Positions 1 to 64,000 of a DNA stretch of 64,000 bases are shown here, in pieces; the first letter of the stretch is position 1, and each line of letters starts with the position of its first letter. The notes under the pieces are model-generated. The model made no database searches, was not told the origin of the DNA, and saw only the letters and a list, made by a program, of their open reading frames with translations. Source of the DNA: a virus (lineage: Duplodnaviria; Heunggongvirae; Uroviricota; Caudoviricetes). The stretch is from IMG/VR virus record IMGVR_UViG_2541047873_000001. One strand, 5' to 3'. The position numbers were made by a program, and so were the translations under genes.

Positions 1-671
1 GGCACCGTGCAAATACATGCCCGGCAGGTTTAGTGCGTAAAGTGGTTTCAGCGAGAGCATTTTACGGAGTAAACGACAGTGACTTGAGCCACGGAAGGTC
101 TTTTTATGGTGTTCATTGATGATGATCTGGCAGTGAGTATGTTAAGTGGGCCAGGCTGCATCGGGTCATCATCAGTGCACATCCTCAACGTTAAGGAGGC
201 GCAGAGTTGGGTTTTCCTCTTATTTTGCTGACTCTGAGTCTCCTTAACGTTGCGGTAATGCACCTATGCGGATGTGGCCTTGCATTGTGTCTTGAAAGAA
301 TGGGGTAAGGCCGGGGATATTCCCAGGGGGAGGCACCCCCGCTGCAACGAACAGCCATAGACGGCAGTCGAGTGATGAAAACGTGAAAAGACTTTAAACC
401 TCGTTACGGCTGGCGTGGCAAACGCGACAACCGGGATAGGACGGTGACGGGCGGAGAGAGAGCCGCTTCAAGATAAAAGCCGACTATGGATTCCTTTCTG
501 CGGGCCTTTGAAAGTGAATCTTGCTCAGGCAGTCGGCTTTTATGTTGATACGTAGCGATAACCGCGACAGGCGCGGCGGTAAGTATGGCGGGGTTATTCC
601 TTCCCCGTTGAGGACACCGAGTTGCCAGGTTGACCATACGCCTAAGTGGCAATACCGCGAGTGGGATATTT

Positions 672-697
672 GCCCACCTTCGGGTGGGTGTTTTTTC
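672..697 (+). terminator. rho-independent terminator-like hairpin
   Basis: Stem cccacc/ggtggg with ttcg loop followed by a T6 run; ORF 521-736 reads through it so is probably not real. Confidence 0.5.
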
Positions 698-1157
698 AGT
701 GTTTTCGTCATGGTTAGCGACTTTGCGGCGGTTTAGAACCCGACCATTAAAGTAAATGCAAACGATGATCTGATGATGGTAGCGGCCTAAGAAGCCTGAC
801 GCCACGGGGTATGAGTCGTCCCCCGTCAAAAAATCGACCGCAGAGTGTCCCCGTCTGTGTATTAGGGAACGGGGAGGCATAACAGGCAAGGGCGCTGGTG
901 TGATTAACCAGATGAATGAGAAGGGTCAGGTCTTTCTGGTCAGCGCCCTTACCTGTTACGTCCCTCCCGCGTAACAGCCATTGGTTAATGGCTTTCTGGG
1001 ATAATGTCTTGTAACGGGTATATCCCGTCATGCTGAAGGCGCTAATCACGCTGGAAGCCAGGGTTATGCATCCCCTGTTACCGAATTGCAGCCAGGGCGC
1101 GGTGCGCCGAAAAGCATACGGAGGTGGAAGCCCTCGCCGGAGACGTACCCGGCAAGT

Positions 1158-1234
1158 GATGGTGTAGCTCAGTAGGATAGAGCAGCAGCCTTCTAAGCTG
1201 TCGGTCGGTGGTTCGAATCCACCCACCATCGCCA
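1158..1234 (+). tRNA. tRNA-Arg (anticodon TCT)
   Basis: Cloverleaf by eye: 7 bp acceptor gatggtg/caccatc, D-arm gctc..gagc, anticodon loop cttctaa, T-arm ggtgg-ttcgaat-ccacc, encoded CCA. Confidence 0.8.
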
Positions 1235-1239
1235 ATTTA

Positions 1240-1326
1240 GGGGAGTTAGTCCGTAGGGGTAGCGGGGTAGACTGTAAATCTACTGTCATTGCGACTCGGA
1301 TGGTTCGACTCCATCACTCCCCACCA
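1240..1326 (+). tRNA. tRNA-Tyr (anticodon GTA), type II
   Basis: Acceptor ggggagt/actcccc, anticodon stem gtaga/tctac with loop ctgtaaa, long variable arm, T-loop ttcgact, encoded CCA. Confidence 0.75.
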
Positions 1327-1330
1327 AATT

Positions 1331-1406
1331 GCCGGTTTAGCTCAGTTGGTAGAGCGCCTGCCTTGTAAGCAGGATGTCAGCGGTTCGAGTCCGTTAACCG
1401 GCACCA
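1331..1406 (+). tRNA. tRNA-Thr (anticodon TGT)
   Basis: Acceptor gccggtt/aaccggc, D-arm gctcagttggtagagc, anticodon stem cctgc/gcagg with loop cttgtaa, T-loop ttcgagt, encoded CCA. Confidence 0.8.
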
Positions 1407-1414
1407 ACACAACA

Positions 1415-1488
1415 GGTAAGGGTATTTTGCGACGTCGGAGATCGCCGAGCTTGGCAGAGGGTTCGAATCCCTACGAAGTACCCTTACC
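1415..1488 (+). ncRNA. tRNA-like element (degenerate tRNA or structured small RNA)
   Basis: Perfect 10 bp closing helix ggtaagggta/tacccttacc enclosing a D-arm-like hairpin (gcga..tcgc) and a canonical T-arm (aggg-ttcgaat-ccct), but no anticodon arm can be fitted. Confidence 0.3.
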
Positions 1489-1594
1489 GTTGTGATGAAT
1501 GCACAGGCTGATGTGCCGCAACTACAGTAGTGCGCGCTTTGCGGGGCTTGCTACAACCCTGTGTCGGAGTTCAGCACCGACCATCACAATCACT

Positions 1595-1681
1595 GGAGAG
1601 TAGGGAGCATGGTGCTCAAGCGGTCTTGAAAACCGTCCCATTGCGCAAGCGATGATGGTTCGATTCCATTACTCTCCGCCA
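1595..1681 (+). tRNA. tRNA-Ser (anticodon TGA), type II
   Basis: Acceptor ggagagt/actctcc, anticodon loop cttgaaa, long variable arm, T-arm atgg-ttcgatt-ccat, encoded CCA. Confidence 0.75.
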
Positions 1682-2110
1682 GCGCAACGTTAAGAGTATT
1701 TGGCTAATTAAGCGAATGCCGGAAGCAGAACCGGATCACCAAATGCGTACAGGCGTCATCGCCGCCCAGTCAGCCAAATGCTCTTACCATTGCGGTGAAT
1801 GCGGCTAAGCGCACGCGGAACAGTTAAAACAGTAAAGGTGGTCTTTTTACTGGCGTAACGAGAATCCATAAGTGATCCGGCGTTAATTGTTAACTGGTTA
1901 ACGTCACCGGGAGGCACCCGGCACCGCAACCTAACAGCAATGGCGTTTTGTCTTAAAAGGTGGCTGCAAGTGATGGATTTTTGGGCGTTTGCCGATAAAA
2001 ACCCGGAGTGGACATTATTGTTTCTGCTGGTGGTTGCATACGGGGTAGAGCAAGCGGCAAAAGCCTTACGCGGTTCTGGCAAAAAGCGTAAGCGTAATTA
2101 ACAGTAATCT

Positions 2111-2186
2111 GGCCCTTTAGCTCAGTGGTTAGAGCGGGCGACTCATAATCGCACGGTCACCGGTTCAAGTCCGGTAGGGGCCACCA
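2111..2186 (+). tRNA. tRNA with CAT anticodon, most likely tRNA-Ile2 (lysidine type) rather than Met
   Basis: Acceptor ggccctt/aggggcc, D-arm gctcagtggttagagc, anticodon loop ctcataa, T-loop ttcaagt; body closely resembles E. coli ileX-type tRNA; P1 also encodes a tRNA-Ile. Confidence 0.7.
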
Positions 2187-2638
2187 CATTTGGTTGTAAC
2201 ACGGCGTATGGCACATGCGTCGTTAGCGGTCTGGTGTAGCTGTTAGGTACCTTTTACTAACACTGCATGGGCACACCAGGTAGCCGGAATGTGCAAGCCC
2301 CGTTCATAGCGTCGGACTGCGGATTCACCATCCTGGCGATTCGGTGTGACAGCCGGAAGAGCACGGCGTACAACAGGAAAAGGCGTTTAATTAGCGTGAG
2401 CGCCGTTTCCGTTGTGGTAATTGCGGCTATGCGCTCGTGACGAAGCCATTTTCATTCACTACGTTCTGATAAGTGTCGTCGCCGGGCGTGGCTAACCTGG
2501 CAGGTGGAGGCACCACCGCCACAACTCCTTTCAATTCATCATATAGCCGCTCAGGCTGTAACCCTTAATTAATACGAAGTTACGACGTCACTACCGGTTC
2601 AGCCGGGGGATAGTCGCGCGTGTAAAAAAGGAGACGTT

Positions 2639-3214
2639 ATGTTAACGGCGAACGATAACGCGTATTTAGAAGATGATCTCGTTTTGAGTGACTTTATAGG
2701 GCGACGAGAATGCTGGACGCAAAAGCGCGAGGAGCTTTATGCAGCGTTAGTTCGTAAAGGCGTCAACATCGAAACCGCACAGAACGGTGATATGACAGTG
2801 GTAAGTGTTGGACTGCACGGCGTAAGTGTGTCAGCAATCAATCATGAGCCGTACATTGCGTTATCCGAGTCGATGGTAAGGTTAGTTAAGTTCCTGAAGT
2901 ACACAGAAGCGAATAACGTGCTCATCGCCAAAAAGAACATCCCGTTCTCATCGGCCTTTTACTGGATGATGAAGGGGCTTGATGCCCGGCGAACATCATG
3001 GCCTAAAGGGAGCTATATATCGATGCTCCGTGGCAGTGTTGGTAGCAAAGAAAAGCTCGTCGAATTCCTGCCGGAAGAGGCATTCGATATTGTTGAAGGT
3101 TGTGATGTGATGGTTATGCCTCGCCTGGTAATGATGAATGGGGATTTACAGGCGCAGACAGACTGGTTTGCAACTGGAGTTGATATTATCGCTACTGACT
3201 GGGAGGTTTTTTGA
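2639..3214 (+). CDS. hypothetical protein with DUF2829-like C-terminal domain
   Basis: 191 aa ORF; C-terminal half has W..G...RR.SWPKG and terminal TDWFATGVDIIATDWEV signature resembling DUF2829 (Tad2-type) domains. Confidence 0.5.
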   Translation: MLTANDNAYLEDDLVLSDFIGRRECWTQKREELYAALVRKGVNIETAQNGDMTVVSVGLHGVSVSAINHEPYIALSESMVRLVKFLKYTEANNVLIAKKNIPFSSAFYWMMKGLDARRTSWPKGSYISMLRGSVGSKEKLVEFLPEEAFDIVEGCDVMVMPRLVMMNGDLQAQTDWFATGVDIIATDWEVF

Positions 3215-3594
3215 TGTACGAGGCTACTAAATTACGCACTGAGGATGCGATGCACATTGGTTGGGACATCATCACCTGCAAGATAACATCATGCAAGGCT
3301 ACACGCACAGACGCCGGACACAAGAGCACAATATCAGGTTATGTCGTGATGTCAGTCAGGAGTGTGCGCATACGCTTCAGATGGAAAGCCAGCCAGGTTA
3401 CATCATCAATGCCGCTTACCGTCGAGCAGGATTATTTATGCTTACCCGAAATAGACGGAGCGTTGCTGGTGGGCAATAGTGGTCGAAAAGCCGATTTTGA
3501 AGCCAGTCTGAAGATGGCGCAGGCGGTGATCAACAAACATAAAGGGAAGTGGGAGGCAAAAGTTAAGCATGTTGTTCGTTTATCCCGCTGGTAG
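3211..3594 (+). CDS. hypothetical protein
   Basis: 127 aa ORF whose ATG overlaps the upstream stop (TGATG coupling); no recognisable domain. Confidence 0.35.
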   Translation: MMYEATKLRTEDAMHIGWDIITCKITSCKATRTDAGHKSTISGYVVMSVRSVRIRFRWKASQVTSSMPLTVEQDYLCLPEIDGALLVGNSGRKADFEASLKMAQAVINKHKGKWEAKVKHVVRLSRW

Positions 3595-3607
3595 TGTTAG
3601 CAAATTG

Positions 3608-3625
3608 ATATTAATTTTCTAATAC
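3608..3625. promoter_or_regulatory. C1 operator-like site
   Basis: attaattttctaataca, one mismatch from the recurring 17-mer AAATTAATTTTCTAACA; sits ahead of the gene preceding pacA, as P1 Op88 sits ahead of lpa. Confidence 0.45.
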
Positions 3626-3701
3626 ATCATGTTTTTGACAGTCTTCTCAGTATTAACAAGCTGATTATCATCCCCTCGGTCTTTTTCTATCCGGGGGATA
3701 A

Positions 3702-4094
3702 ATGGAGCAAATCAGTAGCGCCGAAATAGCGGATATCATGATCAGGGCTAACTGCTATCTGACGGTCACCGAAATCACCAGCCGTGCAAAAGCACAATAT
3801 CCTCACCTTCATGTGTCGCGCGTAAACGTAAATAACATCATACGTTTTTTTGTTCGTTCCAGTCGTGCCATTTGCGAAATAGACGACCGCGTATACCCCC
3901 GGAAATATTGGTTACATGGCCTGAATGGATACCAGTTCAAGGTGCGCGGGCGCACTCCTGAATTCGGTCGGCTGTTGGTGAAAAACACCAACCGAAAGAT
4001 AGAAGCTCAATTACGAAAGGAGCAGCGTCAGTTGGTGGCGATGACTAACCAGCTATGGAACGCCGCTGTGAAAAAACGTGAGGCTTCCCTATGA
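3702..4094 (+). CDS. Lpa-like late promoter activator candidate (by synteny)
   Basis: 130 aa basic protein directly upstream of pacA, preceded by an operator-like site; same arrangement as P1 lpa-pacA-pacB; no sequence-level identification. Confidence 0.35.
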   Translation: MEQISSAEIADIMIRANCYLTVTEITSRAKAQYPHLHVSRVNVNNIIRFFVRSSRAICEIDDRVYPRKYWLHGLNGYQFKVRGRTPEFGRLLVKNTNRKIEAQLRKEQRQLVAMTNQLWNAAVKKREASL

Positions 4095-5455
4095 CGTTAA
4101 TTAACTGGGAAGCGCATCGAGCTAAGTTCCTGGAGTTAAGAGAAGAAACCGGGATCACCATAAAAGAATATTGCGAGCAGCATGACCTCAGCTTTAACAC
4201 CGCCAGAAAGCATCTCAATATGAAAAAAAATGAGGTTAAGGCGAAAGCTAAGGCTGCCGGGAAAAGTACAAAACAGCGCGCAAAAAGCAGCGCCACCGGC
4301 TCAAAAAAAGAGCAAAAAAAGGCTGATAAAAGCACAGAATTTACAAAAACTGACAAATCGTTAGCTGGTGGACGGTTCCGCGCCATGCCGCAAAAACAAA
4401 ATGCGGATCACAAAGAAAAGCCAAGTAATAACAACAAGATACACAAGGATGTGAAGGGATCATTTTGTGATGAAATGGGAGAAATGATCCCTAAAAGCAG
4501 CGAAAAAGCCCAACGAAACAAGGGATCATTGCAAATGATCCCTGACTCATCAGCTCAAAGCGCCACTTTGCCTGCCACCAACGTCGCCCGTGAGATGATG
4601 AAGAACGGCGCGACTGAACATTTACGACTTGCGATACAGATGGCGCAGGAACGAGCAATTCAGTATCAGGCCATCGTTGACCAGGAAGCGGAGCGACTAC
4701 AGGAAGAGATTGACGCCCTCGGCGATACACAGCCAGAGGGGATGCACCCAGGGCAGCGTCTTCTCGGCCTAATAAGCGATGCGGCCTACTACATGAATGA
4801 CTTTATCAGTAGGTTGGCAGCCATCTACCAGACCGAGCAGAAGCTACGCCAGGGGGATGAAAAACTTGCGCAGGGCGCGCGTCAGCAGGCATTCAGGGAG
4901 GCTGAGGCCAGAGAAAAACTGGCGATTGCCCGCCTGCAAGCCGAGCAGCGTGGCAAAGAGATTGAGTATCGCATTGGCGCTGACGCACGCGCCGCCAGGG
5001 TTATCGCCGCCGCTATACGTATGCGTGAGCGCGAGGAGCTGGACGATATAGGCGTAGCTGAATATATCGAGCGGCAGGGCGTCAGTGTCCCGGCTATCCT
5101 GGCGGCACGAGCGGCAAAAGCGATCTCACTTCTGGAGCCTCCGGTTTCTGACGTTAACGATGTTGATGATGAGCAACTGGATAAAGAGGCGAAGCAGTTT
5201 GCCGAGCAACAAGCTGGACTCCCACAATGGCTTGCACAACGCCGGGCTGAAGTAGCGAAAATCGTTGATAGGCTTGGGATGGGGGATTACGACCGGAACG
5301 GAGAACGTAAAGCCGGTGAATTTGAGGCCAATGATGAAGACCTGAATATAGACCCTTCCGCCACGGCTGATATCTACGGTGATTATGACGCGGGGGATAC
5401 CGGTTTTGATGCTGTAGATGACGAGATTGCGATAGACCAGCCGGAGGATGACTAA
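4091..5455 (+). CDS. pacA: terminase pac-recognition subunit PacA-like
   Basis: 454 aa; N-terminal HTH-like segment, long charged coiled-coil middle; stop overlaps the large terminase start (TAATG); contains the GATC cluster. Confidence 0.6.
   Translation: MTLINWEAHRAKFLELREETGITIKEYCEQHDLSFNTARKHLNMKKNEVKAKAKAAGKSTKQRAKSSATGSKKEQKKADKSTEFTKTDKSLAGGRFRAMPQKQNADHKEKPSNNNKIHKDVKGSFCDEMGEMIPKSSEKAQRNKGSLQMIPDSSAQSATLPATNVAREMMKNGATEHLRLAIQMAQERAIQYQAIVDQEAERLQEEIDALGDTQPEGMHPGQRLLGLISDAAYYMNDFISRLAAIYQTEQKLRQGDEKLAQGARQQAFREAEAREKLAIARLQAEQRGKEIEYRIGADARAARVIAAAIRMREREELDDIGVAEYIERQGVSVPAILAARAAKAISLLEPPVSDVNDVDDEQLDKEAKQFAEQQAGLPQWLAQRRAEVAKIVDRLGMGDYDRNGERKAGEFEANDEDLNIDPSATADIYGDYDAGDTGFDAVDDEIAIDQPEDD
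4403..4546. other. candidate pac site (Dam-methylatable hexamer cluster)
   Basis: Five GATC-containing hexamers (GGATCA / TGATCC) in both orientations within about 140 bp inside pacA, including two copies each of gggatcatt and aatgatccc; P1 pac has clustered TGATCA/G hexamers within pacA. Confidence 0.5.
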
Positions 5456-6963
5456 TGGCTGGTGGTCGTAAGATTAAGTGCGTCACCAGTGATCCACGTT
5501 GGCGCGATATGGTTATCAGGTATCGATACAACTTTACCCAGGCGGTTGTCGATATTTTTGGGATGTTACCCTCCCACCAGCAGCAGCAGATCATTCAGTC
5601 AGTGCAGGAGACGGGGAGCAGGACGACCGTTACGTCCGGACACGGAACGGGTAAGTCGTCCCTTACCGCGATGTTGCTACTAATTTTCATGATCCTGTTC
5701 CCCGACGCCCGCGTCATTATTGTTGCGAACAAAATAGGCCAGGTAAAAACAGGCGTATTCAAATACGTGAAACAGTTTTGGGCGAATGCTGTTAAGCGTC
5801 ACGGCTGGTTACAGACCTATTTTGTCCTGTCTGACACCATGTTTTATGAGCGTTCCCGTAAAGGGATATGGGAAGTGCTCTGTAAAGGTTATCGACTCGG
5901 TAACGAAGAGGCACTGGCGGGGGAGCACGCTGAGCATTTACTGCTAATCCTTGATGAAGCATCGGGCATATCCGATAAGGCGATTAACGTCATGACGGGG
6001 GCGTTAACGCAGAAAGATAACCGTATGCTCATGCTTTCCCAGCCTACGCGTCCAAGCGGTTACTTTTATGAATCTCACCATTCAAGGGCAAAGGCAGAAG
6101 GCAATCCGGAAGGTGTCTGGACGGCAATAGTCCTTAACTCTGAAGAATCACCATTCGTTGAACCGAGCTTTATTCGTGAGAAATTGCTGGAGTACGGCGG
6201 CAGGGATTCGCTGGAGTACATGGTTAAGGTGCTGGGCCAGTTCCCGCGTGCAATTAACGGGTATTTGCTTGGTCGTGATGAGTGCGACCGCGCCGCACGG
6301 CGTAAAGTGTTGCTGGAGAAAGATTGGGGCTGGGTAGCGACCGCTGACGTCGGTAATGGTCGCGACAAATCGGTGCTCAATATATGCAAAGTATCCGGTT
6401 ATCGTGAGAAACGACGCGTTGTGAACTTTAAGATACTGGAGATGCCAGGCACTATGGACCCGTTGGCTTTTGCCGACTTTATCTATAACGAATGCACTCC
6501 TGATAAATACCCGAACATCACCATTGCTGTGGATGCTGATGGCTTTGGTTCAGATACGTGTGCGCAGCTTGTCCGCCGTGGTGCTAATCCCGTTCGCATC
6601 CGTTGGGGTAAGCCTATGTTTGCGCTAAGAGACAGAGAACGCTTTGTCAATCAGCGTGCTTACGCCAATATTATGGCAGGGGATGCCATTAAATCAGGGC
6701 GTATGCGTATCGATAGTGACCCCAAAACCGCAGATCAGGCATCAAAAATCCCGTATATGCTTAACGAAGAAGGGAAGGTAGCGATGATGCGCAAGGAGCA
6801 CATGCGGCAGAAGTTAAACATCAAGTCGCCGGACAGATGGGATACCTACTGCTTCACTATGCTGGTGGATTACGTGCCTGCTAATGAAGACATTGGCGCA
6901 GAACTCGCAACATTCCGCGATCAGGTGTTGGCAGAAGTGGATATTCCTGATATTGACATTTAA
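5455..6963 (+). CDS. pacB: terminase large subunit PacB-like
   Basis: 502 aa; Walker A-like GHGTGKS and downstream LLILDEASG (Walker B-like) ATPase motifs; follows pacA with 1-nt overlap. Confidence 0.75.
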   Translation: MAGGRKIKCVTSDPRWRDMVIRYRYNFTQAVVDIFGMLPSHQQQQIIQSVQETGSRTTVTSGHGTGKSSLTAMLLLIFMILFPDARVIIVANKIGQVKTGVFKYVKQFWANAVKRHGWLQTYFVLSDTMFYERSRKGIWEVLCKGYRLGNEEALAGEHAEHLLLILDEASGISDKAINVMTGALTQKDNRMLMLSQPTRPSGYFYESHHSRAKAEGNPEGVWTAIVLNSEESPFVEPSFIREKLLEYGGRDSLEYMVKVLGQFPRAINGYLLGRDECDRAARRKVLLEKDWGWVATADVGNGRDKSVLNICKVSGYREKRRVVNFKILEMPGTMDPLAFADFIYNECTPDKYPNITIAVDADGFGSDTCAQLVRRGANPVRIRWGKPMFALRDRERFVNQRAYANIMAGDAIKSGRMRIDSDPKTADQASKIPYMLNEEGKVAMMRKEHMRQKLNIKSPDRWDTYCFTMLVDYVPANEDIGAELATFRDQVLAEVDIPDIDI

Positions 6964-7000
6964 AAGCCCCGGCGATTCGGGGCTTGTGGGTGGCTTGCGA

Positions 7001-8038
7001 TTACCAGAGTTTTGCCGCGTACATCGTTTGTGTGAATGTGTACCCATAGCGTTCTTCAACGCTTTTACCGTATTTTTTCCTGGCTTCAGTAAGGCGGATG
7101 CCTGTCAGGTCATCGCCGGAGGCAATCATAACTTCCAGTAGTTCCAGGTCCATTTTATCCAGCCTTGCCATTGCATCTTTAGCCTCTTGAATTTTCCGGC
7201 TAACGATCTGGTGTATGGCTGGATCGGCTTCGGCCAGCATTTTATCTGATTTGTTTTTTAAACTCTGATTGCGGATATCAATGTTTCTCAGGATATATGA
7301 CTTCACGACATAGCTTGGCTGCTGCTTTTCCAGATCACGAACCCGATAAAGGTCAAATTCGCCGAGAAGTCCGCACGGAAGCGGTTTAATGCCAGTGTAA
7401 ATGGTAAGGGTGCGGCGCTCACCAACGTTGTTAACAACGGGAATCTCTGTGTTTGCTTTTTTTGCAAAGATCAGCGCACCGTGCGTACCCACTCTGAAGC
7501 GTGAAAGTCCATTGTTGCCCTCGATATTGGTGGTAATCACCACATCGGTATAACCTTCTTTTCTTGCGCGGTATACCTCGCCCTCACGTTCAGCGGCGAA
7601 GAATCTGCGTTCTTCTTCAAGCGCACCGACAACCTGTGAAAATATCCTGTTTTTCATGCTTTTCTTTATAGTTTTATCGTATTTTTTCAACAGGTCTTCG
7701 CGCGTAAATGTTCTCGTTGTGGTTGCGCTTTGCATAACGATATGCGTACTCTGATTAGTATCCTCAACAATGAATGGGATCGGTAAATAAACCGACTCAA
7801 CAATGTTTGAGGCTTTGTCATCATCCTTGCGACACAGATCAACAAAGGCTTTCCATTCGGCTACGCATTTTTCAGCTTCTTCTAATACAGCCGGATCATG
7901 TGTTAATGCAACATGGCGAAATTCCTCGCCAACATAACTGGTATCATGGAAAACAGAGTTTGCGACCACCAGCTCTTTCCACCGTTCAGCGGTTTGCAGG
8001 AACCGTTTGTACTCATTCTCGATCGACTTCTTACTCAT
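7001..8038 (-). CDS. c1: C1-like immunity repressor (by position)
   Basis: About 345 aa from the internal MSKK start (track ORF extends to 8326 with no better start); lies between pacB and the recombinase as c1 does in P1; operator-like sites flank its promoter. Confidence 0.5.
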   Translation of the reverse strand: MSKKSIENEYKRFLQTAERWKELVVANSVFHDTSYVGEEFRHVALTHDPAVLEEAEKCVAEWKAFVDLCRKDDDKASNIVESVYLPIPFIVEDTNQSTHIVMQSATTTRTFTREDLLKKYDKTIKKSMKNRIFSQVVGALEEERRFFAAEREGEVYRARKEGYTDVVITTNIEGNNGLSRFRVGTHGALIFAKKANTEIPVVNNVGERRTLTIYTGIKPLPCGLLGEFDLYRVRDLEKQQPSYVVKSYILRNIDIRNQSLKNKSDKMLAEADPAIHQIVSRKIQEAKDAMARLDKMDLELLEVMIASGDDLTGIRLTEARKKYGKSVEERYGYTFTQTMYAAKLW

Positions 8039-8056
8039 TATTCCTACTCGATTTAG

Positions 8057-8067
8057 TTTTCTAACAT
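8057..8067. promoter_or_regulatory. C1 operator-like site (c1 promoter region)
   Basis: ttttctaacat core; a second inverted copy (tattagaaaa) lies at about 8131-8140. Confidence 0.45.
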
Positions 8068-8233
8068 AAAAGTCCTGTGACAAATTTATGCCGAATAACA
8101 AGGTGAGTAAAGGATAAAACCGCTTTTTTTTGATTGTTCCTATTAGAAAATGTAACCAGGAGCGGCTACCGCATGGCTGACGGATTTGCGAAGTGATCTG
8201 GTCGGTGTTTTTTTGGGAAAAAGTCCCGATTTC

Positions 8234-8265
8234 TAACTTTAAATAATTGGCATTATTTAAAGTTA
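8234..8265. other. rox-type site-specific recombination site
   Basis: taactttaaataat-tggc-attatttaaagtta: perfect 14 bp inverted arms around a 4 bp spacer, about 150 bp upstream of the recombinase gene; matches my recollection of the Dre target rox (reverse complement). Confidence 0.8.
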
Positions 8266-8417
8266 GGCTATAATCTCCAGTAAACAGGCAGTATTGACAA
8301 GGATGAAAAATCATGCCTCGAATCAAAGGCTTGAATTTTGAAAATTAACTTATAACTACCCTGTCAGTTTTCTATTTTTCACGTAGCGTTATCTGTATAT
8401 AGAGGTTTAATAGTTTC

Positions 8418-9446
8418 ATGGGTGAACTAGTTATCTCCGGCGGTTCTGGTGGTTTTCTGCGCGATATTGGCACCGAATACCAGGAAGCTGCAAAAAACTT
8501 TATGCAGTTCATGAACGACCAGGGAGCTTATGCCCCAAATACACTTCGTGATCTCCGTCTGGTGTTTCATTCCTGGGCGCGGTGGTGTAACTCGCGCCAG
8601 CGCCCCTGGTTCCCGATTACGCCGGAAATGGCCCGCGAGTATCTTCTCCAGTTGCATGAGGCCGATCTGGCTTCGACCACCATTGATAAGCACTATGCCA
8701 TGCTTAACATGCTGCTTTCGCAATGTGGCCTCCCGCCGCTGTCGGACGATAAAAGTGTGTCTCTGGCCATGCGGCGCATCCGGCGCGAAGCGGCAACGGA
8801 AAAAGGCGAGCGAACAGGCCAGGCTATACCGTTGCGGTGGGATGATCTGAAATTGCTCGACGTGTTGCTGTCCCGTTCCGAGCGGCTGGTGGACCTGCGC
8901 AATCGGGCGTTTCTCTTCGTGGCATACAATACCCTGATGCGTATGTCAGAAATCTCGCGCATCCGCGTCGGAGATCTGGACCAAACAGGTGACACTGTAA
9001 CGCTGCATATTTCACACACGAAGACCATCACGACCGCCGCAGGACTTGATAAGGTGCTTTCTCGTTACACTACCGCCGTACTGAACGACTGGCTGGAGGT
9101 GTCCGGACTTCGAGAACATCCGGACGCGGTGCTATTCCCGCCAATACACCGCAGTAATAAGGCCAGAATCACGACAACGCCCCTTACTGCACCTGCAATG
9201 GAGAAAATATTCAGCGATGCCTGGGGGTTGCTGAACAAACGAGATGCCACGCCGAACAAGGGAAGATACCGGACGTGGACAGGCCATAGTGCGCGTGTTG
9301 GTGCGGCAATTGATATGGCTGAGAAACAGGTGTCAATGGTCGAGATCATGCAGGAAGGCACATGGAAAAAGCCCGAAACACTTATGCGATATTTGCGCCG
9401 TAGCGGGGCATCCGTTGGTGCAAATAGTCGCCTGATGGATTCATAA
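8418..9446 (+). CDS. dre: Cre-family tyrosine recombinase (Dre-like)
   Basis: 342 aa; colinear with P1 Cre by eye (WFP, LAFxxxAYNTLxRxxEIxRIRVxD, GHSARVGAAxDMA, C-terminal Tyr region). Confidence 0.9.
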   Translation: MGELVISGGSGGFLRDIGTEYQEAAKNFMQFMNDQGAYAPNTLRDLRLVFHSWARWCNSRQRPWFPITPEMAREYLLQLHEADLASTTIDKHYAMLNMLLSQCGLPPLSDDKSVSLAMRRIRREAATEKGERTGQAIPLRWDDLKLLDVLLSRSERLVDLRNRAFLFVAYNTLMRMSEISRIRVGDLDQTGDTVTLHISHTKTITTAAGLDKVLSRYTTAVLNDWLEVSGLREHPDAVLFPPIHRSNKARITTTPLTAPAMEKIFSDAWGLLNKRDATPNKGRYRTWTGHSARVGAAIDMAEKQVSMVEIMQEGTWKKPETLMRYLRRSGASVGANSRLMDS

Positions 9447-9463
9447 ATTAATTTTCTAACAAT
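9445..9463. promoter_or_regulatory. C1 operator-like site
   Basis: taaattaattttctaacaa immediately after the recombinase stop; the 17-mer recurs at 24982-24998. Confidence 0.45.
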
Positions 9464-9490
9464 CTTTTTAGACAGTGCATTTTAATGTAA

Positions 9491-9522
9491 AGTACCCTCG
9501 CCTATTGCGGAGGGTACTTTGC
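9491..9522 (+). terminator. hairpin terminator after recombinase gene
   Basis: 9 bp stem agtaccctc/gagggtact with 10-nt loop, short T tract. Confidence 0.4.
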
Positions 9523-9863
9523 ACAATCGTATTACGGAATCAAAACGCTTCACTGTTGACGGTTACACCATAACCTTCACTGCGGGCGTTAAGCGCGACC
9601 AGGCGGTCGTGGTGTTCGGTGTTATGACCGGGCTTGATGCCGTTCCCGTGTTTAACCTCGAAAAAAACTGGCGAAATCTGGAGGAAGCTGAACGCTACGT
9701 CCGGAAAGTAACCGTCATTGCTGCTGAAAAACTCCTGGCCCACTATCAGGAAAATTATCGCGCTATGACCGAGAAAATTAACCATGTTTTCACTCGCCCC
9801 ACCAGCGGCTTCATTGCCCCTGATGCAAATGCCGGGCGCTATCCGGCAAGGGGGCGCAAATGA
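9519..9863 (+). CDS. hypothetical protein (start uncertain)
   Basis: Track ORF begins with TTG; codes in the same direction as downstream genes. Confidence 0.4.
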   Translation: MHNRITESKRFTVDGYTITFTAGVKRDQAVVVFGVMTGLDAVPVFNLEKNWRNLEEAERYVRKVTVIAAEKLLAHYQENYRAMTEKINHVFTRPTSGFIAPDANAGRYPARGRK

Positions 9864-10348
9864 AAACTTACTACCCATCCCTGAACTGCTATCCAACCAC
9901 TAATCCTGAGCTGTCAGGGAAACTTCTGTCCCTCCTGGCTGATAGTCCTGATGAATGGCATAAGCCTGGTGATATCAACACACAGTTCCCTGAGTACGGG
10001 TGTATCCGCACCAGAAATGAGCTGAAGAACCTCATTGCTCACGGTTTTGTCCGTCACCGTAGCGGGAAAGGCTATCAGTTGGCCATCCCACAAGGAGAGG
10101 CAAGAGAACTCTTTGGCTATCGAGAAAGCCAGACGCAAGCGCGGGTGATCGCAGAAATTATCCGTAATGGCAGCGTCTATGCCCGCAAATTCTGGCTGTC
10201 TGGCGGTGGTGATGCATCACAGTTCTTGCGTGCTGTGCGATCGCTGGAGGAACAAGGTGTTATCGAGAATACCTGCGTCTCCGTTCCGACCGCTCCGCAT
10301 ATCAAACGCCGGATTTATACATTTACCCGGAGAGCTAAAAAGCAATGA
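9860..10348 (+). CDS. hypothetical protein, possible winged-helix DNA-binding
   Basis: 162 aa; basic segments (HGFVRHRSGKGYQL) suggest a winged helix; start overlaps upstream stop. Confidence 0.45.
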   Translation: MKTYYPSLNCYPTTNPELSGKLLSLLADSPDEWHKPGDINTQFPEYGCIRTRNELKNLIAHGFVRHRSGKGYQLAIPQGEARELFGYRESQTQARVIAEIIRNGSVYARKFWLSGGGDASQFLRAVRSLEEQGVIENTCVSVPTAPHIKRRIYTFTRRAKKQ

Positions 10349-10839
10349 TTAACGTGAAAGTGAAACGCCTTCATCCGGCGGCAAAACTCCCCGTTTACGC
10401 CACCGCCGGATCGGCGGCGATGGATTTTGTTGCTGTTGAAATAACGCCGGGTATCGATAGCAACGGCGCTATTTCCTCAAGCTGGTGGGTGCATACCGGC
10501 CTCGCTATGGCGATCCCTCCTGGCTGGTGTCTGAAACTTTATCCTCGTTCCGGATTGGGCTGCAAAAAGCATACGCGCCTGGCTAACTGCGTAGGAATTA
10601 TCGACTCCGATTATCGCGGTGAAATCAAAGCAAAACTGATTACAGATCCCGGTGGTGAAGGCGTTTGCCTCAAGCCAGGAATGGCGGTCATGCAAGGCAT
10701 TTTTGAGCGTGTTGAACCGGTATCGCTGGTAGAAGTTGATGAACTCGATGAAACAGAGCGAGGTGCTGGTGGCTTTGGTAGCACATCGGAAGACCGCATT
10801 GAAATCAAGCGTACACCGCTTCAGTACGCAAAGTTTTAA
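10345..10839 (+). CDS. dut: dUTP diphosphatase
   Basis: 164 aa; dUTPase motifs PxYATxGSAAxD, RSGLG, GxIDSDYRGE, C-terminal GxGGFGSTS. Confidence 0.9.
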   Translation: MINVKVKRLHPAAKLPVYATAGSAAMDFVAVEITPGIDSNGAISSSWWVHTGLAMAIPPGWCLKLYPRSGLGCKKHTRLANCVGIIDSDYRGEIKAKLITDPGGEGVCLKPGMAVMQGIFERVEPVSLVEVDELDETERGAGGFGSTSEDRIEIKRTPLQYAKF

Positions 10840-10853
10840 GTAGAGGAAAGGCT

Positions 10854-11504
10854 ATGAATAACATGCCAACGAAAGAGCTTTTTAAGTTCCTTCCCAAATA
10901 CAAAGCTCACAAAAACGTTAGTGCATCGAAAATCAAAAATGTTGTTATTTTCGGCGTAACTGATGCCCCACTTTGGGGCTGCATCGAACTCGTTGAACCA
11001 AAAGGGGCAACAGTTTGTGTTGACGCAATGTTTTTACAAAAACACCGACCAAAAACTGGCGGGTATCTGATCGTTTATGAAAACGGTTATCTGTTCTATG
11101 CCCCGGAGAAACCATTTGAGGAATGCTATGGCCTGGTTAACGACGCCTCCAAAAATGGAACCACGGTCATCATTACGGATGACAACGGCGTGATGATTAA
11201 TCTTACTGGGAGCGTAACTATTTCTGCTGGTGGCATCACCACCCAGCAAGAAGAAATCGACCTTGAAGCAGCCGACTTCTCTGATGCGCTAATGTGGTTG
11301 AAGGAAGGCAAGAAAGTTGCCCGACGCGAGTGGAAAGGCGAAAAGCAATTCTGCTGGTTAGTTCTCGCTGGAAGCGTCAATTTACACGGCATTCACGTTC
11401 CTTATGGTGACCATTTTGTATTGAAAGATGCACAAAATATGGACAGCGTTTGGTTGCCGTCTGTGGATGATTTACTGGCCTGTGACTGGTTTGTTGTGGA
11501 GTGA
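10854..11504 (+). CDS. DUF2829 (Tad2-like) domain protein
   Basis: 216 aa; C-terminal about 75 aa FSDALMWLKEGKKVARREWKGEKQF ... WLPSVDDLLACDWFVVE fits the DUF2829 pattern; N-terminal about 130 aa unknown. Confidence 0.6.
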   Translation: MNNMPTKELFKFLPKYKAHKNVSASKIKNVVIFGVTDAPLWGCIELVEPKGATVCVDAMFLQKHRPKTGGYLIVYENGYLFYAPEKPFEECYGLVNDASKNGTTVIITDDNGVMINLTGSVTISAGGITTQQEEIDLEAADFSDALMWLKEGKKVARREWKGEKQFCWLVLAGSVNLHGIHVPYGDHFVLKDAQNMDSVWLPSVDDLLACDWFVVE

Positions 11505-11510
11505 TTTAAC

Positions 11511-12308
11511 GTGGAAAATACCAAGAACATTCAATATCGCCTGCGTAACGGCCTGCTGGTGGATGTAAACGATGATATGTCCCTGCCCTTTGCCACCATT
11601 GAGCGAACCATCCTTACATACCTGGGTTTAGACGAAGAGTTAGATAGTGAGAATGGCATTGCTATCTGGCGTGACGGAAAAACGGGAGTCAGACGTTTTA
11701 TTACGGCAAGAGGCATTCAGTGCACACAGGAAGAATTGTTTGAACTGGCGCAGTCTTATGGATGCATCGCGTTAGATCCCCTGCATGACCCAGCCATAGC
11801 GCAACAACTCATTCGAGAGCTGTCGCTTTCGGTCACGCCAATAATCTTCCGCCAGGGAACCTTAACCGGCACATGGCGTGTAGAACGCATCTCTAAATAT
11901 CAGCCATATAATATCCATTTGAACGGCACTATTACTGGTGTGGATCAACCAGTAGCAGGTGAAAACAAAGACCTGGAACTTGCAGTAATGATGGCTGCTT
12001 GTCGCGTGCTTGGCCTGGGCAAGCAGATGTTTATCCATTTCCCAAACGGCGCGGAAGGCGAAGTAGAGCTGATTTCCTGCGACTTTTCCTTAACCTGGAT
12101 GCTTGATGAATTCCTGGACAAAACAGTATTCCGTGCTGAAGAACTGGATATGTATGTCACCTCAAGTATTCCTAATGACGTGAAAGTTGAGGCCATCGCT
12201 ACAGCCAGGGCGAAATGCCGTGCGGCGATTGCAGAACAGGCCAAAGAAGAACAGTCCGATGAAGTCGCGGCAGATGTGGAAGCAGAGGATGCTGATGCTG
12301 ACGCCTAA
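11511..12308 (+). CDS. hypothetical protein with acidic C-terminus
   Basis: 265 aa from GTG start; C-terminal acidic tail EAEDADADA; hairpin terminator follows at about 12358-12390. Confidence 0.5.
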   Translation: MENTKNIQYRLRNGLLVDVNDDMSLPFATIERTILTYLGLDEELDSENGIAIWRDGKTGVRRFITARGIQCTQEELFELAQSYGCIALDPLHDPAIAQQLIRELSLSVTPIIFRQGTLTGTWRVERISKYQPYNIHLNGTITGVDQPVAGENKDLELAVMMAACRVLGLGKQMFIHFPNGAEGEVELISCDFSLTWMLDEFLDKTVFRAEELDMYVTSSIPNDVKVEAIATARAKCRAAIAEQAKEEQSDEVAADVEAEDADADA

Positions 12309-12388
12309 AAGCAAGAAATTAGCTGGCTGACAGCAGAAAAAATCATTGAGTGATAGTAGGAAGCCCGCTTGGTTGAGCGGGCTTCTTT

Positions 12389-12769
12389 TCAAATATTGGA
12401 ACCATATAGTTCACGTAGTTTTTCCGCTACTGAAGATACGGGGATTTCACCAGTTGCAGCCCCCACCGCAAGTTCCACCAGCACGGGAGAATCATATACC
12501 TGTATACCGTTACGGCGTAGAAATAGCAGCGCACTGTTTAGCGCGGTACGCTTATTGGCATCATTGAATATATGCCCTCTCGCTGTAGCCACCAGGTAGG
12601 TGGCGGAGACTTCGAAAAGGTCGGTGATCTCTTCGTAGGCAACTCTGGCCTGAACTCTCCCGATAATGGCCTCTGCCCTACCCGGATCTGACATTCCCGG
12701 CAGGCCGCCGTAGCGGTTTATATTCGCATCATGAAGCGCAATAAGTTCTTCCGGTGATATATGCCTCAT
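12389..12769 (-). CDS. doc: Doc toxin (Fic-fold kinase)
   Basis: 126 aa, near-identical by eye to P1 Doc ([17 protein letters not shown]...[23 protein letters not shown]). Confidence 0.95.
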
Positions 12770-12990
12770 TATCGGTTAACCAGTTCCTTGTTGGTGGAGT
12801 CCAGGGTGTCAAACAGGGATGCAAATTCAGCATCCAGCGCCGCTTTTTTGTAGGCTTCGAAAGTAGCCTTGCTGACAATTACTGCTGGCTCACGGCCTCT
12901 GCGGGTGATTTCAACCTCTTCCCCTGCTTCAACATTATTGAGCACTTCGCTAAGGTTGCCGCGTGCGGTACGGAAGTTAATGGATTGCAT
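12769..12990 (-). CDS. phd: Phd antitoxin
   Basis: 73 aa from [39 protein letters not shown], matching P1 Phd; stop overlaps doc start. Confidence 0.95.
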
Positions 12991-13098
12991 AAACACCTCG
13001 TGTACTCGTTATGTGTACGCAATTATAGGTTTTAATGATGCTGAATACCACTTCTTGGTGCCTTAAATCCTCGAGATGCAGTCTTGCAATTGCTGGGA

Positions 13099-13521
13099 TT
13101 AAGCAGAATAAGTGGTTGGAATTCTGAGCAGTAATCCAATCTTGGCTATGTGCTCATATGGCAGCTCTCCGGTTTTACCATCATGTATCGAGGCTATCAG
13201 ATTCAATTCATGCGCCGCTTTACGAATTTCAGTTTCTGATGGAACAAGGCGAAAACCGATGGGTAACATTTTGATATAGAAAGGTAATAGTTCGTACTTC
13301 ACCCGTAACTGTGCTGCCGCATCTTTCAAATCATGGATGATTTCTTGTTTTAAGTCAGAGCGGGGATTCGATAGCTTTGCTTGGTTAGACAATAACAGAT
13401 GCGATATTTCCCCCAACTGTTCCTTGAATGAAATGTAAGACTCAACCCCCTTGATGATGAGTCGACCTAGGACAAAAACGCTTACTCCAGTGACAACAGT
13501 GACAAAAGCAGACGAACTCAT
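13099..13521 (-). CDS. membrane-anchored hypothetical protein (low-GC moron)
   Basis: 140 aa; N-terminal transmembrane helix (AFVTVVTGVSVFVLGRLII); lower GC than flanks; sits between phd-doc and humD. Confidence 0.55.
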   Translation of the reverse strand: MSSSAFVTVVTGVSVFVLGRLIIKGVESYISFKEQLGEISHLLLSNQAKLSNPRSDLKQEIIHDLKDAAAQLRVKYELLPFYIKMLPIGFRLVPSETEIRKAAHELNLIASIHDGKTGELPYEHIAKIGLLLRIPTTYSA

Positions 13522-13655
13522 TCGCGTACCTAAAAAGAGAATTATAACCTCATCTTATCTTCAAGTGAGTAACCGCGTCTAATGGGAGGAATCATTTAAA
13601 TGGCCAGGGCGATATAGGTCCAGTCATGCCTCTCTATGGTTTCTCTGAAAACAAA

Positions 13656-14045
13656 TCATATAGCAGGACTATCATCAAATTCACCGCCCCTGGCGTCATT
13701 GATAATGTGGGTGATCACACCAAAAACAGCATTACTGCCCGTGTATCCATCGTCATCCACTGGTAACGCCTCTTTCTTCCCGGTGCTTAAATCCTCCAGG
13801 TGCTGGCGCGGATACTTCCTGTATCTCTTTATGCGATATTCACCCTCCATAGCGCATATAAGCAGTGAACCATCAACCGGAGTAAGTGAGGAATCAACCA
13901 CCAGCAAAGCACCTTGCAATATTCCCTCACGGTGATGGCTGTCTGCCGCCCGCATGAAGTAGGTCGCAGAAGGATGTCTGATTAGTTGCTGATCAAGAGA
14001 AATTCGGCTTTCAACATAATCCGCCGCAGGAGAAGGGAAGCCCAT
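13656..14045 (-). CDS. humD: UmuD-like S24 peptidase
   Basis: 129 aa; UmuD/LexA C-terminal domain motifs (FPSPAADYVE, RAxxDSH..GIL.G.LLVVDSS, GEYRIKRY). Confidence 0.85.
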   Translation of the reverse strand: MGFPSPAADYVESRISLDQQLIRHPSATYFMRAADSHHREGILQGALLVVDSSLTPVDGSLLICAMEGEYRIKRYRKYPRQHLEDLSTGKKEALPVDDDGYTGSNAVFGVITHIINDARGGEFDDSPAI

Positions 14046-14063
14046 AGCGTTTTACCTCAATAA

Positions 14064-14083
14064 TACTGTTTATTCATACAGTA
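14064..14083. promoter_or_regulatory. LexA (SOS) box
   Basis: tactgtttattcatacagta = TACTGT-N8-ACAGTA, 20 bp upstream of the humD start. Confidence 0.8.
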
Positions 14084-14168
14084 TACATTGAAAAGGCATA
14101 GTTTGTGAAAGCGGGGTTTGTAGGCGCGCCACGCTGGGGGCTAATCACATTTCTCCCCCAGCTTGCCG

Positions 14169-14420
14169 TTATTTTTTTGGTGCATCCTCGTTCTGATACA
14201 CCGGATCGCTCCCTTTTGGCAACTGGAGGCTTAACTGCCGGTAGTGCCGTAGCCGTTCCATGAAATAGGCGCGCAGGTTTTCCGGTTGCTCACGGGCCAC
14301 CTGCTCTGCAATCACAGGTATATTCAGCCGTTCTTTGTAAGCAACGCCGCTGGCGGCAAGGTCTACGTTCACCTTGTCTCGCTCTTCCTGGCTTTTAGCT
14401 GCTATATTTCGATCTGACAC
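14169..14420 (-). CDS. hot: Hot, homolog of DNA polymerase III theta subunit
   Basis: 83 aa; [43 protein letters not shown] aligns with HolE theta. Confidence 0.75.
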
Positions 14421-15055
14421 AAGAAACCTCCAGGAGTTAGTGGATCAGGCACATGCACAATAACGTTCTCAATGTTAGCCGTTCAATTCAGACAATCAGG
14501 GACTGCACCAGTGTGGTGGCATCAATCCCATTGCGAAACAGCATAGACGAACTGCAAATTCGTGTATTGAATCCGAATCAGGCTAATAAGCAATTGCGCT
14601 TTATTTTGACGCTGAAAAGTGAAACAGAGGGGATAAAGCACAGCGTAAAAGTGTTTTCTGAGGCCATTCTGCTTAATGGGAAGCTCCGGCATCTGATAAG
14701 GCCAGAACGTCAATATCCTGACGTCCTGGCGCGAGAAAAAGACCTTCTTTCTGAAGTTCAGGATAGGGTGATCGATTTCGTCAAATGCTATCCCCTGCAT
14801 TGAGGGCAGATGTTCCCTTCCGCAAAGTAGGGAAAACTGCTATCAAGTTCATCACACCATCTGCGATGGTCGTAGCACCAAAACGCCTCCCACGGTGCAC
14901 GGAAATACTTCATCCATCAGGACACGCGATCAGGTATATCTGCTGGTGGCAGTTCTTCTGGCAATAATTTGCCTGATAATTCCCTTTCCGCCCGCGACAG
15001 CATTTTTTTGAGGCTCGCGTTCTCTTTTTCAAGCTCATCTACGCGCACCTGTAAT

Positions 15056-15508
15056 TCAGCTTTCGTTGGCATGGTCCGCCTCATGCTTTTCAGCCACCAG
15101 CGGCAATAAAGCCCTGGCCATCTTATGAACCAACAGAGCATCGATAATGCCAAGCGTATGCCCCGGCTTAATGTTTAATGCCGCCTCAAGGTGACACCTT
15201 TCCAGGTCACTTTTCTCGGCTTGTTTATGATGATCTGGCGTAATAACGTCGCCCAAAACACGGCTAATTCTTTCTCGTAATTGCTGGGTGCCAGCACACT
15301 TGATCGCTGTATCGTGGAGACGGTTAACCAGTTCGCGATAAACATGCGGCTTAATTCGGATACGTTCACCGGTGACGCCCTTTCCTGGTGCTGGCACCGA
15401 ACTATCCGGAATATCCGGATAGTTGCCAGCCAGTCTGCGCAAAACAGCCTTAACACCCTCAATACGGTCATCATCGCAATTTTCCAGCGTATCTATGCGG
15501 TCGTGCAT
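15056..15508 (-). CDS. hypothetical protein sharing a domain with the C-terminus of the 23528-24166 product
   Basis: 150 aa; YRELVNxLxDxA....GTxQLRER motif shared with the other ORF. Confidence 0.5.
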   Translation of the reverse strand: MHDRIDTLENCDDDRIEGVKAVLRRLAGNYPDIPDSSVPAPGKGVTGERIRIKPHVYRELVNRLHDTAIKCAGTQQLRERISRVLGDVITPDHHKQAEKSDLERCHLEAALNIKPGHTLGIIDALLVHKMARALLPLVAEKHEADHANES

Positions 15509-15562
15509 GATGATTGCGTTATCAATATCAGGATTGCCGGTCCACTCATTACCGCGATTGGA

Positions 15563-16138
15563 TTAGGCAGCCTGGTTGCCGCGTACTGGTTGATTCTCGG
15601 CTTTACCCTGTCTGTCGTCGCTGCATGAATGCCCTTCCAGCCAGACCAGTGCTTGTCGCATGAAATACGCAATATGCTTGCCGTGGTAATCGTCTTCATC
15701 GATGTGAAAAGCGATACTGCGGATATATTCAATTGCGTTTTCAATGGCCTCCGGCGTTACCGGTGCTGACATATTTTGATTTTGGAGTGCCAAGACGCGG
15801 CTGGCATCCTCTACGCCTTTAACTGCATCTGCGCAGTAGTTATAGCGATTGCATTCCACTAACTTCTGCTTGAGATTTTCAATTGCTTGTGCGACATCAG
15901 CCTGCAATTCCGGAACTGGCGGAGTGGCATATAACGGCACCCACTTTGGTGCTTTATCCCCGACCGAACGCTGATACCAGTCACCCGGTTTGTATTCATA
16001 AAACTCACCAACAGGCTCTGCTTCCAGCGATGCCAGCGCAATTTCATAAGCACGGCGCTCAATATTGTCTCGCACGTCCAGACTGCCTATGCGCTCTTTG
16101 ATTTCTTTAATCAGTTCTTTGTCGGTTAAAGTGGTCAT
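15563..16138 (-). CDS. hypothetical protein
   Basis: 191 aa, codon-like composition, same orientation as flanking operon. Confidence 0.5.
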   Translation of the reverse strand: MTTLTDKELIKEIKERIGSLDVRDNIERRAYEIALASLEAEPVGEFYEYKPGDWYQRSVGDKAPKWVPLYATPPVPELQADVAQAIENLKQKLVECNRYNYCADAVKGVEDASRVLALQNQNMSAPVTPEAIENAIEYIRSIAFHIDEDDYHGKHIAYFMRQALVWLEGHSCSDDRQGKAENQPVRGNQAA

Positions 16139-16148
16139 AAATTATGCC

Positions 16149-16682
16149 TCAGTTGTATCCGATTGGATTAACCGCAACAATAACGCCATCCGCGAACAAA
16201 TCTTTAATGAGGTGTTCGCTCGGCTCGCCTTTTTCGTACTCTTCAATAAGGTAAGTGTCTCCATCCTCATTGATATAAACTGGAAGAATGGAACCGTTGA
16301 TGAAGTAGGTTCCGTTGTTATCGAGGATTTTTGCCTCGGCGATTTGTTTTTTGGTAAAAAGATCTTCTTTTTTCAAAGTTGCCATATCTGTTTCCTTATG
16401 TGGGTTAATTTTATTGTGTAGCTTCCTGAATGGGGTCCACACTATATCGATATACAGTTCAACTAACGGTTCAAATACTTTCCCCATTAGAACAGTCACT
16501 AATATTGAGGCTATTGGTATCAGCAACACGAAAAACAGAATGATAAACAGCAATTCTATTGCTCTACTCTTTCGCGGATATTCTTTTCTGAATAAAGTGG
16601 GCATTTCCTCCCCATTAAATGCCTCAATGATTTCTCCAGTGTTTTGCGCTGCACCTGAATTATCTTTAAATCCTTCTTTCAT
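16149..16682 (-). CDS. membrane hypothetical protein (AT-rich moron)
   Basis: 177 aa; central hydrophobic helix (LLFIILFFVLLIPIASILVTVLMG); region is about 39 percent GC versus about 50 percent around it. Confidence 0.5.
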   Translation of the reverse strand: MKEGFKDNSGAAQNTGEIIEAFNGEEMPTLFRKEYPRKSRAIELLFIILFFVLLIPIASILVTVLMGKVFEPLVELYIDIVWTPFRKLHNKINPHKETDMATLKKEDLFTKKQIAEAKILDNNGTYFINGSILPVYINEDGDTYLIEEYEKGEPSEHLIKDLFADGVIVAVNPIGYN

Positions 16683-17410
16683 CGTTTGCTATCTTCCTCA
16701 CACCCAAGATATGAAAGAGATGTAATTGCTTTTGCACGGAAACCACCAACCTTGCTAAGTGCGCTTTTAAGTGCGTCAAGGTCAGATTGTGATTTGATCA
16801 TGAAAGTTAACCGCGCAATTCCAGACATAGAGTCAGAACCATTCACTGCGTTGTAGTGATATATGTATCGGGTGACTGATTGAGTCACGCCCTCCTGCTG
16901 GTGGTTTATATTGGCGTCCTGTCTTGTGTTGGCCTGCTCCAACTCTTCGATACGTTCAGCCATCGCAGCACACTCTTCAAAGTTGCTTAATGCTTTTCGC
17001 TCCGATTCAGCGCATTGTTTTTCCAGTTCTGCTATGCGCTTACCTCCATCCGCGATTACTCCCTCGTAATGCTCGCGCTGCTCGTTGAGTTTTGATTTTG
17101 CCGACTCCAGTTGTTTTGTTAGTTCCGCAATACGGCAAACATCGTTGATACGCGTTTCCTCTAATGCGTTGATCTCATCCAGTAGTGCCAGCGCAACTTT
17201 TGGTGGGATAGCCGCGATATAACGGGCATTAGCACCAGCATTCCTTTGCCCATCAATGCCAGGCCAGTCAATAAAGTATCCGCAATGCCTACCCTCAGAC
17301 GTGCGCGAAGGATAAATGCCGTTATGACCCGGCAAAATATATGCTACCCATTCATCTTGCGTTGCCTGTTCCGCCGCCTCGCGCAGTTCTTGATAGTTAA
17401 TTTTGCTCAC
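16679..17410 (-). CDS. Ead/Ea22-like protein
   Basis: 243 aa; N-terminal MSKINYQELREAAEQA shared with two paralogs downstream; coiled-coil centre. Confidence 0.65.
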   Translation of the reverse strand: MSKINYQELREAAEQATQDEWVAYILPGHNGIYPSRTSEGRHCGYFIDWPGIDGQRNAGANARYIAAIPPKVALALLDEINALEETRINDVCRIAELTKQLESAKSKLNEQREHYEGVIADGGKRIAELEKQCAESERKALSNFEECAAMAERIEELEQANTRQDANINHQQEGVTQSVTRYIYHYNAVNGSDSMSGIARLTFMIKSQSDLDALKSALSKVGGFRAKAITSLSYLGCEEDSKR

Positions 17411-17663
17411 TGGTTGCCTCCGCTTCCCACGTTTTCAGACTTTCACCACAGAACGGGCAAAATGAAATTCGAATCGGCGATTTAGAAAACTCGCCTGACC
17501 GCAGCATGATCAGGTCTTGTGAATGAATTAATGCATGGTTATAGATTTTGTATTTCAGCAGACCTTTTCGCGTCGTGTATTCAGCGTCATGTTCCAGGGA
17601 TTGCGTCAACGCCGCGCACGGTTCTATCTTGTTGCCATTAATTTGGCATTTTGACTCACTCAC
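17397..17663 (-). CDS. small zinc-ribbon hypothetical protein
   Basis: 88 aa with CxxC pair (CPFCGES). Confidence 0.4.
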   Translation of the reverse strand: MSESKCQINGNKIEPCAALTQSLEHDAEYTTRKGLLKYKIYNHALIHSQDLIMLRSGEFSKSPIRISFCPFCGESLKTWEAEATSEQN

Positions 17664-18246
17664 TGGTTGCCCCCTGAATACGCTTAAACTCGATTACCCA
17701 TACCCACGGGTTAGATAGCCAGTTATCCTGCCCGTAAATACTGCGCCAGATATCACCAAAACCAACGCGATAAACAGCTTCAGGTGGCGTAATCTTGTAC
17801 GTCGCCGGAGTTGCGCCTTCTGCTTTAGCATCTGCCTCGCTCATGTCATGCAGCCGTTCCACACGCACGTCGGTAATTTCCAGAAGAATGCGCGATGCCC
17901 AGCGCGGCATGTGAATTGATGGCGTCCACTTTTCTGATACTGGTTTATTACAAACATCGACCGGAACCCGGTGCGTTTGTTCTGTCCAGGAGTTACGCAC
18001 GCTTGCGCGATAAACCAGCGTTGCGACGTCCGTCGCTTTGCCATGTACCCGGTAGGTTTCGCGAACCCAAATACGATCGCCCGGTTGACCATATGGACAA
18101 TGCTTGGCAAGCAACTCTGCGGCAACTGCTCGTCCATAGAATTTTTCTTCAACAATCCTGCGAGTCTGTGTTTTATTCCCGCCAAGAATTGCCCGGACCA
18201 TCTCATCGTTAAAAATCATCCCGCGTTCTTTCATTTTTTGATCCAC
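17656..18246 (-). CDS. hypothetical protein
   Basis: 196 aa; N-terminal MIFNDEMVRAILGGNKTQTRR motif; family not placed. Confidence 0.5.
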   Translation of the reverse strand: MDQKMKERGMIFNDEMVRAILGGNKTQTRRIVEEKFYGRAVAAELLAKHCPYGQPGDRIWVRETYRVHGKATDVATLVYRASVRNSWTEQTHRVPVDVCNKPVSEKWTPSIHMPRWASRILLEITDVRVERLHDMSEADAKAEGATPATYKITPPEAVYRVGFGDIWRSIYGQDNWLSNPWVWVIEFKRIQGATSE

Positions 18247-18250
18247 TCCA

Positions 18251-19246
18251 TCAGTTATTGAACGTGATCACTCCGCGCTCGATGGCGAAGTCGAAAAGCT
18301 GGTTGGCGGCTACGTAAAGGCGTATGCCATGTGCTTTTTCCCATGCCCGGACATCGTTTTCTGCGCTTCTGGCGCATTCATCGCAAAGAGGAACGGCCCA
18401 GCGATCGTGTTCGTTTAACGAGCGGGCGCGGTACATGAACGGGTGATTAACTTTGCCTCCGCATCCGATGCACGGACGAGAAATCACAAACCGGAGATAA
18501 GCCGGGCTTTTACCGAGAACCGCTTTTGGTCGGCGCATATACAGCAGGCCGGAATCCTCATCTACAGACAGGTTGACGATCTGCTCTGCGGTTATGTCCA
18601 CCAGCTCACGGGTGCTGTGCTCCCAGGTGATATCCGATTCTTTCAGTGTGCCGGTAGGGATTTCCTGTTTTGGCTGACAAAATGCAATGCGACCGGCTTC
18701 ATCTGGCAGCTCGTCTTTCAGATTCCGGCGAATGGCCCAAAAAGTGAGTTCAACCATGCTCAGATCGCGTTCTGGCGGTAGTTTTAACTCGCTCGCAGCC
18801 CAGTTCATAACCCAGTTGGCACGATTCAGGGATAACTGGTCATCCAGCTTGCCGTACCCCTTCATCATGTATTCCGCATCATGCTTCCAGCACAGGCGAA
18901 CGGCAGAGCCGTTATAGAAATGAGTGGTTAGCTGGTGGCTGCAATCGCGCTTATCGTGCGCCTGGCAATCGTGGATATTGGAACTTACCCAATGAACAAG
19001 CGAATCTTCACCGCCTAATGCGTTAAATACGCGCTCGCTTTGAAAAAATGCTTTCAGAGACTGGTTGGCAACCAGCGAATAGTTCAGATCCACTACGCCA
19101 TCTGGCGTGTTTTCAGCCTGTTCGCGCGGAAGTGGAGAGATAATGAAACGGCGACCTGCGCCAATGTAGTTGCTGGTGGGCTTGTCTACCGGAAAGACAG
19201 CCACACCAGCTCCGTTTACGAAATGAGGTGTGATTATTGCACTCAT
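18251..19246 (-). CDS. DUF968 (YdfU-like) protein
   Basis: 331 aa; C-terminal Cys cluster RPCIGCGGKV...PLCDECA typical of lambdoid DUF968 proteins; first gene after an operator-like pair. Confidence 0.55.
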   Translation of the reverse strand: MSAIITPHFVNGAGVAVFPVDKPTSNYIGAGRRFIISPLPREQAENTPDGVVDLNYSLVANQSLKAFFQSERVFNALGGEDSLVHWVSSNIHDCQAHDKRDCSHQLTTHFYNGSAVRLCWKHDAEYMMKGYGKLDDQLSLNRANWVMNWAASELKLPPERDLSMVELTFWAIRRNLKDELPDEAGRIAFCQPKQEIPTGTLKESDITWEHSTRELVDITAEQIVNLSVDEDSGLLYMRRPKAVLGKSPAYLRFVISRPCIGCGGKVNHPFMYRARSLNEHDRWAVPLCDECARSAENDVRAWEKAHGIRLYVAANQLFDFAIERGVITFNN

Positions 19247-19288
19247 AATGTATACCGACTCTGTTTTGTTCCGAGCGGTAAAATAATA

Positions 19289-19319
19289 TGTTAGAAAATT
19301 AAAATCAATATTCTAACAC
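19289..19319. promoter_or_regulatory. pair of C1 operator-like sites
   Basis: tgttagaaaattaaaatcaatattctaacac: two inverted copies of the TTCTAACA core between two leftward operons. Confidence 0.5.
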
Positions 19320-19350
19320 GGTTATGAGTGCATAAACGATGTGTTCAGGA

Positions 19351-20037
19351 TTACGGCTGTCCTCCCTTCACCTGCTTTAGCGTCAGATTTCCGCAAAAAA
19401 CCGCGCCAGTGTCTATGTAGTGCTGGTTCCAGAAAGATTTCGGGCTGTTTACTGGCGTATGCCCGAAAATAAAGCTATCTGCACCAGTGATCATTCCACC
19501 AACACCATCAACCGCGTCATAAAATCGCTCACGCCGCCAGGTAACATTGAGATCGCTAACAGGTTTACCAAACTGGTATTCGTTATCAGGATAGTCGGCA
19601 TGGGCTATAACGATAGTTTTATGCCCGGTGTTCAACTCAATGATATAGGGTAAACGTCTTACCAGCTCCACCAGCGCCCTGGCTAATATTTCCCGATCAG
19701 CGTCCAGCATGAAGAACCATTGGCCGCCATTCATTAGCCAGTTATTCACGTTGCCTGCGGGGCTTAACGCATCGATCATTAATCGCTCGTGGTTTCCCAT
19801 AACCGACCGAAACCAGGGCATCTGCAATAGCTCCAGGCATTCAACATTTTCGGTGCCGCGATCGATAAGGTCGCCAACCGATATCAGTAAATCCTGTGTC
19901 GGGTCAAAGTCCACACGATGAAGTTCAGACATCAATCTGGTGTAGCAACCATGCAGATCACCAACAACCCATATGTTTCTGTAGCCTGAACCATCAATAC
20001 GGCTATATAAATTCACTTCATGCAGCGCCTGGGTCAT
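19351..20037 (-). CDS. Ser/Thr protein phosphatase (lambda PPase family)
   Basis: Metallophosphatase motifs GDLHG, GDLIDRG, GNHE from internal start MTQALHEV. Confidence 0.85.
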
Positions 20038-20345
20038 GCGGCAACCTTCTCCCGCAGCCAGATACAAACCGGGCCATCTTCAGTGTCATGAATAGAGCCA
20101 ACAAACCATCCTTCGCCCTCTGGTCGCTCTGGTTCCCAGGCGGCAATATCGGGACCATCTGCGTCCAGATTAAAATGATCTTCATCCATACTGCGAATAG
20201 TCCACTGAAGATTATTTTCCTTCATCCAGGCGTCAAATTCCTCAGTGGATATATATTCACGATCTGCGCAAAACTTTTCATACTCCGGATGTGTCCAGCA
20301 GCCATATTCATCACGTTCTACCGGCATTTCTTTAATGATGCTCAC
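20034..20345 (-). CDS. hypothetical protein
   Basis: 103 aa, overlapping starts and stops in a tight leftward operon. Confidence 0.45.
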
Positions 20346-20566
20346 TCTTCATCCTCCAAGTCGGCAACGGCCTCCATCACATCAGAACCGCGAATAACCT
20401 CAAAAGCACGGCAGGCCATTTCAAACACCTGTTGTTCTTGCGGATGCGGTGACTCCCAATACTTAAAACCAGGTCGATGCTCGTAACCCAACATGGAATA
20501 AAAATCGCCAGCAAGTTCAATCGCGGCATCAACAAGTTCGCGATTTGTCATCGTCTGTTCTGTCAT
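20342..20566 (-). CDS. hypothetical protein
   Basis: 74 aa, translationally coupled in the operon. Confidence 0.4.
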   Translation of the reverse strand: MTEQTMTNRELVDAAIELAGDFYSMLGYEHRPGFKYWESPHPQEQQVFEMACRAFEVIRGSDVMEAVADLEDEE

Positions 20567-20838
20567 TTTGTTTTCTCCTGTCTGAACATCACTATCATCA
20601 GGTCGCCTTTTGTCGCTATCCTGGCTGTTGTACCTGGTTCAATGCGGCTAAGCTCAAATGCGTCATAGAACGCTTCTAATGCCTTCTGGCGTAGTTCCTG
20701 TTTGCGCCGTTTTTTCCACTGTTTTAGGAAAATGGAACCCAGCCATCGCCATGTACGGGACATGATGTAAAGCCAACCGAGAAGTGCCAGACCGGTATTT
20801 AGGAGCGTATCGATCGTTATTGTCGTGTCGATATTCAC
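20563..20838 (-). CDS. small membrane protein
   Basis: 91 aa with one transmembrane helix (TLLNTGLALLGWLYIM) and basic stretch. Confidence 0.45.
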   Translation of the reverse strand: MNIDTTITIDTLLNTGLALLGWLYIMSRTWRWLGSIFLKQWKKRRKQELRQKALEAFYDAFELSRIEPGTTARIATKGDLMIVMFRQEKTK

Positions 20839-21545
20839 TGGCTGCCTCCTTTGCGAAGCTGTTCAGCAATACTTACGCATATCTCTGCGCCTCTAATCAG
20901 CCCCGGAACGTTCTTGTTTGGCCCAACTTCACCATCGACAAAATCAATCATCGCGTTACGAGCCATATCCACGCCCTGCGCACGTACTTCAGCCAGGAAA
21001 GCATCGGTGGCTGGGGTGTCAACACGGATACTGTCGCGCAAGATGAAAAATGCATTGAGCATTCCAGTCTCTGGCACTTCATCCTGATGCTTCTCATACG
21101 CATCAAGAGCCTTCATCATCTCAGCTCCGAATGGTTGAGGGTGCACAGACTTCAGCTCCGCATTCTCCGCCGCCAGCACCACGCGTTCGCTCTCCAGTTC
21201 TGTAATGCGCCGTCTTGCAGCATCCAGTTCAATCGACAATTTTCCCAACTGCTCTTTATGCTTCTTGTATTCCTGATATGCGTGCCAAGACTGACCTTTG
21301 CGCACACTATCCGTGATATCAGTAATCTGTTCTGGTGTTAGCGTGGTCAGTGGCTGTGCTGGGAAAATCAGCACTTTCCCGGCATCCCAATCAAAACCCA
21401 CCTGAATTGACTGAACCTCAACTGATGGTGTTGAACCGATGCGACCAGGCGAATGAACAACGATCGTTACATTCATATCGCGACGATGGCTGTGGTTGTT
21501 GGACAAAATACGATTCACCAACTCCGAGAATTTGGAAAATTTCAT
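20835..21545 (-). CDS. Ea22-like coiled-coil protein
   Basis: C-terminus ...[10 protein letters not shown] shared with the 22550-23224 product (…AQLRKGGNQ); coiled-coil centre. Confidence 0.55.
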
Positions 21546-21907
21546 GCTGATTCCCTTTGCTCTTCCTGGATAATGTTGTTGCAATCTTTCACGCACTCGT
21601 TGCAGATGAAAACGTTGTCCCCGGCAATTAACTTTTTAACGGTGTGCTGGGATTTGTTGCAGAAGCTGCAATAAAGCGTTGGACTGGCTGATACGGATGG
21701 TGCGCCAGATGTCAGCCGCGCGATGTCGTTCTTGCGACGCAATATCACACGGCTGCACTCGACCAGCATCTCCGGGGATATATCCTCCTCCGTGGCGAGC
21801 GCCTCCAGACGTTCGAGCAAGCGAAATACTTTTTCCTGGGTGATTGCAGAATGCGATGTGGTCATCTCACTCTCCTTTGAGGCGAATGCCAGCGGCACGG
21901 GAATCAT
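21542..21907 (-). CDS. small protein with ClpX-type zinc-binding domain
   Basis: 121 aa; C-terminal [35 protein letters not shown] matches the ClpX N-terminal C4 zinc-binding domain. Confidence 0.6.
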
Positions 21908-22553
21908 TCCATCGCTTTACTTCTTCACGAATTACGTCAATGCATTCTTTCGAATCCATTAGGTAATCTTCATCAAAAAGCCTTTCCTGTTCGTTTTCTA
22001 TCGCAACAATGATTGCTTCAACTAACTTTTGTGCCTGAGAACCACTTTCTAACTCTGCAATGCGCTTCTCTGCGGCTTCCAGCTTCTCGCGCATATCGTC
22101 AACGTACTCGACCAGAGATCCGCCAGCAGGAATTTCGCACTCCTCGACCAGTTGGAAGTAGATATCAGCTGCGGCCCGTGTGTTGCTATGCCTAGCGTCG
22201 CCCATCTCACCTTCACGAAGAGCATCGCGTTCGGCGGTAAGATTGGCTATTTTGCTGTCTTTGCCTTCAAGCTCAACGCGCAGCTTCCCTACCGTTAGCG
22301 CAATATCCTCGTTCTCCTGGTCGCGGCGTTTGATGTATTGCTGGTTTCTTTCCCGTTCACCCAGTAGTGCCAGCACGGTTTCTGGTCCGGCCAGAAATTT
22401 GAAGGCGTTGAGCGCATCAATATCCACACCGTAATCTTTAAGTTCCTGTTCACTTAACAAATCATCATCAGCTGGCAACATTAACAGGCGTTCCATTGCT
22501 GGAATTGCACGTTCCGCCGCCTCACGCAGTGCCTGGTAATTAATTTCGCTCAT
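21867..22553 (-). CDS. Ead/Ea22-like protein
   Basis: 228 aa; N-terminal [16 protein letters not shown] paralogous to the 16679-17410 product. Confidence 0.65.
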
Positions 22554-23224
22554 TGGTTGCCTCCTTTGCGAAGCTGGGCAGCGAACCTATCAGCTGCATC
22601 CGCGCAAGCAGAAGCAACGGAATCAAAAAATGGATCATCTCCTGTATCGCGCATCGTCAAAGCGAATGCCTCCACCCCTTGTGCCTGTATTTCTACAAGG
22701 GATGCCTTAGATGTACTGCTTTTCGCCTCGCCTAATTCGTTATGAGCGATGTTCGCTATACATGCGATGTCTATATCTGGATGATTAATTGGGCAATGGC
22801 TAAGAATTGCCTCAAGTGCTGCTTTTTTGCTTTGGCATTCCGCCACCAGCGCCCCGCAATTGCTTTCCAGCTCTGCAATACACTTTTTAGCGGCCTCCAG
22901 CTCAACACGCAGATTCTCAAGCGTTAGAGCCTTCTCCACGTTCTCGTCCAGCAGTTCAATCACATCAGGATCGCTACCATCAACTACTGATATGCGCGAA
23001 TTTTTGTAATGCTCGTCAGCATAAGTTCGTCCAGTTTTGAAGCATCCGTCATCCTCCATGCCGGAACAGGCATAAACAACATGTGATCCAGATATGCGCT
23101 GCATTGACATTTCCTCGCCACAAACAGGGCATTTAGGCGCTGGTTTCGGTGAATAACGTTCACGTAACGGATAGTAAAGCTCGATCTCCGCCAGTTGCTC
23201 TGGCGTTAAACCTTCAGACTTCAT
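22550..23224 (-). CDS. Ea22-like protein with N-terminal zinc ribbon
   Basis: 224 aa; CPVCGEE...C..C motif, coiled coil, Ea22-type C-terminus. Confidence 0.55.
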   Translation of the reverse strand: MKSEGLTPEQLAEIELYYPLRERYSPKPAPKCPVCGEEMSMQRISGSHVVYACSGMEDDGCFKTGRTYADEHYKNSRISVVDGSDPDVIELLDENVEKALTLENLRVELEAAKKCIAELESNCGALVAECQSKKAALEAILSHCPINHPDIDIACIANIAHNELGEAKSSTSKASLVEIQAQGVEAFALTMRDTGDDPFFDSVASACADAADRFAAQLRKGGNQ

Positions 23225-23531
23225 GTACTCTCCTTTCGAAATAAACGTACTGATTAATCATTCCCAGGGGCATTTCGAGTTTTTCTGCGATCTCACGGCG
23301 GGGAACACCACACTGATGAAGCTGCCGCGCCAGTTCTATATCGCTCTGCCGGTATTTGGCTGACTGGTGAAAGTCTCCTTTCAGAATCATGCTGATCCGC
23401 AGTTGCCGCGCTTTAGTCCTGACAGCACCACCGGTACGCCCGATCAGTCTCCCAATACCCTCGACTGTCATAGTCCCGGCGCACTGGCGGAGTATCATGA
23501 TTTCTGCCCTTCCCCATCCCCGCCAGCTCAC
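23214..23531 (-). CDS. small HTH DNA-binding protein
   Basis: 105 aa with HTH-like segments (TVEGIGRLIGRTGGAVRTKARQL, GVPRREIAEKL). Confidence 0.45.
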   Translation of the reverse strand: MSWRGWGRAEIMILRQCAGTMTVEGIGRLIGRTGGAVRTKARQLRISMILKGDFHQSAKYRQSDIELARQLHQCGVPRREIAEKLEMPLGMINQYVYFERRVHEV

Positions 23532-24166
23532 GCAGAACTCCTTCTAACCAAAAGAACGCCATCTTCAGAAACAACGTTGCAGGACTTCAGGTAATTCATT
23601 GCCTCTTTCGGTAATGGATTCTTTGGATCGGCGCTTGCCAGGGATTTCGATAACCTCATGATAAATTTGATCATTACCTTCTGACGGAGCTTGTGCTCAT
23701 GAGATGCAGACAGGTAATAGGAAATGGTATGGGCTAAACGCTCACGAAGCTGTTCTGTGCCGTGATATACAGCAGCGATATCACGCAGTGCATTGACCAG
23801 TTCCCGGTAAATATGCGGAGCAACCTGGCATTCAATGTTGGTTGGTGACTCATAAATTACATTCAGCCCCAGCTTTTGAGCCAGCTCGTGCTCTGCACGA
23901 GCGCCAACTGATTCCTCCCACCCCTTGAGCAAATAGACCGCATTAGCCGAACGCACCATTGCAAGGCAAATATCCATGTATTCGCTCTGGCAGAGGCCAG
24001 CAGGTAACAGCGCCGGATTCAGAACAATATGCCCTACCTCCATCAGCTCTTTTGCTTTCGAAAAAAACGCTGTGCGGTTGTAGTCGGGATAACCAGTCAT
24101 CGGACCCGCGATGTAAATTTTCATAATGCGTTTTGACATCAAAGTTTCCCCAGGAACGTTACGCAA
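23528..24166 (-). CDS. DUF4406-like (nucleoside deoxyribosyltransferase-like) protein
   Basis: Internal start MKIYIAGPMTG...YN...F is the DUF4406 signature; C-terminal extension shares a domain with the 15056-15508 product. Confidence 0.55.
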   Translation of the reverse strand: MRNVPGETLMSKRIMKIYIAGPMTGYPDYNRTAFFSKAKELMEVGHIVLNPALLPAGLCQSEYMDICLAMVRSANAVYLLKGWEESVGARAEHELAQKLGLNVIYESPTNIECQVAPHIYRELVNALRDIAAVYHGTEQLRERLAHTISYYLSASHEHKLRQKVMIKFIMRLSKSLASADPKNPLPKEAMNYLKSCNVVSEDGVLLVRRSSA

Positions 24167-24335
24167 AAGTTGATGAGAGCAAAGAGTTCAATGCCCAGCT
24201 CAAACAACGCCAGGACAGTGAAAAACAGGGCATATAGCAACCCAATTTCTGTACCGGATTGCTGGTGGATTGCACTTATTGCGACAAGCATCATGACCTC
24301 CTGATATAGCGTCTGAAAAAAAGTATCTTCATTTT

Positions 24336-24367
24336 GTGTTAGAAAATCAATTTTGATTTTCTAACAC
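24336..24367. promoter_or_regulatory. palindromic double C1 operator-like site
   Basis: gtgttagaaaatcaa ttttgattttctaacac: perfect 32 bp palindrome of two operator cores between the leftward operon and ref. Confidence 0.6.
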
Positions 24368-24411
24368 ATTTGATCAACCATAGCGGCGATGTAGACAAAC
24401 CGGGTATTTCT

Positions 24412-24987
24412 ATGAAGCAAAGCTATTGGGAGAAACAGACACAAAAAGCCCTGCAAAAACTGGCTGATCCGAAATGGCGGGAGGAACAAAGGGCAAAGCG
24501 TCTTCAGCAAGCTCAACGCCAGCAGCAGCGTGCGCGAGAAAAAGCCGCATCGCCTGAATATCGGCAAAAGAAAATTGAAAAAGCGAAGCAATATGAACAG
24601 CGAAGAAAAGAGAAGGCCGCTTCTGCTCCTGTCAAAAAAACTCGCGCGTCACGCGGCCTGAAAGGCAGAACACTCACAGCAGATGAGCGCCGGATACAAA
24701 CTGCCATCGGTGCTCTCCCCTGCATTGCCTGCCATATGCACGGACAGCATAGCCCTGTGGTATCCCTGCACCACATCTTCGGAAGAACAGCAGAGAACGC
24801 GCATAAATACGTCCTCCCTTTGTGTAAATGGCACCATCAACACGCAGCGCCAGCAGAGATCCGCGAGCAATACCCCTGGTTGGTTCCTGTTCATGCTGAT
24901 GGAAAAATAGGCGGCAAAGCAGATTTCAGGCGGCACAATGCTGATGAAATGACGTTGTATCAGATGGTGACTGAATTAATAAATTAA
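24412..24987 (+). CDS. ref: Ref-like HNH endonuclease (recombination enhancement function)
   Basis: Lys/Arg-rich N-terminus then HNH core GALPCIACHMHG...SLHHI.GRT...PLCKWHHQ resembling P1 Ref; operator-controlled as in P1. Confidence 0.7.
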   Translation: MKQSYWEKQTQKALQKLADPKWREEQRAKRLQQAQRQQQRAREKAASPEYRQKKIEKAKQYEQRRKEKAASAPVKKTRASRGLKGRTLTADERRIQTAIGALPCIACHMHGQHSPVVSLHHIFGRTAENAHKYVLPLCKWHHQHAAPAEIREQYPWLVPVHADGKIGGKADFRRHNADEMTLYQMVTELIN

Positions 24988-25592
24988 TTTTCTAACATTT
25001 TAAGTTGAATTATGAGATCCACCGTTGTACATTCACAACCGATTGGTACACCGGTCAACTTTTTGAGACAAACCGTTTGGTTTTTCGTATGATTGCCGCC
25101 GCCATACCAATGGCGGTGCAATATAGGTGGCTGAAAAGCCCCCGTTGACTCACGGTGTTCCAGCCTTTATTGCGCCGCCACCAGACCGTGGAACAGTCGA
25201 TGGCGGCTCCGAAAGCAAGGAGTCACTACACTATGAACAGCTACTGTCTTTTCCCATCACTCGTTGTCCGCCACTCACGCGATAATCTGCATTCTTTACT
25301 CGCGCTGGGGGTGTCAAAATGACCGTTCGCTACCTCAACTTTCAAATCCAGAACATCACTGGCGGTTGCTATGACTGGTTTGTCACTCTCGGAAAAGAAG
25401 TGATCACCGGGAAGCTGGATGAAGTGAAAGCTAAAGCAATGGCCTACGCCTGCAAGCAAGCCCAAAAGAAGAAAAGAAAAGCATAAGAAAACACACAGTT
25501 GCGCCCTGGCATTATCGTGGGGTATATTTCTACGGCACCTTAGAAAAACGGGTGCCGGGATTGGAACCCCGGATAATGCAAAAGGCGACACA

Positions 25593-25616
25593 GACGCCGA
25601 AAGCGTCTTTTTTTGT
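25593..25616 (+). terminator. rho-independent terminator
   Basis: gacgc-cgaaa-gcgtc hairpin followed by T7. Confidence 0.7.
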
Positions 25617-25639
25617 GTCATGCCATCGCACAGCCATGC

Positions 25640-25790
25640 GTAGCGTTTAGCTCAGAGATCAATGGTAGTGCTGGCTGGGCTGCCGAAAGGCAGGCCGGTT
25701 CCCTTTTGCGCCGGTAGTTCCAACCCAGTCAGTGCTACCGCCATTGAGATTGGAACCTCACGCGGTAGCTCCTTAAATTAGCAAAAGGAG
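25640..25790 (+). ncRNA. c4-like structured regulatory RNA candidate
   Basis: No ORF; 16 bp stem (25664-25679 with 25724-25739) enclosing hairpins; repeated GGTAG/CTACC elements complementary to the region just ahead of the downstream RBS; position matches P1 c4. Confidence 0.35.
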
Positions 25791-25799
25791 GCTGCCAAT

Positions 25800-26015
25800 A
25801 TGGCTACTATCCCTACCCCAACTCATTCTGAATTTATCTGGCGTTTCTATTCCTGCCAAAAACACCTCTATATCTGCGTAATGGCTGCTACCGAAGCAGA
25901 GGCGCGCTCATACCTTCCCGAAGAACCCTGTATTTTTGCTGCTCGCTTCACTCTTGATGCGATGGAGATCCTCAATTACTGGAATCTGCCGATGAACTGC
26001 GTGGAGGTGCACTGA
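25800..26015 (+). CDS. small protein in Icd position
   Basis: 71 aa ORF with strong RBS (aaaggagg) overlapping the antirepressor start, as icd overlaps ant in P1; no sequence-level call. Confidence 0.3.
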   Translation: MATIPTPTHSEFIWRFYSCQKHLYICVMAATEAEARSYLPEEPCIFAARFTLDAMEILNYWNLPMNCVEVH

Positions 26016-26956
26016 TGAATCTGTCCATCTCTCAAAAAGCGACAATGACCAGCATTGAGATCGCGGAACTGGTGGGAAGTCGTCACTCTGATGTTAAACG
26101 CAGCATCGAAAGACTTGTTGCTAAAGGAGTTATCCAACATACGCCATTGGCTACAGTTGAGAATAATCAATCACTTAGCCCTAATAAATACACAAAAGCC
26201 TATTTCTTCGAAGGCGAACAAGGCAAGCGCGATAGTATTATCGTCGTCGCGCAGCTCTCTCCGGAATTCACCGCCCGGCTGGTGGACCGCTGGCGCGAAC
26301 TGGAGAATGTCAGGGGACCGTTAAAATCAAAAGCCGAAATCCTGGCTGAAATGGCGCAAATGCATCTTGAGCATGAACGCAGGATCAACGCCGTAAATGC
26401 CCAGGTAGCCGAGGTATCGGCACAAGTGTCCAGGGTCACCGAAACACTTGAGCAGATCAAGAAAGGCAATATTCCAGAAGGCTACATTGGCTATCGCCAG
26501 TTGGCGGCAAAATGCGGCCTGACTGAAGCCAAATGCCGCAACCTGGTCAACGCTTACCGGATACCCACTGATACGCATGAGTTTTTAACTCCCGACGGTT
26601 TGCTTGCGCGACGCTCCATTGTGGCCCTGGCCCCCTTCCGGAAAGCCTTTAAGCAGGTTATGTCGGAGGCAGAACCACGTAACAAACGCTGGTATCATCC
26701 CAGGATGGGGCTATTTCAGGCCATTCACCATCCTGTGCCTGAAAGTCCAAAGGCAAACCTGTCGTTGCATACCGCCAGAGAGAAGATTAAAACAGGGTAT
26801 GCAACCGTATGCCGTCGAGCATCCTGGCCTGAAAGTGTCTGGGTATGGCCCGAAAGAGGCTCACGGAAAAACTGGCGCACCATTCGCGACGGCAAGATCT
26901 GTGCGATTGATTTACAGCCAGAAGATGTAGCAGCGACCGACTGGATTGTTAGTTAA
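26015..26956 (+). CDS. antirepressor, Rha-family N-terminal domain
   Basis: 313 aa; N-terminal MTSIEIAELVGSRHSDVKRSIERL typical of Rha-type phage regulatory proteins; hairpin terminator at about 26964-26986. Confidence 0.65.
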   Translation: MNLSISQKATMTSIEIAELVGSRHSDVKRSIERLVAKGVIQHTPLATVENNQSLSPNKYTKAYFFEGEQGKRDSIIVVAQLSPEFTARLVDRWRELENVRGPLKSKAEILAEMAQMHLEHERRINAVNAQVAEVSAQVSRVTETLEQIKKGNIPEGYIGYRQLAAKCGLTEAKCRNLVNAYRIPTDTHEFLTPDGLLARRSIVALAPFRKAFKQVMSEAEPRNKRWYHPRMGLFQAIHHPVPESPKANLSLHTAREKIKTGYATVCRRASWPESVWVWPERGSRKNWRTIRDGKICAIDLQPEDVAATDWIVS

Positions 26957-27012
26957 TAGATTTGCCCCGGTCATGCCGGGGCTTTAACTACTAAGTGACC
27001 GGACACAGCAAA

Positions 27013-27333
27013 ATGTATGCCACGAAAAAAATTGATTTCACTTATTCTTCCGCCACAATTGAGCGGCGCTTCACCCTCATTAGAGAGTTGGAACTGTCAA
27101 AAGTCTGGTATCAAATTCTACTGGATGAAGAGTTCTCACTGATGATAATGGCTAAAAAAGAAGCAATGCCGAATGACCGGCATAAAGTCATTGCCAGCCT
27201 TGACCTGGTGACAAACAGATACTGGGAGACAGAGGAACTGCGTGAAGCGGGAGTAATTCGTGACCTGATGGAGAGTTCCGTTCCCCGCCGCTATCGTGCG
27301 GGAAACGAAATCTCCGTGATTAAAGGGGCTTAA
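27013..27333 (+). CDS. hypothetical protein
   Basis: About 106 aa from MYATKK; no recognisable domain. Confidence 0.4.
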   Translation: MYATKKIDFTYSSATIERRFTLIRELELSKVWYQILLDEEFSLMIMAKKEAMPNDRHKVIASLDLVTNRYWETEELREAGVIRDLMESSVPRRYRAGNEISVIKGA

Positions 27334-27809
27334 AGCTCACCAGCACGCTGTTTTTCAAGCGTAGATTTAACATTGGGCGCTTTCCCTTTAAAAGAATGGA
27401 AAGTGCCACATTTTTCTGTTTTAACCTCGCGCAGAGCTTCGCCATCGGCGTTCTGCCATTGATGAGATAACGTCATATCACCGCGAGAAGGAACATCCAG
27501 CGAGTACAACGTGTAAGTTCCCCCCATCTCGGCATACTCCTGGAACACATAGCTCATTACGTCAGATTCAGTTTTCCGGTGCGCGTTATCAACCTTATTC
27601 CCATTCAGAAATATGGCGTTCGGATAGATTTTTATATCAAACCTACCGCACTTTACCTGCAAATTCCCAGCATTAGCAATCAAAGGAAAAAACATTAATG
27701 CCGCTATAGCCAGCTTATTCAAGTTTGATGTCTTTGTTGAAGAAAATGGTTTCTCTTTTTTTATGCGTATCATTTCATTAACTCCAGACATTGTTGTCTT
27801 TTCATCCAA
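27330..27809 (-). CDS. secreted or lipoprotein-like hypothetical protein
   Basis: N-terminal signal peptide (KLAIAALMFFPLIANA). Confidence 0.5.
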   Translation of the reverse strand: MDEKTTMSGVNEMIRIKKEKPFSSTKTSNLNKLAIAALMFFPLIANAGNLQVKCGRFDIKIYPNAIFLNGNKVDNAHRKTESDVMSYVFQEYAEMGGTYTLYSLDVPSRGDMTLSHQWQNADGEALREVKTEKCGTFHSFKGKAPNVKSTLEKQRAGEL

Positions 27810-27816
27810 TTTGAGG

Positions 27817-28446
27817 TTAATTAGTACAATTCATTTTTGCAGCGACTTCGGCTACCCCACGATCAATGTAAGGCTGCTCACTTAATATCTTTTGGATCTC
27901 ACTACGAATGCATTCCGCTGTAGGTTGCTTAGGTGCTTGTTTTTGCTTCGCGGATCGTTCAAGTTCCATCATGTTATTGAATCCTGCCACATCACTTTGC
28001 CGAAGCATCCCTTTCCGGATAAGAAACTGCTGCCCTTCAGGCACCCAAGCCAGCATATACAAAGGCTGCAATAGATCTCCCATTCCTTGCTGACGATAAA
28101 GCTCAAACTGCAACACGCCGTTACTTAACACCGACATTGTGTCTTTGGTGGAATACCCTGTCTTTTGTATGGCTTTGCCTGTTTCATCTGCTGCATATGC
28201 AAATACACAGAACTCAATGTTGCTTTTAAAGAATGGCTCTACAGGTTTCAGCGGGATATTTTCTTTCTGGCAATAGTTTGAAACTTCATCAGGCGTATAG
28301 TTTGTTTTGGCGTTTCGCAACACCTTCAGCCCAGCCTCATACTTTGCAGGTAACGCGCCTGCATAGGCAGCATTAAGAGAAACTCCCCCCAATATAACCG
28401 CGAGCACTGCTCCCAAAACCCTTAACTTCACAAAACCATCCTTCAT
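27817..28446 (-). CDS. secreted hypothetical protein
   Basis: 209 aa from MKDGFVKLRVLGAVLAVILGGVSLNAAYA (signal peptide); track ORF extends further upstream. Confidence 0.5.
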   Translation of the reverse strand: MKDGFVKLRVLGAVLAVILGGVSLNAAYAGALPAKYEAGLKVLRNAKTNYTPDEVSNYCQKENIPLKPVEPFFKSNIEFCVFAYAADETGKAIQKTGYSTKDTMSVLSNGVLQFELYRQQGMGDLLQPLYMLAWVPEGQQFLIRKGMLRQSDVAGFNNMMELERSAKQKQAPKQPTAECIRSEIQKILSEQPYIDRGVAEVAAKMNCTN

Positions 28447-28711
28447 GTAAACAAACTGAAGTTTTATGTTACAAAAACAAACATCTACGCCAAAATGACT
28501 TAGGCCAAATTCAGCGCGAATAAAAAAATCAAAAAAATTGTTGACACTATTCTGGAAATCACAATCTGGACAAAATCCATTGCGCAAACGGCTCCCGTTG
28601 AAGGTTCTTTTGACGACTAACTTTCAGCCGATGCGCGGTAGGGAGTCATAACGCCAAAGCAGGCCGCCATGTGCGGCCTTTTTTTGTGCCTGCTATCGTG
28701 GAGTAAAAGCC

Positions 28712-29365
28712 ATGCAAAAGATCGCAATATTCAGTCTTTCTACTAACAAGCCGCTGATGGCTACGGCAGTCCTGAAAGACGGCGCGCTTGTAATTGACAA
28801 AGTAAAGCCGCTCCCTGCATCTGCTATTGAACAAAAACGAAAAATTCCACCAGCAATTGCCGAGCTGCGTAAAAGTGAATTTAAGGTGCTGGTTGACGAA
28901 ATCACGCCAACCATTTCAGCCGGTACAGGTGCCAGCCAGGTAACATTAAAAACACGGCACGCCGACGGCAGAGCAGCGATCATTGTCGGCATGGAGAGAT
29001 ACCGGGAGCTGAAACTACAAAGGCTGCTATCCCTGCCTGACAAGAACAAAGGGGCATTTGAGATCCCCGACTCTATCGTCGATACCGAATACAACGGCAA
29101 CGGTGAAGAGGTTTATCGAGTTAACTGGCAAGATATCCGACCAGAGCACATCCTGATGATTCTGTGCTGCTATGCAACGGTATACCACAATGTTGCCAGC
29201 GCGGATTACCTGAAACAAATGACAGGAGCGGTAGAGAAAGAAAACAAAGCAGGGATAATGGCCTCGTTCCTGTCCATTATCAGCGATCAAAAAGCTAAAG
29301 CAGGAAATACCCAACCAAAATCGCTGGCCGGGCAAGTAATTGATGAAGATACGGTGATACTTTAA
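28712..29365 (+). CDS. hypothetical protein
   Basis: 217 aa; preceded by TTGACA and TGGAAATCACAA motif. Confidence 0.5.
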   Translation: MQKIAIFSLSTNKPLMATAVLKDGALVIDKVKPLPASAIEQKRKIPPAIAELRKSEFKVLVDEITPTISAGTGASQVTLKTRHADGRAAIIVGMERYRELKLQRLLSLPDKNKGAFEIPDSIVDTEYNGNGEEVYRVNWQDIRPEHILMILCCYATVYHNVASADYLKQMTGAVEKENKAGIMASFLSIISDQKAKAGNTQPKSLAGQVIDEDTVIL

Positions 29366-29696
29366 TCAACTCAGTAGCTTTGTTAACTCCCTTAATACCA
29401 GGTAGAAGAGTAACAAAAATACTAACGCCAGTATTTGCGTGGTCAACGAGGCGTTCATAAACAGAACAATTAGCTTTAACAATTCGAGAATAACGTCCAT
29501 GTCATTCACACTATTTAATTTTTAATCTACAGCCAGCAAACAATGAAGCTGGCCCCCGCATAAAGATTAATGAAAGTCACTTGTCACCAGTGAGGGGATT
29601 TATGAACCACATCCCCCTGAACTGGTGGACTGTCTATTTCTCGCATTTCACACCCTGCATACAGTTCCCCCCAGGTTATGACTGTGAGGAACTGTT

Positions 29697-30026
29697 ATGA
29701 GTTACAGCAGGCTCGACGATCGATGCATTGAAGACGATGTGCTGCGCGCACTATTCCATCAGGAGATGATCAAGCGGGTATCGGAGTACCACTCCGATAA
29801 TTTCCAGTACACGATAAAAATTGATGAGGTTTATCGCTCAGACCTGGCGGCCTATCGCGCCTATGGCAACGCTGATTTGCGCTGGGTATTTCGCGTGCTG
29901 GTGGGCCATGAGTCAGAAATGGAAGAAATGCCGGTAGGGACAACGTTAACTCTTCCTGACGCAGCATGGCTAAGAAACAAGATTCGCGATTACGCTGGCT
30001 CGGCACCGGAGATAGAAAATGCCTGA
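29697..30026 (+). CDS. hypothetical protein
   Basis: 109 aa; stop overlaps next gene start. Confidence 0.45.
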   Translation: MSYSRLDDRCIEDDVLRALFHQEMIKRVSEYHSDNFQYTIKIDEVYRSDLAAYRAYGNADLRWVFRVLVGHESEMEEMPVGTTLTLPDAAWLRNKIRDYAGSAPEIENA

Positions 30027-31215
30027 CTTCCTGAAAAATCAGGACGGGCGATATATCACTGACGGCCTGTCCTCTAAGGATTTCACACGCGTATTTGAAC
30101 TCATCAGGAAAGAGCAAAACCGCAAACGCCGCCAGGCGCACAGGACACTCACGCCGGGCAGGCTTAGGAATAAATCAGCCGAAGACATTCTTAAGCTGGG
30201 GAAAAAGAAAGGCGGCACGTTCTTTACGCGTGACGATCTGAAAGGCTTCGAAAAGCTGCGAAGCAAAGCACGCGAAAAATACGACAGCAAGACGGCTGGC
30301 ATTACATACGCACAACTGGTAGCGTCCAGCCAGGCTATCGATATTAAGCGAGCAAATAACGCCGTAGACGACGGTTCTGGTATCAAAAGAGCTACGCCCG
30401 TATCTCTTCGTCACAATGTGATTAATATCCGCGTGGAAGCGTCCGATATATCCGTTCACCAGCACCACATTGTCCGGGTACGTTTTGAAGAATGGGATCA
30501 GATGGTCGATGACATCGCAGAAGACGATAAATCAGCCCTGAAAGTCACAAAATCACTGTGTGCCGGGCGAGTGTCTTTCGATTGTGACTGCGGTCGCCAT
30601 CAATACTGGTATCGCTACATCGCCACTGCGGGTAACTTTGCCCTGGCCCCGCCAAAAGAATACGCCTATCCAAAAGTTCGCAACCCTAAGCTGCAAGGCG
30701 TCGCCTGTAAACATGTGATCCACTCAATGACACGACTACAGTCTGCCAGTTGGCAGATGAGTATTGCTCGCGCCCTGCAAAAAGCTGCAACGCAAGTTGC
30801 CTTTGGTGACGATCGCCGCCGCACGACAAAACACTTCACAAAAGAAGACGAGAAGGCGTTCAATCGAAACCGTAGCAGCAAAACGAATGTTGAGGCAGCT
30901 AAACGTGAATGGAAGCTCTATCAGAAACGCCAGGCCGCTTTAAGCACAAAACTGGCAAAGGACAACGGCAAGATTGACAAGCTACGTGACCAGCTGACCA
31001 GGGCCAGAAAGTTGTCCGATGCACAGAAAAAACGGGCAGCAGCAAAAGAAGCAGCCTTGCAACGTGAGAAACAGAAAAACAAGGAGCTTCAGCAACGCCT
31101 TGCCGATCAATTCGCACTGAAGAAGCAAGCGTTCATTGATGCGCTGGTCATGACAGGAACGTCACCTGAGCAAGCTGAAAAAATGTTTATGGAGTATGTG
31201 AAGAAAGGTTCTTAA
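30019..31215 (+). CDS. SWIM-type zinc-finger protein with basic coiled-coil C-terminus
   Basis: 398 aa; CDCGRH...CKH (CxC..CxH) SWIM-like motif; Lys/Arg/Gln-rich coiled-coil C-terminal third. Confidence 0.5.
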   Translation: MPDFLKNQDGRYITDGLSSKDFTRVFELIRKEQNRKRRQAHRTLTPGRLRNKSAEDILKLGKKKGGTFFTRDDLKGFEKLRSKAREKYDSKTAGITYAQLVASSQAIDIKRANNAVDDGSGIKRATPVSLRHNVINIRVEASDISVHQHHIVRVRFEEWDQMVDDIAEDDKSALKVTKSLCAGRVSFDCDCGRHQYWYRYIATAGNFALAPPKEYAYPKVRNPKLQGVACKHVIHSMTRLQSASWQMSIARALQKAATQVAFGDDRRRTTKHFTKEDEKAFNRNRSSKTNVEAAKREWKLYQKRQAALSTKLAKDNGKIDKLRDQLTRARKLSDAQKKRAAAKEAALQREKQKNKELQQRLADQFALKKQAFIDALVMTGTSPEQAEKMFMEYVKKGS

Positions 31216-31223
31216 TTTACAAC

Positions 31224-31248
31224 AAAGGCGGTTATCCCGCCTTTTATA
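31224..31248. terminator. bidirectional hairpin terminator
   Basis: aaaggcgg-ttatc-ccgccttt flanked by T runs on both strands, between convergent genes. Confidence 0.6.
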
Positions 31249-31986
31249 TTACTTGTCCTTTGATGTCGATTGAGACTCATATATTGTCTCTACGTCATCT
31301 ATTAGTTTATTAATACCCCACAATCCAGTGTCTTTATAAAAATCGCTTTCTTCAATTGCTTTTAATAAATCGGCAAAATCTTCTTGGGTGGAAATTCTTT
31401 TCTTTTTTGCTTTATATACATCGACAATTACTTTTATGCCGTGATACAGAGCCAATCTGGCACTCTCAGTCTCTCTCTTCTTCTCTTCAATTGCAGACAA
31501 TAATTTATATTGATCTTCTGTTTGCTTTTCTAGACTTAAAAGCTTGCTCTCTTTTTGCTTCAAGTTGATCTGCAACTCTTTTATTCTTGCCCTCTCTTCT
31601 AAATCAAACTCATAGTCAATGTATCTAATTCTTGCATAGTTCCTGCCTGTTGCTTTTGATATATACATTGTTATATAAGGCATTACCACTGACGCAGTGG
31701 TTCCATATATAAATGGCATAACAAAATGAGCCACAAACGGAGATACAATGATGGGGCCAACATAAGGAAAGTGATATTTCTCACCAACCCATACTATAGA
31801 CAATGTTGTATATATATCGTACTTTGATTTAAATAATATAATAATATCCTGCCAGTTAACGACAAAGAAAGAAACCACAACATATGCAAACAACTTATTG
31901 AATAACTTGTCTCTTATGGCTTCTTCTATTGTGTTCCTGACTGTGACATTTTCATCTTTATTTTCTAATGATGAATCTTTGCTCAT
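31249..31986 (-). CDS. AT-rich membrane-anchored coiled-coil protein
   Basis: About 245 aa; roughly 33 percent GC versus about 50 percent flanks; hydrophobic helices in residues 30-110 then long coiled coil; immediately downstream of higA on the same strand. Confidence 0.6.
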   Translation of the reverse strand: MSKDSSLENKDENVTVRNTIEEAIRDKLFNKLFAYVVVSFFVVNWQDIIILFKSKYDIYTTLSIVWVGEKYHFPYVGPIIVSPFVAHFVMPFIYGTTASVVMPYITMYISKATGRNYARIRYIDYEFDLEERARIKELQINLKQKESKLLSLEKQTEDQYKLLSAIEEKKRETESARLALYHGIKVIVDVYKAKKKRISTQEDFADLLKAIEESDFYKDTGLWGINKLIDDVETIYESQSTSKDK

Positions 31987-32047
31987 ATAAAAATTCAAAC
32001 CTTCTTATCTTTATTTTTGGTGAAGGCGGTCTTCCAGACCGCCAAAC

Positions 32048-32407
32048 TCAAACACCAACCAGGCTTTCAAGAGGAATGCCAAACTGGGAATGTAAACGAC
32101 GAATCATAGGTAACGTCAAATTTCGCGTGCCATTAAGCACTTCGTAAACACGGTTTGACTTACCAATTGCCGGTTCCAGATCCTTCACTGTCAGCCCTTG
32201 CTGTTCCATACGAAACTTAATGGCTTCAATAGGTGATGGTGGCTCAATTGGGTAATGCTTTTTCTCGTACTCTTCGATGAGCAGGCACATTACTTCAAAG
32301 AAATCGCCTTCCGGTGTGTTCATTTCCGGTTCGTTATCGAACATCGGTTCGACCGCACGCAGTGCGGCCTCATAATCTTGTTCTGTACGGATAGGTTTAA
32401 TGTTCAT
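32048..32407 (-). CDS. higA: HigA-type antitoxin (HTH)
   Basis: 119 aa; C-terminal HTH GKSNRVYEVLNGTRNLTLPMIRRLHSQFGI resembles HigA. Confidence 0.75.
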   Translation of the reverse strand: MNIKPIRTEQDYEAALRAVEPMFDNEPEMNTPEGDFFEVMCLLIEEYEKKHYPIEPPSPIEAIKFRMEQQGLTVKDLEPAIGKSNRVYEVLNGTRNLTLPMIRRLHSQFGIPLESLVGV

Positions 32408-32410
32408 GAT

Positions 32411-32713
32411 TTACTCCAGTTCTATTGTATCCGCTTCAATGGCATCATATTCCTTATGTGTTCCAATAAACTTAACGAACATCCATCCTCGCTGATAAGC
32501 AATTGCGACAATTAACCTGTAATCATTTCCCTTAATATTAAACACCACGCGCCTGTTTTTAAGGATGCTGGCTGTCCGGTACTGTTCTTTGATCTCAGCC
32601 GGATTTTTCCAGTCAGCCTTTGTTGCTTCATCAACCCATGCCTTTAATGGCTGTTCTGCATCGGGATTCTTCGCCCAGAAATCCCTTAGTGTTTTTACCG
32701 AAATTATTTTCAT
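32411..32713 (-). CDS. higB: HigB-type toxin (RelE/ParE superfamily)
   Basis: About 100 aa from MKIISVK; FNIKGNDYRLIVAIAY...FIGTHKEYD matches the HigB pattern; toxin gene precedes antitoxin. Confidence 0.8.
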   Translation of the reverse strand: MKIISVKTLRDFWAKNPDAEQPLKAWVDEATKADWKNPAEIKEQYRTASILKNRRVVFNIKGNDYRLIVAIAYQRGWMFVKFIGTHKEYDAIEADTIELE

Positions 32714-32732
32714 CACAGATTCCTTCTCTCTG

Positions 32733-32779
32733 AAAGTATAGTAGTCCCAATATGGGACAATGTAAAGCACTTTAGTCCC
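32733..32779. promoter_or_regulatory. tandem palindromic operator candidates in higBA promoter
   Basis: agtcccaatatgggac and agtcccatgctgggat: two imperfect palindromes 31 bp apart just upstream of higB. Confidence 0.5.
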
Positions 32780-32857
32780 ATGCTGGGATATGAATTGAAA
32801 TCACAATCTCCAGACAATGCCCCTCGATACCAGATAAATCGACCTTTGAGGACGCTT

Positions 32858-33649
32858 ATGGGCCGTTTTGATGAATGGCTTGCTGATGATGCAAGCCTGA
32901 TGAGAAAGGGAACAGAACATGACAGCACGCAGAGAGAAGAGACAACGACGGTTGAAGCGAATGAAGGAAGCACAACGGAAAATGGGAATGTCAGTGCAGG
33001 GCCATTCAGTATTCTGGAAGAGCACGCCGCCACCCAATCTAATAGCCATGATAATTGGCCTGATAATGCTGGTGACTCTGTTACGGAAGTGATTGAACCT
33101 GACATCGCTCCCCTACCGGCATCGCTCGCTAACAGAGAACCAAACCAGCAGCTTAAAACCCGATATAACGGACACAAAGCGTTCAACGACCAGATCCGCG
33201 CCGATTGGATGCTCATTATTGAATCAAGCCCTGACGCATTCGAGGCGCTTTTATATCGCCCGGCTGATGGCACCTATGGCGTCGTAAACGATGAAACAGG
33301 TGAAGAGTCATTCACGCAACTGGACAACAACCAGCGTGAGCTTACCTATCTGGAACCGGAAATCGTATACGTCCTGGACAACCCGGACGGAAGGGATTCG
33401 TTTCATGCCATTGATGCCGATGGAGAACAGGATGGTCTTGCTGATGAAGTGCTAATCCTGCGTATTGCTGCAAACAACGTACCTGTTGGTTCAATCCTGG
33501 AATGGAACGAAGAAATGGCGAATGGCCTCGCCCGCCGCTGGTGGTACGTGCACCGAATCTTCAGCTACGGAACACAACACGTCGGCTCCCTTTATTACTG
33601 CATCCCGGCTAGGAACTTTGATACCACTCAAAACGGAGTGATCGAATGA
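32858..33649 (+). CDS. acidic hypothetical protein (possible baseplate or virion protein)
   Basis: About 263 aa from MGRFDEW, very acidic; first gene of an operon ending in a spike protein. Confidence 0.45.
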   Translation: MGRFDEWLADDASLMRKGTEHDSTQREETTTVEANEGSTTENGNVSAGPFSILEEHAATQSNSHDNWPDNAGDSVTEVIEPDIAPLPASLANREPNQQLKTRYNGHKAFNDQIRADWMLIIESSPDAFEALLYRPADGTYGVVNDETGEESFTQLDNNQRELTYLEPEIVYVLDNPDGRDSFHAIDADGEQDGLADEVLILRIAANNVPVGSILEWNEEMANGLARRWWYVHRIFSYGTQHVGSLYYCIPARNFDTTQNGVIE

Positions 33650-34413
33650 CATCCAACAAAACTCTCCTGTCCCGCATTGGCGAGTGGCAGACAACGCGTA
33701 CTGGAAAATTCCAGACAACTGGTCTGGAAAGAGTGGATAACGCTTTTGCTACGCTAATCAGCGACATTTTTTCTGACGTAACGCTGGTGGAACCAGCAAA
33801 AGAAGAAAGGCGCTTTGCATCATTCCTGAGTCGCCCACCAGCGGAGCGTGTTTATGTTGCCCGTTTTGATAACGCGGTCGAGTTCCTTAAAGCGGTTCGC
33901 CGTGCTAATGCCGGGCAAGGGAGAAAGCCAGAGAATCCGAACATTAATCGCGATGCGCTCCCTCTGATTAATATCTCGCGCTCAATGGATATCAGCTATA
34001 TCAACAATGACCAGCAGATAGACCGCAAAAGCTGTGATCACTTCTGCGAACCTGACAGCGGTATGCCTTTAGTAGCCCTGGAATACACCCAGGCAAATCT
34101 GACGTATGACGTTACGTTAATGGCGACGGATAAGGCGACCATGAGTCTGATGTGTAATTCGCTAGGAGCACGTCTTCGCTTGATGGCAGGAACGCAGTTT
34201 GAAGCAACAACCCCGCTGGTACGAGTACCCGTCCCGCTAATTTGCGCGGTTCAGGATGCTAAAGACATCAGTTTTACTGATGTTTCAGCCCCAATTGGGG
34301 AAGAGCGTATTTATGCTGCACAAACGGCAATTAGTGTTATAGCAGACGTGATCACCGCCTGGGAGCTGGACGCGAAACGAATTATTACTGAAACCTCTCT
34401 GAGAATGGGGTAA
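33646..34413 (+). CDS. hypothetical structural protein
   Basis: 255 aa, translationally coupled. Confidence 0.45.
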   Translation: MTSNKTLLSRIGEWQTTRTGKFQTTGLERVDNAFATLISDIFSDVTLVEPAKEERRFASFLSRPPAERVYVARFDNAVEFLKAVRRANAGQGRKPENPNINRDALPLINISRSMDISYINNDQQIDRKSCDHFCEPDSGMPLVALEYTQANLTYDVTLMATDKATMSLMCNSLGARLRLMAGTQFEATTPLVRVPVPLICAVQDAKDISFTDVSAPIGEERIYAAQTAISVIADVITAWELDAKRIITETSLRMG

Positions 34414-34416
34414 GCC

Positions 34417-35397
34417 ATGTCCCAGGAGCTACAGCAATACTTTCTACAGTCCATTACCATCAACGGAAACAAAGTGCCCAGGGAGTGGATATTCACTGCC
34501 GTATATGTGGAAAAGGCAAACCTGCGAGCACCATTGCTGAAACTGGAAATTCACGACATTACCGGCACCATAATTGATGACTGGAAAACAAAATACGGCG
34601 CAGCACTGGTTGCAGAGATGGGAGATCCACAAGGCAATTCAGGCACGTTTAAAACAACTTTTTTCGTAACATCTGCGGTGCTGGCTGGTGATGTCATCAC
34701 GGTCATTGCAGTCAGTGAAGACGTTCGGATATTTAAGATCCCCGCTATACGGGCTAACCTGCATACAAATAAAACGCCTGATACCATTTTCAAGACGTAT
34801 ACCGGTACACTGAAAATCGCCTCCAGCGCATTGAAACGAAGCTGTACGTACCATCTTTCCGCCGGGGAAAAACCCTCCAAAATGCTATCTGAAATGGCCC
34901 GCGATAAAGGCGCTTTATGCTGGGCCTGCCGTGGTCAGTTTAACTTTTATACATTAGCTGACCTTATGAAAGCCAAACCATCATTCACCTATGAAGGGAA
35001 CAACCCCAGGGCGGAATACACGATTTCAAAAATGAGGCTTATACAGCAAGAGTATGCCGTTACGGCAAATACTCAGTATCGATTTACCGGCTATTCAATG
35101 ACTGAAGGCTATGTCGAATATGGCGATAGCTCACTTCCAATACGCTATATATCCGATCCGGATATGGAAACTCTGCGCAATATGCAATTGTCGCTCGTAC
35201 CCAAAATGGATATTGAGGTCGCGGGTAATCCCGACATCACGCCGGGAATGGTTATTGAGATCCTCGTGTATCGTTACGACCAGGAAAATAAGCTGGACGA
35301 ATCGTTGCCTCGTAAGCTGTTGGTGAAAAACGTAGCCCATTTTGAGGACCGGATCGGCTATACAACACGAATGATATTAGGAGTACCCAACCAGTGA
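34417..35397 (+). CDS. baseplate hub-like protein candidate
   Basis: 326 aa directly upstream of the spike gene. Confidence 0.4.
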   Translation: MSQELQQYFLQSITINGNKVPREWIFTAVYVEKANLRAPLLKLEIHDITGTIIDDWKTKYGAALVAEMGDPQGNSGTFKTTFFVTSAVLAGDVITVIAVSEDVRIFKIPAIRANLHTNKTPDTIFKTYTGTLKIASSALKRSCTYHLSAGEKPSKMLSEMARDKGALCWACRGQFNFYTLADLMKAKPSFTYEGNNPRAEYTISKMRLIQQEYAVTANTQYRFTGYSMTEGYVEYGDSSLPIRYISDPDMETLRNMQLSLVPKMDIEVAGNPDITPGMVIEILVYRYDQENKLDESLPRKLLVKNVAHFEDRIGYTTRMILGVPNQ

Positions 35398-36071
35398 AAC
35401 GCAGAGCGCAAATCGTAGGGACCAAACACCCTGCCGGACTTATGCGAGCGCAGGTCCGCATACTGCCTGACTGGAACGGTGTACCGGATGAAGACCTCCC
35501 ATGGGCAGAGTATCAAATGCCTATCGGTAACGCCTTTACACCTACAGTCAGCGGCGATTTAGTCTGGGTCGAATTTCCTTATCTGGATGCTAAAGGCAGG
35601 ATAGACACGCGCCGACCTTTAATCGTTGGTGCGGCGCAGGATGCCCCAGGAGGCGTACCAAATGTGCCTCCGGAAGCCTCCGGACAAGGAAGTGGATGGT
35701 CGCCAGAAGAAGTTGATGGTGCCCCTGCCCGCCCCCAGTTTTCGGCGACTGAAGATTTTGTTATTCACCGAAACAATATCCTTGAGGTCAGAACGGCTGG
35801 CGGTGGCTATGAAATAGCAAACACCGCCGCAGGATCAAGGATAGGGATGAACGAATCCGGCCAGATTTACATAATCGGCCCGGCGAATATAGTGCTTAAT
35901 GCTGGAGGTGAGGTTAACGTCAAATCAAGCAGCAAAACCAATGTATCCTCAGATGGAGACGTTAATGTAAAAGGCAGCAATGTAACCGTCGCAGCTGATG
36001 GTGATATAGCCCTGAAAGCTGGTGGCGCGCTAAAAGCAACAGCGAGCAATTTCTCCTTTGTGAAGGGATAG
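35394..36071 (+). CDS. baseplate central spike (gpV/gp5-like)
   Basis: 225 aa; Gly-rich C-terminal beta-repeat region (NVKSSSKTNVSSDGDVNVKGSNVTVAADGDIALKAGG). Confidence 0.55.
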   Translation: MKRRAQIVGTKHPAGLMRAQVRILPDWNGVPDEDLPWAEYQMPIGNAFTPTVSGDLVWVEFPYLDAKGRIDTRRPLIVGAAQDAPGGVPNVPPEASGQGSGWSPEEVDGAPARPQFSATEDFVIHRNNILEVRTAGGGYEIANTAAGSRIGMNESGQIYIIGPANIVLNAGGEVNVKSSSKTNVSSDGDVNVKGSNVTVAADGDIALKAGGALKATASNFSFVKG

Positions 36072-36100
36072 CAAAATGCAAAACTGTATTAGATAATTGA

Positions 36101-36117
36101 GTTTTATTTTCTAACAC
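36101..36117. promoter_or_regulatory. C1 operator-like site
   Basis: gttttattttctaacac ahead of the rdgC operon. Confidence 0.5.
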
Positions 36118-36130
36118 AGTTTTGCTAAAC

Positions 36131-37036
36131 ATGAGATTAGTCGCCTTTAAAAACATATACGTCTATCGCCTTGCCCGCGAAATAAAACTGGACTCAACCA
36201 CCGTTAGTGATGCCTTAAGCCAATTCACATTCACTCCATGCGCATCACAAGAAATGGCAAAAGTCGGATGGGTGCCGGTTCTGGCTGACAACCTGATCCA
36301 TGAATACCACGGTTTTCTACTTCTCCAGCAACAGCGAGAAATTAAGCTCCTGCCCTCTCATGTCATTAAGGAGGAAGTGCAGAAAAAAGTGGAAAAGCTC
36401 GAAAATGAGCAATCTCGTAAGCTGAAGAAGTCGGAAAAAAACACCCTGAAGGATGAAGTTCTCCACTCTTTGTTGCCTCGTGCATTCACTCGCAAATCAT
36501 TGTCGCGAATCCTTATTGATCGCGACAACTATCTGGTCTTCGTAGAAGCTTCCAGCGCCAGAAAAGCTGAAGAAATGCTGGCGCTCTTACGTAAATCACT
36601 TGGCAGCCTGCCAGTGATTCCATTCACGCCGATAGAACCGCTCGAAATGACTATGACCGAATGGTTCAAGTCAACATTTCCTCAAGGCTTTAAAGCAGGC
36701 GAAGAAGCCATATTGAAATCTCTGTTCGATGACGGCGGCGCAGTTCGTTGCAAGAAAGTAGACCTACAGTCAGAGGAAATAATGACTCATATTGAAGCCG
36801 GAAAAGTTGCAACAACAGTTGCAATCAACTGGCAGGACCGCGCGACCTTCAGGTTAAACGATGACATGAGCATCAAAGCACTGACGTTTTGCGATGATCT
36901 CTATGACCAGAACGATGACATCGACCGTGAAGATGTTGCCCAGCGATTTGATGCTGACTTCATTCTGTTCACAAGCGAATTATCCGCGATGTTTAGCTCG
37001 CTGGTGGAGGCCATTGGCGGTGAAGCAGAGCATTAA
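36131..37036 (+). CDS. rdgC: recombination-associated protein RdgC
   Basis: 301 aa; colinear with E. coli RdgC (FKNxxVYRL, FTPCxSQxMAKxGWVP, LKDEVLHSLLPRAF, LALLRKSLGSLPV, DELRDQNEDIDREDxAQRFDADFIL). Confidence 0.85.
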   Translation: MRLVAFKNIYVYRLAREIKLDSTTVSDALSQFTFTPCASQEMAKVGWVPVLADNLIHEYHGFLLLQQQREIKLLPSHVIKEEVQKKVEKLENEQSRKLKKSEKNTLKDEVLHSLLPRAFTRKSLSRILIDRDNYLVFVEASSARKAEEMLALLRKSLGSLPVIPFTPIEPLEMTMTEWFKSTFPQGFKAGEEAILKSLFDDGGAVRCKKVDLQSEEIMTHIEAGKVATTVAINWQDRATFRLNDDMSIKALTFCDDLYDQNDDIDREDVAQRFDADFILFTSELSAMFSSLVEAIGGEAEH

Positions 37037-37700
37037 TAACCGACCGCTGGCGGTGAGTCTTTGTGATTATACAGGGAATATGGTTTCCCCCTGGCTGGAA
37101 CACGGCATTGATGCAGTCATTGTCGATCCGCAACACCAGGAGTCCGGCAGCCAATTGATGGAGTCAGGTGCTGTACTCACACGTATCAGCGCAATTATTG
37201 ACAGTGATGAGGTCTACAATTTCCTTCGGAAAAATTTGCACAGAGTTGTATTTTTAGCCGGTTTCCCTCCGTGTACTGACCTGGCTGTATCTGGCGCACG
37301 CTGGTTCGCAGATAAAGCGAAAAAAGATCCGGTTTTCCAGTTCAAAGCAATGCAGGTTGTCTGGCAGTGTTACGACATTGCAAAGATGATTGGTTGCCCG
37401 TACATGATTGAAAACCCGGTCAGCCAAATATCGACATTCTGGCGTAAACCTGATCACATATTCCATCCTTATCACTTCACTGCATATTGCAAGGAAGACA
37501 ATTACACCAAAAAAACATGCCTGTGGAGCGGACAAGGATTCATCATGCCAACTCCGCGAATCGACGAGTCGTTAGGTGATCCAGACAACCGAATACACAA
37601 GGCACCGCCAGGACCTGAAAGAGCGAATTTTCGTAGCGCGACACCTTACGGTTTTGCAAGAGCTGTATTTGAAGCAAATAAGGAGGGAATCCGTGGCTGA
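37020..37700 (+). CDS. degenerate C5-cytosine methyltransferase-like protein (start uncertain)
   Basis: AGFPPCTDLAVSGA resembles C5-MTase motif IV (PCQ to PCT), MIENPVS resembles the ENV motif; motif I region degenerate; stop overlaps dam start. Confidence 0.45.
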   Translation: MKQSINNRPLAVSLCDYTGNMVSPWLEHGIDAVIVDPQHQESGSQLMESGAVLTRISAIIDSDEVYNFLRKNLHRVVFLAGFPPCTDLAVSGARWFADKAKKDPVFQFKAMQVVWQCYDIAKMIGCPYMIENPVSQISTFWRKPDHIFHPYHFTAYCKEDNYTKKTCLWSGQGFIMPTPRIDESLGDPDNRIHKAPPGPERANFRSATPYGFARAVFEANKEGIRG

Positions 37701-38610
37701 TATTGGTGCTAAATTTATTTCTTATAGCGACAATCATCGTCCTGCGGCGGAAGCCACTATCAGCCATATGCGACGTATTCGCTCGGAGGACGAATTTGAT
37801 CGCCCCGTCTTTAAGTGGGTCGGCGGCAAATTTTCTGCACTGCCCATTATCTTCGAACACCTGCCCCACGGAAAACGGTTGATAGAACCTTTCGTTGGAG
37901 GTGGCGCTGTTTTCACTAATGCCGGATTTAAAAGCAACCTGCTGAACGATATCAATAATGACCTGATTAACTTCTATCAGACATTGCAGCGTGAAGGGCA
38001 TTCTCTTATCACACTGGCATATCGTTTTTTTCAGGATTACAACTCTGCTGATGCATTTTTGAATGTTCGCAATGCATTCAACAATGGTGCTTATGATTCC
38101 CTTCACCATGCAGCGGCGTTCCTGTATCTCAATCGTCATTGTTTTAATGGCGTCACTCGCTATAACCGTAAAGGAGAGTTCAACGTCGGATATGGAAAGC
38201 AGAAATCCCCCCACTTCCCTCTCGCGGAAATGGAGGCGTTCCTGGCTGACGATATTTCAAAGTATTCGGAATTTGTGTCCGGCGATTTTGCTGGTGTAAT
38301 TGAGGCTGCAGGGAATGATGATGTGATTTTCTGCGATCCCCCCTATGAACCATTGCCCGACACTACCGGATTTACAAATTACTCAGGGCATAGCTTTAGG
38401 TTTGAAGATCAACAACGGCTGGTGTCACTGCTGGTGGATGCCCACAGACGCGGAGCGAAAATTGTGATAACAAACAGTGGTGCGCCTAACATTCGCGAAC
38501 TTTACGTTGGCAATGGCTTCAAGGTGTATCCTATGCCATCCCGTCGCTCTGTATCCTGTAAAGCATCAACCCGAATGATAGCTAACGACATTATAGCCAC
38601 GCTCAATTAA
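37693..38610 (+). CDS. dam: DNA adenine methyltransferase (Dam family)
   Basis: GTG start after aaggaggg RBS; FKWVGGK, EPFVGGGAV, FLYLNRHCFNG, DPPY motifs; hairpin terminator at 38613-38636. Confidence 0.9.
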   Translation: MADIGAKFISYSDNHRPAAEATISHMRRIRSEDEFDRPVFKWVGGKFSALPIIFEHLPHGKRLIEPFVGGGAVFTNAGFKSNLLNDINNDLINFYQTLQREGHSLITLAYRFFQDYNSADAFLNVRNAFNNGAYDSLHHAAAFLYLNRHCFNGVTRYNRKGEFNVGYGKQKSPHFPLAEMEAFLADDISKYSEFVSGDFAGVIEAAGNDDVIFCDPPYEPLPDTTGFTNYSGHSFRFEDQQRLVSLLVDAHRRGAKIVITNSGAPNIRELYVGNGFKVYPMPSRRSVSCKASTRMIANDIIATLN

Positions 38611-38644
38611 GAAAAGCCCCATATGGGGCTTTATAACATCAAAT

Positions 38645-38740
38645 AAACGCCATTACGGTACACTAATAACACCATTCTGGTACTAAAAAGGCATCAAGGT
38701 AGTATCAAAATACCACATGGAACCAAAACGGTGTTATTCC
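38645..38740. repeat. partition-site repeats downstream of parG
   Basis: Repeated aacacc...ggtactaaaa and ggtatcaaaatacc motifs, also found upstream of parA. Confidence 0.5.
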
Positions 38741-38744
38741 GGCG

Positions 38745-39032
38745 TCATTTTGTATCCTCAGACTCTGCAAGCATGAGGATAGCATGGCGGATCATATTCA
38801 ATTTGCTGCGATTATGCTTTTTGCTTAACGCATCAAGTACCTGGTACTCGTATTCATTGAAGCCAACACGAATGGATTTAAAATCACGTGGGGCGTCCTT
38901 ATCGAGCACTTTGTTGTCTTCTGGTTGCTCACCCGGCACCAAATCAGCTTTGCTGGCAAAAGCCTCAATTCGGCGTTCAAGATCGAGGTCTTTTACTTCG
39001 GGGGCTTTTACCGATTTACGAGGCTTAATCAC
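38745..39032 (-). CDS. ParG-like ribbon-helix-helix centromere-binding protein
   Basis: 95 aa; small protein overlapping the ParA stop; C-terminal SIRVGFNEYEYQVLDALSKKHN resembles RHH partition proteins. Confidence 0.5.
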   Translation of the reverse strand: MIKPRKSVKAPEVKDLDLERRIEAFASKADLVPGEQPEDNKVLDKDAPRDFKSIRVGFNEYEYQVLDALSKKHNRSKLNMIRHAILMLAESEDTK

Positions 39033-39666
39033 TTAATAACTCCTTAACCAACATCTGGATTTCACCTTTAGCTTTCCCGTTGTCCATCTCAACAACGCCC
39101 TTCCCTTCAGCCATACAATCGCGGTAAACCTTGCGATCGCGAATGATGGTTTTCAGCAACTTCAGTTGCGGATATTCAGCAAGGTACTCTTTGGCCTCAT
39201 TGGCTTCATTCACAACCGGATTGGATGGGGCCATTGTTAAGACTGCGCACGCCTTAATGCTAGGATTAGGCATCAGATCCAAAGCCTCTTCAAAGACTTC
39301 AACAAAATGCGCCAGCGTGTCTAAATCTGGCTGAGATGGCCTGAATGGAACAAGCAAAACATCCGCCGCAGTAATACCGGTGCGCATCTCTTTGCTATCA
39401 CGACCAGCGGTATCAACAACCACAAATTCATAACGCTTGTCCAGATCAAGAAGTGTTTCACGAATATTCCCAAACTTCTGGACGCAATGAATTACTGGAG
39501 AAACCTCTGCCGCATTACGGTCCGATGCCCAACGGGCAGATGTTCCTTGCTTATCTGCATCAAGTAGAACTACGTCCTTATTTGCGCGGGCAAGCTCCGC
39601 ACAAATGTTTACGCTGGTGGTTGATTTGCCACAGCCACCTTTTTGGCTGGCTACCAATATAATCAT
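39025..39666 (-). CDS. parA: ParA-family partition ATPase (small ParF type)
   Basis: 213 aa; deviant Walker A KGGCGKST at N-terminus, no N-terminal HTH extension. Confidence 0.85.
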   Translation of the reverse strand: MIILVASQKGGCGKSTTSVNICAELARANKDVVLLDADKQGTSARWASDRNAAEVSPVIHCVQKFGNIRETLLDLDKRYEFVVVDTAGRDSKEMRTGITAADVLLVPFRPSQPDLDTLAHFVEVFEEALDLMPNPSIKACAVLTMAPSNPVVNEANEAKEYLAEYPQLKLLKTIIRDRKVYRDCMAEGKGVVEMDNGKAKGEIQMLVKELLSD

Positions 39667-39669
39667 ATC

Positions 39670-39900
39670 CGTTCCTCGGTGTTATTTTGGTATCAAAATG
39701 GTTCCAAACAGAAGCCTTATTGATGCGGTTTTGGCTCTATAGTGGAGTCACTATGCTTTGCAAAAGTATAACACTAAACACTCTAAATTTGCCCTCTGTT
39801 GCATCCTGTTTAACACGAAATCAGCCTCAAAGTGGAACCAGACACAAAACAGCACCATAACAACACCGTTTTGGTACTAAAATAACACCAGATTAGAACC
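39670..39900. repeat. partition-site (centromere) repeats upstream of parA
   Basis: ggtgttattttggtatcaaaatggttcc and aacaccgttttggtactaaaataacacc: iterated GGTA(C/T)(T/C)AAAA and AACACC elements. Confidence 0.55.
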
Positions 39901-39907
39901 ATGACAG

Positions 39908-39936
39908 TATAAAAAAGGCTGCAAATTGCAGCCTTT
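39908..39936 (-). terminator. rho-independent terminator after parR
   Basis: On the minus strand: hairpin ggctgcaatttgcagcc followed by T6. Confidence 0.6.
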
Positions 39937-39951
39937 GAAGATGTAGATTTG

Positions 39952-40317
39952 TTAATCAGGGAGTGAGTTTGCCAAATTCTGTGCAGAGCGGCTTTTCGAA
40001 ACGCCAGGTTTTTTAACATCCACTGAGGCAGAGGGGTTTCCTTCAGGGTTTTCCCGAACTTCAGGCGAAATTTCAAGAAATGAAACCAGCATTTTTCTGA
40101 TCACTTCAGGGCTATTATCACCGGATAAAAGCGATGCCAACATGGGAGGTAATCTGCTATCAACCTCGCCAAGAGCGATACCTGCAAGCATCGCTGTGCG
40201 CGCCATATCATTGCGATCTCTTAATGGATGGCCCTCAAGTTTTGCATCAGCATATTGCTCACTGGCGTTAAGACCAGGACGAAGATAAAACAATACTTTT
40301 CGACGTTCCTGAGACAT
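39952..40317 (-). CDS. parR: ParR-like centromere-binding protein
   Basis: 121 aa directly downstream of parM; N-terminal RKVLFYLRPGLN...ARTAMLAGIAL resembles R1 ParR. Confidence 0.55.
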   Translation of the reverse strand: MSQERRKVLFYLRPGLNASEQYADAKLEGHPLRDRNDMARTAMLAGIALGEVDSRLPPMLASLLSGDNSPEVIRKMLVSFLEISPEVRENPEGNPSASVDVKKPGVSKSRSAQNLANSLPD

Positions 40318-40327
40318 GGCAACCTCA

Positions 40328-41287
40328 TCAACCGATAGATTTTAGACCATAGACAAGAGCAAGTTGTGGATCATCAGCAACGAAAAACCTATCGTCACGA
40401 ATGTTTACCTGCTCACGGATAGCATCAGCAACAAGCGGCGCGCCGCCACCAATGACCATAACATGCGTGTATCCTTTGAAATCACTGATCACATCCAGTA
40501 CGCGTGTACGGAGTCGTTCTATGCTTGACGAAATGGCTTTCTTAACATCATCAATAGCTGACGGATCGTTAATATTGTCGGTCAAATAATCCTCATCATC
40601 ACGATTAATGATTAATTGATCGACATTATAATTAGAGGTTTCGGTATTCGCTTTTGCAAGTGCCTGTCTGACCTCTTTAGTTACCAGCGAAACGCCGAGA
40701 TTAGAATCGCCAAATACGCGAGAAACGGCGGTCATTTGCCCGGCGACCATCGACACATCCAGAGTGGTCCCACCAAGATCAACAATAAGCACAGAATGCG
40801 CTGGCACAAGGCTGTCGCACAGACCGATCCCTGCGGGTATTGACTCCGGGCGCACAGTCACTTTTTTGATAGTAAAAACCTGACCTTTGTTAAGGGTGAC
40901 TGGTCGCATCAGGCTGGCCTTTTTCCGCTCAATATTTTTCATGTTGTATTGTGCGTCGTCGTCATAAAACTCTGCCAGTGGCAACGTGACAACTATTTCC
41001 ACTTCTTGAGGCTCAATGCCACTTGTAAGCAGGGCATGATGAACAGCAAGCACATTAAGCGGGCTGTATTGCCATTCAACGTTATTCGTCGGCAGCACAT
41101 CCGGCGAGATCAAGTCATATGAATATTTTTCGTCATCAATGATGTAGTTAAACGGCTTTCCTGCGCCAAATGTGGCGGACCATCCACGTTTAAAACTGTT
41201 CGGACAGATATGGGTTCGAGTTTCCCCGTCTTGTTCCCACAGCATTTTGATATTGGTAGAACCATCGTCGATAAAAATGCGCATCAT
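40328..41287 (-). CDS. parM: ParM actin-like segregation ATPase
   Basis: Internal start MMRIFIDDGSTNIKM matches the ParM/StbA N-terminus; actin-fold phosphate motifs (DLGGTTLD, VIGGGA). Confidence 0.85.
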   Translation of the reverse strand: MMRIFIDDGSTNIKMLWEQDGETRTHICPNSFKRGWSATFGAGKPFNYIIDDEKYSYDLISPDVLPTNNVEWQYSPLNVLAVHHALLTSGIEPQEVEIVVTLPLAEFYDDDAQYNMKNIERKKASLMRPVTLNKGQVFTIKKVTVRPESIPAGIGLCDSLVPAHSVLIVDLGGTTLDVSMVAGQMTAVSRVFGDSNLGVSLVTKEVRQALAKANTETSNYNVDQLIINRDDEDYLTDNINDPSAIDDVKKAISSSIERLRTRVLDVISDFKGYTHVMVIGGGAPLVADAIREQVNIRDDRFFVADDPQLALVYGLKSIG

Positions 41288-41294
41288 ATTGCTC

Positions 41295-41480
41295 CACTTC
41301 TGAGACACATTTGAGAAAGAATTGAATTTTATATGAGAAAACAAAATAAGACCAGAAGTTAGATAGCGTAAAAAGCATCAAACTAGAGATGTAAAAGAGA
41401 CACAAAAGAGACTTATATGACACATGATATACCCACGATACCCATTTGAGACAAATCAGAGACAAATATGAGAAGTAAGA
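41295..41480. repeat. parC-like centromere iterons
   Basis: At least eight copies of (T/A)GAGA(C/A)A at about 10-11 bp spacing upstream of parM. Confidence 0.6.
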
Positions 41481-41536
41481 AATCTGAAGAGTGAAAATCA
41501 CAAAGTGGAGAAGATTTAAGAAAAAGGAGGTGTTAG

Positions 41537-41821
41537 ATGAGTGCAATAGCGACCAGTGACACAGTTTGTTCTGGTCATGGAGGATTCCCTCCGCGACCTG
41601 TAGCAGAAACAGTTTCCTGGTTTACCGTAAATGGAAAGCCAGTGGTTGTAGATGGGGGAGCGTTCCCCAGCCATACTGACGGAAATAGCGCGCACCCCGG
41701 ATCAGCCGTATCGACGCGCTCATGGTTTGCAATAGGCGGGAAAGGAGTTGTTTGTGTGGGAGATCCCCTTTCTTGTGGCTCAGTCATCGCCAATGGTGAG
41801 GCAATTTTTCAGGTGTCATAA
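41537..41821 (+). CDS. PAAR-domain protein
   Basis: 94 aa; Gly/His-rich with repeated (D/S)GG/GHG elements and conserved Cys typical of PAAR spike-tip proteins. Confidence 0.75.
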   Translation: MSAIATSDTVCSGHGGFPPRPVAETVSWFTVNGKPVVVDGGAFPSHTDGNSAHPGSAVSTRSWFAIGGKGVVCVGDPLSCGSVIANGEAIFQVS

Positions 41822-42615
41822 TGCTTGATTCAATCGCTGAAGTTAATGCATTCAAAATTCTAAATGCATCTGGCACAACTACGCCTGCATCTATCACGCT
41901 AAGTAAAACAGCGTCATCCAATGCCAGTTCTCTGGAAGAGAATATCCAGGCTCTTATCCTGAAGGATAAAGCATACCCGGCGTCGGTGGTTTCATGGGTC
42001 AATCAGCTTTCTGTCTTTTCAGAACAACTGAAAACTGTCAGTGCAGAAGCAACCAATTTAGCCGACTCGCTGTCTCCGTATACTTCGCCAACTGAATTAC
42101 TTCAGATGAAAATTGGCTGGGAATGTTACGTCAAAGGTAATGAGTTATCTCCTCCGCCAGAATTTGCTCTCGTAACAGTTATGGGAGATACCCTGCATCC
42201 GCAATCGCTTATTGACGCGTTGGCTGCATTTGAACTGGTGCCAATCACTTCAGCCATGACTGCTATAAATGCAAAAGTTCAGGCGTCAAGCGGGGAGGCT
42301 TCAGGCAACGGAAGTTCCACCGGAACAACACAGCAACCAGCACTAACAGAAGAAGAGATCAAAGCACTAAAAGACGCTGTGGAAGCAGCAACAGAACAAA
42401 TAAATGCAATAAACAACACGAGCAGTAGTCTCTCAACACTTGCACAGCAAGTTAAGGACTCTACAGGAAAAGCCAAACAGGGACTGGAGAATGCTGTAGC
42501 TATTACGTTAACCGGTTCTCTACTGGGCGATGAAGTAATGAGTCCGGCAATCAGTTTGATCATGCCACAAGGTGTAATCGATGCGCTCCAAAGCAACGCT
42601 AAAAAGGAACCATAA
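41821..42615 (+). CDS. hypothetical protein coupled to PAAR
   Basis: 264 aa; ATG overlaps the PAAR stop (TAATG); Ala/Ser/Thr-rich, no recognisable domain. Confidence 0.5.
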   Translation: MLDSIAEVNAFKILNASGTTTPASITLSKTASSNASSLEENIQALILKDKAYPASVVSWVNQLSVFSEQLKTVSAEATNLADSLSPYTSPTELLQMKIGWECYVKGNELSPPPEFALVTVMGDTLHPQSLIDALAAFELVPITSAMTAINAKVQASSGEASGNGSSTGTTQQPALTEEEIKALKDAVEAATEQINAINNTSSSLSTLAQQVKDSTGKAKQGLENAVAITLTGSLLGDEVMSPAISLIMPQGVIDALQSNAKKEP

Positions 42616-42686
42616 CCACACCATTTAAGCCCATAAATGGTTACAAATTGGTACACATATCACACCAACAAAAAAATCTGAAGAGG

Positions 42687-43145
42687 ATGGTTTTGAAAAA
42701 GATAATTTTGATAGTAGTTGCGCTTTTAGCCATTTATGGAATTTACCGTACTACGGCGGCAGTTATCGATCACATCAGGTATATCCGTTCCCTGGAAGAC
42801 TCAAAATCACAACTTGAAAGCGAGAACAACACGCTTTCTACCGCATTGCAGTTAAGTGAAAAGTCGCGATCTGCCATGATGGCTGAAAACGAAAGAATTA
42901 AAACACTGGAGAAGGAGTACCAGCGCAAAACAGCAGAACTGAATACCAGCCTGATCAAACAACGGGAGGAAAGCCAGAATGAAATCAATCGTCTTGAAAC
43001 TGCGTTACGCAATGCCGGGGTTAATGATGTGCGTGTGCCTGATGACGTTATCAGGATGCAGCGGGAACGGGCAAAAGAAATCAATCAGCGTGCCAATGCA
43101 AATTACCGTAGAAGCCACCAGCAAACCGCAGGGAAATCTGATTGA
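42687..43145 (+). CDS. i-spanin (Rz-like)
   Basis: N-terminal transmembrane helix then coiled-coil periplasmic domain; start chosen at MVLKK after RBS. Confidence 0.6.
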   Translation: MVLKKIILIVVALLAIYGIYRTTAAVIDHIRYIRSLEDSKSQLESENNTLSTALQLSEKSRSAMMAENERIKTLEKEYQRKTAELNTSLIKQREESQNEINRLETALRNAGVNDVRVPDDVIRMQRERAKEINQRANANYRRSHQQTAGKSD

Positions 43146-43302
43146 TTATACCCCTTGCATAGTGCCAGAGGACACGCCTGTGCTGTTAAACAAGTATCCG
43201 GCATACACTGAACAGTTATTCAGCACTATCGATGAATGCAACCGACGAAACGCACTGAATAACCAAAGGAATAGGGAGATTTGGGAAGGGAAGGGGGGTT
43301 AA
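42979..43302 (+). CDS. o-spanin (Rz1-like lipoprotein), overlapped architecture
   Basis: Signal peptide with lipobox LSGC; begins in an alternate frame inside the i-spanin gene and extends beyond it. Confidence 0.6.
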   Translation: MKSIVLKLRYAMPGLMMCVCLMTLSGCSGNGQKKSISVPMQITVEATSKPQGNLIDYTPCIVPEDTPVLLNKYPAYTEQLFSTIDECNRRNALNNQRNREIWEGKGG

Positions 43303-43485
43303 GGCTCCTGAAGCCAGATGTCCTGGCTGTCAGCTTCTTCGAAACCGTGACAGACGTTAAAGTCACTCAAGCGATACTGGCGCTGACGGCCTCTATTTCG
43401 CTCATGCCAATGCATATATCCACCAGCAAATTGAACCGCCCCGGGAATCCTGGAGACTAAACTTCCTGAGAAAGAGGTAAACAGG

Positions 43486-43812
43486 ATGACTAAAAATACT
43501 CGTTTTTCCCCCGAAGTCCGTCAACGGGCAGTCCGTATGGTTCTGGAAAGTCAGAGCGAATATGACTCACAATGGGCGACAATTTGTTCCATTGCTCCAA
43601 AGATTGGCTGTACGCCGGAGACTCTGCGTGTCTGGGTTCGCCAGCATGAGCGGGATACCGGGGGCGGTGATGGAGGGCTCACCACCGCTGAACGTCAGCG
43701 TCTGAAAGAGCTGGAACGTGAAAATCGTGAACTGCGCCGCAGTAACGATATCCTTCGCCAGGCTTCCGCTTATTTTGCGAAGGCGGAGTTCGACCGCCTC
43801 TGGAAAAAATGA
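43486..43812 (+). CDS. IS629 transposase OrfA
   Basis: 108 aa HTH/leucine-zipper protein, recognised as IS629 OrfA by eye. Confidence 0.9.
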
Positions 43813-44699
43813 TGCCACTGCTGGATAAGCTGCGTGAGCAGTACGGGGTCGGACCGCTATGCAGCGAACTGCATATTGCCCCGTCAACGTATTACCACTG
43901 TCAGCAACAGCGACATCATCCGGATAAACGCAGTGCCCGTGCGCAGCGCGATGACTGGCTGAAGAAAGAGATACAGCGCGTATACGATGAAAATCACAAG
44001 GTATACGGTGTGCGTAAAGTCTGGCGTCAGTTGTTACGGGAAGGTATCAGAGTGGCCAGATGCACTGTGGCACGTCTCATGGCGGTTATGGGACTTGCCG
44101 GTGTTCTCCGGGGTAAAAAGGTCCGTACGACCATCAGCCGGAAAGCCGTTGCCGCAGGCGACCGCGTAAACCGTCAGTTCGTGGCAGAACGACCTGACCA
44201 GCTGTGGGTGGCTGATTTTACTTACGTCAGCACATGGCGGGGCTTCGTCTATGTGGCGTTCATCATTGATGTGTTTGCCGGATACATCGTGGGGTGGCGG
44301 GTCTCATCGTCCATGGAAACGACATTCGTGCTGGATGCACTGGAGCAGGCGTTATGGGCCCGTCGACCGTCCGGCACGGTCCATCACAGTGATAAAGGTT
44401 CTCAGTATGTATCGCTGGCCTACACACAGCGGCTTAAGGAAGCCGGATTACTGGCATCAACAGGAAGTACAGGCGACTCGTATGACAACGCGATGGCGGA
44501 GAGCATCAATGGTCTTTACAAAGCGGAGGTAATACACCGTAAGAGCTGGAAAAACCGTGCAGAAGTGGAACTGGCCACACTCACGTGGGTGGACTGGTAT
44601 AACAATCGACGATTGCTGGAAAGGCTGGGCCATACTCCTCCGGCAGAAGCAGAAAAAGCTTATTATGCTTCCATCGGAAACGATGATCTGGCAGCCTGA
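43809..44699 (+). CDS. IS629 transposase OrfB (DDE catalytic domain)
   Basis: 296 aa in the -1 frame relative to orfA, overlap at the A-rich aaaaaatg region consistent with programmed frameshifting. Confidence 0.9.
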
Positions 44700-45081
44700 G
44701 TTCACAGATAAAACACTCTCCAGGAAACCCGGGGCGGTTCAAATGCCAGCGGACAATCGCTATAGTCGATGTAGCCAATACCATTACCCAAACGCGCTTC
44801 GCGCGCCCCGGCTTTCCAGGACAGCAGAAAAGAGTCACGATCTGCCAGCATGACTACAAAATCATCTGGATCGCCTATGCAGTGAAGAATGCCTGCCTTG
44901 CATAACTGTTTGAGTGCCTTGGACTGACTCAGGATGTCTTCACCGTAATACTGAAAACAATCATCAACAATAGCGGGATAGCCAGCGGGTGGATTCAGGC
45001 TGGTTGGTATAGCTGACGCGATAGCCAGCATTAAACGATATTGTGTTTTCGATGGGTTCGCGTGACTCATGTTTCCTCTAC

Positions 45082-45474
45082 TCACTGTCTCCATGCATTT
45101 TTCAGCTCCGGAATATCAGCCATTTCAACCAGCTTCCGAAGCCCCGCGCTGACCTTCCCATTACCAACCGCAGCAAGCCAATCCCTTACTGACTTCGGCA
45201 TATAAAGAGTGGTGGTTACAGGATCTTCCACTCTTACAGGTGTGCCGATTTGAGGCCACTTAACAGATGCCAAAACGTCAGAAGGCGGGGTAAGCGCGGG
45301 AACATTAAGAATAGCCTTTCCTGAATGGAGAATCACGATTCGTTCAGCCAGGGAAAGAATGTCTCTTTCAGTAAGGATTGATGACAGTTGAGCTTCTACA
45401 AGGCATCTGCTGCTTGTATTCAGAGAATGGCTTTTAGCACCATTTTTGTATGAAACGAAGATCTTGTACGCCAT
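45082..45474 (-). CDS. hypothetical protein
   Basis: 130 aa; first gene of the leftward operon fronted by operator-like sites at 45491-45554. Confidence 0.5.
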   Translation of the reverse strand: MAYKIFVSYKNGAKSHSLNTSSRCLVEAQLSSILTERDILSLAERIVILHSGKAILNVPALTPPSDVLASVKWPQIGTPVRVEDPVTTTLYMPKSVRDWLAAVGNGKVSAGLRKLVEMADIPELKNAWRQ

Positions 45475-45490
45475 TTGTTCTAATGTTTTA

Positions 45491-45554
45491 TGTTAGAAAA
45501 TTAAGATTAAACCATACTAACACAAGATTGTTAACGAAAATTATTTTTCTAATG
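45491..45554. promoter_or_regulatory. C1 operator-like sites in divergent promoter region
   Basis: tgttagaaaattaag (inverted) and ttttctaatgc cores between the leftward operon and the capsid gene. Confidence 0.45.
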
Positions 45555-45633
45555 CTATTGACTAAATAACAAAGTGAGTATTGTCACCTCGTCAAAAGAA
45601 TCTTCACGCCGCGCCCGAATTTAGGGTTTAACC

Positions 45634-47331
45634 GTGAACAAGAACATTGAGCCAGCTCGTAAGCGCGAGCGCGAGATTATGAATCGGGCGGCAAGCGTCA
45701 TGGCTATGACCGTCGATCCAACCACTGATGCTGCCGGTAACATGATTACCGACAACGAAGTGATGATGGCTAACCTGGAAAAAGCTATCCAGAAAGAGCC
45801 AATGTTTGAAGGCGTTGGACCAGAAGCAGCTCGCCAGATCATTGGTAGCTGGGCCATGTCTATTCATGAATACAAACGCCAGCATGGGCATTATCCGGCA
45901 AGCGATGTATTAGCCAACGCCCATGTAGCACTTGAGCGCCTGATGATGGAGTCCGCTAAAGAGACGCATGAAGGCGCTGGCAAAGCCATGTTTGAATCAG
46001 TAGCCAAGGACATGCGCACCTCCGATGGTGTAATGAAGGTTGCACAATATGCCGCACTGATCCTGCCTGCTTCTCTCGGCGCAGCCACCAGCGACGCATG
46101 TACGTTTATCCCTTGTGATCGTGATGAAACCAATATTTACGAGCTGACCAACGTTGCTGGTACAAAATTCGGTACATTCGAGCAGGGCGATGAACTGAAC
46201 ATGCAGTCTGCTGGCGTGTATTCGCAGATGAAACGCCTGTACATCCTGACCGAAAAAGGCGATGGCAGCAAAACCACCTTCCAGTTTGATATCCAGAACT
46301 TCGAAGGCCAGGCCTGCCCGCTGCGCCAGGGCTACAACAAACTGCTGATTAACCGCAAACCGTCCAAAGTAGATGATGGTGACGGCAACCTGTATTTCAA
46401 CGACAAAGACGTCAACGGCAACTCTTTCTCTGCTACAGCAAAAGTTAAATACGATACCGGCGTTATCGATATCACCTTTAATGAAGCACCAGCAGAAGGC
46501 ACAGAAATCGCTGTTCAGGTTGAAATCAACATTGAACGCAATCCGAGCCTGATACCAGTCATTAACCAGTCCATGCGCAATTACGCCCTGCGCCCGTCGC
46601 AGTACGTGATCGCATCCGAACATACGGTTATGACAGCATCTGACCTGAGCCGTGAACACGGACTCGAACTGGCAGCATTGCAATTCTCCGCAATGCGCAA
46701 CTGGATTTCCCACGAAATCGATATGATGCGCCTGCGCACTCTGGTATTCCACACAGTTTACGGTCGTGAATTTGATGTGGCACTGCCAGAAGCGCAGAAC
46801 TACGAATCGTGGGTTGGTTTAATTCGCCATGTAGTGAACGCGCTGTCACAGGACATGGCTGACCGCACCCTGACTACCGGTATCCGTGGTGGCTTTGCTG
46901 GTGGCGATGCTGCTAACTTCCTGCGTTCCTTACCGCCGCAGCACTTCCAGTTGGCACCGGGCTATGTACAGTCGCCGTACATTCAATACATCGGTACCCT
47001 GTTTGGTTCCATTCGTATCTACGAAGTGCCGAAGCCTATCTGCAAACAATTCCAGGAACATGGCTACGACTTTGGCCTGGACGACATCTACTTCTATGGT
47101 CGTGGCGAAGGCATTGGTAAAGCTGGCCTGGTCGCTGGTGATGCTGTGCCTGCTATTCCGTATGTCCACGAAACAAATCCAGCCCTGGTAAACCGCACCA
47201 CTCTTTGGGGTACAGCAATCAACGATGTGCATCCGCGCAACGGTGAGAACTATTTCACTCGCCTTCGCCTGACACGTTCGAAAGAAGGTGCGATTGACAT
47301 GTTGAGCGGGCAAATCAACGAAAAAAAGTAG
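45634..47331 (+). CDS. major head protein candidate
   Basis: 565 aa from GTG start; size and position ahead of the tail genes match P1 gp23; no domain-level confirmation. Confidence 0.5.
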   Translation: MNKNIEPARKREREIMNRAASVMAMTVDPTTDAAGNMITDNEVMMANLEKAIQKEPMFEGVGPEAARQIIGSWAMSIHEYKRQHGHYPASDVLANAHVALERLMMESAKETHEGAGKAMFESVAKDMRTSDGVMKVAQYAALILPASLGAATSDACTFIPCDRDETNIYELTNVAGTKFGTFEQGDELNMQSAGVYSQMKRLYILTEKGDGSKTTFQFDIQNFEGQACPLRQGYNKLLINRKPSKVDDGDGNLYFNDKDVNGNSFSATAKVKYDTGVIDITFNEAPAEGTEIAVQVEINIERNPSLIPVINQSMRNYALRPSQYVIASEHTVMTASDLSREHGLELAALQFSAMRNWISHEIDMMRLRTLVFHTVYGREFDVALPEAQNYESWVGLIRHVVNALSQDMADRTLTTGIRGGFAGGDAANFLRSLPPQHFQLAPGYVQSPYIQYIGTLFGSIRIYEVPKPICKQFQEHGYDFGLDDIYFYGRGEGIGKAGLVAGDAVPAIPYVHETNPALVNRTTLWGTAINDVHPRNGENYFTRLRLTRSKEGAIDMLSGQINEKK

Positions 47332-47472
47332 CAGTGGCGAACGTGTCAGTTTCACCAACGGCAATTGAAGTAAACGAAGGTGAAACTATCGCCGCAAGCA
47401 CTTCAAAGACACGAAAAACACCCAAAAAGAAGTAAGACCAGCCCCTGAATAGGGGGCTATATGGAGGAAAAA

Positions 47473-47751
47473 ATGGCTGATATTCAGGTAACTATTACAC
47501 CTTCCGATGCGACAGATAAATCTTTCACTATCGAGTCAGATCATCCGGAAATTGTGAGCGTAGATGGCAAAACCTGTACCGCACTTAAAGCAGGTCAGGC
47601 TGTGCTCACTATCAAGACCACCGATGGCAATAAAACGGCAACATGCACCGTAACGGTTAATGAAGCCACAAAGAACGTAAGCGCCGTCAGCGTTGAACCG
47701 TCAACCAAAGAAGTGACGGTAGGTGACAGCTTCACGGTCGGCGAAGCCTGA
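47473..47751 (+). CDS. Ig-like (Big_2-type) domain protein
   Basis: About 92 aa; beta-rich with SVDGKTCTALKAGQAVLTIKTTDGNKTATCTVTV typical of Big_2 folds. Confidence 0.5.
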   Translation: MADIQVTITPSDATDKSFTIESDHPEIVSVDGKTCTALKAGQAVLTIKTTDGNKTATCTVTVNEATKNVSAVSVEPSTKEVTVGDSFTVGEA

Positions 47752-47816
47752 TAAAAGTCTCCCCATGCTAATGGGGAGACTTCTCTCATCCGCTCGATAA
47801 AGAGGAAAAGAGCAGC

Positions 47817-49472
47817 ATGAATAAAATTGGTTTTTCTGTTGGTCAGGCGGCGGGCGTTGCGGTAGCGGACGTAAATGCCGATGCTATTCTGTCCAACACA
47901 TCTGGCGGTGCTTCCGTCTTTGCCGGGCTGGTGATTTCCCGCAGAGGAGCACCAGGCAAGGTTTTGCAGGTTACAGCAGCCAACTATCAGAGCGTGTTAG
48001 GTTCACCTCTTCACCCGCGCACCGGGGCCGCATTTGAACCATATCGCCACGTTGAACGCGCAGTAAAAGGCGGCACCGGTTATGTGGTTCGCGTATGCGC
48101 AAAAGACATGAAAGTACCGGGCATTGCCGTTTCTGTTCAGGCCAGGTCGAAAAGCACCAAGTCAGCAAAAACTCTGCAAATTGCTCCGACCGAAGCAACG
48201 GTAAATATCGGCGATACACTGACCGTTCGTGCCGTTTCTGGAGCCACTTCTCCGGTAACTTTCGCTGCAAGCGAAACACCTGAAATTTCCGGCAGTGAAC
48301 TGGCTATTTTCTACATAAAGGACGGTGATGCTTCGACAAACCGCACGTTATCACTGACCCGTGAGGACGAAGAAAATGACCTGTTCACTCTGGAACTGAA
48401 AGAGACACAGACCGATGGTTCTGTAGAAACATTGGAAAGCTACCAGGTTTCTTTCGATCCGGATGCAACGAACGATATGGGCCAGCCAGCATGGATTCCT
48501 GCGTTGTTAGAAAGTCAGTCCTCCAGGCTTGGAGCTGTACTGGCTGATGGTGCCGAAGACTCCGCTCACTTGCTGACTTTCGAAGATGTAGCGTTTGAAG
48601 GCGGTACAGATGGCGATCTGTCCTCAATTGACGCTGATGATTATCTGAAAGCGTTAGAGGTTCTCGAAGCGTCAGAAGTTAATTATACCGCGCTGCTTTC
48701 TCTGGGCTGCTACGACGCATCCGTGCTGGCAAAAATCAATTCGCTGGCAGAAGACGTTCGCGTGGATATGTTCTACGACCTGAAATGTGCTCAGACTGGT
48801 GAAAACGCTATCGCAGAAGCTAAATCACATGGTTTCGGCAAATCCCACCAGGCTGCACGTTATCACTTCCCGTACTCATGCCGTGACACTTTCAGCGGTA
48901 TGAATGTGGTTTACGGAATCAGTTGTGATGCGTTCGTGGCAAAAGCGAAAGGCGTTGCGCTTGTGTCTGATGTAGGCGGCTGGCATTACGCCCCGGCTGG
49001 TCTGTCTCGGGCAATCATTGATCGCCAGAACATCACCAGACTCTCCGGAATTGGCACAATCGATCGTGAAGCGTATGTGACCGCTCGTATTAACCCTGTA
49101 AGCGTTGCAGCGGATGGTTCTGTCTACATCGACGACTCCCTGACGACATACAGCAAAAATAACTATCTGCGATTCCAGCACGTTTCATCACTGATGAATG
49201 CAATTGCCCGCAATTTCTATGAAGTTGCTCAGGCAATCAAGCATGAACCTGATGGCGTTACGCAGGAAAGTCTGACTAACGCACTGACAGATCTTCTGGA
49301 CCGTTTTTATGCGGCTGGTGCGCTGGTTACACCACGCGATGAATCTCAAGGTTCTGACCCTTATGTGGTCAAGGTAACTCAAAAAGACATCGACTTGTGG
49401 GAAGTGGAATGGTCCGTGTGCCCAACAGGCACTGCCCGTCGAATCCTCGGCAAACCAATCCTGATGCGTTGA
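47817..49472 (+). CDS. tail sheath-like structural protein
   Basis: 551 aa with an Ig-like insert; assignment by size and position only; a capsid role is not excluded. Confidence 0.4.
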   Translation: MNKIGFSVGQAAGVAVADVNADAILSNTSGGASVFAGLVISRRGAPGKVLQVTAANYQSVLGSPLHPRTGAAFEPYRHVERAVKGGTGYVVRVCAKDMKVPGIAVSVQARSKSTKSAKTLQIAPTEATVNIGDTLTVRAVSGATSPVTFAASETPEISGSELAIFYIKDGDASTNRTLSLTREDEENDLFTLELKETQTDGSVETLESYQVSFDPDATNDMGQPAWIPALLESQSSRLGAVLADGAEDSAHLLTFEDVAFEGGTDGDLSSIDADDYLKALEVLEASEVNYTALLSLGCYDASVLAKINSLAEDVRVDMFYDLKCAQTGENAIAEAKSHGFGKSHQAARYHFPYSCRDTFSGMNVVYGISCDAFVAKAKGVALVSDVGGWHYAPAGLSRAIIDRQNITRLSGIGTIDREAYVTARINPVSVAADGSVYIDDSLTTYSKNNYLRFQHVSSLMNAIARNFYEVAQAIKHEPDGVTQESLTNALTDLLDRFYAAGALVTPRDESQGSDPYVVKVTQKDIDLWEVEWSVCPTGTARRILGKPILMR

Positions 49473-49515
49473 TTTATCTTCCCCGCTGAAACGCGGGGAT
49501 GAATGAGGTTTCCTA

Positions 49516-50262
49516 ATGAAAAACTATTCTGTTGTTGATCCATTCATGCGCGCGCTATTTGCAGGCAAAACAGCCGATAACGCAGATACAGCCATACTGG
49601 AAAGCGCCAAAGATTCTGGTTGTTTTGAAAGTGGCGATAACGCCATCCTGGAAAGTGCCAAGAATGGAACAGATGGCGCGGATATCGAAGCCGCAATGAT
49701 GGAAGCGGTGGAATCCCGTGCACAAAGTGACATCCGCAGTCTGGCAGCTTCAATGCTGGCGAGCTGGGTAGAAGATGGCGACCCTGAAGCGGATTCATTT
49801 GATGCGCTGGCAATCACAATGGCTGGCCTGGCCGACATTGACGAAGACACGGAACTGACCGACGAACAGGTTGACGCATATAACGACGCACTCGCGGCGT
49901 TGGCTAACGCGGCTGTGGCCCTGGGCGCTGATCAGGACGACGTCACCGAGATGATCGATGACGAAGATGACGCGGCAGCAGAACGCGTATTTGACGCACT
50001 GTCAGAAAGCGATAGTGAAATGATGGAAGAAGCCATTGCGATTTACACCGTTGCTGGTGGCAATGCAGCAATGCTCGAAGCTGTCAGCAAAAAAGTCGTT
50101 CGTGATGGCAAGGTTACTATCATCCGCAAACGCCCGCGCCCGCGTCGCATGACGTCCTTACAAAAGCAGGCGCTGAAAAAAGCTCGCCGTAAGGCACATA
50201 CGTCGATAGCTAACACTCGCCGCCGTAAGTCTATCCGCATCCGCAAAAAACGCGGTCTGTAA
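49516..50262 (+). CDS. acidic structural protein with basic C-terminal tail
   Basis: 248 aa; highly acidic body, last about 45 aa strongly basic (RKRPRPRR...RRRKSIRIRKKRGL). Confidence 0.5.
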   Translation: MKNYSVVDPFMRALFAGKTADNADTAILESAKDSGCFESGDNAILESAKNGTDGADIEAAMMEAVESRAQSDIRSLAASMLASWVEDGDPEADSFDALAITMAGLADIDEDTELTDEQVDAYNDALAALANAAVALGADQDDVTEMIDDEDDAAAERVFDALSESDSEMMEEAIAIYTVAGGNAAMLEAVSKKVVRDGKVTIIRKRPRPRRMTSLQKQALKKARRKAHTSIANTRRRKSIRIRKKRGL

Positions 50263-50325
50263 TGATGTAAGCCACCTGTAATGGTGGCCTGTTTGGGAGA
50301 AATAGCAGTGATTTGCGGCGCGATC

Positions 50326-50898
50326 ATGGCAGACGGCATAAGCCCGCTAATGAAAGCCTACATCAAGTCAAGTGAGGATATGGTAGTCGGATATATCGGC
50401 GAAGGTTCCTCTGCCGAACTATCGTCTCTGTGGCAGTCGCCATTTGAAGATAAAGCGATGGGCAGCATGTTAGGCGCTATTAGCGAGGCTGCATCATCTC
50501 TTGCAGGCATCGTGCAGACATCATCAGGGTACACGAGTAAAAGCCGGTTCAACTCCACCCTCGTGTGGGAAGGGCAACAACCGCCGGAATTTACCCTTGT
50601 CCTGGATTTTTTAGCTACATCCAGCGCAAAAATTGAGGTGAATGACGCCATCACGACGTTGCTGAAAATGGCATCGCCAGAACTAAACGACATTACGCCT
50701 TTTGGTCGAGTCCCGGAGGCCGTAACGATAAATATCGGCAGGAACGTGATGTTAACGAACGTTGTGATCAAAAGCGTCAGCTATCAGCTTGACGCCCCGC
50801 GCACATCGGAAGGCTATTTCACCCACAACACGGTCACTCTGCAATGCAGTGGCAACACATCTATTAACCGCAGCAATATCTCATCTGTTTTTGTTTAG
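50326..50898 (+). CDS. hypothetical tail or structural protein
   Basis: About 190 aa in the structural operon; start uncertain. Confidence 0.45.
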   Translation: MADGISPLMKAYIKSSEDMVVGYIGEGSSAELSSLWQSPFEDKAMGSMLGAISEAASSLAGIVQTSSGYTSKSRFNSTLVWEGQQPPEFTLVLDFLATSSAKIEVNDAITTLLKMASPELNDITPFGRVPEAVTINIGRNVMLTNVVIKSVSYQLDAPRTSEGYFTHNTVTLQCSGNTSINRSNISSVFV

Positions 50899-50906
50899 GA
50901 GTAATT

Positions 50907-51398
50907 ATGGCCGGTTTTTCAAACACAAAAGCCGATCTCGCCTTCCTGAAAGCCAGATTCAACAAGAACCTGGCAGCAGGCGAAAAATTAATTGGCACTG
51001 AATATTGGATGACCATTAAGGGATACGAAAATCTGTCAGTGCTGATCCGCACCGCGCAGTTACCGGAAATGACGCGTGAAGACGTAGAAGATTACGCTCC
51101 AGGCGGTATGAAGTTCAACCAACACGGCCCGCTGCGTAACTCAGGTGAATTTCAGGTTACCTGTGCGGAGACGATTGAAGGTGTTGTACTCGCTGCCGTC
51201 AAAGAGATGGTTTATCAGAAGAAATATCTGGATATCTCTTTCCAGGCTGCCGCTGAATCTAACAGCGGTGACAGCAAAGGTCTGTCACGTACTTACTCAC
51301 ACTGCAAAGTGTATTCCGATGCCGTTGATTTCTCATCAGAAGATGTAACGGCGGTTGTCAGACCGACCCTGCGTATTGTGTACAACTGGGTTGAGTAA
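50907..51398 (+). CDS. tail tube-like protein candidate
   Basis: 163 aa; size and position after the sheath-like gene. Confidence 0.4.
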   Translation: MAGFSNTKADLAFLKARFNKNLAAGEKLIGTEYWMTIKGYENLSVLIRTAQLPEMTREDVEDYAPGGMKFNQHGPLRNSGEFQVTCAETIEGVVLAAVKEMVYQKKYLDISFQAAAESNSGDSKGLSRTYSHCKVYSDAVDFSSEDVTAVVRPTLRIVYNWVE

Positions 51399-51449
51399 TA
51401 CCGATCCCGCTCAAAAGAGCGGGATTATCCCCCTCCGTCCGGAGTATTT

Positions 51450-52001
51450 ATGACACCTTCTGAACTATTAGAAAGCGTTAAAGCGCGATTCAATCCTCTT
51501 CTTGTACGGGAAGAGGAAACACTGAAAGCATTCCTGCTCAAAGCGTTGACTACTTACCAGGACAGGGCAGGCGTAGTTAAGGCGTTAAAGCTGGAGAAAT
51601 CAGACGGCACGGCGATCCCTGTTCCGGATGATTATCTGTCTCTGGTCCACGTCACTGACCACAACGGGCTTCTGGTTTACGCCGACGAGATTGCCGGTTT
51701 TGTCGAACTTGAGCTTACCGGTTCTGAACGCTGGCCTTTCAAGATGCAATACCTTGTAAATCTCCGCGATCGCAACCTGGATGAGTGGCAAGTGCCACCT
51801 GCGATTATCGGAATGCTTGAGGAATATCTTGAAGCACTTATCAATGTCCGCAACGTTGCCCGCCAGCGAAGGGCGTCAATTGATGGCAAGTTTGATTACT
51901 CCGATCTTCCTGATGAGGCGACGCTCTACGCGCGTGTTCAGGAGATAGAAGAAAAAATGGCAGCCAACCGGGCCATTATCCCTGGTGCTACCATTTTTTA
52001 A
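51450..52001 (+). CDS. hypothetical structural protein
   Basis: 183 aa. Confidence 0.45.
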   Translation: MTPSELLESVKARFNPLLVREEETLKAFLLKALTTYQDRAGVVKALKLEKSDGTAIPVPDDYLSLVHVTDHNGLLVYADEIAGFVELELTGSERWPFKMQYLVNLRDRNLDEWQVPPAIIGMLEEYLEALINVRNVARQRRASIDGKFDYSDLPDEATLYARVQEIEEKMAANRAIIPGATIF

Positions 52002-52014
52002 CACGGAGGGCTAC

Positions 52015-52722
52015 GTGAGTATTTTTAGTGCTACAACGCAAACGCTAGCCAGTGCGGTATCGTTTAGCGCGAAATCGTTCACCAGCAACCTTATCAGCGA
52101 CATTCTGGATAGAGCGGTGTCTGGCAGTGGCGTTAGTGGGAGCTACGGCAATGACATCGCTTACGGAAAGAACGTAGTTGCTACGGCTATGCGTATCCGC
52201 TATGCCCAGGGCTGGCAGTGGACGGTAGACGTAGACGGATTAAGCGGCTTTGATATGTTCGTTAAGGACATCACTTACAGTAGCGGGAATATTGAAACAG
52301 AAAGCAAAATCATTGGTAGCGTCGAGTTCAATAAGCCAACGCACGTAACCGCCGGGCCGGTAACAATGACGGTCAGAGACACAGAAGACGGCAAAATAAT
52401 GAATTGGTTCAAAGAGCGCCGCGCTCGTGTAACCAATAGCGATGGTACGCTAAACCTGCCGCCAGATTATCTCATGAATATCAGGCTATACCGCGTTACA
52501 CAGGAAGGCGGGAAAGAGCTGGAAGAGGAAATGCGTGTATTTCCGACTCAGATAGGAGAGATCAGCCGCTCACGTGATCAGGTGTCCGAATTCTTGTCCT
52601 ATCCGATCACGTTCCAGCGATACACATCTGCCGGTTCCGGCCTGTCCGCATTAGTCAATGGAGCTGCTGGTTTAGCAACAAGCGCACTTAAAAGCGCCGC
52701 CAGCAACGTGATCAAGTTTTGA
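52015..52722 (+). CDS. hypothetical structural protein
   Basis: GTG start after acggaggg RBS; about 235 aa. Confidence 0.45.
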   Translation: MSIFSATTQTLASAVSFSAKSFTSNLISDILDRAVSGSGVSGSYGNDIAYGKNVVATAMRIRYAQGWQWTVDVDGLSGFDMFVKDITYSSGNIETESKIIGSVEFNKPTHVTAGPVTMTVRDTEDGKIMNWFKERRARVTNSDGTLNLPPDYLMNIRLYRVTQEGGKELEEEMRVFPTQIGEISRSRDQVSEFLSYPITFQRYTSAGSGLSALVNGAAGLATSALKSAASNVIKF

Positions 52723-52759
52723 AATGCAGTATTAAAGTGCGAGAAGGTGGGGAAGGGGC

Positions 52760-53050
52760 AAACTTGAGGGCAATATCTACACCTGCTGTTTACGTCAATG
52801 ATGGCATTTTTTACACATCACAACAAAATCAACGCGTTACAACCATAAAACATTCAACAGTAGTGCGATAAAAATAGCTATAGCATACGATGCCATCTGA
52901 GGGTGATTTTTACACATTCCTTATTAATCAATAAATTACAAATAATGTTAGCCGTTAAAGATCCAACCAACTAACTAATGATGTAAGAATTGCCCTCAAT
53001 CTCCCATCTTTAAGGGCAAATCCTACACCTACAGAGAGGTGTAGAAATTG
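52760..53050. repeat. iteron cluster downstream of repA (incA-like)
   Basis: About five iteron-like copies in both orientations (ttgagggcaatatctacacc, ctgagggtgatttttacaca, ttaagggcaaatcctacacc and inverted copies). Confidence 0.6.
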
Positions 53051-53053
53051 CCC

Positions 53054-53809
53054 TTAAGACTGCTGATAGGTGAATTTTATTTTTGTAACTCTGCCACCTT
53101 CTGTAACCTCTGAGAAAACTATTTTCATTTTTGTGTTTTTTTCGATTTCAGCTACAGCTTTTGCCAGAAAGCTTCTCTTAAATTCGGCGTACCGTTGATA
53201 GCTTTTGGGAAGACCATAACGCTCCCGCATCCATTCAACGCCAAGTATAGCGAAGCCGCTCCCATCATCCTTTCTATACTGGCATAAGGACTCATAAAGC
53301 CGCATAGAATAAGGGTTTGTCAGGCGAGACACTTCAGTAAAATTCAGCCTCGTGAACCTCTTATCAAGCAGAGTAAAAAACGGCATGAGATATGGATTCA
53401 GATGAATAATGTAAGTCCCCCGGCGTGGTGAGTAAGCCTCCTTAATCATCCAGGGATAAGACTCATAACTGTCTTCTGATTCGGTTGATTCATCAGGGTT
53501 ATATATCGTGACTTTCTTCTCACTAAGTCCGGAGATAGCTTTACGAATATCCTTGCTGGCTTCAGCAGAGGGCAAATTATACATCTCTGCATATTCGTTG
53601 ACCGTCAACTCACAGGCACCTGAACCAAGAACGCCATCCTTAGAAGCATAGCGAAGTCTTCCCACCACAATAAACAACAGTCGCTTTTGGTCGCGTGTCA
53701 GGTGATAAGCCGCCTCTGTGATCTCATTGGCCTGCGCCAAGCTACGGCTAATTGGTGTCGCTGATTCAATCAGACTGACGGCTTTTGCCGTTAATTCCGC
53801 TCTGTTCAT
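53054..53809 (-). CDS. repA: replication initiator RepA (iteron-binding)
   Basis: About 251 aa from MNRAEL; flanked on both sides by iterons as in the P1 R replicon. Confidence 0.75.
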   Translation of the reverse strand: MNRAELTAKAVSLIESATPISRSLAQANEITEAAYHLTRDQKRLLFIVVGRLRYASKDGVLGSGACELTVNEYAEMYNLPSAEASKDIRKAISGLSEKKVTIYNPDESTESEDSYESYPWMIKEAYSPRRGTYIIHLNPYLMPFFTLLDKRFTRLNFTEVSRLTNPYSMRLYESLCQYRKDDGSGFAILGVEWMRERYGLPKSYQRYAEFKRSFLAKAVAEIEKNTKMKIVFSEVTEGGRVTKIKFTYQQS

Positions 53810-53832
53810 AACCCTGTGTGATCCTTCAAATG

Positions 53833-53952
53833 GTGAGGGCAATTTTTACATCACTTTGAGGGCAATTACTACACCTTTTGAGGGCAAATCTTACACCTGC
53901 TGAGGGCAAATCTTACACCTCAATAGCTTAATTGAGGGCAAATCTTACACCT
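53833..53952. repeat. origin iterons (incC-like), five direct repeats
   Basis: Five copies of TGAGGGCAA(A/T)T(C/T)TTACACC at about 22-23 bp spacing immediately upstream of repA. Confidence 0.8.
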
Positions 53953-54038
53953 TGGTCCTCTACAAGCCCCGCCACCCCTGGCCTCCGTGATGCCTAAAAA
54001 GGATCTAAAAAGGATTAAAAAGAGAAAAAGGTTTATAA

Positions 54039-54047
54039 AAATACTCT
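54039..54047. promoter_or_regulatory. DnaA box
   Basis: ctgtggata (reverse complement tatccacag) next to an AT-rich stretch with GATC sites (aaaaaggatctaaaaaggattaaaaag). Confidence 0.5.
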
Positions 54048-54195
54048 GTGGATATGTGAATTGCGTCACTTAAGGTGTAAAAATCACCCTCAATAGTTGC
54101 TGTTCGATCGACAAAGATCCTTATTCAATACTCCCACAAATCACACACTCCCTATCCTCTGAAAAACTAACTGAACCTAGCTTTCGGAGGAATCC

Positions 54196-55020
54196 TTGAA
54201 CATTCCCAAATTCCCATTGCCTTCACAGCCTGAAATAGAAATTCAGTTTCATGCACCTACTGTGAAAGATGCCCTGAAATATTCAGACATCAATCCGGCA
54301 GAAGACGAGGCAACCACAACAGAATACCTCAATGCTATGCAAGACGGCGAAATTAACGACAGCTCAAACTGGACAGTTCAGGATCGCAGAACCGCGCTTT
54401 GGTGGATCTTTGTTAATTCCAGGCCTGATGCCGTCATGACTTACTCATACGAGTGTGGTCACTGTGGAAACGTTCATCACGCAGATATTAACCTTTCAGA
54501 CCTTGCCGAAACGGTAGAAATCCTGACTGTCCCGCCGTTTATTAAAACTATGGTCCCTATAAACGGAGTACCAACCGAGTGGACGCTTAAACCACTAACA
54601 GGGAAAGGAGCTGAATTGCTTGAGCGTATGCGCGCCACTTTGCCTGATATGAAAACTCCAGAGTACAGTGCTGAGGTTGCTCGTCTCCGCATAGCTGAGT
54701 TGGCCTTGTGTACATCTCTGAACGACGATCCAGAAGACTTCACACAAGCTGCAAACAGACGATTCGATATCATTGAAAACATGGCTCTGGAAACCGAGTT
54801 TACCCCTCTGGTAGCTCGCATTCAGCTCATGCAGAAAGACCTTCGCCACGGCTTAAAAATGGCTATTGAACGAGGCACAAGCCGCCTGATCCTACCGCCA
54901 CAACGCTGCAAAAACGCTAAGGAGGGTGCAGACGTGACTACCACGCTGTACGCCCCATTTCTCAATAGAGAGTTTATCCCATCAATTAGATCTGAATGGA
55001 TGGCTAACCATTATCAATAA
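54196..55020 (+). CDS. hypothetical protein
   Basis: 274 aa; contains CGHCGNVHH. Confidence 0.45.
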   Translation: MNIPKFPLPSQPEIEIQFHAPTVKDALKYSDINPAEDEATTTEYLNAMQDGEINDSSNWTVQDRRTALWWIFVNSRPDAVMTYSYECGHCGNVHHADINLSDLAETVEILTVPPFIKTMVPINGVPTEWTLKPLTGKGAELLERMRATLPDMKTPEYSAEVARLRIAELALCTSLNDDPEDFTQAANRRFDIIENMALETEFTPLVARIQLMQKDLRHGLKMAIERGTSRLILPPQRCKNAKEGADVTTTLYAPFLNREFIPSIRSEWMANHYQ

Positions 55021-55071
55021 CCTGACGTTATACGGCTACCAGCCAGTTAGTGACGTTGAACAATTACCGCA

Positions 55072-58000
55072 GTGGCGGGCACTCCATATGGAAAAAGCAC
55101 TGGAAGAGAAATACAAAGCCCACGCCAAAAAAACAGGGTGATCACCGCCGATGTAAGTGAGGTTATTTTGAACGATAAAAAAGACCGAATAGCGATAATC
55201 GACGCAATACAAACGGCAAACGCGAAAGAGCTAGCTGCGCTTTCAGAAATAAAAAAAGCACTTGAGTCTTACGGACGCAATCCTGATACCAGCGACGCAC
55301 CACAAGGACGCGTAAGTCGTCGCCTGGCCCGAACAGGGAAAGCAGGGGCGCAACGCAACAGTTTCACACAGGGGCCGTATAAAGACCGGCTCCCTACCAG
55401 GAAACAGAGATTACGTATAAACAACACTAGCGAGATAGATAATCCGCAAAAAGCAGCAGCAGATCACCGCACCGCTCATTCGGAATCAAAAACAGCACCG
55501 CTGGCTGAAGGCAAAGCCACGAAGTCATCACCTGAGCGCATTCAATCGCTCACTCCTGACATTCAGCCTGCAAGGCAAGAACAACCAGTTAGAGAAAACC
55601 AGAGCATCGCTGGTGCACCGTTACGGGATAGCAACGGACGATTTGCCTCTCAGAAAAAAAACGAGGATCTCGCACGCCAGAATGAGCTACGCGCACAGGC
55701 AAAACTACAGGTTGGGTTCCTGCGAAAACTCGGTTCCATTATGGGGGTTGATGGTTCAGGGAAAGCCGACGATGGAGCTGTAACCGATGCTGCCGGGGTA
55801 GGGGCTGGTGGTCCACTATGGATGGCAGCACGGGGCGTATTTGATATCAGCCGCGAGATTACTGGTAAGGCTAAATCATTGAAAGAATGGATAGATAATG
55901 GCAACGACAAGGCGGCTGGCGCACCGGTGGTCGCAAAAGCCCCCGCCATTACTTACCCGGCACCTGACAATGAAAGGAAGACTCCAGATAACGCGCCCGG
56001 TTCAGCAAAGGCATTTACTGAAGCCGTTAAAGAAAAATCTGTGCGTGCGATCGAAGAACAAACGAAAGTTCTTCAACGCAACGACAGCCAGATAATTGAT
56101 GAGCTGGAAACTGTATCCGAAGAGATCCGGAAGCTAAGAAAGTCCCAGGAGAGTGGGCTAAAACTGAGCGACCTCCTCGGCGGTGGCAGATTACGTACCA
56201 AAATATCCCCTACACGCGGTCGTAGCAGTGCACGTGGTGGCAACACGGGCCGCACTGGAGACAGTAAAGAAAACAAGGGCAAGAAGGGAAAAAACACCAG
56301 CAAACCTACTGAGACGGGCAGGAGTCAGGAAGGCAAAGAGGGGAAAAAAAATCAGCCAGGCAAAAACAACAGTGCGGGCGAGGAAAAAAATCGGACAAAA
56401 AATGCTGGTGGGAACGAGGGTAGTACCTCACCAAAATCATCGGGTGATAAATCTTCAGTTAAAACCAGAGCAGGTAAGGTCACTGAAGAAAGTGTAGCCA
56501 AAACGGCGACTGGTGGAGCGGCAGGGAAAGACGCTGGTAAAGCGGCAACTTCCGCTGGGGAAAGCCTTACCAGGAAAGAGGCGGGTAAGGTTGCCGTTGC
56601 CACTGGTGAAAACATCGCGAAAAAAGAAGCTGGAAAAGTGGCTCTCAAAGCTGCCGGAGGTGTTGCCGCAAGGGCCGGATTCAGGGCGATTCCAGTCATC
56701 GGCCAGGTGGCTATGGTTGGTTATGATGCCGTAGACGGCTACAGCGACACAGAAGCGCAGAGGGCGACTTATAACCTGAAGGAAGGGCAGGACGTTACAA
56801 CACAGCAAAAGAGCGCCTACGCCGCTGCTAACGTCCTGGATATGGGCGGTCTGGTGACGGGAGCGGCTAACCTCATTGGCGAGGGGATGTCCGCGCTAGG
56901 CTTTGAAGGTGTCGGACAAAAACTTCAGAGTCTTGATACCAGCAATATCGCTCGCGGCATAAATAGTTCTATCGACGCGTCGAAGAACGCATTCAGCAGC
57001 CTAAAAGAATCGTTCTCATCAAGCAGCGAAGGCACTGCGCAGGTTAAGAAAGCCGTTGAAGATGGCACCAAGCAAACGGTAGCCGCAATTAATGATCTGG
57101 CCCGACAGCTACAGGGCGGGCGCAGAGGTGAGGATGGCGTGGGTGAACACGGCTACAAATCGCCAGACGAATTTAAAGCGCCTGAAAAAAATACAATAAC
57201 GGCTGATCTGAATATAGGCGGAAGCAACGCCAAGAACAGGAATTACCGGAATAACAACCTGGGGAACCTGGTTTTTGCAAATCAGGAGGGGGCGGTACTG
57301 GAAGCGCCGAACGCGAAAGGCGAACAGCGTTTTGCGCGGTTTAATACGCCCGAAGAAGGGATTCGGGCATTGGCAAACCAGGTATCGAGTTATTACAACG
57401 GTACAAGTGCTGCCGCCGGGTATCAGAAGCTGCAAACAGTATCCAGCATCATTTCAAAATGGGCACCACCAACAGAGAACAACACCAATCAGTACATTGA
57501 AAACGTCAGCAAATATCTCGGGGTATCCCCCAACGATAAAATAGACGTTAGCAACCCTGAAGTTATGACGCACCTTGTTCGCGCCATTGCGACGAAGGAG
57601 GGGGGTAACCCGGCGGTTAACAACAATTTCATCAAAACAGCTCTTGGTTCATTCAACGCTAAAACTGGGCGTTGGGAAGGGCAATTCAATGATGAAACGC
57701 TGGAACACATTAATAAAATCCAGAAGGAAAAGGGCGGTCCTCTAATCGCTCGCAACTCCCAATATAGTGTCGGTAGCAAAGTCAAATACGCCAACGGCTC
57801 ATCTTCTGCTATTCCTGCGTCAAGCGTAGCCCAGGCTGTAATGCCTAGCCCTACTGACGTGGTTCAACACGCACAGGCAGCTAAAAAACCGAAGGCAGCT
57901 CAACAGGAAAATGCCCAAGCGATCAGCCACGCGAAAGCTAGTGGCAATTCTTCCGCCGCAGCCGGATTGACGGAGCGGTTAATGAGTGCAGACGGTGTTG

Positions 58001-58935
58001 GGGGCGTCATCGCCGGGATAGTTGGGGGAGATCCCAATATGGGGCTAAATCTCGGCCCCGTCAGTTCTCCGGAAGAGATGTCCTCGTTAGCAGCAAAAGC
58101 CAAGCAATTGGATAAGTTTCTTGTTGAAAAAATATCCAGAGCAACGGGCAAAAACTTTAGTTTCCAGAAGGCGGAACAGATCGCCGATATCACTACGGCT
58201 ATACAGCAAAAGCGCAACGTTAACCGCGATACAGAAACCATTGGCCTGCTTCCGGAGAGTCCGGCAACCATCAGCGAGAAGCGTGCCACATCGACACCGG
58301 CGGGTGTGCAGATGTACGACAACGGCTACAAGGTGGTTGAAGGTGAGGACAGGGGCTTCTTTGGCTCGCTATTTGATTCAACTGTGTCAGGGCTTAACCA
58401 GGTAGGCTCCGCCGTCCTCCCCGCCGTTGGAGATAACCTCTCGCGACTTGTGGGCGGTATTGATAGCACCGGAATGTTAAATGACTTTGTATTGCAGTCC
58501 TCTGGACAGAATACCGATGTTGCTCGCGCTATTAGTCCGTTAACAAGGAGTGTTGGCGGTTGGCTGAATGGTGGCATACAGAAAACGGCGGATACGATCA
58601 GGGACACAACTGGCGCAATCAATCAAAGCCTGTTTGCTTCGGGCGTGGCTGCTAAAGAACCGTTCCTTGCAATGCCTCCGCAGCTACCAATCGTCACGGA
58701 CCTCGCACGAAGCGGAATAAGGCAGATGCTAACAACAGATACCGCAAATAACGATCCGGCTATGTTGAAAGCACTGGAGAACGTTTATTCCGTTCTTAAA
58801 GAGATTCTTGGCGTAAGCAAAGACAACCGCAAAGGCGATCAGGACAAAGTTGTGAACACATCACAACCACAACCTCGTCAGCGTGCCAGCACGACTATCA
58901 ATGACCCATCTCTTGACAAATTACTGGAGGATTAA
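55072..58935 (+). CDS. tape measure / injection protein with putative peptidoglycan hydrolase domain (start uncertain)
   Basis: About 1287 aa; Lys/Gly-rich region with repeated KEAGKVA units; conserved-looking block (NNLGNLVFANQ...FARFNTPEEGIRALANQV...ISKWAP...LVRAIATKEGG) suggests a cell-wall hydrolase domain; P1 Sit is an analogous protein. Confidence 0.55.
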   Translation: MAGTPYGKSTGREIQSPRQKNRVITADVSEVILNDKKDRIAIIDAIQTANAKELAALSEIKKALESYGRNPDTSDAPQGRVSRRLARTGKAGAQRNSFTQGPYKDRLPTRKQRLRINNTSEIDNPQKAAADHRTAHSESKTAPLAEGKATKSSPERIQSLTPDIQPARQEQPVRENQSIAGAPLRDSNGRFASQKKNEDLARQNELRAQAKLQVGFLRKLGSIMGVDGSGKADDGAVTDAAGVGAGGPLWMAARGVFDISREITGKAKSLKEWIDNGNDKAAGAPVVAKAPAITYPAPDNERKTPDNAPGSAKAFTEAVKEKSVRAIEEQTKVLQRNDSQIIDELETVSEEIRKLRKSQESGLKLSDLLGGGRLRTKISPTRGRSSARGGNTGRTGDSKENKGKKGKNTSKPTETGRSQEGKEGKKNQPGKNNSAGEEKNRTKNAGGNEGSTSPKSSGDKSSVKTRAGKVTEESVAKTATGGAAGKDAGKAATSAGESLTRKEAGKVAVATGENIAKKEAGKVALKAAGGVAARAGFRAIPVIGQVAMVGYDAVDGYSDTEAQRATYNLKEGQDVTTQQKSAYAAANVLDMGGLVTGAANLIGEGMSALGFEGVGQKLQSLDTSNIARGINSSIDASKNAFSSLKESFSSSSEGTAQVKKAVEDGTKQTVAAINDLARQLQGGRRGEDGVGEHGYKSPDEFKAPEKNTITADLNIGGSNAKNRNYRNNNLGNLVFANQEGAVLEAPNAKGEQRFARFNTPEEGIRALANQVSSYYNGTSAAAGYQKLQTVSSIISKWAPPTENNTNQYIENVSKYLGVSPNDKIDVSNPEVMTHLVRAIATKEGGNPAVNNNFIKTALGSFNAKTGRWEGQFNDETLEHINKIQKEKGGPLIARNSQYSVGSKVKYANGSSSAIPASSVAQAVMPSPTDVVQHAQAAKKPKAAQQENAQAISHAKASGNSSAAAGLTERLMSADGVGGVIAGIVGGDPNMGLNLGPVSSPEEMSSLAAKAKQLDKFLVEKISRATGKNFSFQKAEQIADITTAIQQKRNVNRDTETIGLLPESPATISEKRATSTPAGVQMYDNGYKVVEGEDRGFFGSLFDSTVSGLNQVGSAVLPAVGDNLSRLVGGIDSTGMLNDFVLQSSGQNTDVARAISPLTRSVGGWLNGGIQKTADTIRDTTGAINQSLFASGVAAKEPFLAMPPQLPIVTDLARSGIRQMLTTDTANNDPAMLKALENVYSVLKEILGVSKDNRKGDQDKVVNTSQPQPRQRASTTINDPSLDKLLED

Positions 58936-58940
58936 GACCG

Positions 58941-59315
58941 ATGCTTTATGAGATTGATGCCCGCCTTCAGACAAACGAGAGCGGGGTGGTGATCGCTGAA
59001 GGCGACACAAACGCCTGGATAGCCCGACTCGATGAATGGCTACGGACACCAAATGGCAGCGTTTACGGATTGCCGTCATGGGGGAATCCGATGGAGGAGT
59101 TCAAACACGAACCCTTCGGTTCTGATACGTCACACATTGTTGAAGTGGCGATTGAAGCGCGAATGATGACGAAGCTACAGCAGGACTTACCAGGGCTTGG
59201 ACTCCAGGCGATCCGCTGCGCGACTGTCTCTGAAGACCAGTTACTAATTAGCTTCCAGGCAAAAGGAGGCACCGTGAATGTTGTTATGCAGAAAGATAGC
59301 GGAGATACAGCGTGA
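58941..59315 (+). CDS. baseplate protein candidate
   Basis: 124 aa directly after the tape-measure gene. Confidence 0.4.
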   Translation: MLYEIDARLQTNESGVVIAEGDTNAWIARLDEWLRTPNGSVYGLPSWGNPMEEFKHEPFGSDTSHIVEVAIEARMMTKLQQDLPGLGLQAIRCATVSEDQLLISFQAKGGTVNVVMQKDSGDTA

Positions 59316-60742
59316 GTATTACCGAATTACTGGACAAGTTTAATGCCAAGCTGAACGAAAACCCCTGGTGGGCGCGATTTGTAAACAGCCAGTTTATTCA
59401 AATGCAGTCCGTTTTGGGCGCGCAGATTGTTTATATTGCGCGTACATTTGCAAGCCGTGCACTTACAGAAGGATTCATTTCCACCGCGACGCGTAGAGCA
59501 AGTATTCTCGCGGCAGCGGAAGACCGTGGCTATGTCGGTCGTTTGGTCGATGCGTCATACGGCACTGTTTCCATCACCAACAAAACCGACAGGGATATTA
59601 CTCTACCCGGAGGGGCTGAATTACTGACAAGTGACCAGACACCAATTGCAACCAGCAGTAGTGTTGTTATCCCTGCTGGTGAAACAGTACCCGGCATAGA
59701 AGTAAAACAGCATGAAGCAGTCAGCGTAACGTTCGACGTGGTGCAAGAAACACCATTCTTGACGCTGTTACTTTCCCGTGAGTTAACAGCAGAAGTCGCC
59801 AGCCTGGAAGTTGTCGTGATAACTAATGGTGTCGAGGAAAAATGGACACATAACCCCCTGTTCCGCATGTCCAGGGATAACAGTAAACATTATGTGTTGG
59901 TTTATAAGCCGACAGAACAGATCGGCGTGCGCTTCGGTGATGGATCAATGGGGATGATGCCAGCGGCAGGGAGTCAGGTACGCATTGATATTATGGCAAG
60001 CCTCGGTGATTACACGCTGGCTGAAGGCCAGAAACTTGAACCAGCAGGGAACATCTCCGGGTATGTCGAATCACTGGAAGTAAAAACCGATTCGATCATT
60101 TCTGGCGGTGGTGGCATGGAAACTACCGAGGAAACCCGAAACAGGGCGCAGTATTATGTGGCCTACGATGAGCAGGTTGTTTGGGGCGGTGATTACCGCC
60201 AGTTCATTCAGAACGTGGTCAGTGGCACGTCATGGCTTAACGTGTGGGGGGAGGCGCTACAGGAGAAAATCACGGGCTTTGATGTGCGTAATATCAACAA
60301 AATTTTCTTTTGTGGGCACAAGCCCGGCGTAACACAGGAAGCTCTGAAAACAGAGATATTATCAGCCCTTGAGAGTATCCCTAATGAGCTGAATAAGAAG
60401 TTCGAATACGTCGCCACCAATGAACAGCCGTTCAACATCAAATTTACCGGTATCGTAAAAAAGAGTGTGCTGGTGGATGACGCGCTAACTGCAATTAAAG
60501 CGGCACTGGAGGAGAACTTCGGTAAAGACTCCATGTCATTTAGCCAGCTATTGCAGAGTGATGACGATTCACAGCAATGTTATGCACAGGTCAAAGTAAA
60601 AGATATCTGGCGAGTAATCGAATCGCTGGATATGTTCCTGTCTTATGACGTGGCTACGCAGAACATGAAAGAAGCTGTGTACTTTAATGATTTTGTTTAT
60701 CTGGACGTGGAATCATCAACGTTCAGCATAACCTATCCGTAA
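59312..60742 (+). CDS. baseplate J-like protein candidate
   Basis: 476 aa; position and size fit a baseplate wedge protein. Confidence 0.45.
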   Translation: MSITELLDKFNAKLNENPWWARFVNSQFIQMQSVLGAQIVYIARTFASRALTEGFISTATRRASILAAAEDRGYVGRLVDASYGTVSITNKTDRDITLPGGAELLTSDQTPIATSSSVVIPAGETVPGIEVKQHEAVSVTFDVVQETPFLTLLLSRELTAEVASLEVVVITNGVEEKWTHNPLFRMSRDNSKHYVLVYKPTEQIGVRFGDGSMGMMPAAGSQVRIDIMASLGDYTLAEGQKLEPAGNISGYVESLEVKTDSIISGGGGMETTEETRNRAQYYVAYDEQVVWGGDYRQFIQNVVSGTSWLNVWGEALQEKITGFDVRNINKIFFCGHKPGVTQEALKTEILSALESIPNELNKKFEYVATNEQPFNIKFTGIVKKSVLVDDALTAIKAALEENFGKDSMSFSQLLQSDDDSQQCYAQVKVKDIWRVIESLDMFLSYDVATQNMKEAVYFNDFVYLDVESSTFSITYP

Positions 60743-60751
60743 GAGGTCACA

Positions 60752-61594
60752 ATGCAGAATAACTGGCTAAAAGAGCGTCTGACGCAATTTAAACAGGATT
60801 CTAAATTGTGGGCCGCCTTTGTTGATACGATTCAGGACGTGTGGAATGAATCGGTTGAACCTATTCTCACGCGAATAAGCAACCGTAAATCGTTTTTCAC
60901 AATGGCAAGGGAGGATATGGACACTCGCATTGCTGAATATGGTCGTTTCTTTGTTATCACAGAAACGGACAAAACACGCAGGCCAATGCTATTAGCTCAA
61001 CGACTGGATGAGGTGCACTTCAAAGGAACAGTAAGGCCGATAGAGCAAACGTTCTGGCGTGAATTTGGCACAATCCCCGTCTCATGGGAACCTTTGTATG
61101 CGCCTGTCGATACAGAAAAACATCCCTATGGTTCATTCTTCGCGACCGCAAATGAAATACCGACCGCTCAGGCACAATATGGTGAGTTTTTCCTGACATC
61201 CAGAGGGCTGGTTGTCGTCAACCAAAATAAGCTGTATCGAGCTTATGATAGCGATGACCGAGACGTTGCTGTACAGAAGCTACTTGCTGATTTTGATACG
61301 GTTATAGCGCCGCTATTGCCATTGCATATCGTGTTTGATGGTGTTTCTTTCCAGTTAAGCGCAACATTGCCGGAAATGGCGGAGATCCTGAATTGCTTAT
61401 CTGCGGAAGTGTCCTTTATTGAGGGGGTGTACACGACGCAAGAGATGGTCGATGAGCTATCTATTAGCGATACGATCATTCAAATAGGCGGCATCCAGTT
61501 CGCAGGAAGGCCAGACCGGACGACGGAAAGAGTGCTTCATCTCGATGAACTCCCGCTCGACGCCTGGGCGCTGGATTATAATTTTGCACCTTAG
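60752..61594 (+). CDS. baseplate or tail protein candidate
   Basis: 280 aa. Confidence 0.4.
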   Translation: MQNNWLKERLTQFKQDSKLWAAFVDTIQDVWNESVEPILTRISNRKSFFTMAREDMDTRIAEYGRFFVITETDKTRRPMLLAQRLDEVHFKGTVRPIEQTFWREFGTIPVSWEPLYAPVDTEKHPYGSFFATANEIPTAQAQYGEFFLTSRGLVVVNQNKLYRAYDSDDRDVAVQKLLADFDTVIAPLLPLHIVFDGVSFQLSATLPEMAEILNCLSAEVSFIEGVYTTQEMVDELSISDTIIQIGGIQFAGRPDRTTERVLHLDELPLDAWALDYNFAP

Positions 61595-61710
61595 CAAACC
61601 AGGCCCCGCCAACCTGGGTGGGGCCATTTCTCAAAACAAAAGACCACTGGAAATCACAAACTGAACATACTGCCCTTCGATTTATTGCTTGTTAAAGGGG
61701 CTATGTTCGT

Positions 61711-62157
61711 ATGGCTGAAACTTTAAAATCCCAAAGCGATTCCAGTATTTACAAGGCGCAACTCCTTTCTTACTACTACTCTCGCCGTGCAGAGTCTGCA
61801 ATCGGCAGAGGTGAGCGTTTTGTTATGACAAAGGCTTATTGGTGCAAGTCCGATCTTGTGACGGTAAATAGTGCTGGTGGCTGGACTATTTCTGATATTC
61901 CGCTCGACTTCAAGTTAAGTGATGCACAGCATTTTGCTGAATCCAATCTCATTCTTTCCAGCCTCGATGGTGTCATTACGATTAATGCCGCTTTTCCACA
62001 AGAAACGATGCCGGACGATACACCTTACGATTTCAATACGCTGGTTCTCGTAGATGCAGAGGATCAGGCTTTTGGGGTTGTTTGTACTCAACAGGACACC
62101 TTATTCAAAGGTAAGCGATACAGCTTGCTCATGACCATTGAACAGGTCGAGGGATAA
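61711..62157 (+). CDS. hypothetical tail protein
   Basis: 148 aa; preceded by TGGAAATCACAA motif. Confidence 0.45.
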   Translation: MAETLKSQSDSSIYKAQLLSYYYSRRAESAIGRGERFVMTKAYWCKSDLVTVNSAGGWTISDIPLDFKLSDAQHFAESNLILSSLDGVITINAAFPQETMPDDTPYDFNTLVLVDAEDQAFGVVCTQQDTLFKGKRYSLLMTIEQVEG

Positions 62158-62159
62158 TT

Positions 62160-64000
62160 ATGTGCGCAGATAAAGTAAAGAACATTGTCACCTTATCTTC
62201 GGACATTTCCGCTCCACTAATTGCAGACATGCAATACTTTGAGCTGTATAGCACCGAAGCTCTAAACAGGAAGATGAAAAATATCGTTCTGCCCGGTGTG
62301 TACTGTGGGTTTGAACCGGTGCCAGGGGATGGCCTGTTTGTGCGGATTACATCCGAGAAAACAGAGGGAAGAGGGGCGGCTTCAGTTGACGTGGGTAAAT
62401 GTCAGATATCCGTGCAGCAAGTCAGTGATGTTGTTGTTCCTGTAGAAGCAGGTGTAACGACAATCATCGTTCTTGAAGCTAATTACGAACATGGAGTGAA
62501 AACCAGCCAGGTAGATAGTTCATCGGATATTAGCGCAGCGAGAATTATAGCTCTCGTTGATGAGGGCATAGCATCTAACCAGATTGAGCTATGCCGAGTG
62601 ATCGTGCCTGACAATGCTCAAGCCGTTACCGCAGATATGATTAGCACTAAATATCGCGCTAATCGTGCTGTAGGTGTTGAGTTCTCCAGTGCTTTGGATA
62701 GTGACGAAGAATATAAAGCTGCAACCCCCCTTGCTATCAGCACGTTAAATAAACTTAAAGCTCCGGTTGATAGCCCGGAATTTATAGGTATCCCTACATC
62801 TCCAACTCCGGAACAAGGTACAAACAGTACACAAATCGCAAACGCTGCCTTTGTTCAGGCCGCTATAACCGCCCTTATTGATGGTTCTCCTTCAGCGTTG
62901 GATACGCTGAAAAAAATTGCAGATGCAATAAACAATGATCCCCAGTTTAGCCAGACGATTAATGATGCTTTAGCTCTTAAAGCGCCGTTATTAAGCCCGG
63001 CATTTACGGGGGTTCCAACAGCTCCTACGGCGTCACAAGGTACGAACAACACTCAGATTGCAACAACCGCTTATGTTCGTGCCGCTATTTCTGCATTGGT
63101 CGGCTCATCACCAGAAGCTCTTGATACTCTTAATGAGCTTGCTGCGGCGCTGGGCAATGACCCGAACTTTGCGACTACAATGACAAATGCCCTGGCAGGT
63201 AAGCAGCCTCTCGACGCAACCTTAACCGCGCTCGCTGGCCTGGCGACGGGGGCAAATAAATTACCGTACTTTACCGGAACAGACACTGTAGCCCAGACTG
63301 ATTTAACGTCAGTCGGTCGCGATATTCTTGCTAAAACAAGCACACTGGCTGTTATCCAATACCTTGGTTTAAGAGAACTCGGAACCAGCGGAGAAAAGCT
63401 CCCCCTGTTGAGCACAGCTAATACCTGGAGTGCACGCCAGACTTTCAGCGCGGGGATCACTGGTACGCTGACCGGGAACGCCGATACTGCGACGAAATTA
63501 AAATCAGCCAGAAAGATTAACGGTGTGGCATTTGATGGGTCGGCAGATATTACTCTGACCCCTGAAGATCTTGGCTTAACGGATATTGCTTCTCAAGCTG
63601 GTAACGCAGTTCAGCGTTCTGGCGACACAATGGGGGGGCAGCTAAAAATTGGCACAATAAATGCCCTTCGAATATTTAACCAGGACTTTGGCCTTATCTT
63701 CAGGAGATCCGAGGAATATCTTCATCTTATCCCGACAAATGAAGGGGAGGGTGAAAATGGTGACATCGGGCCATTAAGACCATTTTCTATAAACTTAAGA
63801 ACTGGGTTGGTGTCCATCGGTAACGGCGTAAAAGTTGGCGGTGGTATTACTGGTAATTTGACGGGAAACGCAGATACTGCCACAAAGCTCAAGACAGCTC
63901 GAACGATCGGCGGAGTGTCATTTGATGGCAGCGCCAATATCGACCTGCCTGGCGTGAATAAAACAGGTAATCAGAGCACTACCGGCAATGCTGCAACCGC
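62160..64000 (+). CDS. tail fibre protein (partial, runs off window end)
   Basis: Open frame from ATG 62160 to the window end with no stop; repeated QGTNxTQIAxxA(F/Y)V...GSSPxALDTLxELAxAL and TGNADTATKLKxAR.I.GV.FDGSA.I fibre repeats. Confidence 0.8.
   Translation, partial: MCADKVKNIVTLSSDISAPLIADMQYFELYSTEALNRKMKNIVLPGVYCGFEPVPGDGLFVRITSEKTEGRGAASVDVGKCQISVQQVSDVVVPVEAGVTTIIVLEANYEHGVKTSQVDSSSDISAARIIALVDEGIASNQIELCRVIVPDNAQAVTADMISTKYRANRAVGVEFSSALDSDEEYKAATPLAISTLNKLKAPVDSPEFIGIPTSPTPEQGTNSTQIANAAFVQAAITALIDGSPSALDTLKKIADAINNDPQFSQTINDALALKAPLLSPAFTGVPTAPTASQGTNNTQIATTAYVRAAISALVGSSPEALDTLNELAAALGNDPNFATTMTNALAGKQPLDATLTALAGLATGANKLPYFTGTDTVAQTDLTSVGRDILAKTSTLAVIQYLGLRELGTSGEKLPLLSTANTWSARQTFSAGITGTLTGNADTATKLKSARKINGVAFDGSADITLTPEDLGLTDIASQAGNAVQRSGDTMGGQLKIGTINALRIFNQDFGLIFRRSEEYLHLIPTNEGEGENGDIGPLRPFSINLRTGLVSIGNGVKVGGGITGNLTGNADTATKLKTARTIGGVSFDGSANIDLPGVNKTGNQSTTGNAAT

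Follow-up and report, generated by a model that had tools for sequence, protein, structure and literature searches.

A hexamer cluster inside pacA of a D6-like phage-plasmid is the probable recognition part of its pac site

Does the group of GATC-containing hexamers that lies within the pacA gene of a P1-related phage-plasmid constitute the signal from which headful packaging starts, or does it owe its presence to chance, to the coding requirements of PacA, or to some other DNA-borne function? In the region around the cluster, the stretch of DNA analyzed here (the window, 64 kb in length) shares approximately 80% DNA identity with phage D6 and is 99% identical to 90- to 94-kb plasmids of E. 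coli and E. marmotae; by its sequence, it is assigned to the D6-like, P1-related phage-plasmids, which are represented by 130 records in PLSDB and are common in E. coli and Salmonella. The gene order lpa-pacA-pacB-c1 (minus strand)-rox-Dre-like recombinase agrees with that of annotated D6 records and of P1, and the features relevant to packaging are as follows.

3702 to 4094, plus strand: lpa, specifying the late promoter activator (PF25716, E value of 2.5e-50; synteny with D6 and P1)
4091 to 5455, plus strand: pacA, specifying the small-terminase-like pacase A subunit (open reading frame [ORF] of 454 codons; 74% amino acid identity to D6 PacA)
5455 to 6963, plus strand: pacB, specifying the large terminase or pacase B subunit (56% identity to P1 PacB over 488 amino acids; matches to large-terminase PHROGs)
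8234 to 8265, no strand assigned: rox recombination site, identical to the annotated D6 rox
8418 to 9446, after rox: Dre-like recombinase gene (recombinase domains)
37576 to 38610, plus strand: gene for a Dam-family N6-adenine DNA methyltransferase (PF02086, E value of 2e-53; TIGR00571 'dam', 231 bits against a cutoff of 115)

The end of lpa overlaps the start of pacA by 4 nt, and rox is located 3.7 kb downstream of the GATC cluster. The methyltransferase, which is also annotated as "Dam family" in a 99%-identical plasmid, would be expected from its family assignment to methylate the GATC sites of the cluster.

The first-pass annotation had placed a candidate pac site inside pacA on account of five GATC-containing hexamers within approximately 140 bp, and these hexamers are indeed present. 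One asymmetric hexamer, TGATCC/GGATCA, occurs five times between positions 4405 and 4541 (GGATCA three times and TGATCC twice), with GATC at positions 4406, 4458, 4486, 4524, and 4537, all of which lie inside the pacA ORF, at offsets 316, 368, 396, 434, and 447. The span of the hexamers corresponds to pacA nt 315 to 451 of 1365, i.e., to the 5′ third of the gene that lies directly upstream of pacB, and the individual elements are the following.

4405 to 4410, minus strand: element 1, GGATCA, with GATC at 4406 (codons GAT CAC, Asp106-His107)
4455 to 4465, minus strand: element 2, AGGGATCATTT, with the hexamer at 4457 to 4462 and GATC at 4458; inverted partner of element 3
4482 to 4492, plus strand: element 3, AAATGATCCCT, with the hexamer at 4485 to 4490 and GATC at 4486
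4521 to 4530, minus strand: element 4, AGGGATCATT, with the hexamer at 4523 to 4528 and GATC at 4524; forms a palindrome with element 5
4533 to 4543, plus strand: element 5, AAATGATCCCT, as in element 3, with the hexamer at 4536 to 4541 and GATC at 4537

The orientation of the five hexamers is - - + - +; the alternation that had been claimed for them holds for the last four elements and fails for the first two, both of which are on the minus strand. The hexamers are separated by gaps of 46, 22, 32, and 7 bp in a 1 + 2 + 2 layout, in which elements 2 and 3 form a perfect inverted pair (4455 to 4465 and 4482 to 4492, with 16 nt between the arms), as do elements 4 and 5 (4521 to 4530 and 4534 to 4543, with 10-bp arms and a 3-nt spacer). 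The last four of the five hexamers extend to the octamer ATGATCCC/GGGATCAT, four of the five window copies of which are located in the cluster, and 11-nt direct repeats are formed by the elements.

Across the 64 kb scanned, the cluster is the sole place in the window with at least four GATC per 150 bp. Five GATC within 135 bp were, however, encountered somewhere in 64 kb in 256 of 1,000 dinucleotide-preserving shuffles and, because 26% of the shuffles reach the same density, a high local density of GATC is not by itself significant in a stretch of this size. Five TGATCC/GGATCA hexamers within 135 bp were obtained in none of 1,000 shuffles (shuffle maximum of four), nor were four octamers within 90 bp (0 of 1,000; shuffle maximum of two), the motif so tested having been picked after inspection of the data and its location, the 5′ third of pacA, having been predicted beforehand from P1. 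In the complete 92.8-kb relative NZ_LR890273, the cluster is unique both for at least three such hexamers and for five GATC. The hexamer cluster is non-random.

The cluster falls in DNA which encodes a variable linker of PacA, positioned between the conserved N-terminal and central domains of the protein, and its conservation was assessed in 27 D6-clade loci, all of which possess a 454-codon pacA without indels. In pacA nt 301 to 460, for which the 27 loci yield 17 haplotypes, 92 of the 160 columns are variable, with a single variable column among the 20 that make up the GATC sites as opposed to 91 among the 140 elsewhere (Fisher's exact p = 2e-7); the sole varying GATC column belongs to element 2, which is lost in one locus (L053) of the 27. 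This stretch is among the least conserved of the gene, the window and D6 being 62% identical across it, 59% identical at nt 151 to 300, and 75 to 87% identical outside nt 151 to 460, and approximately 20% of the linker residues are conserved across the three subtypes represented by the window, D6, and L025. Element 1 is retained in all D6-clade haplotypes, while the only invariant runs of at least 9 nt in the linker-coding region, as determined for 23 pacA haplotypes, are AAATGATCCC (element 3) and AATGATCCC (element 5). Changes within the remaining elements spare the GATC: element 2 reads AGATCA in D6 as the result of a Gly-to-Arg replacement (GGA to AGA), and element 4, whose GATC is retained despite the changes in its flanks, reads GGATCT in D6 and AGATCA in L025, the latter again through a Gly-to-Arg replacement (GGA to AGA). 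Codon choice is fixed, in that Asp is always specified by GAT and Ile always by ATC, and the Pro third position immediately after TGATCC may be T, C, or A. A metagenome search that required elements 3 and 5 yielded eight more full-length D6-clade loci, each of which carries all five GATC.

The comparison was extended to 14 PacA lineages, assembled from PacB relatives in IMG/VR and from one Serratia genome (PacB identity of 56 to 100%), the Serratia locus being the only one returned by a search of genome contigs for relatives. GATC clusters were apparent in every lineage, P1 with its mapped pac site among them, at approximately nt 150 to 470 of pacA. Between pacA nt 140 and 480, the 14 lineage representatives contain 88 GATC, compared with 19.5 expected from flanking DNA, and 83 of these 88 possess a TGATC/GATCA core, as opposed to 55% of the other (background) GATC in the window; in the window itself, the same interval holds five GATC versus 1.1 expected (P = 0.005), all five with the core. 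The TGATCC/GGATCA type of element is characteristic of the branch comprising the window, D6, L025, L027, and L055, and the palindromic TGATCA is found mostly in the remaining lineages, with L029 and L056 being mixed. A strict 12-bp period of six or seven copies occurs in one lineage. Most lineages are two-armed with a long element-free center, and a distal left cluster is seen in P1, L027, L034, L004, and others; no left arm was found at pacA nt 150 to 250 in the D6 clade, the window included. The nearest outgroup, L027 (83% PacB identity), carries three elements at nt 157 to 181 and five at nt 380 to 471, and the latter, its right arm, can be aligned with the window cluster, element 1 being degenerate (GATTC), element 4 displaced, and elements 3 and 5 (AAATGATCCC and AATGATCCC) conserved there too. 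From the 14 lineages, we define within this analysis a broad class of PacAB-family hexamer-cluster pac sites, of which the window displays the adjacency of pacA and pacB homologues, the excess of TGATC-core GATC at pacA nt 140 to 480, and the conservation of the elements beyond coding needs.

The properties of the PacA protein are in keeping with a small-terminase role. It produces a full-length match to phrog_1711 'terminase' (E value of 1e-167) and weaker matches to the small-terminase PHROGs phrog_370 (residues 1 to 320) and phrog_51 (residues 3 to 84), while no family for PacA or PacB was found in Pfam or NCBIfam and a PDB sequence search with PacA gave no match. In a three-way alignment, the N-terminal motif W..H..F..G.T..Y..L..NTAR..L is common to PacA and P1 PacA; P1 PacA was not recovered by tblastn with the PacA of the window, and the BLASTP alignment of the two covers the C terminus only. 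Because it is too diverged for detection by tblastn, PacA may differ from its P1 counterpart in specificity. Hints of a helix-turn-helix (HTH) in PacA were subthreshold. A single-sequence AF2 model of residues 1 to 70 adopts a three-helix bundle (helices at 6 to 19, 24 to 30, and 35 to 42; pLDDT of 75 to 87), for which a Foldseek search returned nothing at an E value below 0.3 and a list composed mostly of HTH domains. Of the five lineages with TGATCC-type elements, four have NTARKHL as the putative recognition helix and the fifth, L055, has STGRKKL; lineages of the TGATCA type have NTARREL, NTVRRQL, or NTARRYL at this place. This apparent covariation of helix sequence with element type is suggestive and is inseparable from shared ancestry.

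Three other explanations of the cluster have to be weighed against a packaging site. Were the repeats a coding by-product, arising from a duplicated K-G-S-x...M-I-P motif in a low-complexity PacA linker, the DNA would have no function of its own, and it is true that the two pairs encode KGSF..EMIP and KGSLQMIP, that 11-nt direct repeats are present, and that chance can account for the density of GATC as such in 64 kb. The inverted symmetry, however, joins codons of unrelated peptides, and because the inverted 11-nt arms specify KGSF in one case and EMIP in the other, selection on the peptide cannot account for it. The Gly-to-Arg replacements in which GATC is kept, the fixation of GAT, GGA/AGA, and ATC beside variable third positions, and the persistence of the GATC positions in a linker of which so few residues are shared among the three D6-clade subtypes all argue in the same direction, as does the fact that the GATC clusters of other lineages are encoded by quite different peptides, e.g., (D-H-x-x)n. 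A coding origin is, on this evidence, very unlikely, and the selection which holds the elements is, as judged from the alignments, exerted on the DNA itself and not on the protein. Still less credence can be given to a reading of the palindrome at 4521 to 4543 as an antisense-transcription signal (an intrinsic terminator or a hairpin), with the other GATC being incidental. A consensus scan does call a terminator-like structure on the minus strand (4543 to 4521, with a 10-bp stem, a 3-nt loop, and a T-containing tail), yet D6 fails to preserve the stem, its arms being reduced there to 7 bp around a 9-nt spacer although both GATC persist, and we have rejected the terminator for this reason; its tail is, moreover, weak, and it would leave elements 1 to 3 and the family-wide pattern unexplained.

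A further possibility, improbable in our estimation but the least so of the three, is that Dam methylation of the cluster is read in a non-packaging role, for instance, in SeqA-dependent or methylation-timed expression of pacA/pacB or as a signal for replication or segregation, with the true pac located elsewhere or absent in favor of sequence-independent headful initiation. Conservation at the DNA level implies a function without specifying which, smaller groups of GATC occur near the replication genes of the element, and the layout of the cluster departs from that of P1 pac, all of which would be compatible with such a role. Its position within pacA, on the other hand, matches that in P1, where the function has been mapped experimentally, and the same signature accompanies pacA in 14 lineages, a family pattern that a non-packaging element would fit less well. 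Furthermore, the cluster lacks any predicted sigma-70-like promoter, and the 92.8-kb genome contains no alternative hexamer cluster that could serve as pac.

It is, in our assessment, probable that the cluster at 4405 to 4543 represents the recognition part of a pac site at which headful packaging starts. The proposal of a candidate pac site inside pacA has thus gained support from the comparisons with P1, the D6 clade, and the 14 PacA lineages, from which we infer its function. In the mechanism that we propose, oligomeric PacA would bind the five TGATC-core elements, whose best-conserved form is AAATGATCCC, by means of its N-terminal HTH-like (three-helix) domains, and would do so once the GATC adenines had been methylated by host Dam or by the Dam-family enzyme of the element; host bending proteins (IHF/HU) may assist. 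PacB would subsequently cut the concatemer within the cluster or beside it, and packaging would proceed rightwards through pacB, c1, and rox, so that the first headful would have rox within its terminal redundancy. We infer PacA binding, methylation dependence, cut position, and packaging direction by analogy, and the spacing between the cluster and rox, which is similar to that between P1 pac and lox, suggests the same packaging arrangement. Public contigs were surveyed for physical DNA ends: one IMG/VR contig begins right after the GATC of element 1, none of the others has an end in this region, and the matches from metagenomes are stored stretches and not contig ends; the single boundary is regarded as a coincidence.

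Two neighboring features bear on the extent of the proposed site.

4338 to 4357, plus strand: conserved island AATTTACAAAAACTGACAA, 48 bp upstream of element 1
4429 to 4441, plus strand: weak IHF-like match TAACAACAAGATA, between elements 1 and 2, with two mismatches to WATCAANNNNTTR

The island is kept, synonymous positions included, in the window, D6, L025, and L027, within a surrounding linker that is approximately 20% conserved, and in L027 it falls halfway from the left GATC cluster to the right one; it may form part of the site as a cut or bending region. Because of this conservation and of its location midway between the L027 arms, the functional site may reach approximately 70 bp further to the left than the cluster itself, to approximately position 4338. 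The IHF-like match, found at the corresponding position of D6, L025, and L027 as well, is identical to the annotated P1 IHF site AAACAAAGAGTTA at 9 of 13 bases, a resemblance that is weak and, by a rough estimate, not beyond chance. The IHF consensus scan produced 2-mismatch matches only, and a post hoc consensus which also fits the P1 site is circular. On their sequence and placement, both the island and the IHF-like site are candidates for the center of the site.

A more specific version of the packaging-site proposal, which we advance tentatively and consider rather unlikely as it stands, is that the D6 clade possesses a compact, effectively one-armed signal of the P1 type, in which asymmetric inverted pairs of the 10-bp AAATGATCCC replace the 4 + 3 palindromic hexamers and from which the left arm has been lost. 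If so, the cut would be expected outside the cluster, e.g., near the island at 4338 to 4357 or the IHF-like site at 4429 to 4441, and the replacement of A/G by C at the sixth base would go hand in hand with the change in the putative helix (NTARKHL versus NTARREL/NTARRYL). The PacAB family would then provide a natural series for the reading of methylated repeats by a small terminase and for the number of arms that it needs.

A feature of this sort is to be expected in a P1 relative, and the cluster displays it in a variant layout. The relevant passages of a survey (PMC7969092) describe a second P1-like subgroup with pacB homologues only, pacA homologues not being reported; this subgroup is taken here as D6-like, an equation which those passages do not themselves make. 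A defined candidate pac would allow a direct test of site-specific packaging and transduction by D6-like elements and the construction of D6-based phagemids orthogonal to P1, and, in combination with the 14-lineage comparison, it would allow the coevolution of recognition element and PacA to be studied.

The pac site of P1 is the classic Dam-methylation-gated packaging signal and the basis of P1 transduction and phagemid tools. P1 carries its own Dam-type methylase, and its packaging runs from pac toward lox, so that lox falls within the terminally redundant part of the first headful. The primary work on P1 pac is reportedly that of Sternberg, Coulby, and Skorupski. As annotated and described (NC_005856; PMC10028697), P1 pac extends over approximately 161 to 162 bp inside pacA and comprises 4 + 3 TGATCA/G hexamers, with the IHF site and the cuts in its center and with cleavage regulated by Dam methylation; the hexamers are located at nt 195 to 229 and 325 to 376 of the 1194-nt pacA, the IHF site at nt 256 to 268, and the cuts at nt 276 to 285. 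Synonymous recoding of the P1 hexamers reduced the phage titer approximately 9-fold (PMC10028697). The claim that the hexamers of the window match this cluster in kind is borne out as regards the TGATC core and the part of pacA concerned, and does not extend to the layout. The window resembles P1 in carrying its elements upstream of pacB in the first third of pacA, where the linker is encoded, in the presence of several TGATC-core GATC elements within approximately 140 to 160 bp, in a recombination site located beyond pacB and c1 (rox at 3.7 kb, compared with 4.0 kb between the P1 pac cuts and lox), and in a phage-carried Dam-family methylase. It differs in that the sixth base of its hexamer is C, rendering the element asymmetric, whereas P1 hexamers are mostly palindromic (TGATCA/G), so that the TGATC core alone is shared. 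Furthermore, the window has five elements, whereas P1 has seven and an eighth nearby, and these are arranged as one element plus an inverted pair with a 16-nt gap plus an inverted pair with a 3-nt gap, as opposed to two arms of four and three. The largest element-free gaps measure 46 and 32 bp in the window, compared with the cut-bearing center of approximately 90 bp in P1; the distal left cluster of P1 is absent, the IHF site is weakly matched, and the two PacA proteins are barely alignable outside the N-terminal motif and the C terminus.

Much closer is the likeness to D6 (AY753669 and MF356679) and to D6-like plasmid prophages of E. coli and Salmonella, in which five GATC occupy identical pacA offsets in identical orientations. 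No pac site is annotated in the D6 records AY753669 and MF356679, and no mention of a D6 pac site was found in those papers citing D6 that were consulted. D6 and the window are alike in pacA length, gene order, and rox sequence, and they differ in the cluster stretch, where identity is 62%, where D6 has AGATCA as element 2 and GGATCT as element 4, and where the palindromes of D6 are shorter.

The small terminases of P22, SPP1, and staphylococcal 80alpha-type phages are not demonstrably related to the PacA of the window, for which Pfam, NCBIfam, and the PDB gave no match. The pac sites of these phages are not built from GATC and are not known to be subject to Dam-methylation gating. They are nevertheless situated inside the small-terminase gene, i.e., in the gene of their own recognizer, and consist of repeated short elements which are bound by an oligomeric small terminase.

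Two short stretches of the pacA coding sequence, both upstream of the GATC cluster, were found to be conserved beyond their surroundings. Close to the 5′ end of the gene, 35 nt (positions 4202-4236) are identical among the three subtypes of the D6 clade, i.e., the window, D6, and L025, and a 29-nt run within this interval, GCCAGAAAGCATCTCAATATGAAAAAAAA, shows no variation in any of the 23 D6-clade pacA haplotypes (23/23), while third-codon positions outside the 4202-4236 run are conserved in only ~40% of codons. The 29-nt sequence includes an ATG followed by eight A residues; it may act as an internal start or as a slippery run, or it may carry some other signal at the DNA or RNA level. The run is not conserved in L027, the nearest outgroup locus. 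The second stretch, AATTTACAAAAACTGACAA (4338-4357), is retained, synonymous positions included, in the window, D6, and L025 as well as in L027, within a linker which is otherwise ~20% conserved; in L027, its counterpart is placed midway between the two GATC arms.

At the first GATC element of the candidate pac site (element 1, GGATCA, 4405-4410), a D6-type contig (L049/L096; IMGVR_UViG_2537562191_000021) begins at the base directly following the GATC (...GGATC/ATGAAA..., where the slash marks the contig start). This placement is probably coincidental, as no other contig with an end inside the pac region was found.

Downstream of the pac genes, the region harbors the following features.

8234-8265: rox site, TAACTTTAAATAATTGGCATTATTTAAAGTTA, identical to the annotated D6 rox, with a differing left flank
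8418-9446: gene for a tyrosine recombinase (Dre-like), located after rox

The mechanically called open reading frame (ORF) at 7001-8326 runs past rox; the actual c1 gene probably has 345 codons, like its D6 counterpart. On the other side of the pac genes, the second ORF upstream of lpa (2639-3214) encodes a 191-amino-acid protein in which a domain resembling Tad2 (Thoeris anti-defence 2) was detected (E value of 4e-10). In the 99%-identical plasmid, RefSeq names the homologue of this protein "MW1434 family type I TA system toxin".

Further GATC groups were observed around a replication gene.

53054-53842, minus strand: RepB-family replication gene

Four GATC sites of the GATCA type lie within 150 bp (52560-52710) at the 3′ end of the ORF at 51985-52722, and three more (54002-54116) are located just upstream of the RepB-family gene. 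Both groups may represent origin-linked Dam sites resembling those of P1 oriR.

In the lineage comprising L034-L045 and L054 (73% PacB identity), pacA nucleotides 154-237 carry consecutive hexamers of the form (A/T)GATCA, of which there are six or seven and most are TGATCA, in a strict 12-bp period encoding (D-H/Q-x-x)n, with two further hexamers at nucleotides 363 and 379; this left arm is far more regular than that of P1. The lpa-pacA junction of the window differs from that of P1: in P1, the two genes are 85 nt apart and the late promoter LPpac occupies that gap, whereas in the window they overlap by 4 nt (ATGA, 4091-4094), an arrangement which would allow translational coupling of pacA to lpa.

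Follow-up and report, generated by a model that had tools for sequence, protein, structure and literature searches.

A probable Tad2-type sponge with an accessory Dec-like OB-fold module encoded by a D6-like, P1-type phage-plasmid

The founding member of the Tad2 family, SPO1 Tad2 (gp34.65; PDB 8SME/8SMF/8SMG), is a tetramer, as are all Tad2 proteins whose structures have been solved, and the homotetramer is made up of two V-shaped dimers interlocked along helix alpha1 with pockets at the protomer interfaces. In the SPO1 protein residues N26, T65, D67, H71 and T78 contact ligand or ordered waters, and the V-shaped dimer interface is built in part from a further helix, alpha2. ModTad2, from a Myroides odoratus prophage (PDB 9EIB, 8V3E), is a sponge for His-ADPR, Tad2_68 has scored positive against type II Thoeris (Hadary et al. 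2025, Table S2), and across the whole Tad2 family the ligands also include N7-cADPR, cyclic dinucleotides and cUMP. AcrIIA7 shares the Tad2 fold and is likewise a tetramer, binding tracrRNA, with an N-terminal head domain that blocks this activity; that a Tad2-fold protein has a different demonstrated activity is to be set against a sponge reading of the protein described below. Tad2 domains have also been found linked to a second small phage domain in the sponge-sponge fusions of Tal et al. 2025, namely Acb4-Tad2 of Pasteurella phage Pm86 and Tad2-PF21825/Sequestin. The sponge families in a paper of April 2026 are Tad1, Tad2, Acb2, Acb4, Sequestin and Lockin, plus TadIV-1, with no OB fold among them. 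The OB fold that concerns us is that of Dec from phage L (PDB 6E3C), a 134-aa virion protein whose C-terminal three-stranded beta-helix spike trimerizes and is needed for capsid binding, and fusions carrying the 6E3C domain were removed from the sponge screen of Hadary et al. 2025.

We have analyzed a window of 64,000 nucleotides of viral DNA (IMG/VR record IMGVR_UViG_2541047873_000001) that encodes a two-domain protein; the coordinates of the gene, its domains and its neighbors are collected in Table 1. The analysis shows what the two domains are, how they are predicted to fold, that the core pocket residues are conserved, in what operon the gene lies and that the protein is modular. It has an identical counterpart on record (P0001), and because it is also 100% identical to a RefSeq 'DUF2829 domain-containing protein' of plasmid NZ_CP104667.1 the DUF2829 label of the gene was known beforehand. 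The fusion of a Tad2-type domain to a Dec-like OB module gives a testable lead on the OB module.

Table 1. Positions in the window of the Tad2-like gene, its domains and the surrounding features
Feature	Position	Strand	Basis or remark
Promoter-like site TTGGCA-16-TATAAT, 11/12, upstream of cre-like gene	8247..8274	+	consensus scan only
Cre/Dre-like tyrosine recombinase, heads gene string	8418..9446	+	Pfam Phage_integrase
Two small ORFs, 114 aa and 162 aa (PHROG 1968 and 6669)	9519..10348	+	stop/start codons overlap
dut (dUTPase), directly upstream of Tad2-like gene	10345..10839	+	Pfam PF00692 E=2.3e-13; PHROG 135
Shine-Dalgarno-like GAGGAAAGG (ribosome-binding site)	10843..10851	+	ends 2 nt 5' of ATG; read from sequence
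CDS, 216-aa two-domain protein	10854..11504	+	ORF list and sequence; ATG start; stop codon 11502-11504
N-terminal OB-fold domain, aa 1-96 (PHROG 11049/872 family; Dec-like)	10854..11141	+	
Beta-rich linker/stalk, aa 97-136	11142..11261	+	low model confidence, pLDDT 47-51
C-terminal Tad2-like (DUF2829) domain, aa 137-216	11262..11501	+	Pfam, Foldseek
isaA-like gene, 265 aa, 6 nt downstream of Tad2-like gene	11511..12308	+	47% identity to P1 IsaA
Terminator-like hairpin 3' of isaA-like gene	12367..12382	+	consensus scan only

The initial annotation had assigned the C-terminal ∼75 residues to DUF2829, and an HMM search bears this out, with Pfam PF11195 (Tad2-like/DUF2829) matching aa 141-215 over its full length (profile positions 2-73 of 73) at a score of 66.7 bits, against a Pfam gathering score of 25 as cutoff, and E=2.8e-18. 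Solved Tad2 structures are also found by sequence search, ModTad2 (9eib) with E=7.5e-11 and SPO1 Tad2 (8sme) with E=5e-6. In a single-chain AlphaFold2 model the pLDDT is 81-91 over aa 140-216 and the elements of the Tad2 fold are predicted, including an N-terminal helix alpha1, an antiparallel beta-sheet and a short C-terminal helix. The model sits on solved Tad2 structures, with Foldseek matches to 9eib, 8v3e, 8smf and 8kbj at E=1.5e-7 to 5e-5 and a TM score to target of 0.6-0.89, ModTad2 being the best match (9eib/8v3e, E∼1.5e-7, TM to target 0.76-0.89, 40% identity). Within helix alpha1, the tetramerization helix, six residues are invariant in the family.

When the published contacts of SPO1 Tad2 are carried over by phmmer alignment, the equivalent pocket residues are W160, K161, G162, L190, D192, Q194, S198, W200, S203, D205 and D206. 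At about 35% identity the two domains have the fold in common along with the core contacts W25, W73, S76 and D79 of SPO1, kept here as W160, W200, S203 and D206; across the family the counterparts of W25, W73 and D79 never vary, and 41 of 42 members retain that of S76. Five other positions differ from SPO1 Tad2, N26K, T65D, D67Q, H71S and T78D (K161, D192, Q194, S198 and D205 of the window protein), and since Tad2 clades that differ in ligand differ at these positions as well they bear on specificity and not on membership. No loop type in the P1-like set is shorter than that of the beta2-beta3 insertion found here, and the AlphaFold2 model shows no alpha2 in the insertion, the helix that in SPO1 Tad2 lies at the V-shaped dimer interface. 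The five changed contact positions (four of them also differing from Tad2_68), the shortest loop and the lack of a predicted alpha2 count against a sponge reading, and given the pocket-lining changes and the missing helix neither ligand nor oligomer can be inferred for the allele in the window.

The nearest characterized relatives of aa 137-216 are ModTad2 and Tad2_68 (about 39-41% identity), which have the same pocket core W...W-x-P-S-x-x-D. Both are single-domain proteins of 87-89 aa, whereas the window protein carries a further 136 residues at its N-terminus and its insertion loop is shorter than theirs by about 8 residues. Tad2_68 (Hadary et al. 2025) is the closest tested relative, with 41% identity to the window domain and 67% to a sister allele carried by P1-like plasmids, but four pocket-equivalent positions differ, reading K, D, S and D in the window protein and N, N, V and G in Tad2_68. 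A search of the supplement of Hadary et al. for the window protein's own motifs gave no match. It had been proposed that the Tad2 domain sequesters cyclic ADP-ribose signals; family, fold and core pocket residues all speak for sequestration, but 'cyclic ADP-ribose' is too narrow a wording, since the ligands of the family extend beyond ADPR signals and type II Thoeris (His-ADPR) is the target of the nearest relatives.

The N-terminal ∼130 residues had been regarded as a domain of unknown kind, a description that has to be replaced, as ∼135 aa match the decoration protein Dec of phage L. This part of the protein has no significant structural or profile match other than Dec, and searches of it against Pfam families and solved sponge structures gave no match. 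The OB fold proper spans aa 5-96; in the model the Dec-type OB fold is predicted with its beta0 and alpha2 additions, and the secondary-structure elements follow the same order as in Dec. phmmer aligns residues 56-126 with Dec 53-122, and within the stalk INLTGSVT aligns with TITLTGAVT of the Dec spike segment, the pLDDT of this segment being about 50. A trimer-forming stalk of the Dec type would clash with the symmetry of a Tad2 tetramer, a point that weighs against a sponge. Dec differs in being a virion protein, whereas the gene in the window does not lie in a structural module and its product carries a Tad2 domain, and Dec is also without the residues H19, K20, K26, H64, Y75, D77, Y79, S83 and P84 that are most strongly conserved in the OB family. 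A Tad2-type core with an N-terminal add-on is found as well in pdAcrIIA7 (PDB 9KZR), but there the head domain is a 48-residue helical pair and not an OB fold, and the sequence similarity to the window protein is weak. In distant two-domain homologues the stalk is replaced by unrelated or 4-residue linkers, the phage D6 version consists of stalk and Tad2 domain without the OB domain, and some plasmids carry dut-Tad2 or tail-fibre-repeat-Tad2 fusions. The OB domain is thus dispensable in relatives, and the Dec-like OB and stalk together are a separable accessory module.

In order to establish the extent of the OB family an exhaustive search of representatives was needed, a word-indexed homologue search with aa 1-100 having returned close fragments only. 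The family (PHROGs 11049/872/9467) is a large phage family of 1802 clusters, in which many members stand alone at 85-100 aa, including 53 of the best 145 representatives. Among these same 145 there are fusions to Acb4 (4), Tad2 (4), Sequestin (3) and the Acb2/Tad1 hairpin (2), fusions to all four partners scoring above Pfam cutoffs, and the OB and sponge domains occur in either order. Sponge fusions are carried by 5 of 46 diverse viral OB loci. Other fusions join the OB domain to MazG-like pyrophosphatases, DUF4406 and a nucleoside deoxyribosyltransferase PHROG; three-domain OB+Tad2+Sequestin proteins also exist, and in some homologues of the window protein Sequestin is found at the C-terminus. 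When the neighborhoods of stand-alone OB genes were scanned out to 4 kb with local HMMs of Tad2, Acb4 and Sequestin, no separate sponge genes turned up, only fusions. The OB domain therefore resembles the second domains of the Tal et al. fusions in occurring both alone and fused to other sponge families, but it differs from them in that its fold matches no known sponge family, so that the window protein is not a fusion of two established sponges. That the domain belongs to Lockin or another new sponge family is unlikely, as Lockin has no members in complete INPHARED genomes (Tal et al.) and the OB domain is common there. Our literature search found no paper combining OB-fold, Thoeris and sponge.

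The gene lies in a tightly packed accessory operon (cre-like gene, two ORFs, dut, Tad2-like gene, isaA-like gene), and its placement by the initial annotation beside dut and downstream of a recombinase is confirmed. The operon belongs to a D6-like P1-type E. coli phage-plasmid and is not a head module; the cre-like region is 82% identical at the DNA level to that of phage D6, where it is annotated as 'similar to P1 cre'. This genomic context, from which we infer the time of expression, fits an accessory or early gene. The promoter-like site ahead of the cre-like gene is a candidate promoter for the whole gene string, to judge from its letters, with the caveat that in consensus scans of the window for promoters and terminators the site totals were not above those of shuffles. 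A search of the window for P1 C1 operators with up to 3 mismatches found none, so that expression timing cannot be linked to C1 here. For the isaA-like protein Pfam and PDB searches gave no match. We considered whether P1 isaA and isaB are IS1-split remnants of the Tad2-like gene and rejected this, since neither P1 protein resembles the 216-aa protein and P1 IsaA is instead homologous to the downstream 265-aa ORF.

The order Tad2-like gene then isaA-like gene is common to D6, SJ46 and Ro157c2YLVW, hence to D6-type and SJ46-type phages, and in SJ46-type phages the Tad2-like gene follows ssb and adjoins dar anti-restriction genes; in P1 the promoter of the ssb operon is under C1 control. A two-domain homologue in Klebsiella phage SopranoGao belongs to an operon whose start adjoins a divergent gene pair annotated as regulators. 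DNA matches to the gene occur in 210 of 5426 complete E. coli genomes, and matches of at least 95% identity, over at least part of the gene length, in 51 complete E. coli records. Alleles are mosaic, with at least three loop types and pocket residues that co-vary with type, as expected for an arms-race gene.

Membership in the Tad2 family by sequence, predicted fold and core pocket residues makes a likely immune-signal sponge, and the reading that we favor, as probable although with real reserve, is that of a cytoplasmic Tad2-type sponge for a TIR/Thoeris-type signal, from a D6-like P1-type phage-plasmid, with an accessory OB module. The Tad2 domain would assemble into an oligomer that would sequester a nucleotide-derived immune signal made by a TIR/Thoeris-type system of the host, and with the signal sequestered the effector would never be switched on; oligomer, ligand and anti-defence activity are presumed here by analogy with the family. 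The Dec-like OB and stalk could scaffold the protein, target it or give it a second binding site. An anti-defence sponge with an added module, as first suggested, thus survives in its first half as likely, while the added module is recast as a Dec-like OB and stalk that recurs beside other sponge families.

The alternative that survives best, although we think it rather unlikely, is a double anti-defence protein in which the OB domain itself binds a ligand, as a new sponge or as a signal-binding or signal-processing domain, so that two signals are neutralized. The size of the family, its many stand-alone members and its recurrent fusions to sponges and nucleotide enzymes are all in keeping with this, and there is precedent in the published Acb4-Tad2 and Tad2-Sequestin fusions, Sequestin having been found by the same fusion logic (Tal et al.). 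The OB residues H19, K20, K26, K63, H64, Y71, Y75, D77, Y79, S81, S83, E89 and Y92 are near-invariant, many of them basic or aromatic and most absent from Dec, and the genes that adjoin OB members are rarely head genes. However, known sponge families include no OB fold, the oligomeric states of the fusion partners differ (dimer, tetramer, hexamer), which would suit an adaptor equally well, the window's allele has lost four near-invariant residues (N77, F81, A83 and C91), and the hypervariable stretch at aa 28-62, half of the domain, has more the look of a protein-recognition surface.

That the protein is a Dec-type capsid decoration, with OB domain and trimeric stalk on the phage head and DUF2829 held out at the tip, outside the cell, to act as adhesin or ligand-binding knob, we hold to be improbable. 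No doubt the exclusive match to Dec, which reaches into the spike segment and preserves the order of secondary structure, invites such a reading, as does a 91-aa homologue of Ralstonia phage GP4 encoded between the portal and major capsid genes. The latter is not, however, the cement protein seen on the GP4 capsid, which is gp1, a 157-aa Ig-like protein, the homologue being a separate ORF. The gene belongs to a cre-like/dut/isaA accessory string, its place in SJ46-type phages being behind ssb, and not to a head module, and the neighbors of OB family members include one major head protein and one portal among 149. Dec without its spike cannot bind capsids, yet most family members consist of the OB domain only; the stalk is exchanged for other linkers in distant homologues, D6 has no OB domain, and a tetramer is required to form a Tad2 pocket. 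The site 1 capsid contacts of Dec, K30 and Y49, fall at the non-conserved V31 and C55 within the hypervariable stretch, which is weak evidence because a different capsid is expected. The P1 virion proteome contains no decoration protein, P1 itself being without a Tad2-like gene.

We regard it as hardly probable, too, that the window's allele is a degenerate or neutral passenger whose domains are still recognizable but whose selected function is gone. Substitutions at conserved positions (N77, F81, A83 and C91 of the OB domain; K161, D192, S198 and D205 of the Tad2 domain) and the shortened Tad2 insertion could be so explained, P1 has no copy of the gene, and that in RCS47 looks interrupted beside an insertion sequence. 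On the other hand, the ORF is intact and has a good ribosome-binding site, the short-loop type of the window is found in 11 of 42 family representatives and close DNA matches are carried by the E. coli records counted above, and the four Tad2 substitutions change together, in step with the loop type, a pattern that speaks more for a switch in specificity than for decay. The CRISPR systems known from E. coli and Salmonella are of type I and not of type II-A, which counts against the last alternative, that the DUF2829 domain is an RNA binder, an anti-CRISPR or regulator like AcrIIA7, gated by its N-terminal module. This we consider very improbable, since, for all the parallel of a tracrRNA-binding Tad2-fold tetramer blocked by its own head domain, the weak sequence matches to AcrIIA7 chains (E=0.005-0.012) and a match to PHROG 643 ('transcriptional regulator', E=1.7e-6), the similarity is limited to alpha1-beta1 and far weaker than that to ModTad2 or SPO1 Tad2, and HgmTad2 is reported not to antagonize SpyCas9 (Li et al.).

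Returning to the sponge with an accessory OB module, the OB domain has until now counted as a 'decoration protein' domain and been left out of sponge screens, yet it is joined repeatedly to four sponge families and to nucleotide enzymes. It is possible, though on balance doubtful, that this Dec-like domain, with at least 1800 clusters, is a widespread but hitherto unrecognized phage counter-defence module, either an eighth sponge family or a common adaptor for sponges and nucleotide-processing enzymes. Its hypervariable face might then target partners to the capsid or to the sensor complex that makes immune signals, and the Dec protein of phage L would be a side branch of the OB family with a structural role, and not its prototype. 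The domain could prove to define a new class of proteins that bind immune signals, or else a general device for targeting or assembling viral sponges, and testing it would correct the label 'capsid decoration protein' on some members of the family. The allele types with differing pocket residues are natural material with which to work out how Tad2 specificity is set, and, if the Tad2 domain is active, P1/D6-type phage-plasmids would carry a ready-made inhibitor of TIR-type immune signaling.

Residues 141-215 of the 216-residue protein match Pfam PF11195 (Tad2-like, formerly DUF2829) over essentially the whole profile, scoring 66.7 bits (gathering threshold 25) with E=2.8e-18, which places the DUF2829 assignment made for the C terminus in the initial annotation far beyond chance. 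A PDB sequence search returned ModTad2 (9eib, E=7.5e-11), SPO1 Tad2 (8sme, 5e-6) and, weakly, HgmTad2/AcrIIA7. An AlphaFold2 model built on 42 homologues contains two confident domains, residues 5-96 and 140-216 (block pLDDT 81-91, with 67 for loop 31-40), a poorly defined linker between them and no predicted alpha2 helix. The modeled fold of residues 137-216 agrees with the Tad2 likeness proposed initially, Foldseek matching it to the solved structures of ModTad2 (40% identity), SPO1 Tad2, HgmTad2 and SptTad2 with E values of 1.5e-7 to 5e-5 and TM scores to target of up to 0.89. SPO1 Tad2 contacts 1''-3' gcADPR or its ordered waters through W25, N26, I63, T65, D67, H71, W73, S76, T78 and D79 (Yirmiya et al.), for which the phmmer alignment gives, in order, W160, K161, L190, D192, Q194, S198, W200, S203, D205 and D206. 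W160, W200 and D206 are invariant across 42 family members, and S203 and P202 each persist in 41 of them. Six residues are also invariant in helix alpha1, through which the two dimers of the Tad2 tetramer interlock. Both the core of the pocket and the tetramerization helix are therefore conserved. Positions that vary between Tad2 clades are changed in the window allele.

The P1-like family is a mosaic of two stalk types, several variants of the N-terminal domain and three insertion-loop types (16, 25 and 33 residues), the beta2-beta3 insertion of the window allele being the shortest type in this set. Pocket-equivalent residues co-vary with loop type: short-loop alleles, including that of the window, have K161, D192, S198 and D205, where medium- and long-loop alleles have N, N, V and G. 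Of the proteins tested by experiment, Tad2_68 is the closest, being 67% identical to a medium-loop allele and 41% to the window allele. Its row in Table S2 of Hadary et al., the column order of which we checked against their text on Tad2_70 and Tad2_71, reads y/y/y for type II Thoeris and n/N-A/y for type I; for each of the five remaining systems the validation entry is n or N/A, and the construct with E. coli Pycsar did not get past plate transformation. ModTad2 sequesters His-ADPR and binds cUMP at a second site, and for other Tad2 proteins the ligands are N7-cADPR or cyclic dinucleotides. From these results a Thoeris-type signal is our best guess for the target of the family, the ligand of the window allele itself not being readable from its sequence. 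Matching segments in E. coli genomes are broken at positions ~nt 297 and ~nt 511 of the gene, which suggests recombination joints, and GC is 0.40-0.45 over the half encoding the N-terminal domain (window 10800-11100) vs ~0.52 in dut and the upstream ORFs, which fits a separately acquired module.

The position beside dut and downstream of the recombinase, as initially described, is borne out by the arrangement of the string.

Features of the gene string in the window
Feature	Coordinates	Strand	Remarks
cre-like recombinase	8418-9446	+	first in string of closely spaced or overlapping genes that includes the two-domain gene
two conserved small ORFs	9519-10348	+	114 and 162 aa; PHROG 1968 and 6669; between recombinase and dut
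dut	10345-10839	+	ends 14 nt upstream of two-domain CDS
ribosome-binding site GAGGAAAGG	10843-10851	+	read from sequence
two-domain CDS	10854-11504	+	intact, 216 aa, ATG start
isaA-like ORF	11511-12308	+	265 aa, GTG start, acidic C-terminal tail; starts 6 nt downstream of two-domain CDS
140-aa ORF	13099-13521	-	downstream of phd/doc; followed by humD

The stop and start codons of the two small ORFs overlap, and a Pfam search with them gave no match. The isaA-like product is 47% identical to P1 IsaA and matches PHROG 2326 only, with no match in Pfam or the PDB; its gene comes after the Tad2-like gene in both D6-type and SJ46-type phages despite different upstream neighbors (dut or ssb), and may be another accessory or counter-defense gene. 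Homologues of phd/doc and humD lie farther downstream. At the spot after phd/doc, occupied in the window by the 140-aa ORF, the nearest plasmid relative (L009 12674-18754) carries hsdM, hsdS and hsdR, a full type I restriction-modification system; this is a variable cargo site.

Phage D6, a phage-plasmid of the P1 type, shares 82% identity with the region from the cre-like to the isaA-like gene. Identity reaches 99.6% with a non-mobilizable E. coli plasmid of 94 kb, on which RefSeq labels the two-domain gene 'DUF2829 domain-containing protein'. DNA matches to the gene occur in 210 of 5426 complete E. coli genomes, with 209 of the 216 matching places on plasmids. Several plasmid matches (H52, H53, H55-H60) stretch over ~3.95 kb although the query is 2.9 kb long, with one additional hypothetical gene listed, and must therefore hold ~1 kb of extra insertion at some point from the 114-aa ORF to the isaA-like gene. 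Phage D6 orf114 (L001 2594-3034) encodes only stalk and Tad2 domain (146 aa, 74% identical to residues 100-216), so that the N-terminal domain is optional within the D6-type group. The copy in phage RCS47 (FO818745.1 15495-15950) matches residues 1-152 only, is annotated 'part 1' beside an insertion-sequence inverted repeat and has apparently been disrupted by an IS element. Database homologue P0062, from E. coli plasmid contigs of up to 88 kb and present in some D6-like plasmids, is a single 241-aa dut-Tad2 ORF (dUTPase 14-144, Tad2 157-240) lacking the N-terminal domain, and P0024 (306 aa) has the phage tail-fiber repeat PF03406 ahead of its Tad2 domain.

The N-terminal part, initially taken as an unknown domain, is no orphan. 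It matches Dec, the decoration protein of phage L (6e3c), weakly by phmmer (E=0.02-0.034, residues 56-126), as a model by Foldseek (E=2.7e-3) and through a profile of 146 family representatives (E=4e-6). Residues 1-100, searched exhaustively against 1.84 billion representative proteins, returned 1802 clusters of this OB-fold domain at E 1e-3 or better. Among the best 145 of the 1802, 53 stand alone (~85-100 aa), 64 have a C-terminal and 24 an N-terminal extension, four have two OB copies and one is extended at both ends. By BLAST, nearly all of the 87 extension segments are unrelated to one another, and the Pfam domains that recur among the best 145 are known sponge families for immune signals: Acb4 (PF13876; four proteins, either domain order), Tad2 (four), Sequestin (PF21825; three, including an OB+Tad2+Sequestin protein) and the Acb2/Tad1 hairpin (PF24729; two, homologue P0236 scoring 63 bits vs a cutoff of 27). 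Further partners are DUF4406, DUF5662, a RyR domain and, by PHROG, MazG-like pyrophosphatases, a nucleoside 2-deoxyribosyltransferase and a hydrolase, with an additional MazG fusion from a Vibrio phage in BFVD. In an independent sample of diverse IMG/VR loci, 5 of 46 hold fusions to Tad2, Acb4 or Sequestin. A very large Dec-like OB family fused to four sponge families was not found in the literature searched, in which an April 2026 paper supplied the list of sponge families. OB conservation is bipartite, residues 13-27 (LPxYKCHKxVxAxKI) and 63-92 (KHxPxxGGYxVxYxDGYxSxSPAxAFExGY) being nearly invariant and 28-62 hypervariable; the window allele deviates at N77, F81, A83 and C91.

The protein is probably a cytoplasmic sponge of the Tad2 type, the Tad2 domain of which would oligomerize, presumably as a tetramer, and sequester a TIR/Thoeris-type nucleotide signal, with ligand, activity and timing all conjectural and with the OB module attached as a separable unit. 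The identity and modeled fold of each domain, the preserved pocket core, the modular makeup and the accessory setting are established. That the OB module is itself a new counter-defense module is a more tentative proposal, less likely than not; Tal et al. discovered Sequestin by arguing from just such a pattern of fusions, and the conserved basic and aromatic residues, judged from sequence, would fit a nucleotide pocket. Equally good is the reading of an adaptor or targeting domain, which fits both the differing oligomeric states of the partners and the hypervariable OB face.

It is less likely that the protein decorates capsids as Dec does and displays a Tad2-like knob. The predicted order of elements (beta0, beta1, beta2, beta3, alphaOB, beta4, beta5, alpha2, then a beta-rich tail) is that of Dec, and the alignment extends into the Dec spike (INLTGSVT in the window, TITLTGAVT in Dec). 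Dec retains the structural core of the OB family, P66, G69, G70, Y71, G78, F88, E89 and Y92, but lacks H19, K20, K26, H64, Y75, D77, Y79, S83 and P84, and its main capsid-contact residues, K30 and Y49, align within the hypervariable segment. A head-protein role is disfavored by gene contexts, OB-only members, replaced stalks, the D6 architecture and the Tad2 fusions to dut or a tail-fiber repeat. The two-domain gene directly follows dut in the cre-like string of D6-type elements, and in SJ46-type punaviruses it is flanked by ssb and isaA, with the dar/ddr anti-restriction genes alongside; the ssb operon of P1 has a C1-controlled promoter, and P1 itself lacks the two-domain gene. In Klebsiella phage SopranoGao the operon of the two-domain homologue begins beside a divergent gene pair annotated as regulators, and in a lambdoid coliphage a stand-alone OB gene occupies a moron position after the lysis genes. 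On diverse viral contigs, the 149 genes lying no more than two places from an OB gene include one major head protein and one portal; the others are of mixed kinds (terminases, spanins, rII and replication genes, and genes with no assigned function). The Dec OB domain does not bind capsids without its spike; the majority of the OB family is OB-only, and distant two-domain homologues have unrelated or very short linkers in place of the stalk. An AcrIIA7-like RNA binder, for which there is the weak PDB match, and a decaying allele, the reading frame being intact, are likewise less probable than the sponge.

Two homologues touch on heads by position or by name. Ralstonia phage GP4 has a 91-aa OB-only homologue (L003 3986-4261) between portal/scaffold-like genes and the major capsid gene, beside a csrA-like gene; it was rejected as the GP4 cement protein, the one resolved on the capsid being a different protein. 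Pseudomonas phage Dolphis gp96 is labeled 'capsid decoration protein' yet sits among small genes with no assigned function.

The C-terminal domain adds a new member to the known Tad2 family, in a gene already annotated DUF2829, and the fusion class had been noticed by Hadary et al., who dropped Tad2 homologues with 'PF21825 or PDB 6E3C' domains from their screen, so that the OB-Tad2 architecture had been seen before and left out of testing. The OB module, should it prove to be a new counter-defense module, would deserve high interest.

Follow-up and report, generated by a model that had tools for sequence, protein, structure and literature searches.

A probable immI-type immunity module built around a c4 antisense RNA in a D6-like plasmid prophage

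The DNA analyzed here (the window; one whole stretch of 64,000 nucleotides) is, judged by its sequence, from a D6-like plasmid prophage. Positions 25000–27000 are 98.1% identical to a 91.7-kb non-mobilizable Escherichia coli plasmid, and 456 plasmid records match the same interval. Identity to Escherichia phage D6 is 89.7% over 25300–27000 and 96.7% over 25500–26015. The window and D6 share a gene order of ref, small ORFs, an icd-like gene, and an anti-repressor gene, although the D6 anti-repressor gene is only 84% identical to its counterpart in the window. D6-like plasmid prophages, including pYU39_89, provide a close known system for this locus, and c4, icd, and an anti-repressor gene (kilA) have already been reported in the ImmI-related region of D6-like plasmids (PMC6799933). 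At the locus, the D6 record has annotations for an Icd-like protein and for an anti-repressor. No RNA feature is listed at the position of c4 in the D6 GenBank records, and there is no c4 RNA feature at the locus in the RefSeq plasmid that was checked (NZ_CP104667.1). The features of the region are collected in Table 1.

Table 1. Features of the c4 locus and the module upstream of it (window coordinates)
Feature	Position	Strand	Description
c4-2, divergent c4-like RNA	25106..25185	+	Heads the upstream tandem module; Rfam C4 match and fold
Two small overlapping ORFs	25234..25486	+	29 aa (25234–25322) and 55 aa (25319–25486); downstream of c4-2
Promoter-like site for the module	25499..25528	+	−35 TTGCGC (25499–504), 18-nt spacer, −10 TATATT (25523–28)
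IsrK-like/c4-a1b1 small RNA	25535..25613	+	Two hairpins, single-stranded spacer, and intrinsic terminator; decoy sites a1 and b1
a1, TTGGAAC	25561..25567	+	Loop of the second IsrK-like hairpin; complement of a′
b1, GCAAAAGG	25578..25585	+	Single-stranded spacer of the IsrK-like RNA; complement of b′
Intrinsic terminator of the IsrK-like RNA	25592..25613	+	Stem 25592–25608 followed by TTTTTTT; from the isrK model alignment
c4 antisense RNA gene	25658..25745	+	Rfam C4 match, fold, and covariation
b′, CCTTTTGC	25702..25709	+	Loop of c4 hairpin 2
a′, GTTCCAA	25717..25723	+	Unpaired junction between hairpin 2 and the 3′ closing-stem strand
c′, GCTACCGC	25734..25741	+	Outer 6 nt of the 3′ closing-stem strand plus 2 nt of the GCCA tail
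a2, TTGGAAC	25750..25756	+	Target of a′; loop of a small GAG/CTC hairpin
c, GCGGTAGC	25762..25769	+	Complement of c′; between a2 and b2
b2, GCAAAAGG	25781..25788	+	Target of b′; overlaps the icd Shine-Dalgarno AAGGAGG (25785–91)
icd homologue, 71 aa	25800..26015	+	TGA overlaps the ATG of the next gene
Anti-repressor candidate, 313 aa	26015..26956	+	Rha-type N-terminal domain

The 71-aa ORF is a homologue of P1 Icd (63% identity, E 6e-28) and belongs to the NCBIfam family phage_ICD_like (NF033153, 49.4 bits) and to phrog_1426. Its stop codon (TGA, 26013–15) overlaps the start codon of the following gene (ATG, 26015–17). The 313-aa product of that gene matches Pfam Phage_pRha (33.6 bits) and phrog_63, named "anti-repressor Ant" (1e-57), and its D6 orthologue is annotated as an anti-repressor; by these family names it is a candidate anti-repressor. 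A preliminary description of this DNA, made from the sequence, had likened the small ORF and the overlapping Rha-type gene to the c4-icd-ant arrangement of P1, with an anti-repressor of another family. Both points hold: the ORF is a true Icd homologue, and BLASTP found no significant similarity between the 313-aa protein and P1 Ant1, an ANT/KilAC protein (E 0.039, confined to a short stretch). Rha-type genes often follow c4, as in Stx phages and phiP27; the arrangement differs from P1 without being unusual. The window also differs from P1 immI in having no match to the P1-type C1 operator (consensus ATTGCTCTAATAAATTT) anywhere in it when up to 3 mismatches were allowed; the D6-type repressor may have a different recognition site.

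Upstream of icd, a full-length match to the Rfam C4 family (RF01695) covers model positions 1–87 with a score of 76.7 bits (gathering threshold 45, E 3e-13); c4 of P1 itself scores 68.8 bits. The RNA is closed by a stem of 16 pairs, three of them G-U, formed between 25664–25679 and 25724–25739, which encloses hairpin 1 (25680–25693) and hairpin 2 (25694–25715). This fold is both the minimum free energy (MFE) and the centroid structure (−46.4 kcal/mol, z = −5.46), is identical to the C4 family structure, and was equaled in stability by none of 200 dinucleotide shuffles. The preliminary description had called the region a c4-like structured RNA with a long stem, including three wobble pairs, around enclosed hairpins, and every feature that it named was found where it had placed it. 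The fold proved to be kept by compensatory changes: across 64 distinct relatives 99.7% of cells are paired and 18 of the 27 pairs have changed on both sides, whereas sliding the partners by 1–3 columns in the same alignment left 28–50% of cells able to pair. Alignment to the annotated P1 c4 (10344–10420) predicts a mature RNA of 79 nt (25664–25742), which would end in an acceptor-like (tRNA-like) stem with a GCCA tail. In P1, c4 is an RNA of ~77 nt that is processed from the operon transcript, with its 5′ end made by RNase P, as is also reflected in the P1 GenBank annotation. The acceptor-like stem and GCCA tail would fit an RNase P cut at the 5′ end here as well.

The strong terminator that the preliminary description placed ahead of c4 is present, and it is the end of a second RNA, the IsrK-like/c4-a1b1 RNA that carries a1 and b1. 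In a scan of the whole window with Rfam, this RNA matched isrK (RF01394) at 62.5 bits against a gathering threshold of 50, and the overlapping match to c4-a1b1 (RF03163) reached 22.4 bits, under its threshold of 46.7. The promoter of the module is probably the site at 25499–25528, from which a transcript start near 25535 is predicted by reading of the sequence. Its geometry matches that of the site upstream of isrK in the Salmonella prophage Gifsy-1 (TTGACA-18-TATATT-6-A). No + strand promoter exceeded the threshold of a consensus scan, and the 25499–25528 site scores below it. The scan likewise found no separate promoter between the 25613 terminator and c4, which fits read-through of the terminator into c4.

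The contacts that define the c4 mechanism are those of a′ with a2 and of b′ with b2, which were absent from the preliminary description. In P1 and P7, short elements of this kind in c4 set the specificity of immunity. Searching IMG/VR for the hairpin-2 pattern yielded 120 loci, which together with phage records gave 85 distinct c4 loci and 28 a′/b′ combinations. Full complementarity to the cognate a′ or b′ was found for a1 at 77 of the 85 loci, for b1 and a2 at 83 each, and for b2 at 84, compared with 1–5% when a′ and b′ were swapped in from a locus of another specificity. The small hairpin presenting a2 is paired in 99.5% of cells in the relatives. Comparison with D6 gave a second line of evidence. 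Over 516 nt the window and D6 differ at 17 positions, and six of these differences fall on two positions that are changed alike in a1, a′, and a2, so that TTGGAAC/GTTCCAA in the window corresponds to TTGAGAC/GTCTCAA in D6 with complementarity kept in all three copies (P = 2e-5 for the location of the six differences alone). The co-variation of the a and b elements and the three-site switch relative to D6 form the pattern expected if these elements set immunity specificity. Together with the layout of the locus, these patterns lead us to infer that the short a/b elements do so and that c4 represses synthesis of the anti-repressor. Comparison of P1 with P7 has assigned the a/b elements the same role in specificity (PMC12197685, PMC6906374).

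The window contains one more b2-like sequence (GCAAAAGGAGG), at 59259, within a tail/baseplate gene. No a2 accompanies it and no RNA family matches there, and it was set aside as a chance occurrence. When duplex energies were calculated for the whole c4 molecule against the IsrK-like RNA or the leader, 62 and 17 of 300 shuffles, respectively, did at least as well; these energies are not clearly better than those of shuffled sequences and were not used as evidence.

The immI region of P1 and P7 (c4-icd-ant1/ant2) carries an RNA of the same Rfam family, and its order is that of the window: a1, b1, c4 with b′ and a′, a2, b2 on the icd Shine-Dalgarno, icd, and an overlapping anti-repressor gene. 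The spacing of the elements is similar, and in both a terminator-like hairpin ending in TTTTTGTGTC stands between b1 and c4. The a/b sequences differ (TTGACAG/GTTAGTG in P1; TTGGAAC/GCAAAAGG in the window), as does the upstream a1b1 part, which scores as isrK in the window and as c4-a1b1 in P1. Unlike P1, the window also has a second c4-like module directly upstream.

On these observations, we read the region as an immunity module of the immI type, organized around a c4 antisense RNA and carried by a D6-like plasmid prophage (probability about 0.85). By analogy with P1 and Gifsy-1, the promoter would drive a transcript that mostly ends at 25613, giving a short IsrK-like RNA with a1 and b1, and transcripts reading through would carry c4, the leader, icd, and the anti-repressor gene. 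A c4 RNA of ~79 nt (25664–25742) would be excised from this precursor, with RNase P processing its 5′ end, and its b′ loop and a′ junction would pair with b2 and a2 in the leader. Because b2 covers the icd Shine-Dalgarno, icd would go untranslated when c4 is bound; because the anti-repressor start overlaps the icd stop, the anti-repressor would not be made either, and the prophage repressor would stay active. The a1 and b1 sites on the short RNA would titrate c4 and so relieve the block. In P1, the immI operon is also subject to Rho-dependent polarity.

The same set of parts is found in Gifsy-1, a lambdoid integrated prophage rather than a plasmid prophage. Rfam models place isrK at 34316–34240 and C4 at 34214–34131 there, and isrK-orf45 (STnc1160)-anrP thus comprises an IsrK RNA, a C4-family RNA, and an anti-repressor gene, as in the window, with the same promoter geometry, a terminator, and an a1 site displayed by the loop of hairpin 2. 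The 5′ strand of c4 opens with an AUG, and this is the codon numbered +107 in PMC4825925, the first AUG of "orf45". Compensatory mutants G28A/C162U and G31A/C159U have been published for Gifsy-1 (PMC4825925); G28 and G31 map into a1 (TTGGCGT) and their partners C162 and C159 into a′ (ACGCCAA), so these data show a1-a′ pairing experimentally. Supplying the short RNA in trans raised translation of the anti-repressor more than 100-fold, and transcripts that read through the isrK terminator give rise to a stable RNA, STnc1160 (PMC4825925). Activation of anti-repressor translation in trans by IsrK, and its binding to Hfq, are known only for Gifsy-1. PMC4825925 makes no mention of c4, P1, or RNase P, and a review from 2025 sees no relation between IsrK and c4.

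The authors of the Gifsy-1 study explained their results without a trans-acting c4, proposing that the mRNA switches in cis and that an upstream ORF is translated (PMC4825925). Applied to the window, this proposal would have the c4 sequence act mainly in cis within the long mRNA: the IsrK-like RNA would open an inactive fold in trans, the ORF beginning at AUG 25662 would be translated and allow translation downstream, and there would be no processed repressor. The Gifsy-1 experiments argue for it, since beyond the effect of IsrK in trans they showed that the orf45 start codons are needed and described alternative structures A and B. The window has the same AUG and an open frame of 39 aa (25662–25781, + strand), 42 of 63 relatives keep the frame open over 53 codons or more, and the alternative c′/c helix described below indicates a precursor capable of competing folds. 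Gifsy-1, however, lacks icd, and its frame beginning in c4 extends as far as the start codon of anrP; in the window the frame stops 19 nt before the icd ATG, which makes coupling to icd unlikely. Variability by codon position in this frame is flat (0.63/0.65/0.69). The window RNA is moreover a full-length, high-scoring member of the C4 family, whose P1 member is annotated as a separate RNA; in the P1 record, a2 and b2 are marked as the sites where c4 binds to repress translation of icd and ant; and Gifsy-1 has a stable processed RNA, STnc1160, in the corresponding position. A purely cis switch with a translated upstream ORF is thus less likely here than the P1-type reading, and we regard it as unlikely in absolute terms as well.

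A further possibility concerns the pair of sequences to which the preliminary description had drawn attention, GCTACCGC in c4 and GCGGTAGC upstream of the ribosome-binding site of the next gene. Their complementarity is real, lies where it had been placed, and co-varies, but it differs from the known repressing a/b contacts. It is exact over 8 bp (−16.3 kcal/mol for the isolated duplex), and about 0.06 such 8-nt complements would be expected by chance between an 80-nt RNA and a 50-nt leader. In the relatives 96.7% of cells in the c′/c helix are paired and six of its eight pairs have changed on both sides, including column 83/109, which is A-U in 38 rows and G-C in 25 and in which column 83 lies outside the closing stem of c4. 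RNAalifold selects the helix when given c4 together with the leader. Gifsy-1-type copies and c4-2 have it at the same position, and so does L053, a highly divergent locus of unrelated local sequence.

That the c′/c pairing is itself the functional antisense contact repressing the next gene is nonetheless quite unlikely. Folding of c4 hides c′ within the six outermost pairs of the 16-bp stem, and c lies 16 nt upstream of the Shine-Dalgarno (AAGGAGG, 25785–25791) of the ATG at 25800 without covering it. The order of sites is a2-c-b2 in the mRNA and b′-a′-c′ in c4; these are not collinear, so the three contacts cannot make one antiparallel duplex. Cognate c′ and c match only modestly better than non-cognate ones (7.56 versus 6.54 of 8 positions), P1 has one mismatch in the helix, and two subtypes lack it. 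In the window, c also prefers a partner adjoining the Shine-Dalgarno, serving in the MFE fold as the 5′ strand of a hairpin that sequesters it. This hairpin (c and TCCTT with AAGGA and GCTGCC) was itself considered as a conserved element and rejected: its inner helix is 62% paired in relatives, its outer part varies mostly on one side, and c has another partner close by in other lineages. Being poorly kept across relatives, it is no family-wide feature. The c′/c helix excludes the outer c4 stem and would enclose a2 in its loop. Its co-variation indicates that selection has maintained c′/c as a genuine alternative pairing, either within the precursor or in the complex of c4 with mRNA, in competition with the outer stem of c4.

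The preliminary description had also found no ORF in the region. This stands for longer ORFs; ORFs of 30–39 aa do overlap c4, and one is annotated as an "ash family protein" (WP_071526433.1 in RefSeq), exactly over c4 and at the equivalent of 25662–25781, in a 98%-identical plasmid. That the region encodes this small protein and no RNA gene is extremely improbable: the product exceeds the cut-off of Pfam PF10554 (33 versus 26 bits) and its frame is open in most relatives, but it has no NCBIfam match, the frame lacks any third-position excess of variation, and the amino acid sequences diverge widely while base pairs are kept by double changes. The frame thus bears no mark of selection on the amino acid sequence, and the 39-aa ORF was rejected as protein-coding on its flat codon-position variability. 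In phiP27 the Pfam Ash match spans both the isrK and the C4 RNA genes, which suggests that the Pfam family was built from translations of RNA genes.

Stx-converting and other lambdoid phages (F039, phiP27) carry the same isrK and C4 RNA genes before a Rha-family regulator, and in LC710660 both RNA genes are annotated as such. Their modules share with the window the leader and the first codons of the downstream gene (MATIP...); they have no icd between c4 and the regulator, and their a/b specificities are different. Another likeness, drawn from the description in PMC4825925 alone, is to immunity in the satellite phage P4 (CI; seqA/seqC). The P4 CI RNA is processed from the leader of its own operon and pairs with complements up- and downstream, and SeqA has been called a structural homologue of IsrK; CI causes premature termination of transcription, in contrast to the block of the ribosome-binding site by c4 (PMC4825925).

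Neither a second icd nor a second full copy of c4 was found in the window by tblastn and blastn; the divergent c4-2 is the only further c4-like sequence. It matches Rfam C4 at 39.5 bits, under the gathering threshold (E 5e-4), folds with z = −4.46, and has elements of its own (b′ TTGACTC, a′ TGTTCCA). Their complements lie downstream as a2′ (TGGAACA, 25191–97) and as b2′ (GAGTCA), which sits on the Shine-Dalgarno serving the ATG at 25234. By this complementarity, the 29-aa and 55-aa ORFs are presumed to be controlled by c4-2; the 55-aa ORF matches phrog_7786, a family of unknown function. Neither D6 nor IMG/VR relatives with variable flanks show any change in the c4-2 sequence.

A more elaborate arrangement can be proposed tentatively, in which the locus is a circuit of three RNAs with a folding switch: an IsrK-like decoy, the competing c′/c helix, and cross-talk with c4-2. 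If this were true, the IsrK-like RNA would be an anti-antisense decoy for c4, and "orf45" of Gifsy-1 would be c4. The read-through transcript would choose between two folds. With the 5′ strand paired to c′ and c paired to the sequence adjoining the Shine-Dalgarno, c4 would be made and the Shine-Dalgarno locked; with c′ paired to c, c4 would not be made and a2 would be exposed. In the third layer, c4-2 shares the core of the "a" element, and cross-talk would be possible in the window and not in D6.

The RNA family, the operon type, and the presence of both in D6-like plasmids (PMC6799933) were already known, as was the annotation of isrK and C4 in Stx phages, so the finding is of a known kind. 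Several details seem not to have been described in the literature searched: the c′/c helix (the older P1 papers lie outside that scope), the three-site switch of "a" relative to D6, c4-2 at 25106–25185 with targets of its own, and the identity of Gifsy-1 "orf45" with c4. The IsrK system of Gifsy-1 and c4 of P1 appear to be one and the same machinery, a link that was not found in the literature searched. There is also a consequence for annotation, since NZ_CP104667.1 has a doubtful "Ash family protein" over c4 and leaves the c4 RNA itself unannotated. RNAs of the c4 type decide the silence of P1-like and D6-like plasmid prophages and of many Stx and Salmonella prophages, and short a and b sequences decide mutual immunity among related phages. 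The clean natural switch of specificity relative to D6 predicts that cross-immunity is changed among plasmid prophages often found in clinical E. coli.

Some 550 nt before the main c4 gene, the window encodes a second, divergent c4-like RNA (see table), whose fold gave z = -4.46. This RNA carries its own a' (TGTTCCA) and b' (TTGACTC) elements, the former matched by an a2-type site and the latter by a GAGTCA motif, and a c-like TGGCGGC is also found among its sites. Two small overlapping ORFs (29 and 55 aa) follow, extending to 25486. The RNA and its leader are unchanged in Escherichia phage D6 and in 10 IMG/VR relatives that have variable flanks. Judging from base complementarity, its a' element could also pair with a1/a2 of the main module in the window, but not in D6.

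Features located in the window and in the comparison loci (L-numbers)
Feature	Location	Strand	Remarks
Second c4-like RNA	window 25106-25185	+	Rfam C4, 39.5 bits, below gathering, E 5e-4
a2-type site TGGAACA	window 25191-97	+	matches a' of second c4-like RNA
GAGTCA	on Shine-Dalgarno of ATG 25234	+	matches b' of second c4-like RNA
"ash family protein" WP_071526433.1 (RefSeq)	window 25662-25781; L129 963-1082	+	exactly over c4 RNA gene; strand is that of the window interval
MATIPTP coding start	window 25800-25820		alignment A1, columns 151-170
GCAAAAGGAGG (b2 plus Shine-Dalgarno), second exact copy	window 59259-59269	+	within tail/baseplate gene
Tandem c4 arrays	L014 9709-11108; also L010, L073, L021, L043, L035, L076
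phiP27 Pfam Ash match	L006 1448-2107		covers isrK and C4 RNA genes
Gifsy-1 isrK locus	L128 34075-34330	-	includes C4-family RNA, 69 bits
ALIL pseudoknot (RF01497)	window 43767-43883	+	full-length, 120 bits
Five-gene tRNA cluster	window 1158-2186	+	Arg-tct, Tyr-gta, Thr-tgt, Ser-tga, Met-cat
STnc100-like match	window 1791-1928		partial, below gathering

Prophage contigs in IMG/VR commonly carry two or three c4 genes in tandem, spaced by approximately 650 nt, and the second copies often differ in hairpin 2 and in specificity. Specificity also varies among P1-type loci: two from IMG/VR (L031 and L072) have TTAGCAG as the downstream a2 and GTACATGA as b2, whereas P1 itself has TTGACAG and GTTAGTGA. 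The two loci represent a naturally occurring variant of P1-type specificity, which may be P7-like. The second exact copy of the main-module b2 in the window has no a2-like site nearby and is probably due to chance, although it would be a potential off-target of c4. Elsewhere in the window, an ALIL pseudoknot, the structure responsible for frameshifting in IS3-family insertion sequences, was identified, and an IS element is present in that part of the prophage. A tRNA cluster and an STnc100-like match were also detected.

The 39-aa product annotated over c4 matches Pfam PF10554 (Ash) with 33 bits, and in phiP27 the Ash match extends over the isrK as well as the C4 RNA gene. Codon positions in the annotated frame are equally variable, so the Ash family may have been assembled from translated RNA genes. 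Downstream of b2, the first seven codons are common to otherwise unrelated genes, icd-like in the window and Rha-type regulators in Stx phages, which places the boundary for exchange of the regulatory module within the coding start.

The published "orf45" and STnc1160, the stable product of isrK terminator read-through in Gifsy-1, coincide with a C4-family RNA, and the compensatory mutations reported for this locus (G28A/C162U and G31A/C159U) map to a1 and a'. The Gifsy-1 isrK paper nowhere mentions c4 (PMC4825925). IsrK of Gifsy-1 may thus be viewed anew, as a c4 system's a1b1 decoy.

What the first reader, a model, noticed from the sequence alone, without database searches (positions are those of the whole stretch)
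27330..28587. Two adjacent secreted or periplasmic proteins on the opposite strand next to the immunity region
Two consecutive minus-strand genes each begin with a clear signal peptide and have no recognisable domains. In P1 the immI neighbourhood carries the sim superimmunity genes, whose product is periplasmic. These may be superinfection-exclusion factors acting at the envelope.
Basis: partly seen in the sequence, partly recalled or inferred. Interest (0 to 1): 0.45.

Follow-up and report, generated by a model that had tools for sequence, protein, structure and literature searches.

The report
Secreted protein pair in phage-plasmid sim slot
Two neighbouring genes of a D6/P1-type phage-plasmid encode secreted envelope proteins of unknown fold that work as a pair and travel with relatives of the P1 'superimmunity' gene simB. 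They are therefore most likely a new version of a system that stops related phages from injecting their DNA, although this has not been tested.

Summary
Two same-strand genes, orfB (27817-28431) and orfA (27330-27773), each start with a Sec-type signal peptide, have no known domain, and lie 1.6 kb from the C4 RNA/icd/ant immunity region of a D6-like E. coli phage-plasmid.

Neither is homologous to P1 SimA, SimB or SimC. The Sim idea still gains indirect comparative support:
- In phage D6 the same slot holds a SimB-like gene.
- In four other contexts an orfB-family gene sits next to a SimB homologue, in three of them beside icd or mat of a P1/D6-type element.
- In Enterobacter plasmids and one metagenome contig, orfB and orfA are fused into one protein, so they act together.
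- Between near-identical flanks, orfA is 100% conserved while orfB is only 60-79% identical and mosaic.

D6 is a named phage and lacks both genes, so they look dispensable. orfB (all-alpha) matches no solved or viral structure. orfA is a small beta protein with only generic fold matches.

Best reading (about 0.5): a two-part periplasmic superinfection-exclusion cassette of the sim type, a new variant of a known kind. Function is inferred, not shown.

The parts
27817..28431 (-). orfB: 204-aa precursor, about 180-aa (20 kDa) mature all-alpha secreted protein. It is the hypervariable partner.
   Evidence: ORF. GTG start with AAGGA at 28439-28443. PHROG 12786, E 1e-117. AlphaFold pLDDT 80.7, ten helices in the mature part plus one in the signal peptide. 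Family invariants: two Cys, G-Y-S-x-x-D-T, P123, G133, D147.
28360..28431 (-). orfB signal peptide (24 aa, predicted cleavage AYA|G)
   Evidence: Sequence. Architecture conserved across the family. pLDDT below 50 for the N-terminus.
27330..27773 (-). orfA: 147-aa precursor, 112-aa (12.6 kDa) mature all-beta secreted protein. It is the conserved partner.
   Evidence: ORF. ATG with GGAG at 27782-27785. PHROG 13864, E 5e-88. AlphaFold shows nine strands, with block-mean pLDDT mostly above 90 in the mature part (81-96). Two conserved Cys.
27669..27773 (-). orfA signal peptide (35 aa with a long charged N-region, or 18 aa from TTG 27722). Predicted cleavage ANA|G.
   Evidence: The leader is 42% identical to the leader of the D6 SimB-like orf79 although the mature parts are unrelated.
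28466..28493 (-). Candidate sigma-70 promoter of the orfB-orfA operon (TTGGCG, 16 nt, TAACAT). Weak, 8 of 12 matches.
   Evidence: The position of TTG and TAACAT is conserved in five aligned relatives, and the distant L004 has TAATAT there. It falls below the threshold of the consensus scan, which found no site. This is an inference.
27519..27524 (-). G6 run inside orfA at which several database copies are frameshifted
   Evidence: (P0012, P0013, P0015).
26995..27333 (+). pmgF-like gene. It converges on orfA and its 3' end overlaps orfA by 4 bp. This is the left border of the variable slot.
   Evidence: 78% identical to D6 orf81 and 41% to P1 PmgF.
28712..29365 (+). mat (maturation control) gene, divergent from orfB. 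This is the right border of the slot.
   Evidence: 85% identical to D6 Mat. D6 annotation.
28575..28690 (+). Highly conserved non-coding block between orfB and mat, ending in a plus-strand intrinsic terminator (28661-28679)
   Evidence: No Rfam match.
25535..26956 (+). immI-type immunity region: isrK-like RNA, C4 antisense RNA, icd and Rha-type antirepressor
   Evidence: Rfam C4 76.7 bits and isrK 62.5 bits. Phage_pRha and PHROG 63 'anti-repressor Ant'. Icd named in related records.

Best explanation
orfB and orfA form a two-gene operon of a D6-like phage-plasmid. It encodes two Sec-exported, disulfide-bonded periplasmic proteins that act together. orfA is a conserved small beta-protein. orfB is a fast-diverging all-alpha protein of unassigned fold.

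The operon is one allele of a recombining 'sim-type' cassette slot that lies beside the C4/icd/ant immunity region of P1/D6-type phage-plasmids. I infer that it is expressed from the prophage. I also infer that the pair intercepts an incoming related phage in the periplasm, after adsorption and before DNA reaches the cytoplasm, as P1 Sim does. In this model orfB determines which phages are excluded.

Shown here: export signals, operon and fusion linkage, linkage to SimB, accessory status, hypervariability of orfB.

Inferred: expression in lysogeny, the exclusion function, and its target.
For: 1. Export. Signal peptides with small-x-small cleavage sites are conserved across divergent homologues, and cysteine pairs are conserved.

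2. Partnership.
- The genes are 43 nt apart on one strand with no terminator between them.
- The same order, orfB then orfA, occurs in E. coli, E. fergusonii, E. marmotae and Salmonella, and as a frameshifted copy on a Vibrio plasmid.
- Natural fusions orfB::orfA exist. P0021 and the Enterobacter p60214CZ_1 protein occupy the same slot, and P0024 is on a metagenome contig.

3. Link to sim.
- D6 has a SimB-like gene in this slot, 52% identical to P1 SimB over 86 aa.
- pF719-4 has orfB followed by that SimB-like gene.
- A Citrobacter P1-like contig has an unknown secreted protein, then an orfB-like gene, then a SimB-like gene, directly upstream of icd.
- Contig L018 has a SimB-like gene followed by an orfB-like gene upstream of icd.
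- Contig L009 has a SimB-like gene 2 bp upstream of the fusion.

4. Accessory status and variability.
- Both genes are absent from D6 and from all 50,697 phage records searched.
- GC is 0.43-0.46, against about 0.50 in the flanks.
- Published work calls simABC a hypervariable region of P1-like plasmids (PMC9603915). [quoted passage not shown] One search shows that these include orfB and orfA.

5. Arms-race signature. Between the window and L002 or L023, mat and mature orfA are 100% identical (dS 0.007-0.09). orfB is only 79% and 60% identical (dN 0.17-0.31, dN/dS about 0.41).
Against: - There is no homology to SimC, by my recollection the only Sim protein with a demonstrated exclusion role, or to SimA or SimB.
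- The function of SimB is itself unknown, so linkage to it transfers little mechanism.
- orfB relatives also occur alone on large IS-rich E. coli plasmids near Ail/Lom and an M60 peptidase, and on small Rep3 plasmids. That would also fit a host-directed envelope function.
- No strong promoter was found and there is no expression evidence.
- The slot here lies downstream of ant and beside mat. In P1 the sim genes lie upstream of c4.
Confidence: 0.5

Rival explanations
1. Lysogenic-conversion envelope factor for the host. The secreted pair alters envelope physiology, for example sensing or binding a small molecule such as bile, or resistance to host antimicrobials. It would benefit the lysogen without excluding phages.
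For: - orfB relatives occur as solitary genes on large IS-rich E. coli plasmids next to Ail/Lom and an SslE-like M60 peptidase, and next to an autotransporter.
- The best, though weak, fold matches of orfA are the bile-sensing periplasmic barrels VtrC and ToxS, which work as obligate heterodimers.
- The genes are low-GC and on the opposite strand, like a typical moron.
Against: - Repeated linkage to SimB and to the immunity region of phage-plasmids points to phage-phage conflict.
- So does the allele-swapping of orfB between identical flanks.
Confidence: 0.2
2. Orphan periplasmic immunity proteins. The pair would neutralise a periplasm-acting interbacterial toxin, such as a type VI effector, a colicin-like bacteriocin, or a phage or tailocin muralytic enzyme.
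For: The proteins are small, secreted, disulfide-bonded, polymorphic and plasmid-borne, with no enzymatic signature. Conceptually this overlaps with exclusion if the neutralised enzyme is a phage tail transglycosylase.
Against: - No toxin or effector gene is adjacent in any of the contexts read.
- There is no similarity to any known immunity family in Pfam, NCBIfam, PADLOC or the PDB.
Confidence: 0.1
3. Phage morphogenesis or lysis accessory proteins, suggested by the neighbouring pmgF-like, mat, baseplate and tail genes.
For: Position between pmgF-like and mat/26/25.
Against: - The strand is opposite to the late genes.
- Both genes are absent from D6, a named phage, and replaced by unrelated cassettes in relatives.
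- No P1-type late-promoter motif lies upstream.
- The proteins have cleavable signal peptides rather than membrane anchors or a lipobox, unlike spanins.
Confidence: 0.07

Closest known systems
P1 sim locus (simA-simB-simC; SimC is the processed periplasmic superimmunity protein)
   Same: - A cluster of consecutive signal-peptide proteins beside the C4/icd/ant immunity region of a plasmid prophage.
- Accessory and non-essential (PMC10695390).
- A hypervariable region (PMC9603915).
- orfB-family genes sit in operons with SimB homologues.
   Different: - No sequence or profile similarity of orfA or orfB to SimA, SimB or SimC; the PHROG families are different.
- The window has no SimB.
- The slot lies downstream of ant and beside mat, not upstream of c4.
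- That SimC acts after adsorption and before DNA entry is my recollection of Kliem & Dreiseikelmann 1989 and Maillou & Dreiseikelmann 1990. I did not read those papers here.
Phage D6 orf79 ('putative superimmunity accessory function', SimB-like plus an extra C-terminal domain)
   Same: - It occupies the same slot between pmgF-like/orf80 and mat, with the same upstream region (79% identity).
- Its leader peptide is homologous to the orfA leader, and its annotated first 11 codons match the orfB signal peptide.
- In pF719-4 it follows an intact orfB.
   Different: The mature domains are unrelated to orfA and orfB. D6 appears to have lost orfB through a deletion of about 600 bp.
Other phage entry-exclusion proteins: T4 Imm/Sp, T5 Llp, phi80/N15 Cor, HK97 gp15 (recalled from memory)
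   Same: They are envelope-located, prophage- or phage-encoded, and block infection at or before DNA entry.
   Different: Those are membrane proteins or lipoproteins. The window alleles have no lipobox and no membrane anchor after the signal peptide. No similarity was found to any viral structure model.
VtrA/VtrC and ToxR/ToxS periplasmic heterodimers

Membership tests
P1 SimC (PHROG 14355) | Sequence or profile homology to SimC | tested here: not met
   BLASTP gives no hit. hhalign probability is 0.1% for orfB and 0.4% for orfA. SimC maps to PHROG 14355, while orfB maps to 12786 and orfA to 13864.
P1 SimC (PHROG 14355) | N-terminal cleavable signal peptide (exported protein) | tested here: met
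   Judged by sequence features only: charged N-region, hydrophobic core, AYA|G and ANA|G sites, conserved Cys pairs. No SignalP run or experiment.
P1 SimC (PHROG 14355) | Confers exclusion of superinfecting phage after adsorption | not testable with these tools
   Needs plating and DNA-entry assays.
P1 SimB / D6 orf79 (PHROG 14329 / 13054) | Sequence homology to SimB | tested here: not met
   Only the leader peptide of orfA resembles that of D6 orf79 (42% over 40 aa, E 6e-4). The mature parts are unrelated.
sim-type cassette slot of P1/D6 phage-plasmids (operational definition: signal-peptide genes beside immI, variable between relatives) | Location beside C4/icd/ant and replacement by other secreted-protein cassettes in relatives | tested here: met
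   Literature: PMC9603915 and PMC6799933.
sim-type cassette slot of P1/D6 phage-plasmids | Gene-neighbourhood linkage to a bona fide Sim homologue | tested here: met
   orfB-family genes are adjacent to SimB homologues in L006, L009, L018 and L022. E-values to P1 SimB are 9e-30, 8e-17, 2e-26 and 3e-24.
PHROG 12786 (orfB) and PHROG 13864 (orfA), both 'unknown function' | Full-length profile match | tested here: met
   E 1.2e-117 and 4.9e-88.
Lipoprotein exclusion factors (Llp/Cor type) | Lipobox with Cys at +1 | tested here: not met
   The window orfB has ...ILGGVS... and orfA has no Cys in the leader. Some orfB alleles read ...MLGCVS..., a possible but non-canonical lipobox.
MliC/PliC/Ivy periplasmic lysozyme inhibitors (a lead from memory for orfA) | Pfam MliC or Ivy match, or a fold match | tested here: not met
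Known anti-phage defence systems (PADLOC) | Match to any PADLOC model | tested here: not met
   No families for orfA, orfB or the fusion.

The most novel reading that the evidence does not exclude
P1/D6-type phage-plasmids carry a modular, recombining system of periplasmic entry-exclusion cassettes. A constant small beta-protein (orfA, or alternatively a SimB-type module) pairs with, or is fused to, a hypervariable all-alpha specificity subunit of a previously undescribed fold (the orfB family, with an invariant disulfide and a G-Y-S-x-x-D-T motif). orfB alleles would define exclusion groups among co-circulating phage-plasmids. This would make the long-unexplained sim phenomenon, and the role of SimB, experimentally tractable.
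Probability: 0.3. Interest if true: 0.65.

Novelty: new variant of a known kind. Interest (0 to 1): 0.45.

Why it matters
Phage-plasmids of the P1/D6 group are common in clinical and animal Enterobacteriaceae, and some P1-like ones carry resistance genes (PMC9603915, PMC5786510). What decides which of them can co-infect or displace each other is largely unknown. As far as I know, the mechanism of P1 Sim has remained unresolved since it was described in the 1980s.

This locus offers several handles on that question:
- a two-component (sometimes fused) secreted module linked to SimB;
- one conserved partner and one hypervariable partner;
- a fold with no known relative.

If it is an exclusion system, orfB alleles would predict cross-exclusion between plasmid prophages. 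They would also point to the phage component that is vulnerable in the periplasm. If it is not, it is still a widespread secreted accessory pair of unknown function. orfB-like sequence was found in 67 of 72,556 plasmids, and DNA similar to the locus in 70 of 5,426 complete E. coli genomes.

Tried and rejected
- **Domain and family searches.** Pfam, NCBIfam, PADLOC and PDB-sequence searches of both proteins and their family profiles found nothing.
- **Phage records.** tblastn of both proteins against 50,697 phage records found nothing, so D6 and P1 lack them.
- **Similarity to Sim proteins.** BLASTP and hhalign against P1 SimA/B/C and D6 orf79 found none beyond the leader peptide.
- **Related loci.** The search for related loci with family alignments failed because there was no sufficiently conserved 7-10 column stretch.
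- **Promoters and operators.** The sigma-70 consensus scan found no promoter. P1 C1-operator and P1 late-promoter motifs were not found near the genes.
- **Signal-peptide heuristic.** My own heuristic was too permissive to serve as a chance control.
- **Conserved block upstream of mat.** It has no Rfam family, its folding z-score is only about -1.5, and there is little covariation.
- **Papers.** The P1 genome paper (PMC523184) is not held.
- **Phase variation at the orfA G6 run.** I could not separate this from homopolymer sequencing errors.

Full report
**What the element is.** The window is part of a D6-like, P1-type phage-plasmid of E. coli.
- The region 27000-29000 matches about 128 plasmids, nearly all non-mobilizable and 80-97 kb. 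Among phages it matches only D6, and only over the mat side.
- Rfam places a C4 antisense RNA at 25658-25745 and an isrK-like RNA at 25535-25613.
- These are followed by icd (25800-26015) and a Rha-type antirepressor (26015-26956).

**The observation.** The two maximal minus-strand ORFs are exactly at the stated coordinates, but the real genes are shorter.
- orfB most likely starts at GTG 28431, with AAGGA 7 nt upstream. Homologues begin MK[LV]R, and the PHROG 12786 profile starts just upstream, at the alternative ATG 28446.
- NCBI's 254-256-aa versions include a probably non-coding AT-rich leader.
- orfA most likely starts at ATG 27773, with GGAG 8 nt upstream, or at TTG 27722.
- Either start gives a classical Sec signal peptide: ...LNAAYA|GALPA for orfB and ...PLIANA|GNLQV for orfA.
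- Nearly all of the 14 diverse orfB-family members keep the same architecture, followed by a conserved mature N-terminus A-L/M-P.
- The mature proteins carry conserved cysteine pairs, four in orfB and two in orfA.
- AlphaFold is unconfident only over the leaders.
- I had no SignalP, and my own heuristic was too permissive to serve as a control. Export is therefore well supported by sequence but not proven.
- No Pfam, NCBIfam, PADLOC or PDB-sequence match exists.

**Structures.**

**Rarity.**
- The word-indexed search of 5.8 billion proteins found 7 clusters for orfB and 9 for orfA.
- An exhaustive profile search of 1.84 billion representatives found 21 orfB relatives.
- orfB-like sequence occurs in 67 of 72,556 plasmids. 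DNA similar to the locus occurs in 70 of 5,426 complete E. coli genomes, and none of these carries the window's orfB allele in full.

**The two proteins belong together.**
- They are 43 nt apart on one strand.
- The order orfB then orfA recurs in E. coli, E. marmotae, E. fergusonii and Salmonella plasmids. It also occurs, with a frameshifted orfA, on a Vibrio parahaemolyticus plasmid.
- Two relatives are natural fusions with an N-terminal orfB-like domain and a C-terminal orfA-like domain.
  - P0021 (277 aa), and its close relative on Enterobacter hormaechei p60214CZ_1, lie in the same slot divergent from mat.
  - P0024 (281 aa) is on a metagenome contig.
  - P0021 matches both PHROGs.
- In the fusions, the C-terminal disulfide hairpin of orfB is replaced by the orfA domain.

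**Link to sim.** P1 carries simC, simB and simA, all with signal peptides, directly beside c4/icd/ant. Neither window protein is homologous to any of them. The neighbourhood evidence is nevertheless consistent.
- D6 has, in this very slot, orf79. This is a SimB-like domain (52% identity to P1 SimB) plus an extra C-terminal domain.
- The annotated start of D6 orf79 is a remnant of the orfB signal peptide, and its leader is homologous to the orfA leader. D6 appears to have lost orfB through a deletion of about 600 bp.
- E. coli pF719-4 has an intact orfB (74% identity) followed by the orf79-type SimB-like gene.
- A Citrobacter freundii P1-like contig has three consecutive signal-peptide genes directly upstream of icd: an unknown 123-aa protein, an orfB-like gene, and a SimB-like gene (42% identity, E 9e-30).
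- Contig L018 has, upstream of icd, a YfjT-like secreted protein, then a SimB-like gene, then an orfB-like gene.
- Contig L009 has a SimB-like gene 2 bp upstream of the orfB::orfA fusion.

Thus orfB-family genes are repeatedly operon partners of SimB. orfA and the SimB-type module appear as alternative second genes behind a shared leader. The slot behaves as a cassette site for secreted proteins.

Published work agrees with this picture. simABC is one of eight hypervariable regions of P1-like plasmids (PMC9603915). [quoted passage not shown] One search shows that these are orfB, orfA and three other genes, including a dCTP deaminase.

**Evolutionary signature.**
- Between the window and two relatives (L002, L023), Mat is 100% identical (dS 0.007-0.06) and mature orfA is 100% identical (dS 0.06-0.09).
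- Over the same comparisons orfB is only 79% and 60% identical (dN 0.17-0.31, dS 0.42-0.76, dN/dS about 0.41, against 0-0.08 for its neighbours).
- The raised dS shows that divergent alleles are being recombined in, including two alternative C-termini.
- Across the whole family, the invariant positions are a cysteine pair, G-Y-S-x-x-D-T, P123, G133 and D147.
- One constant partner plus one mosaic, hypervariable partner is what one expects of a specificity determinant in a conflict.

**Dispensability and regulation.**
- D6, a named phage, lacks both genes. The region has lower GC than its flanks.
- No P1-type late promoter or C1 operator lies nearby.
- The consensus scan found no sigma-70 promoter. 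A weak candidate, TTGGCG-16-TAACAT at 28466-28493, is conserved in position among relatives.
- orfA converges on the icd-ant-pmgF transcription unit with a 4-bp overlap and no terminator between them. The next plus-strand terminator is at 28661-28679.
- Induction of the antirepressor operon could therefore read antisense through the pair. This is an inference.

**Interpretation.**
- I put about 0.5 on a sim-type, two-component periplasmic superinfection-exclusion cassette, with orfB as the specificity subunit.
- The main rival (0.2) is a host-directed envelope factor. It is supported by solitary orfB relatives on IS-rich virulence-type plasmids and on Rep3 plasmids and by the weak VtrC/ToxS resemblance.
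- Orphan immunity against periplasmic toxins (0.1) and a morphogenesis or lysis role (0.07) are less likely.
The comparative link to sim is real and stronger than mere position. However, there is no homology to SimC and no functional test.

**Novelty.** This is a new variant of a known kind: the sim-type slot is known, while these two families, their fusion, their SimB linkage and the hypervariability of orfB are, as far as I could find, undescribed.

Noticed in passing
window 28575-28690 (+), hairpin 28661-28679: A non-coding block of about 110 nt between orfB and mat is almost invariant, even in a relative whose flanks are only 72-75% identical. It ends in a plus-strand intrinsic terminator just before mat. 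It could be a small RNA, or a leader or attenuator of mat. There is no Rfam match, the folding z-score is about -1.5, and there is little covariation.
   Followed up: partly
window 27519-27524 (G6 run in orfA); L013 1807-2885: Several database copies of orfA (P0012, P0013, P0015) are frameshifted at or near this G run. In CP042620 both orfA and orfB are frameshifted, orfB near a Gly-rich (AGGD) stretch. This is either homopolymer sequencing error or slipped-strand on/off switching.
   Followed up: partly
window 25106-25185 (+) and 25535-25613 (+): Besides the C4 RNA there is an isrK-like RNA directly upstream. There is also a second, sub-threshold C4-like element (39.5 bits, gathering score 45) about 470 nt further upstream.
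   Followed up: no
L021 (pSL26_91) 4110-6102: In this Salmonella D6-like plasmid, orfB-orfA are followed by a converging three-gene block: a dCTP deaminase, a 357-aa protein and a 101-aa protein. It looks like an anti-phage defence cassette, so the slot collects conflict genes.
   Followed up: no
L006 5609-5980; L018 4180-4632; L010 4320-4649: Further unrelated signal-peptide proteins (123 aa; 150 aa YfjT-like; 109 aa) sit next to orfB-like genes in other elements. They suggest a larger pool of exchangeable secreted modules.
   Followed up: no
window 31249-31998 (-): A very low-GC (0.36) minus-strand gene encodes a 249-aa protein with hydrophobic segments and a long coiled-coil-like tail. It lies between tail gene 25 and the HigB/HigA-type module in relatives, at the position of D6 orf73. 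It is another candidate accessory or exclusion gene.
   Followed up: no
window 43767-43883 (+): An ALIL pseudoknot (120 bits), the frameshift element of IS3-family transposases, indicates an insertion sequence in the phage-plasmid.
   Followed up: no
window 1158-2183 (+): Four tRNA genes in a cluster.
   Followed up: no
window 42648-43145 (+) and 42979-43302 (+): This is a pair of overlapping ORFs. One has an N-terminal membrane anchor. The other starts inside it in another frame, runs past its end and has a lipobox (…MTLSGC…). They look like an Rz/Rz1-type spanin pair.
   Followed up: no
window 28432-28587 (-): Database annotations (P0001, P0002, P0005; 254-256 aa) extend orfB about 50 codons upstream into what is probably its AT-rich promoter region. 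Homologues and the ribosome-binding site favour the 204-aa form.
   Followed up: yes
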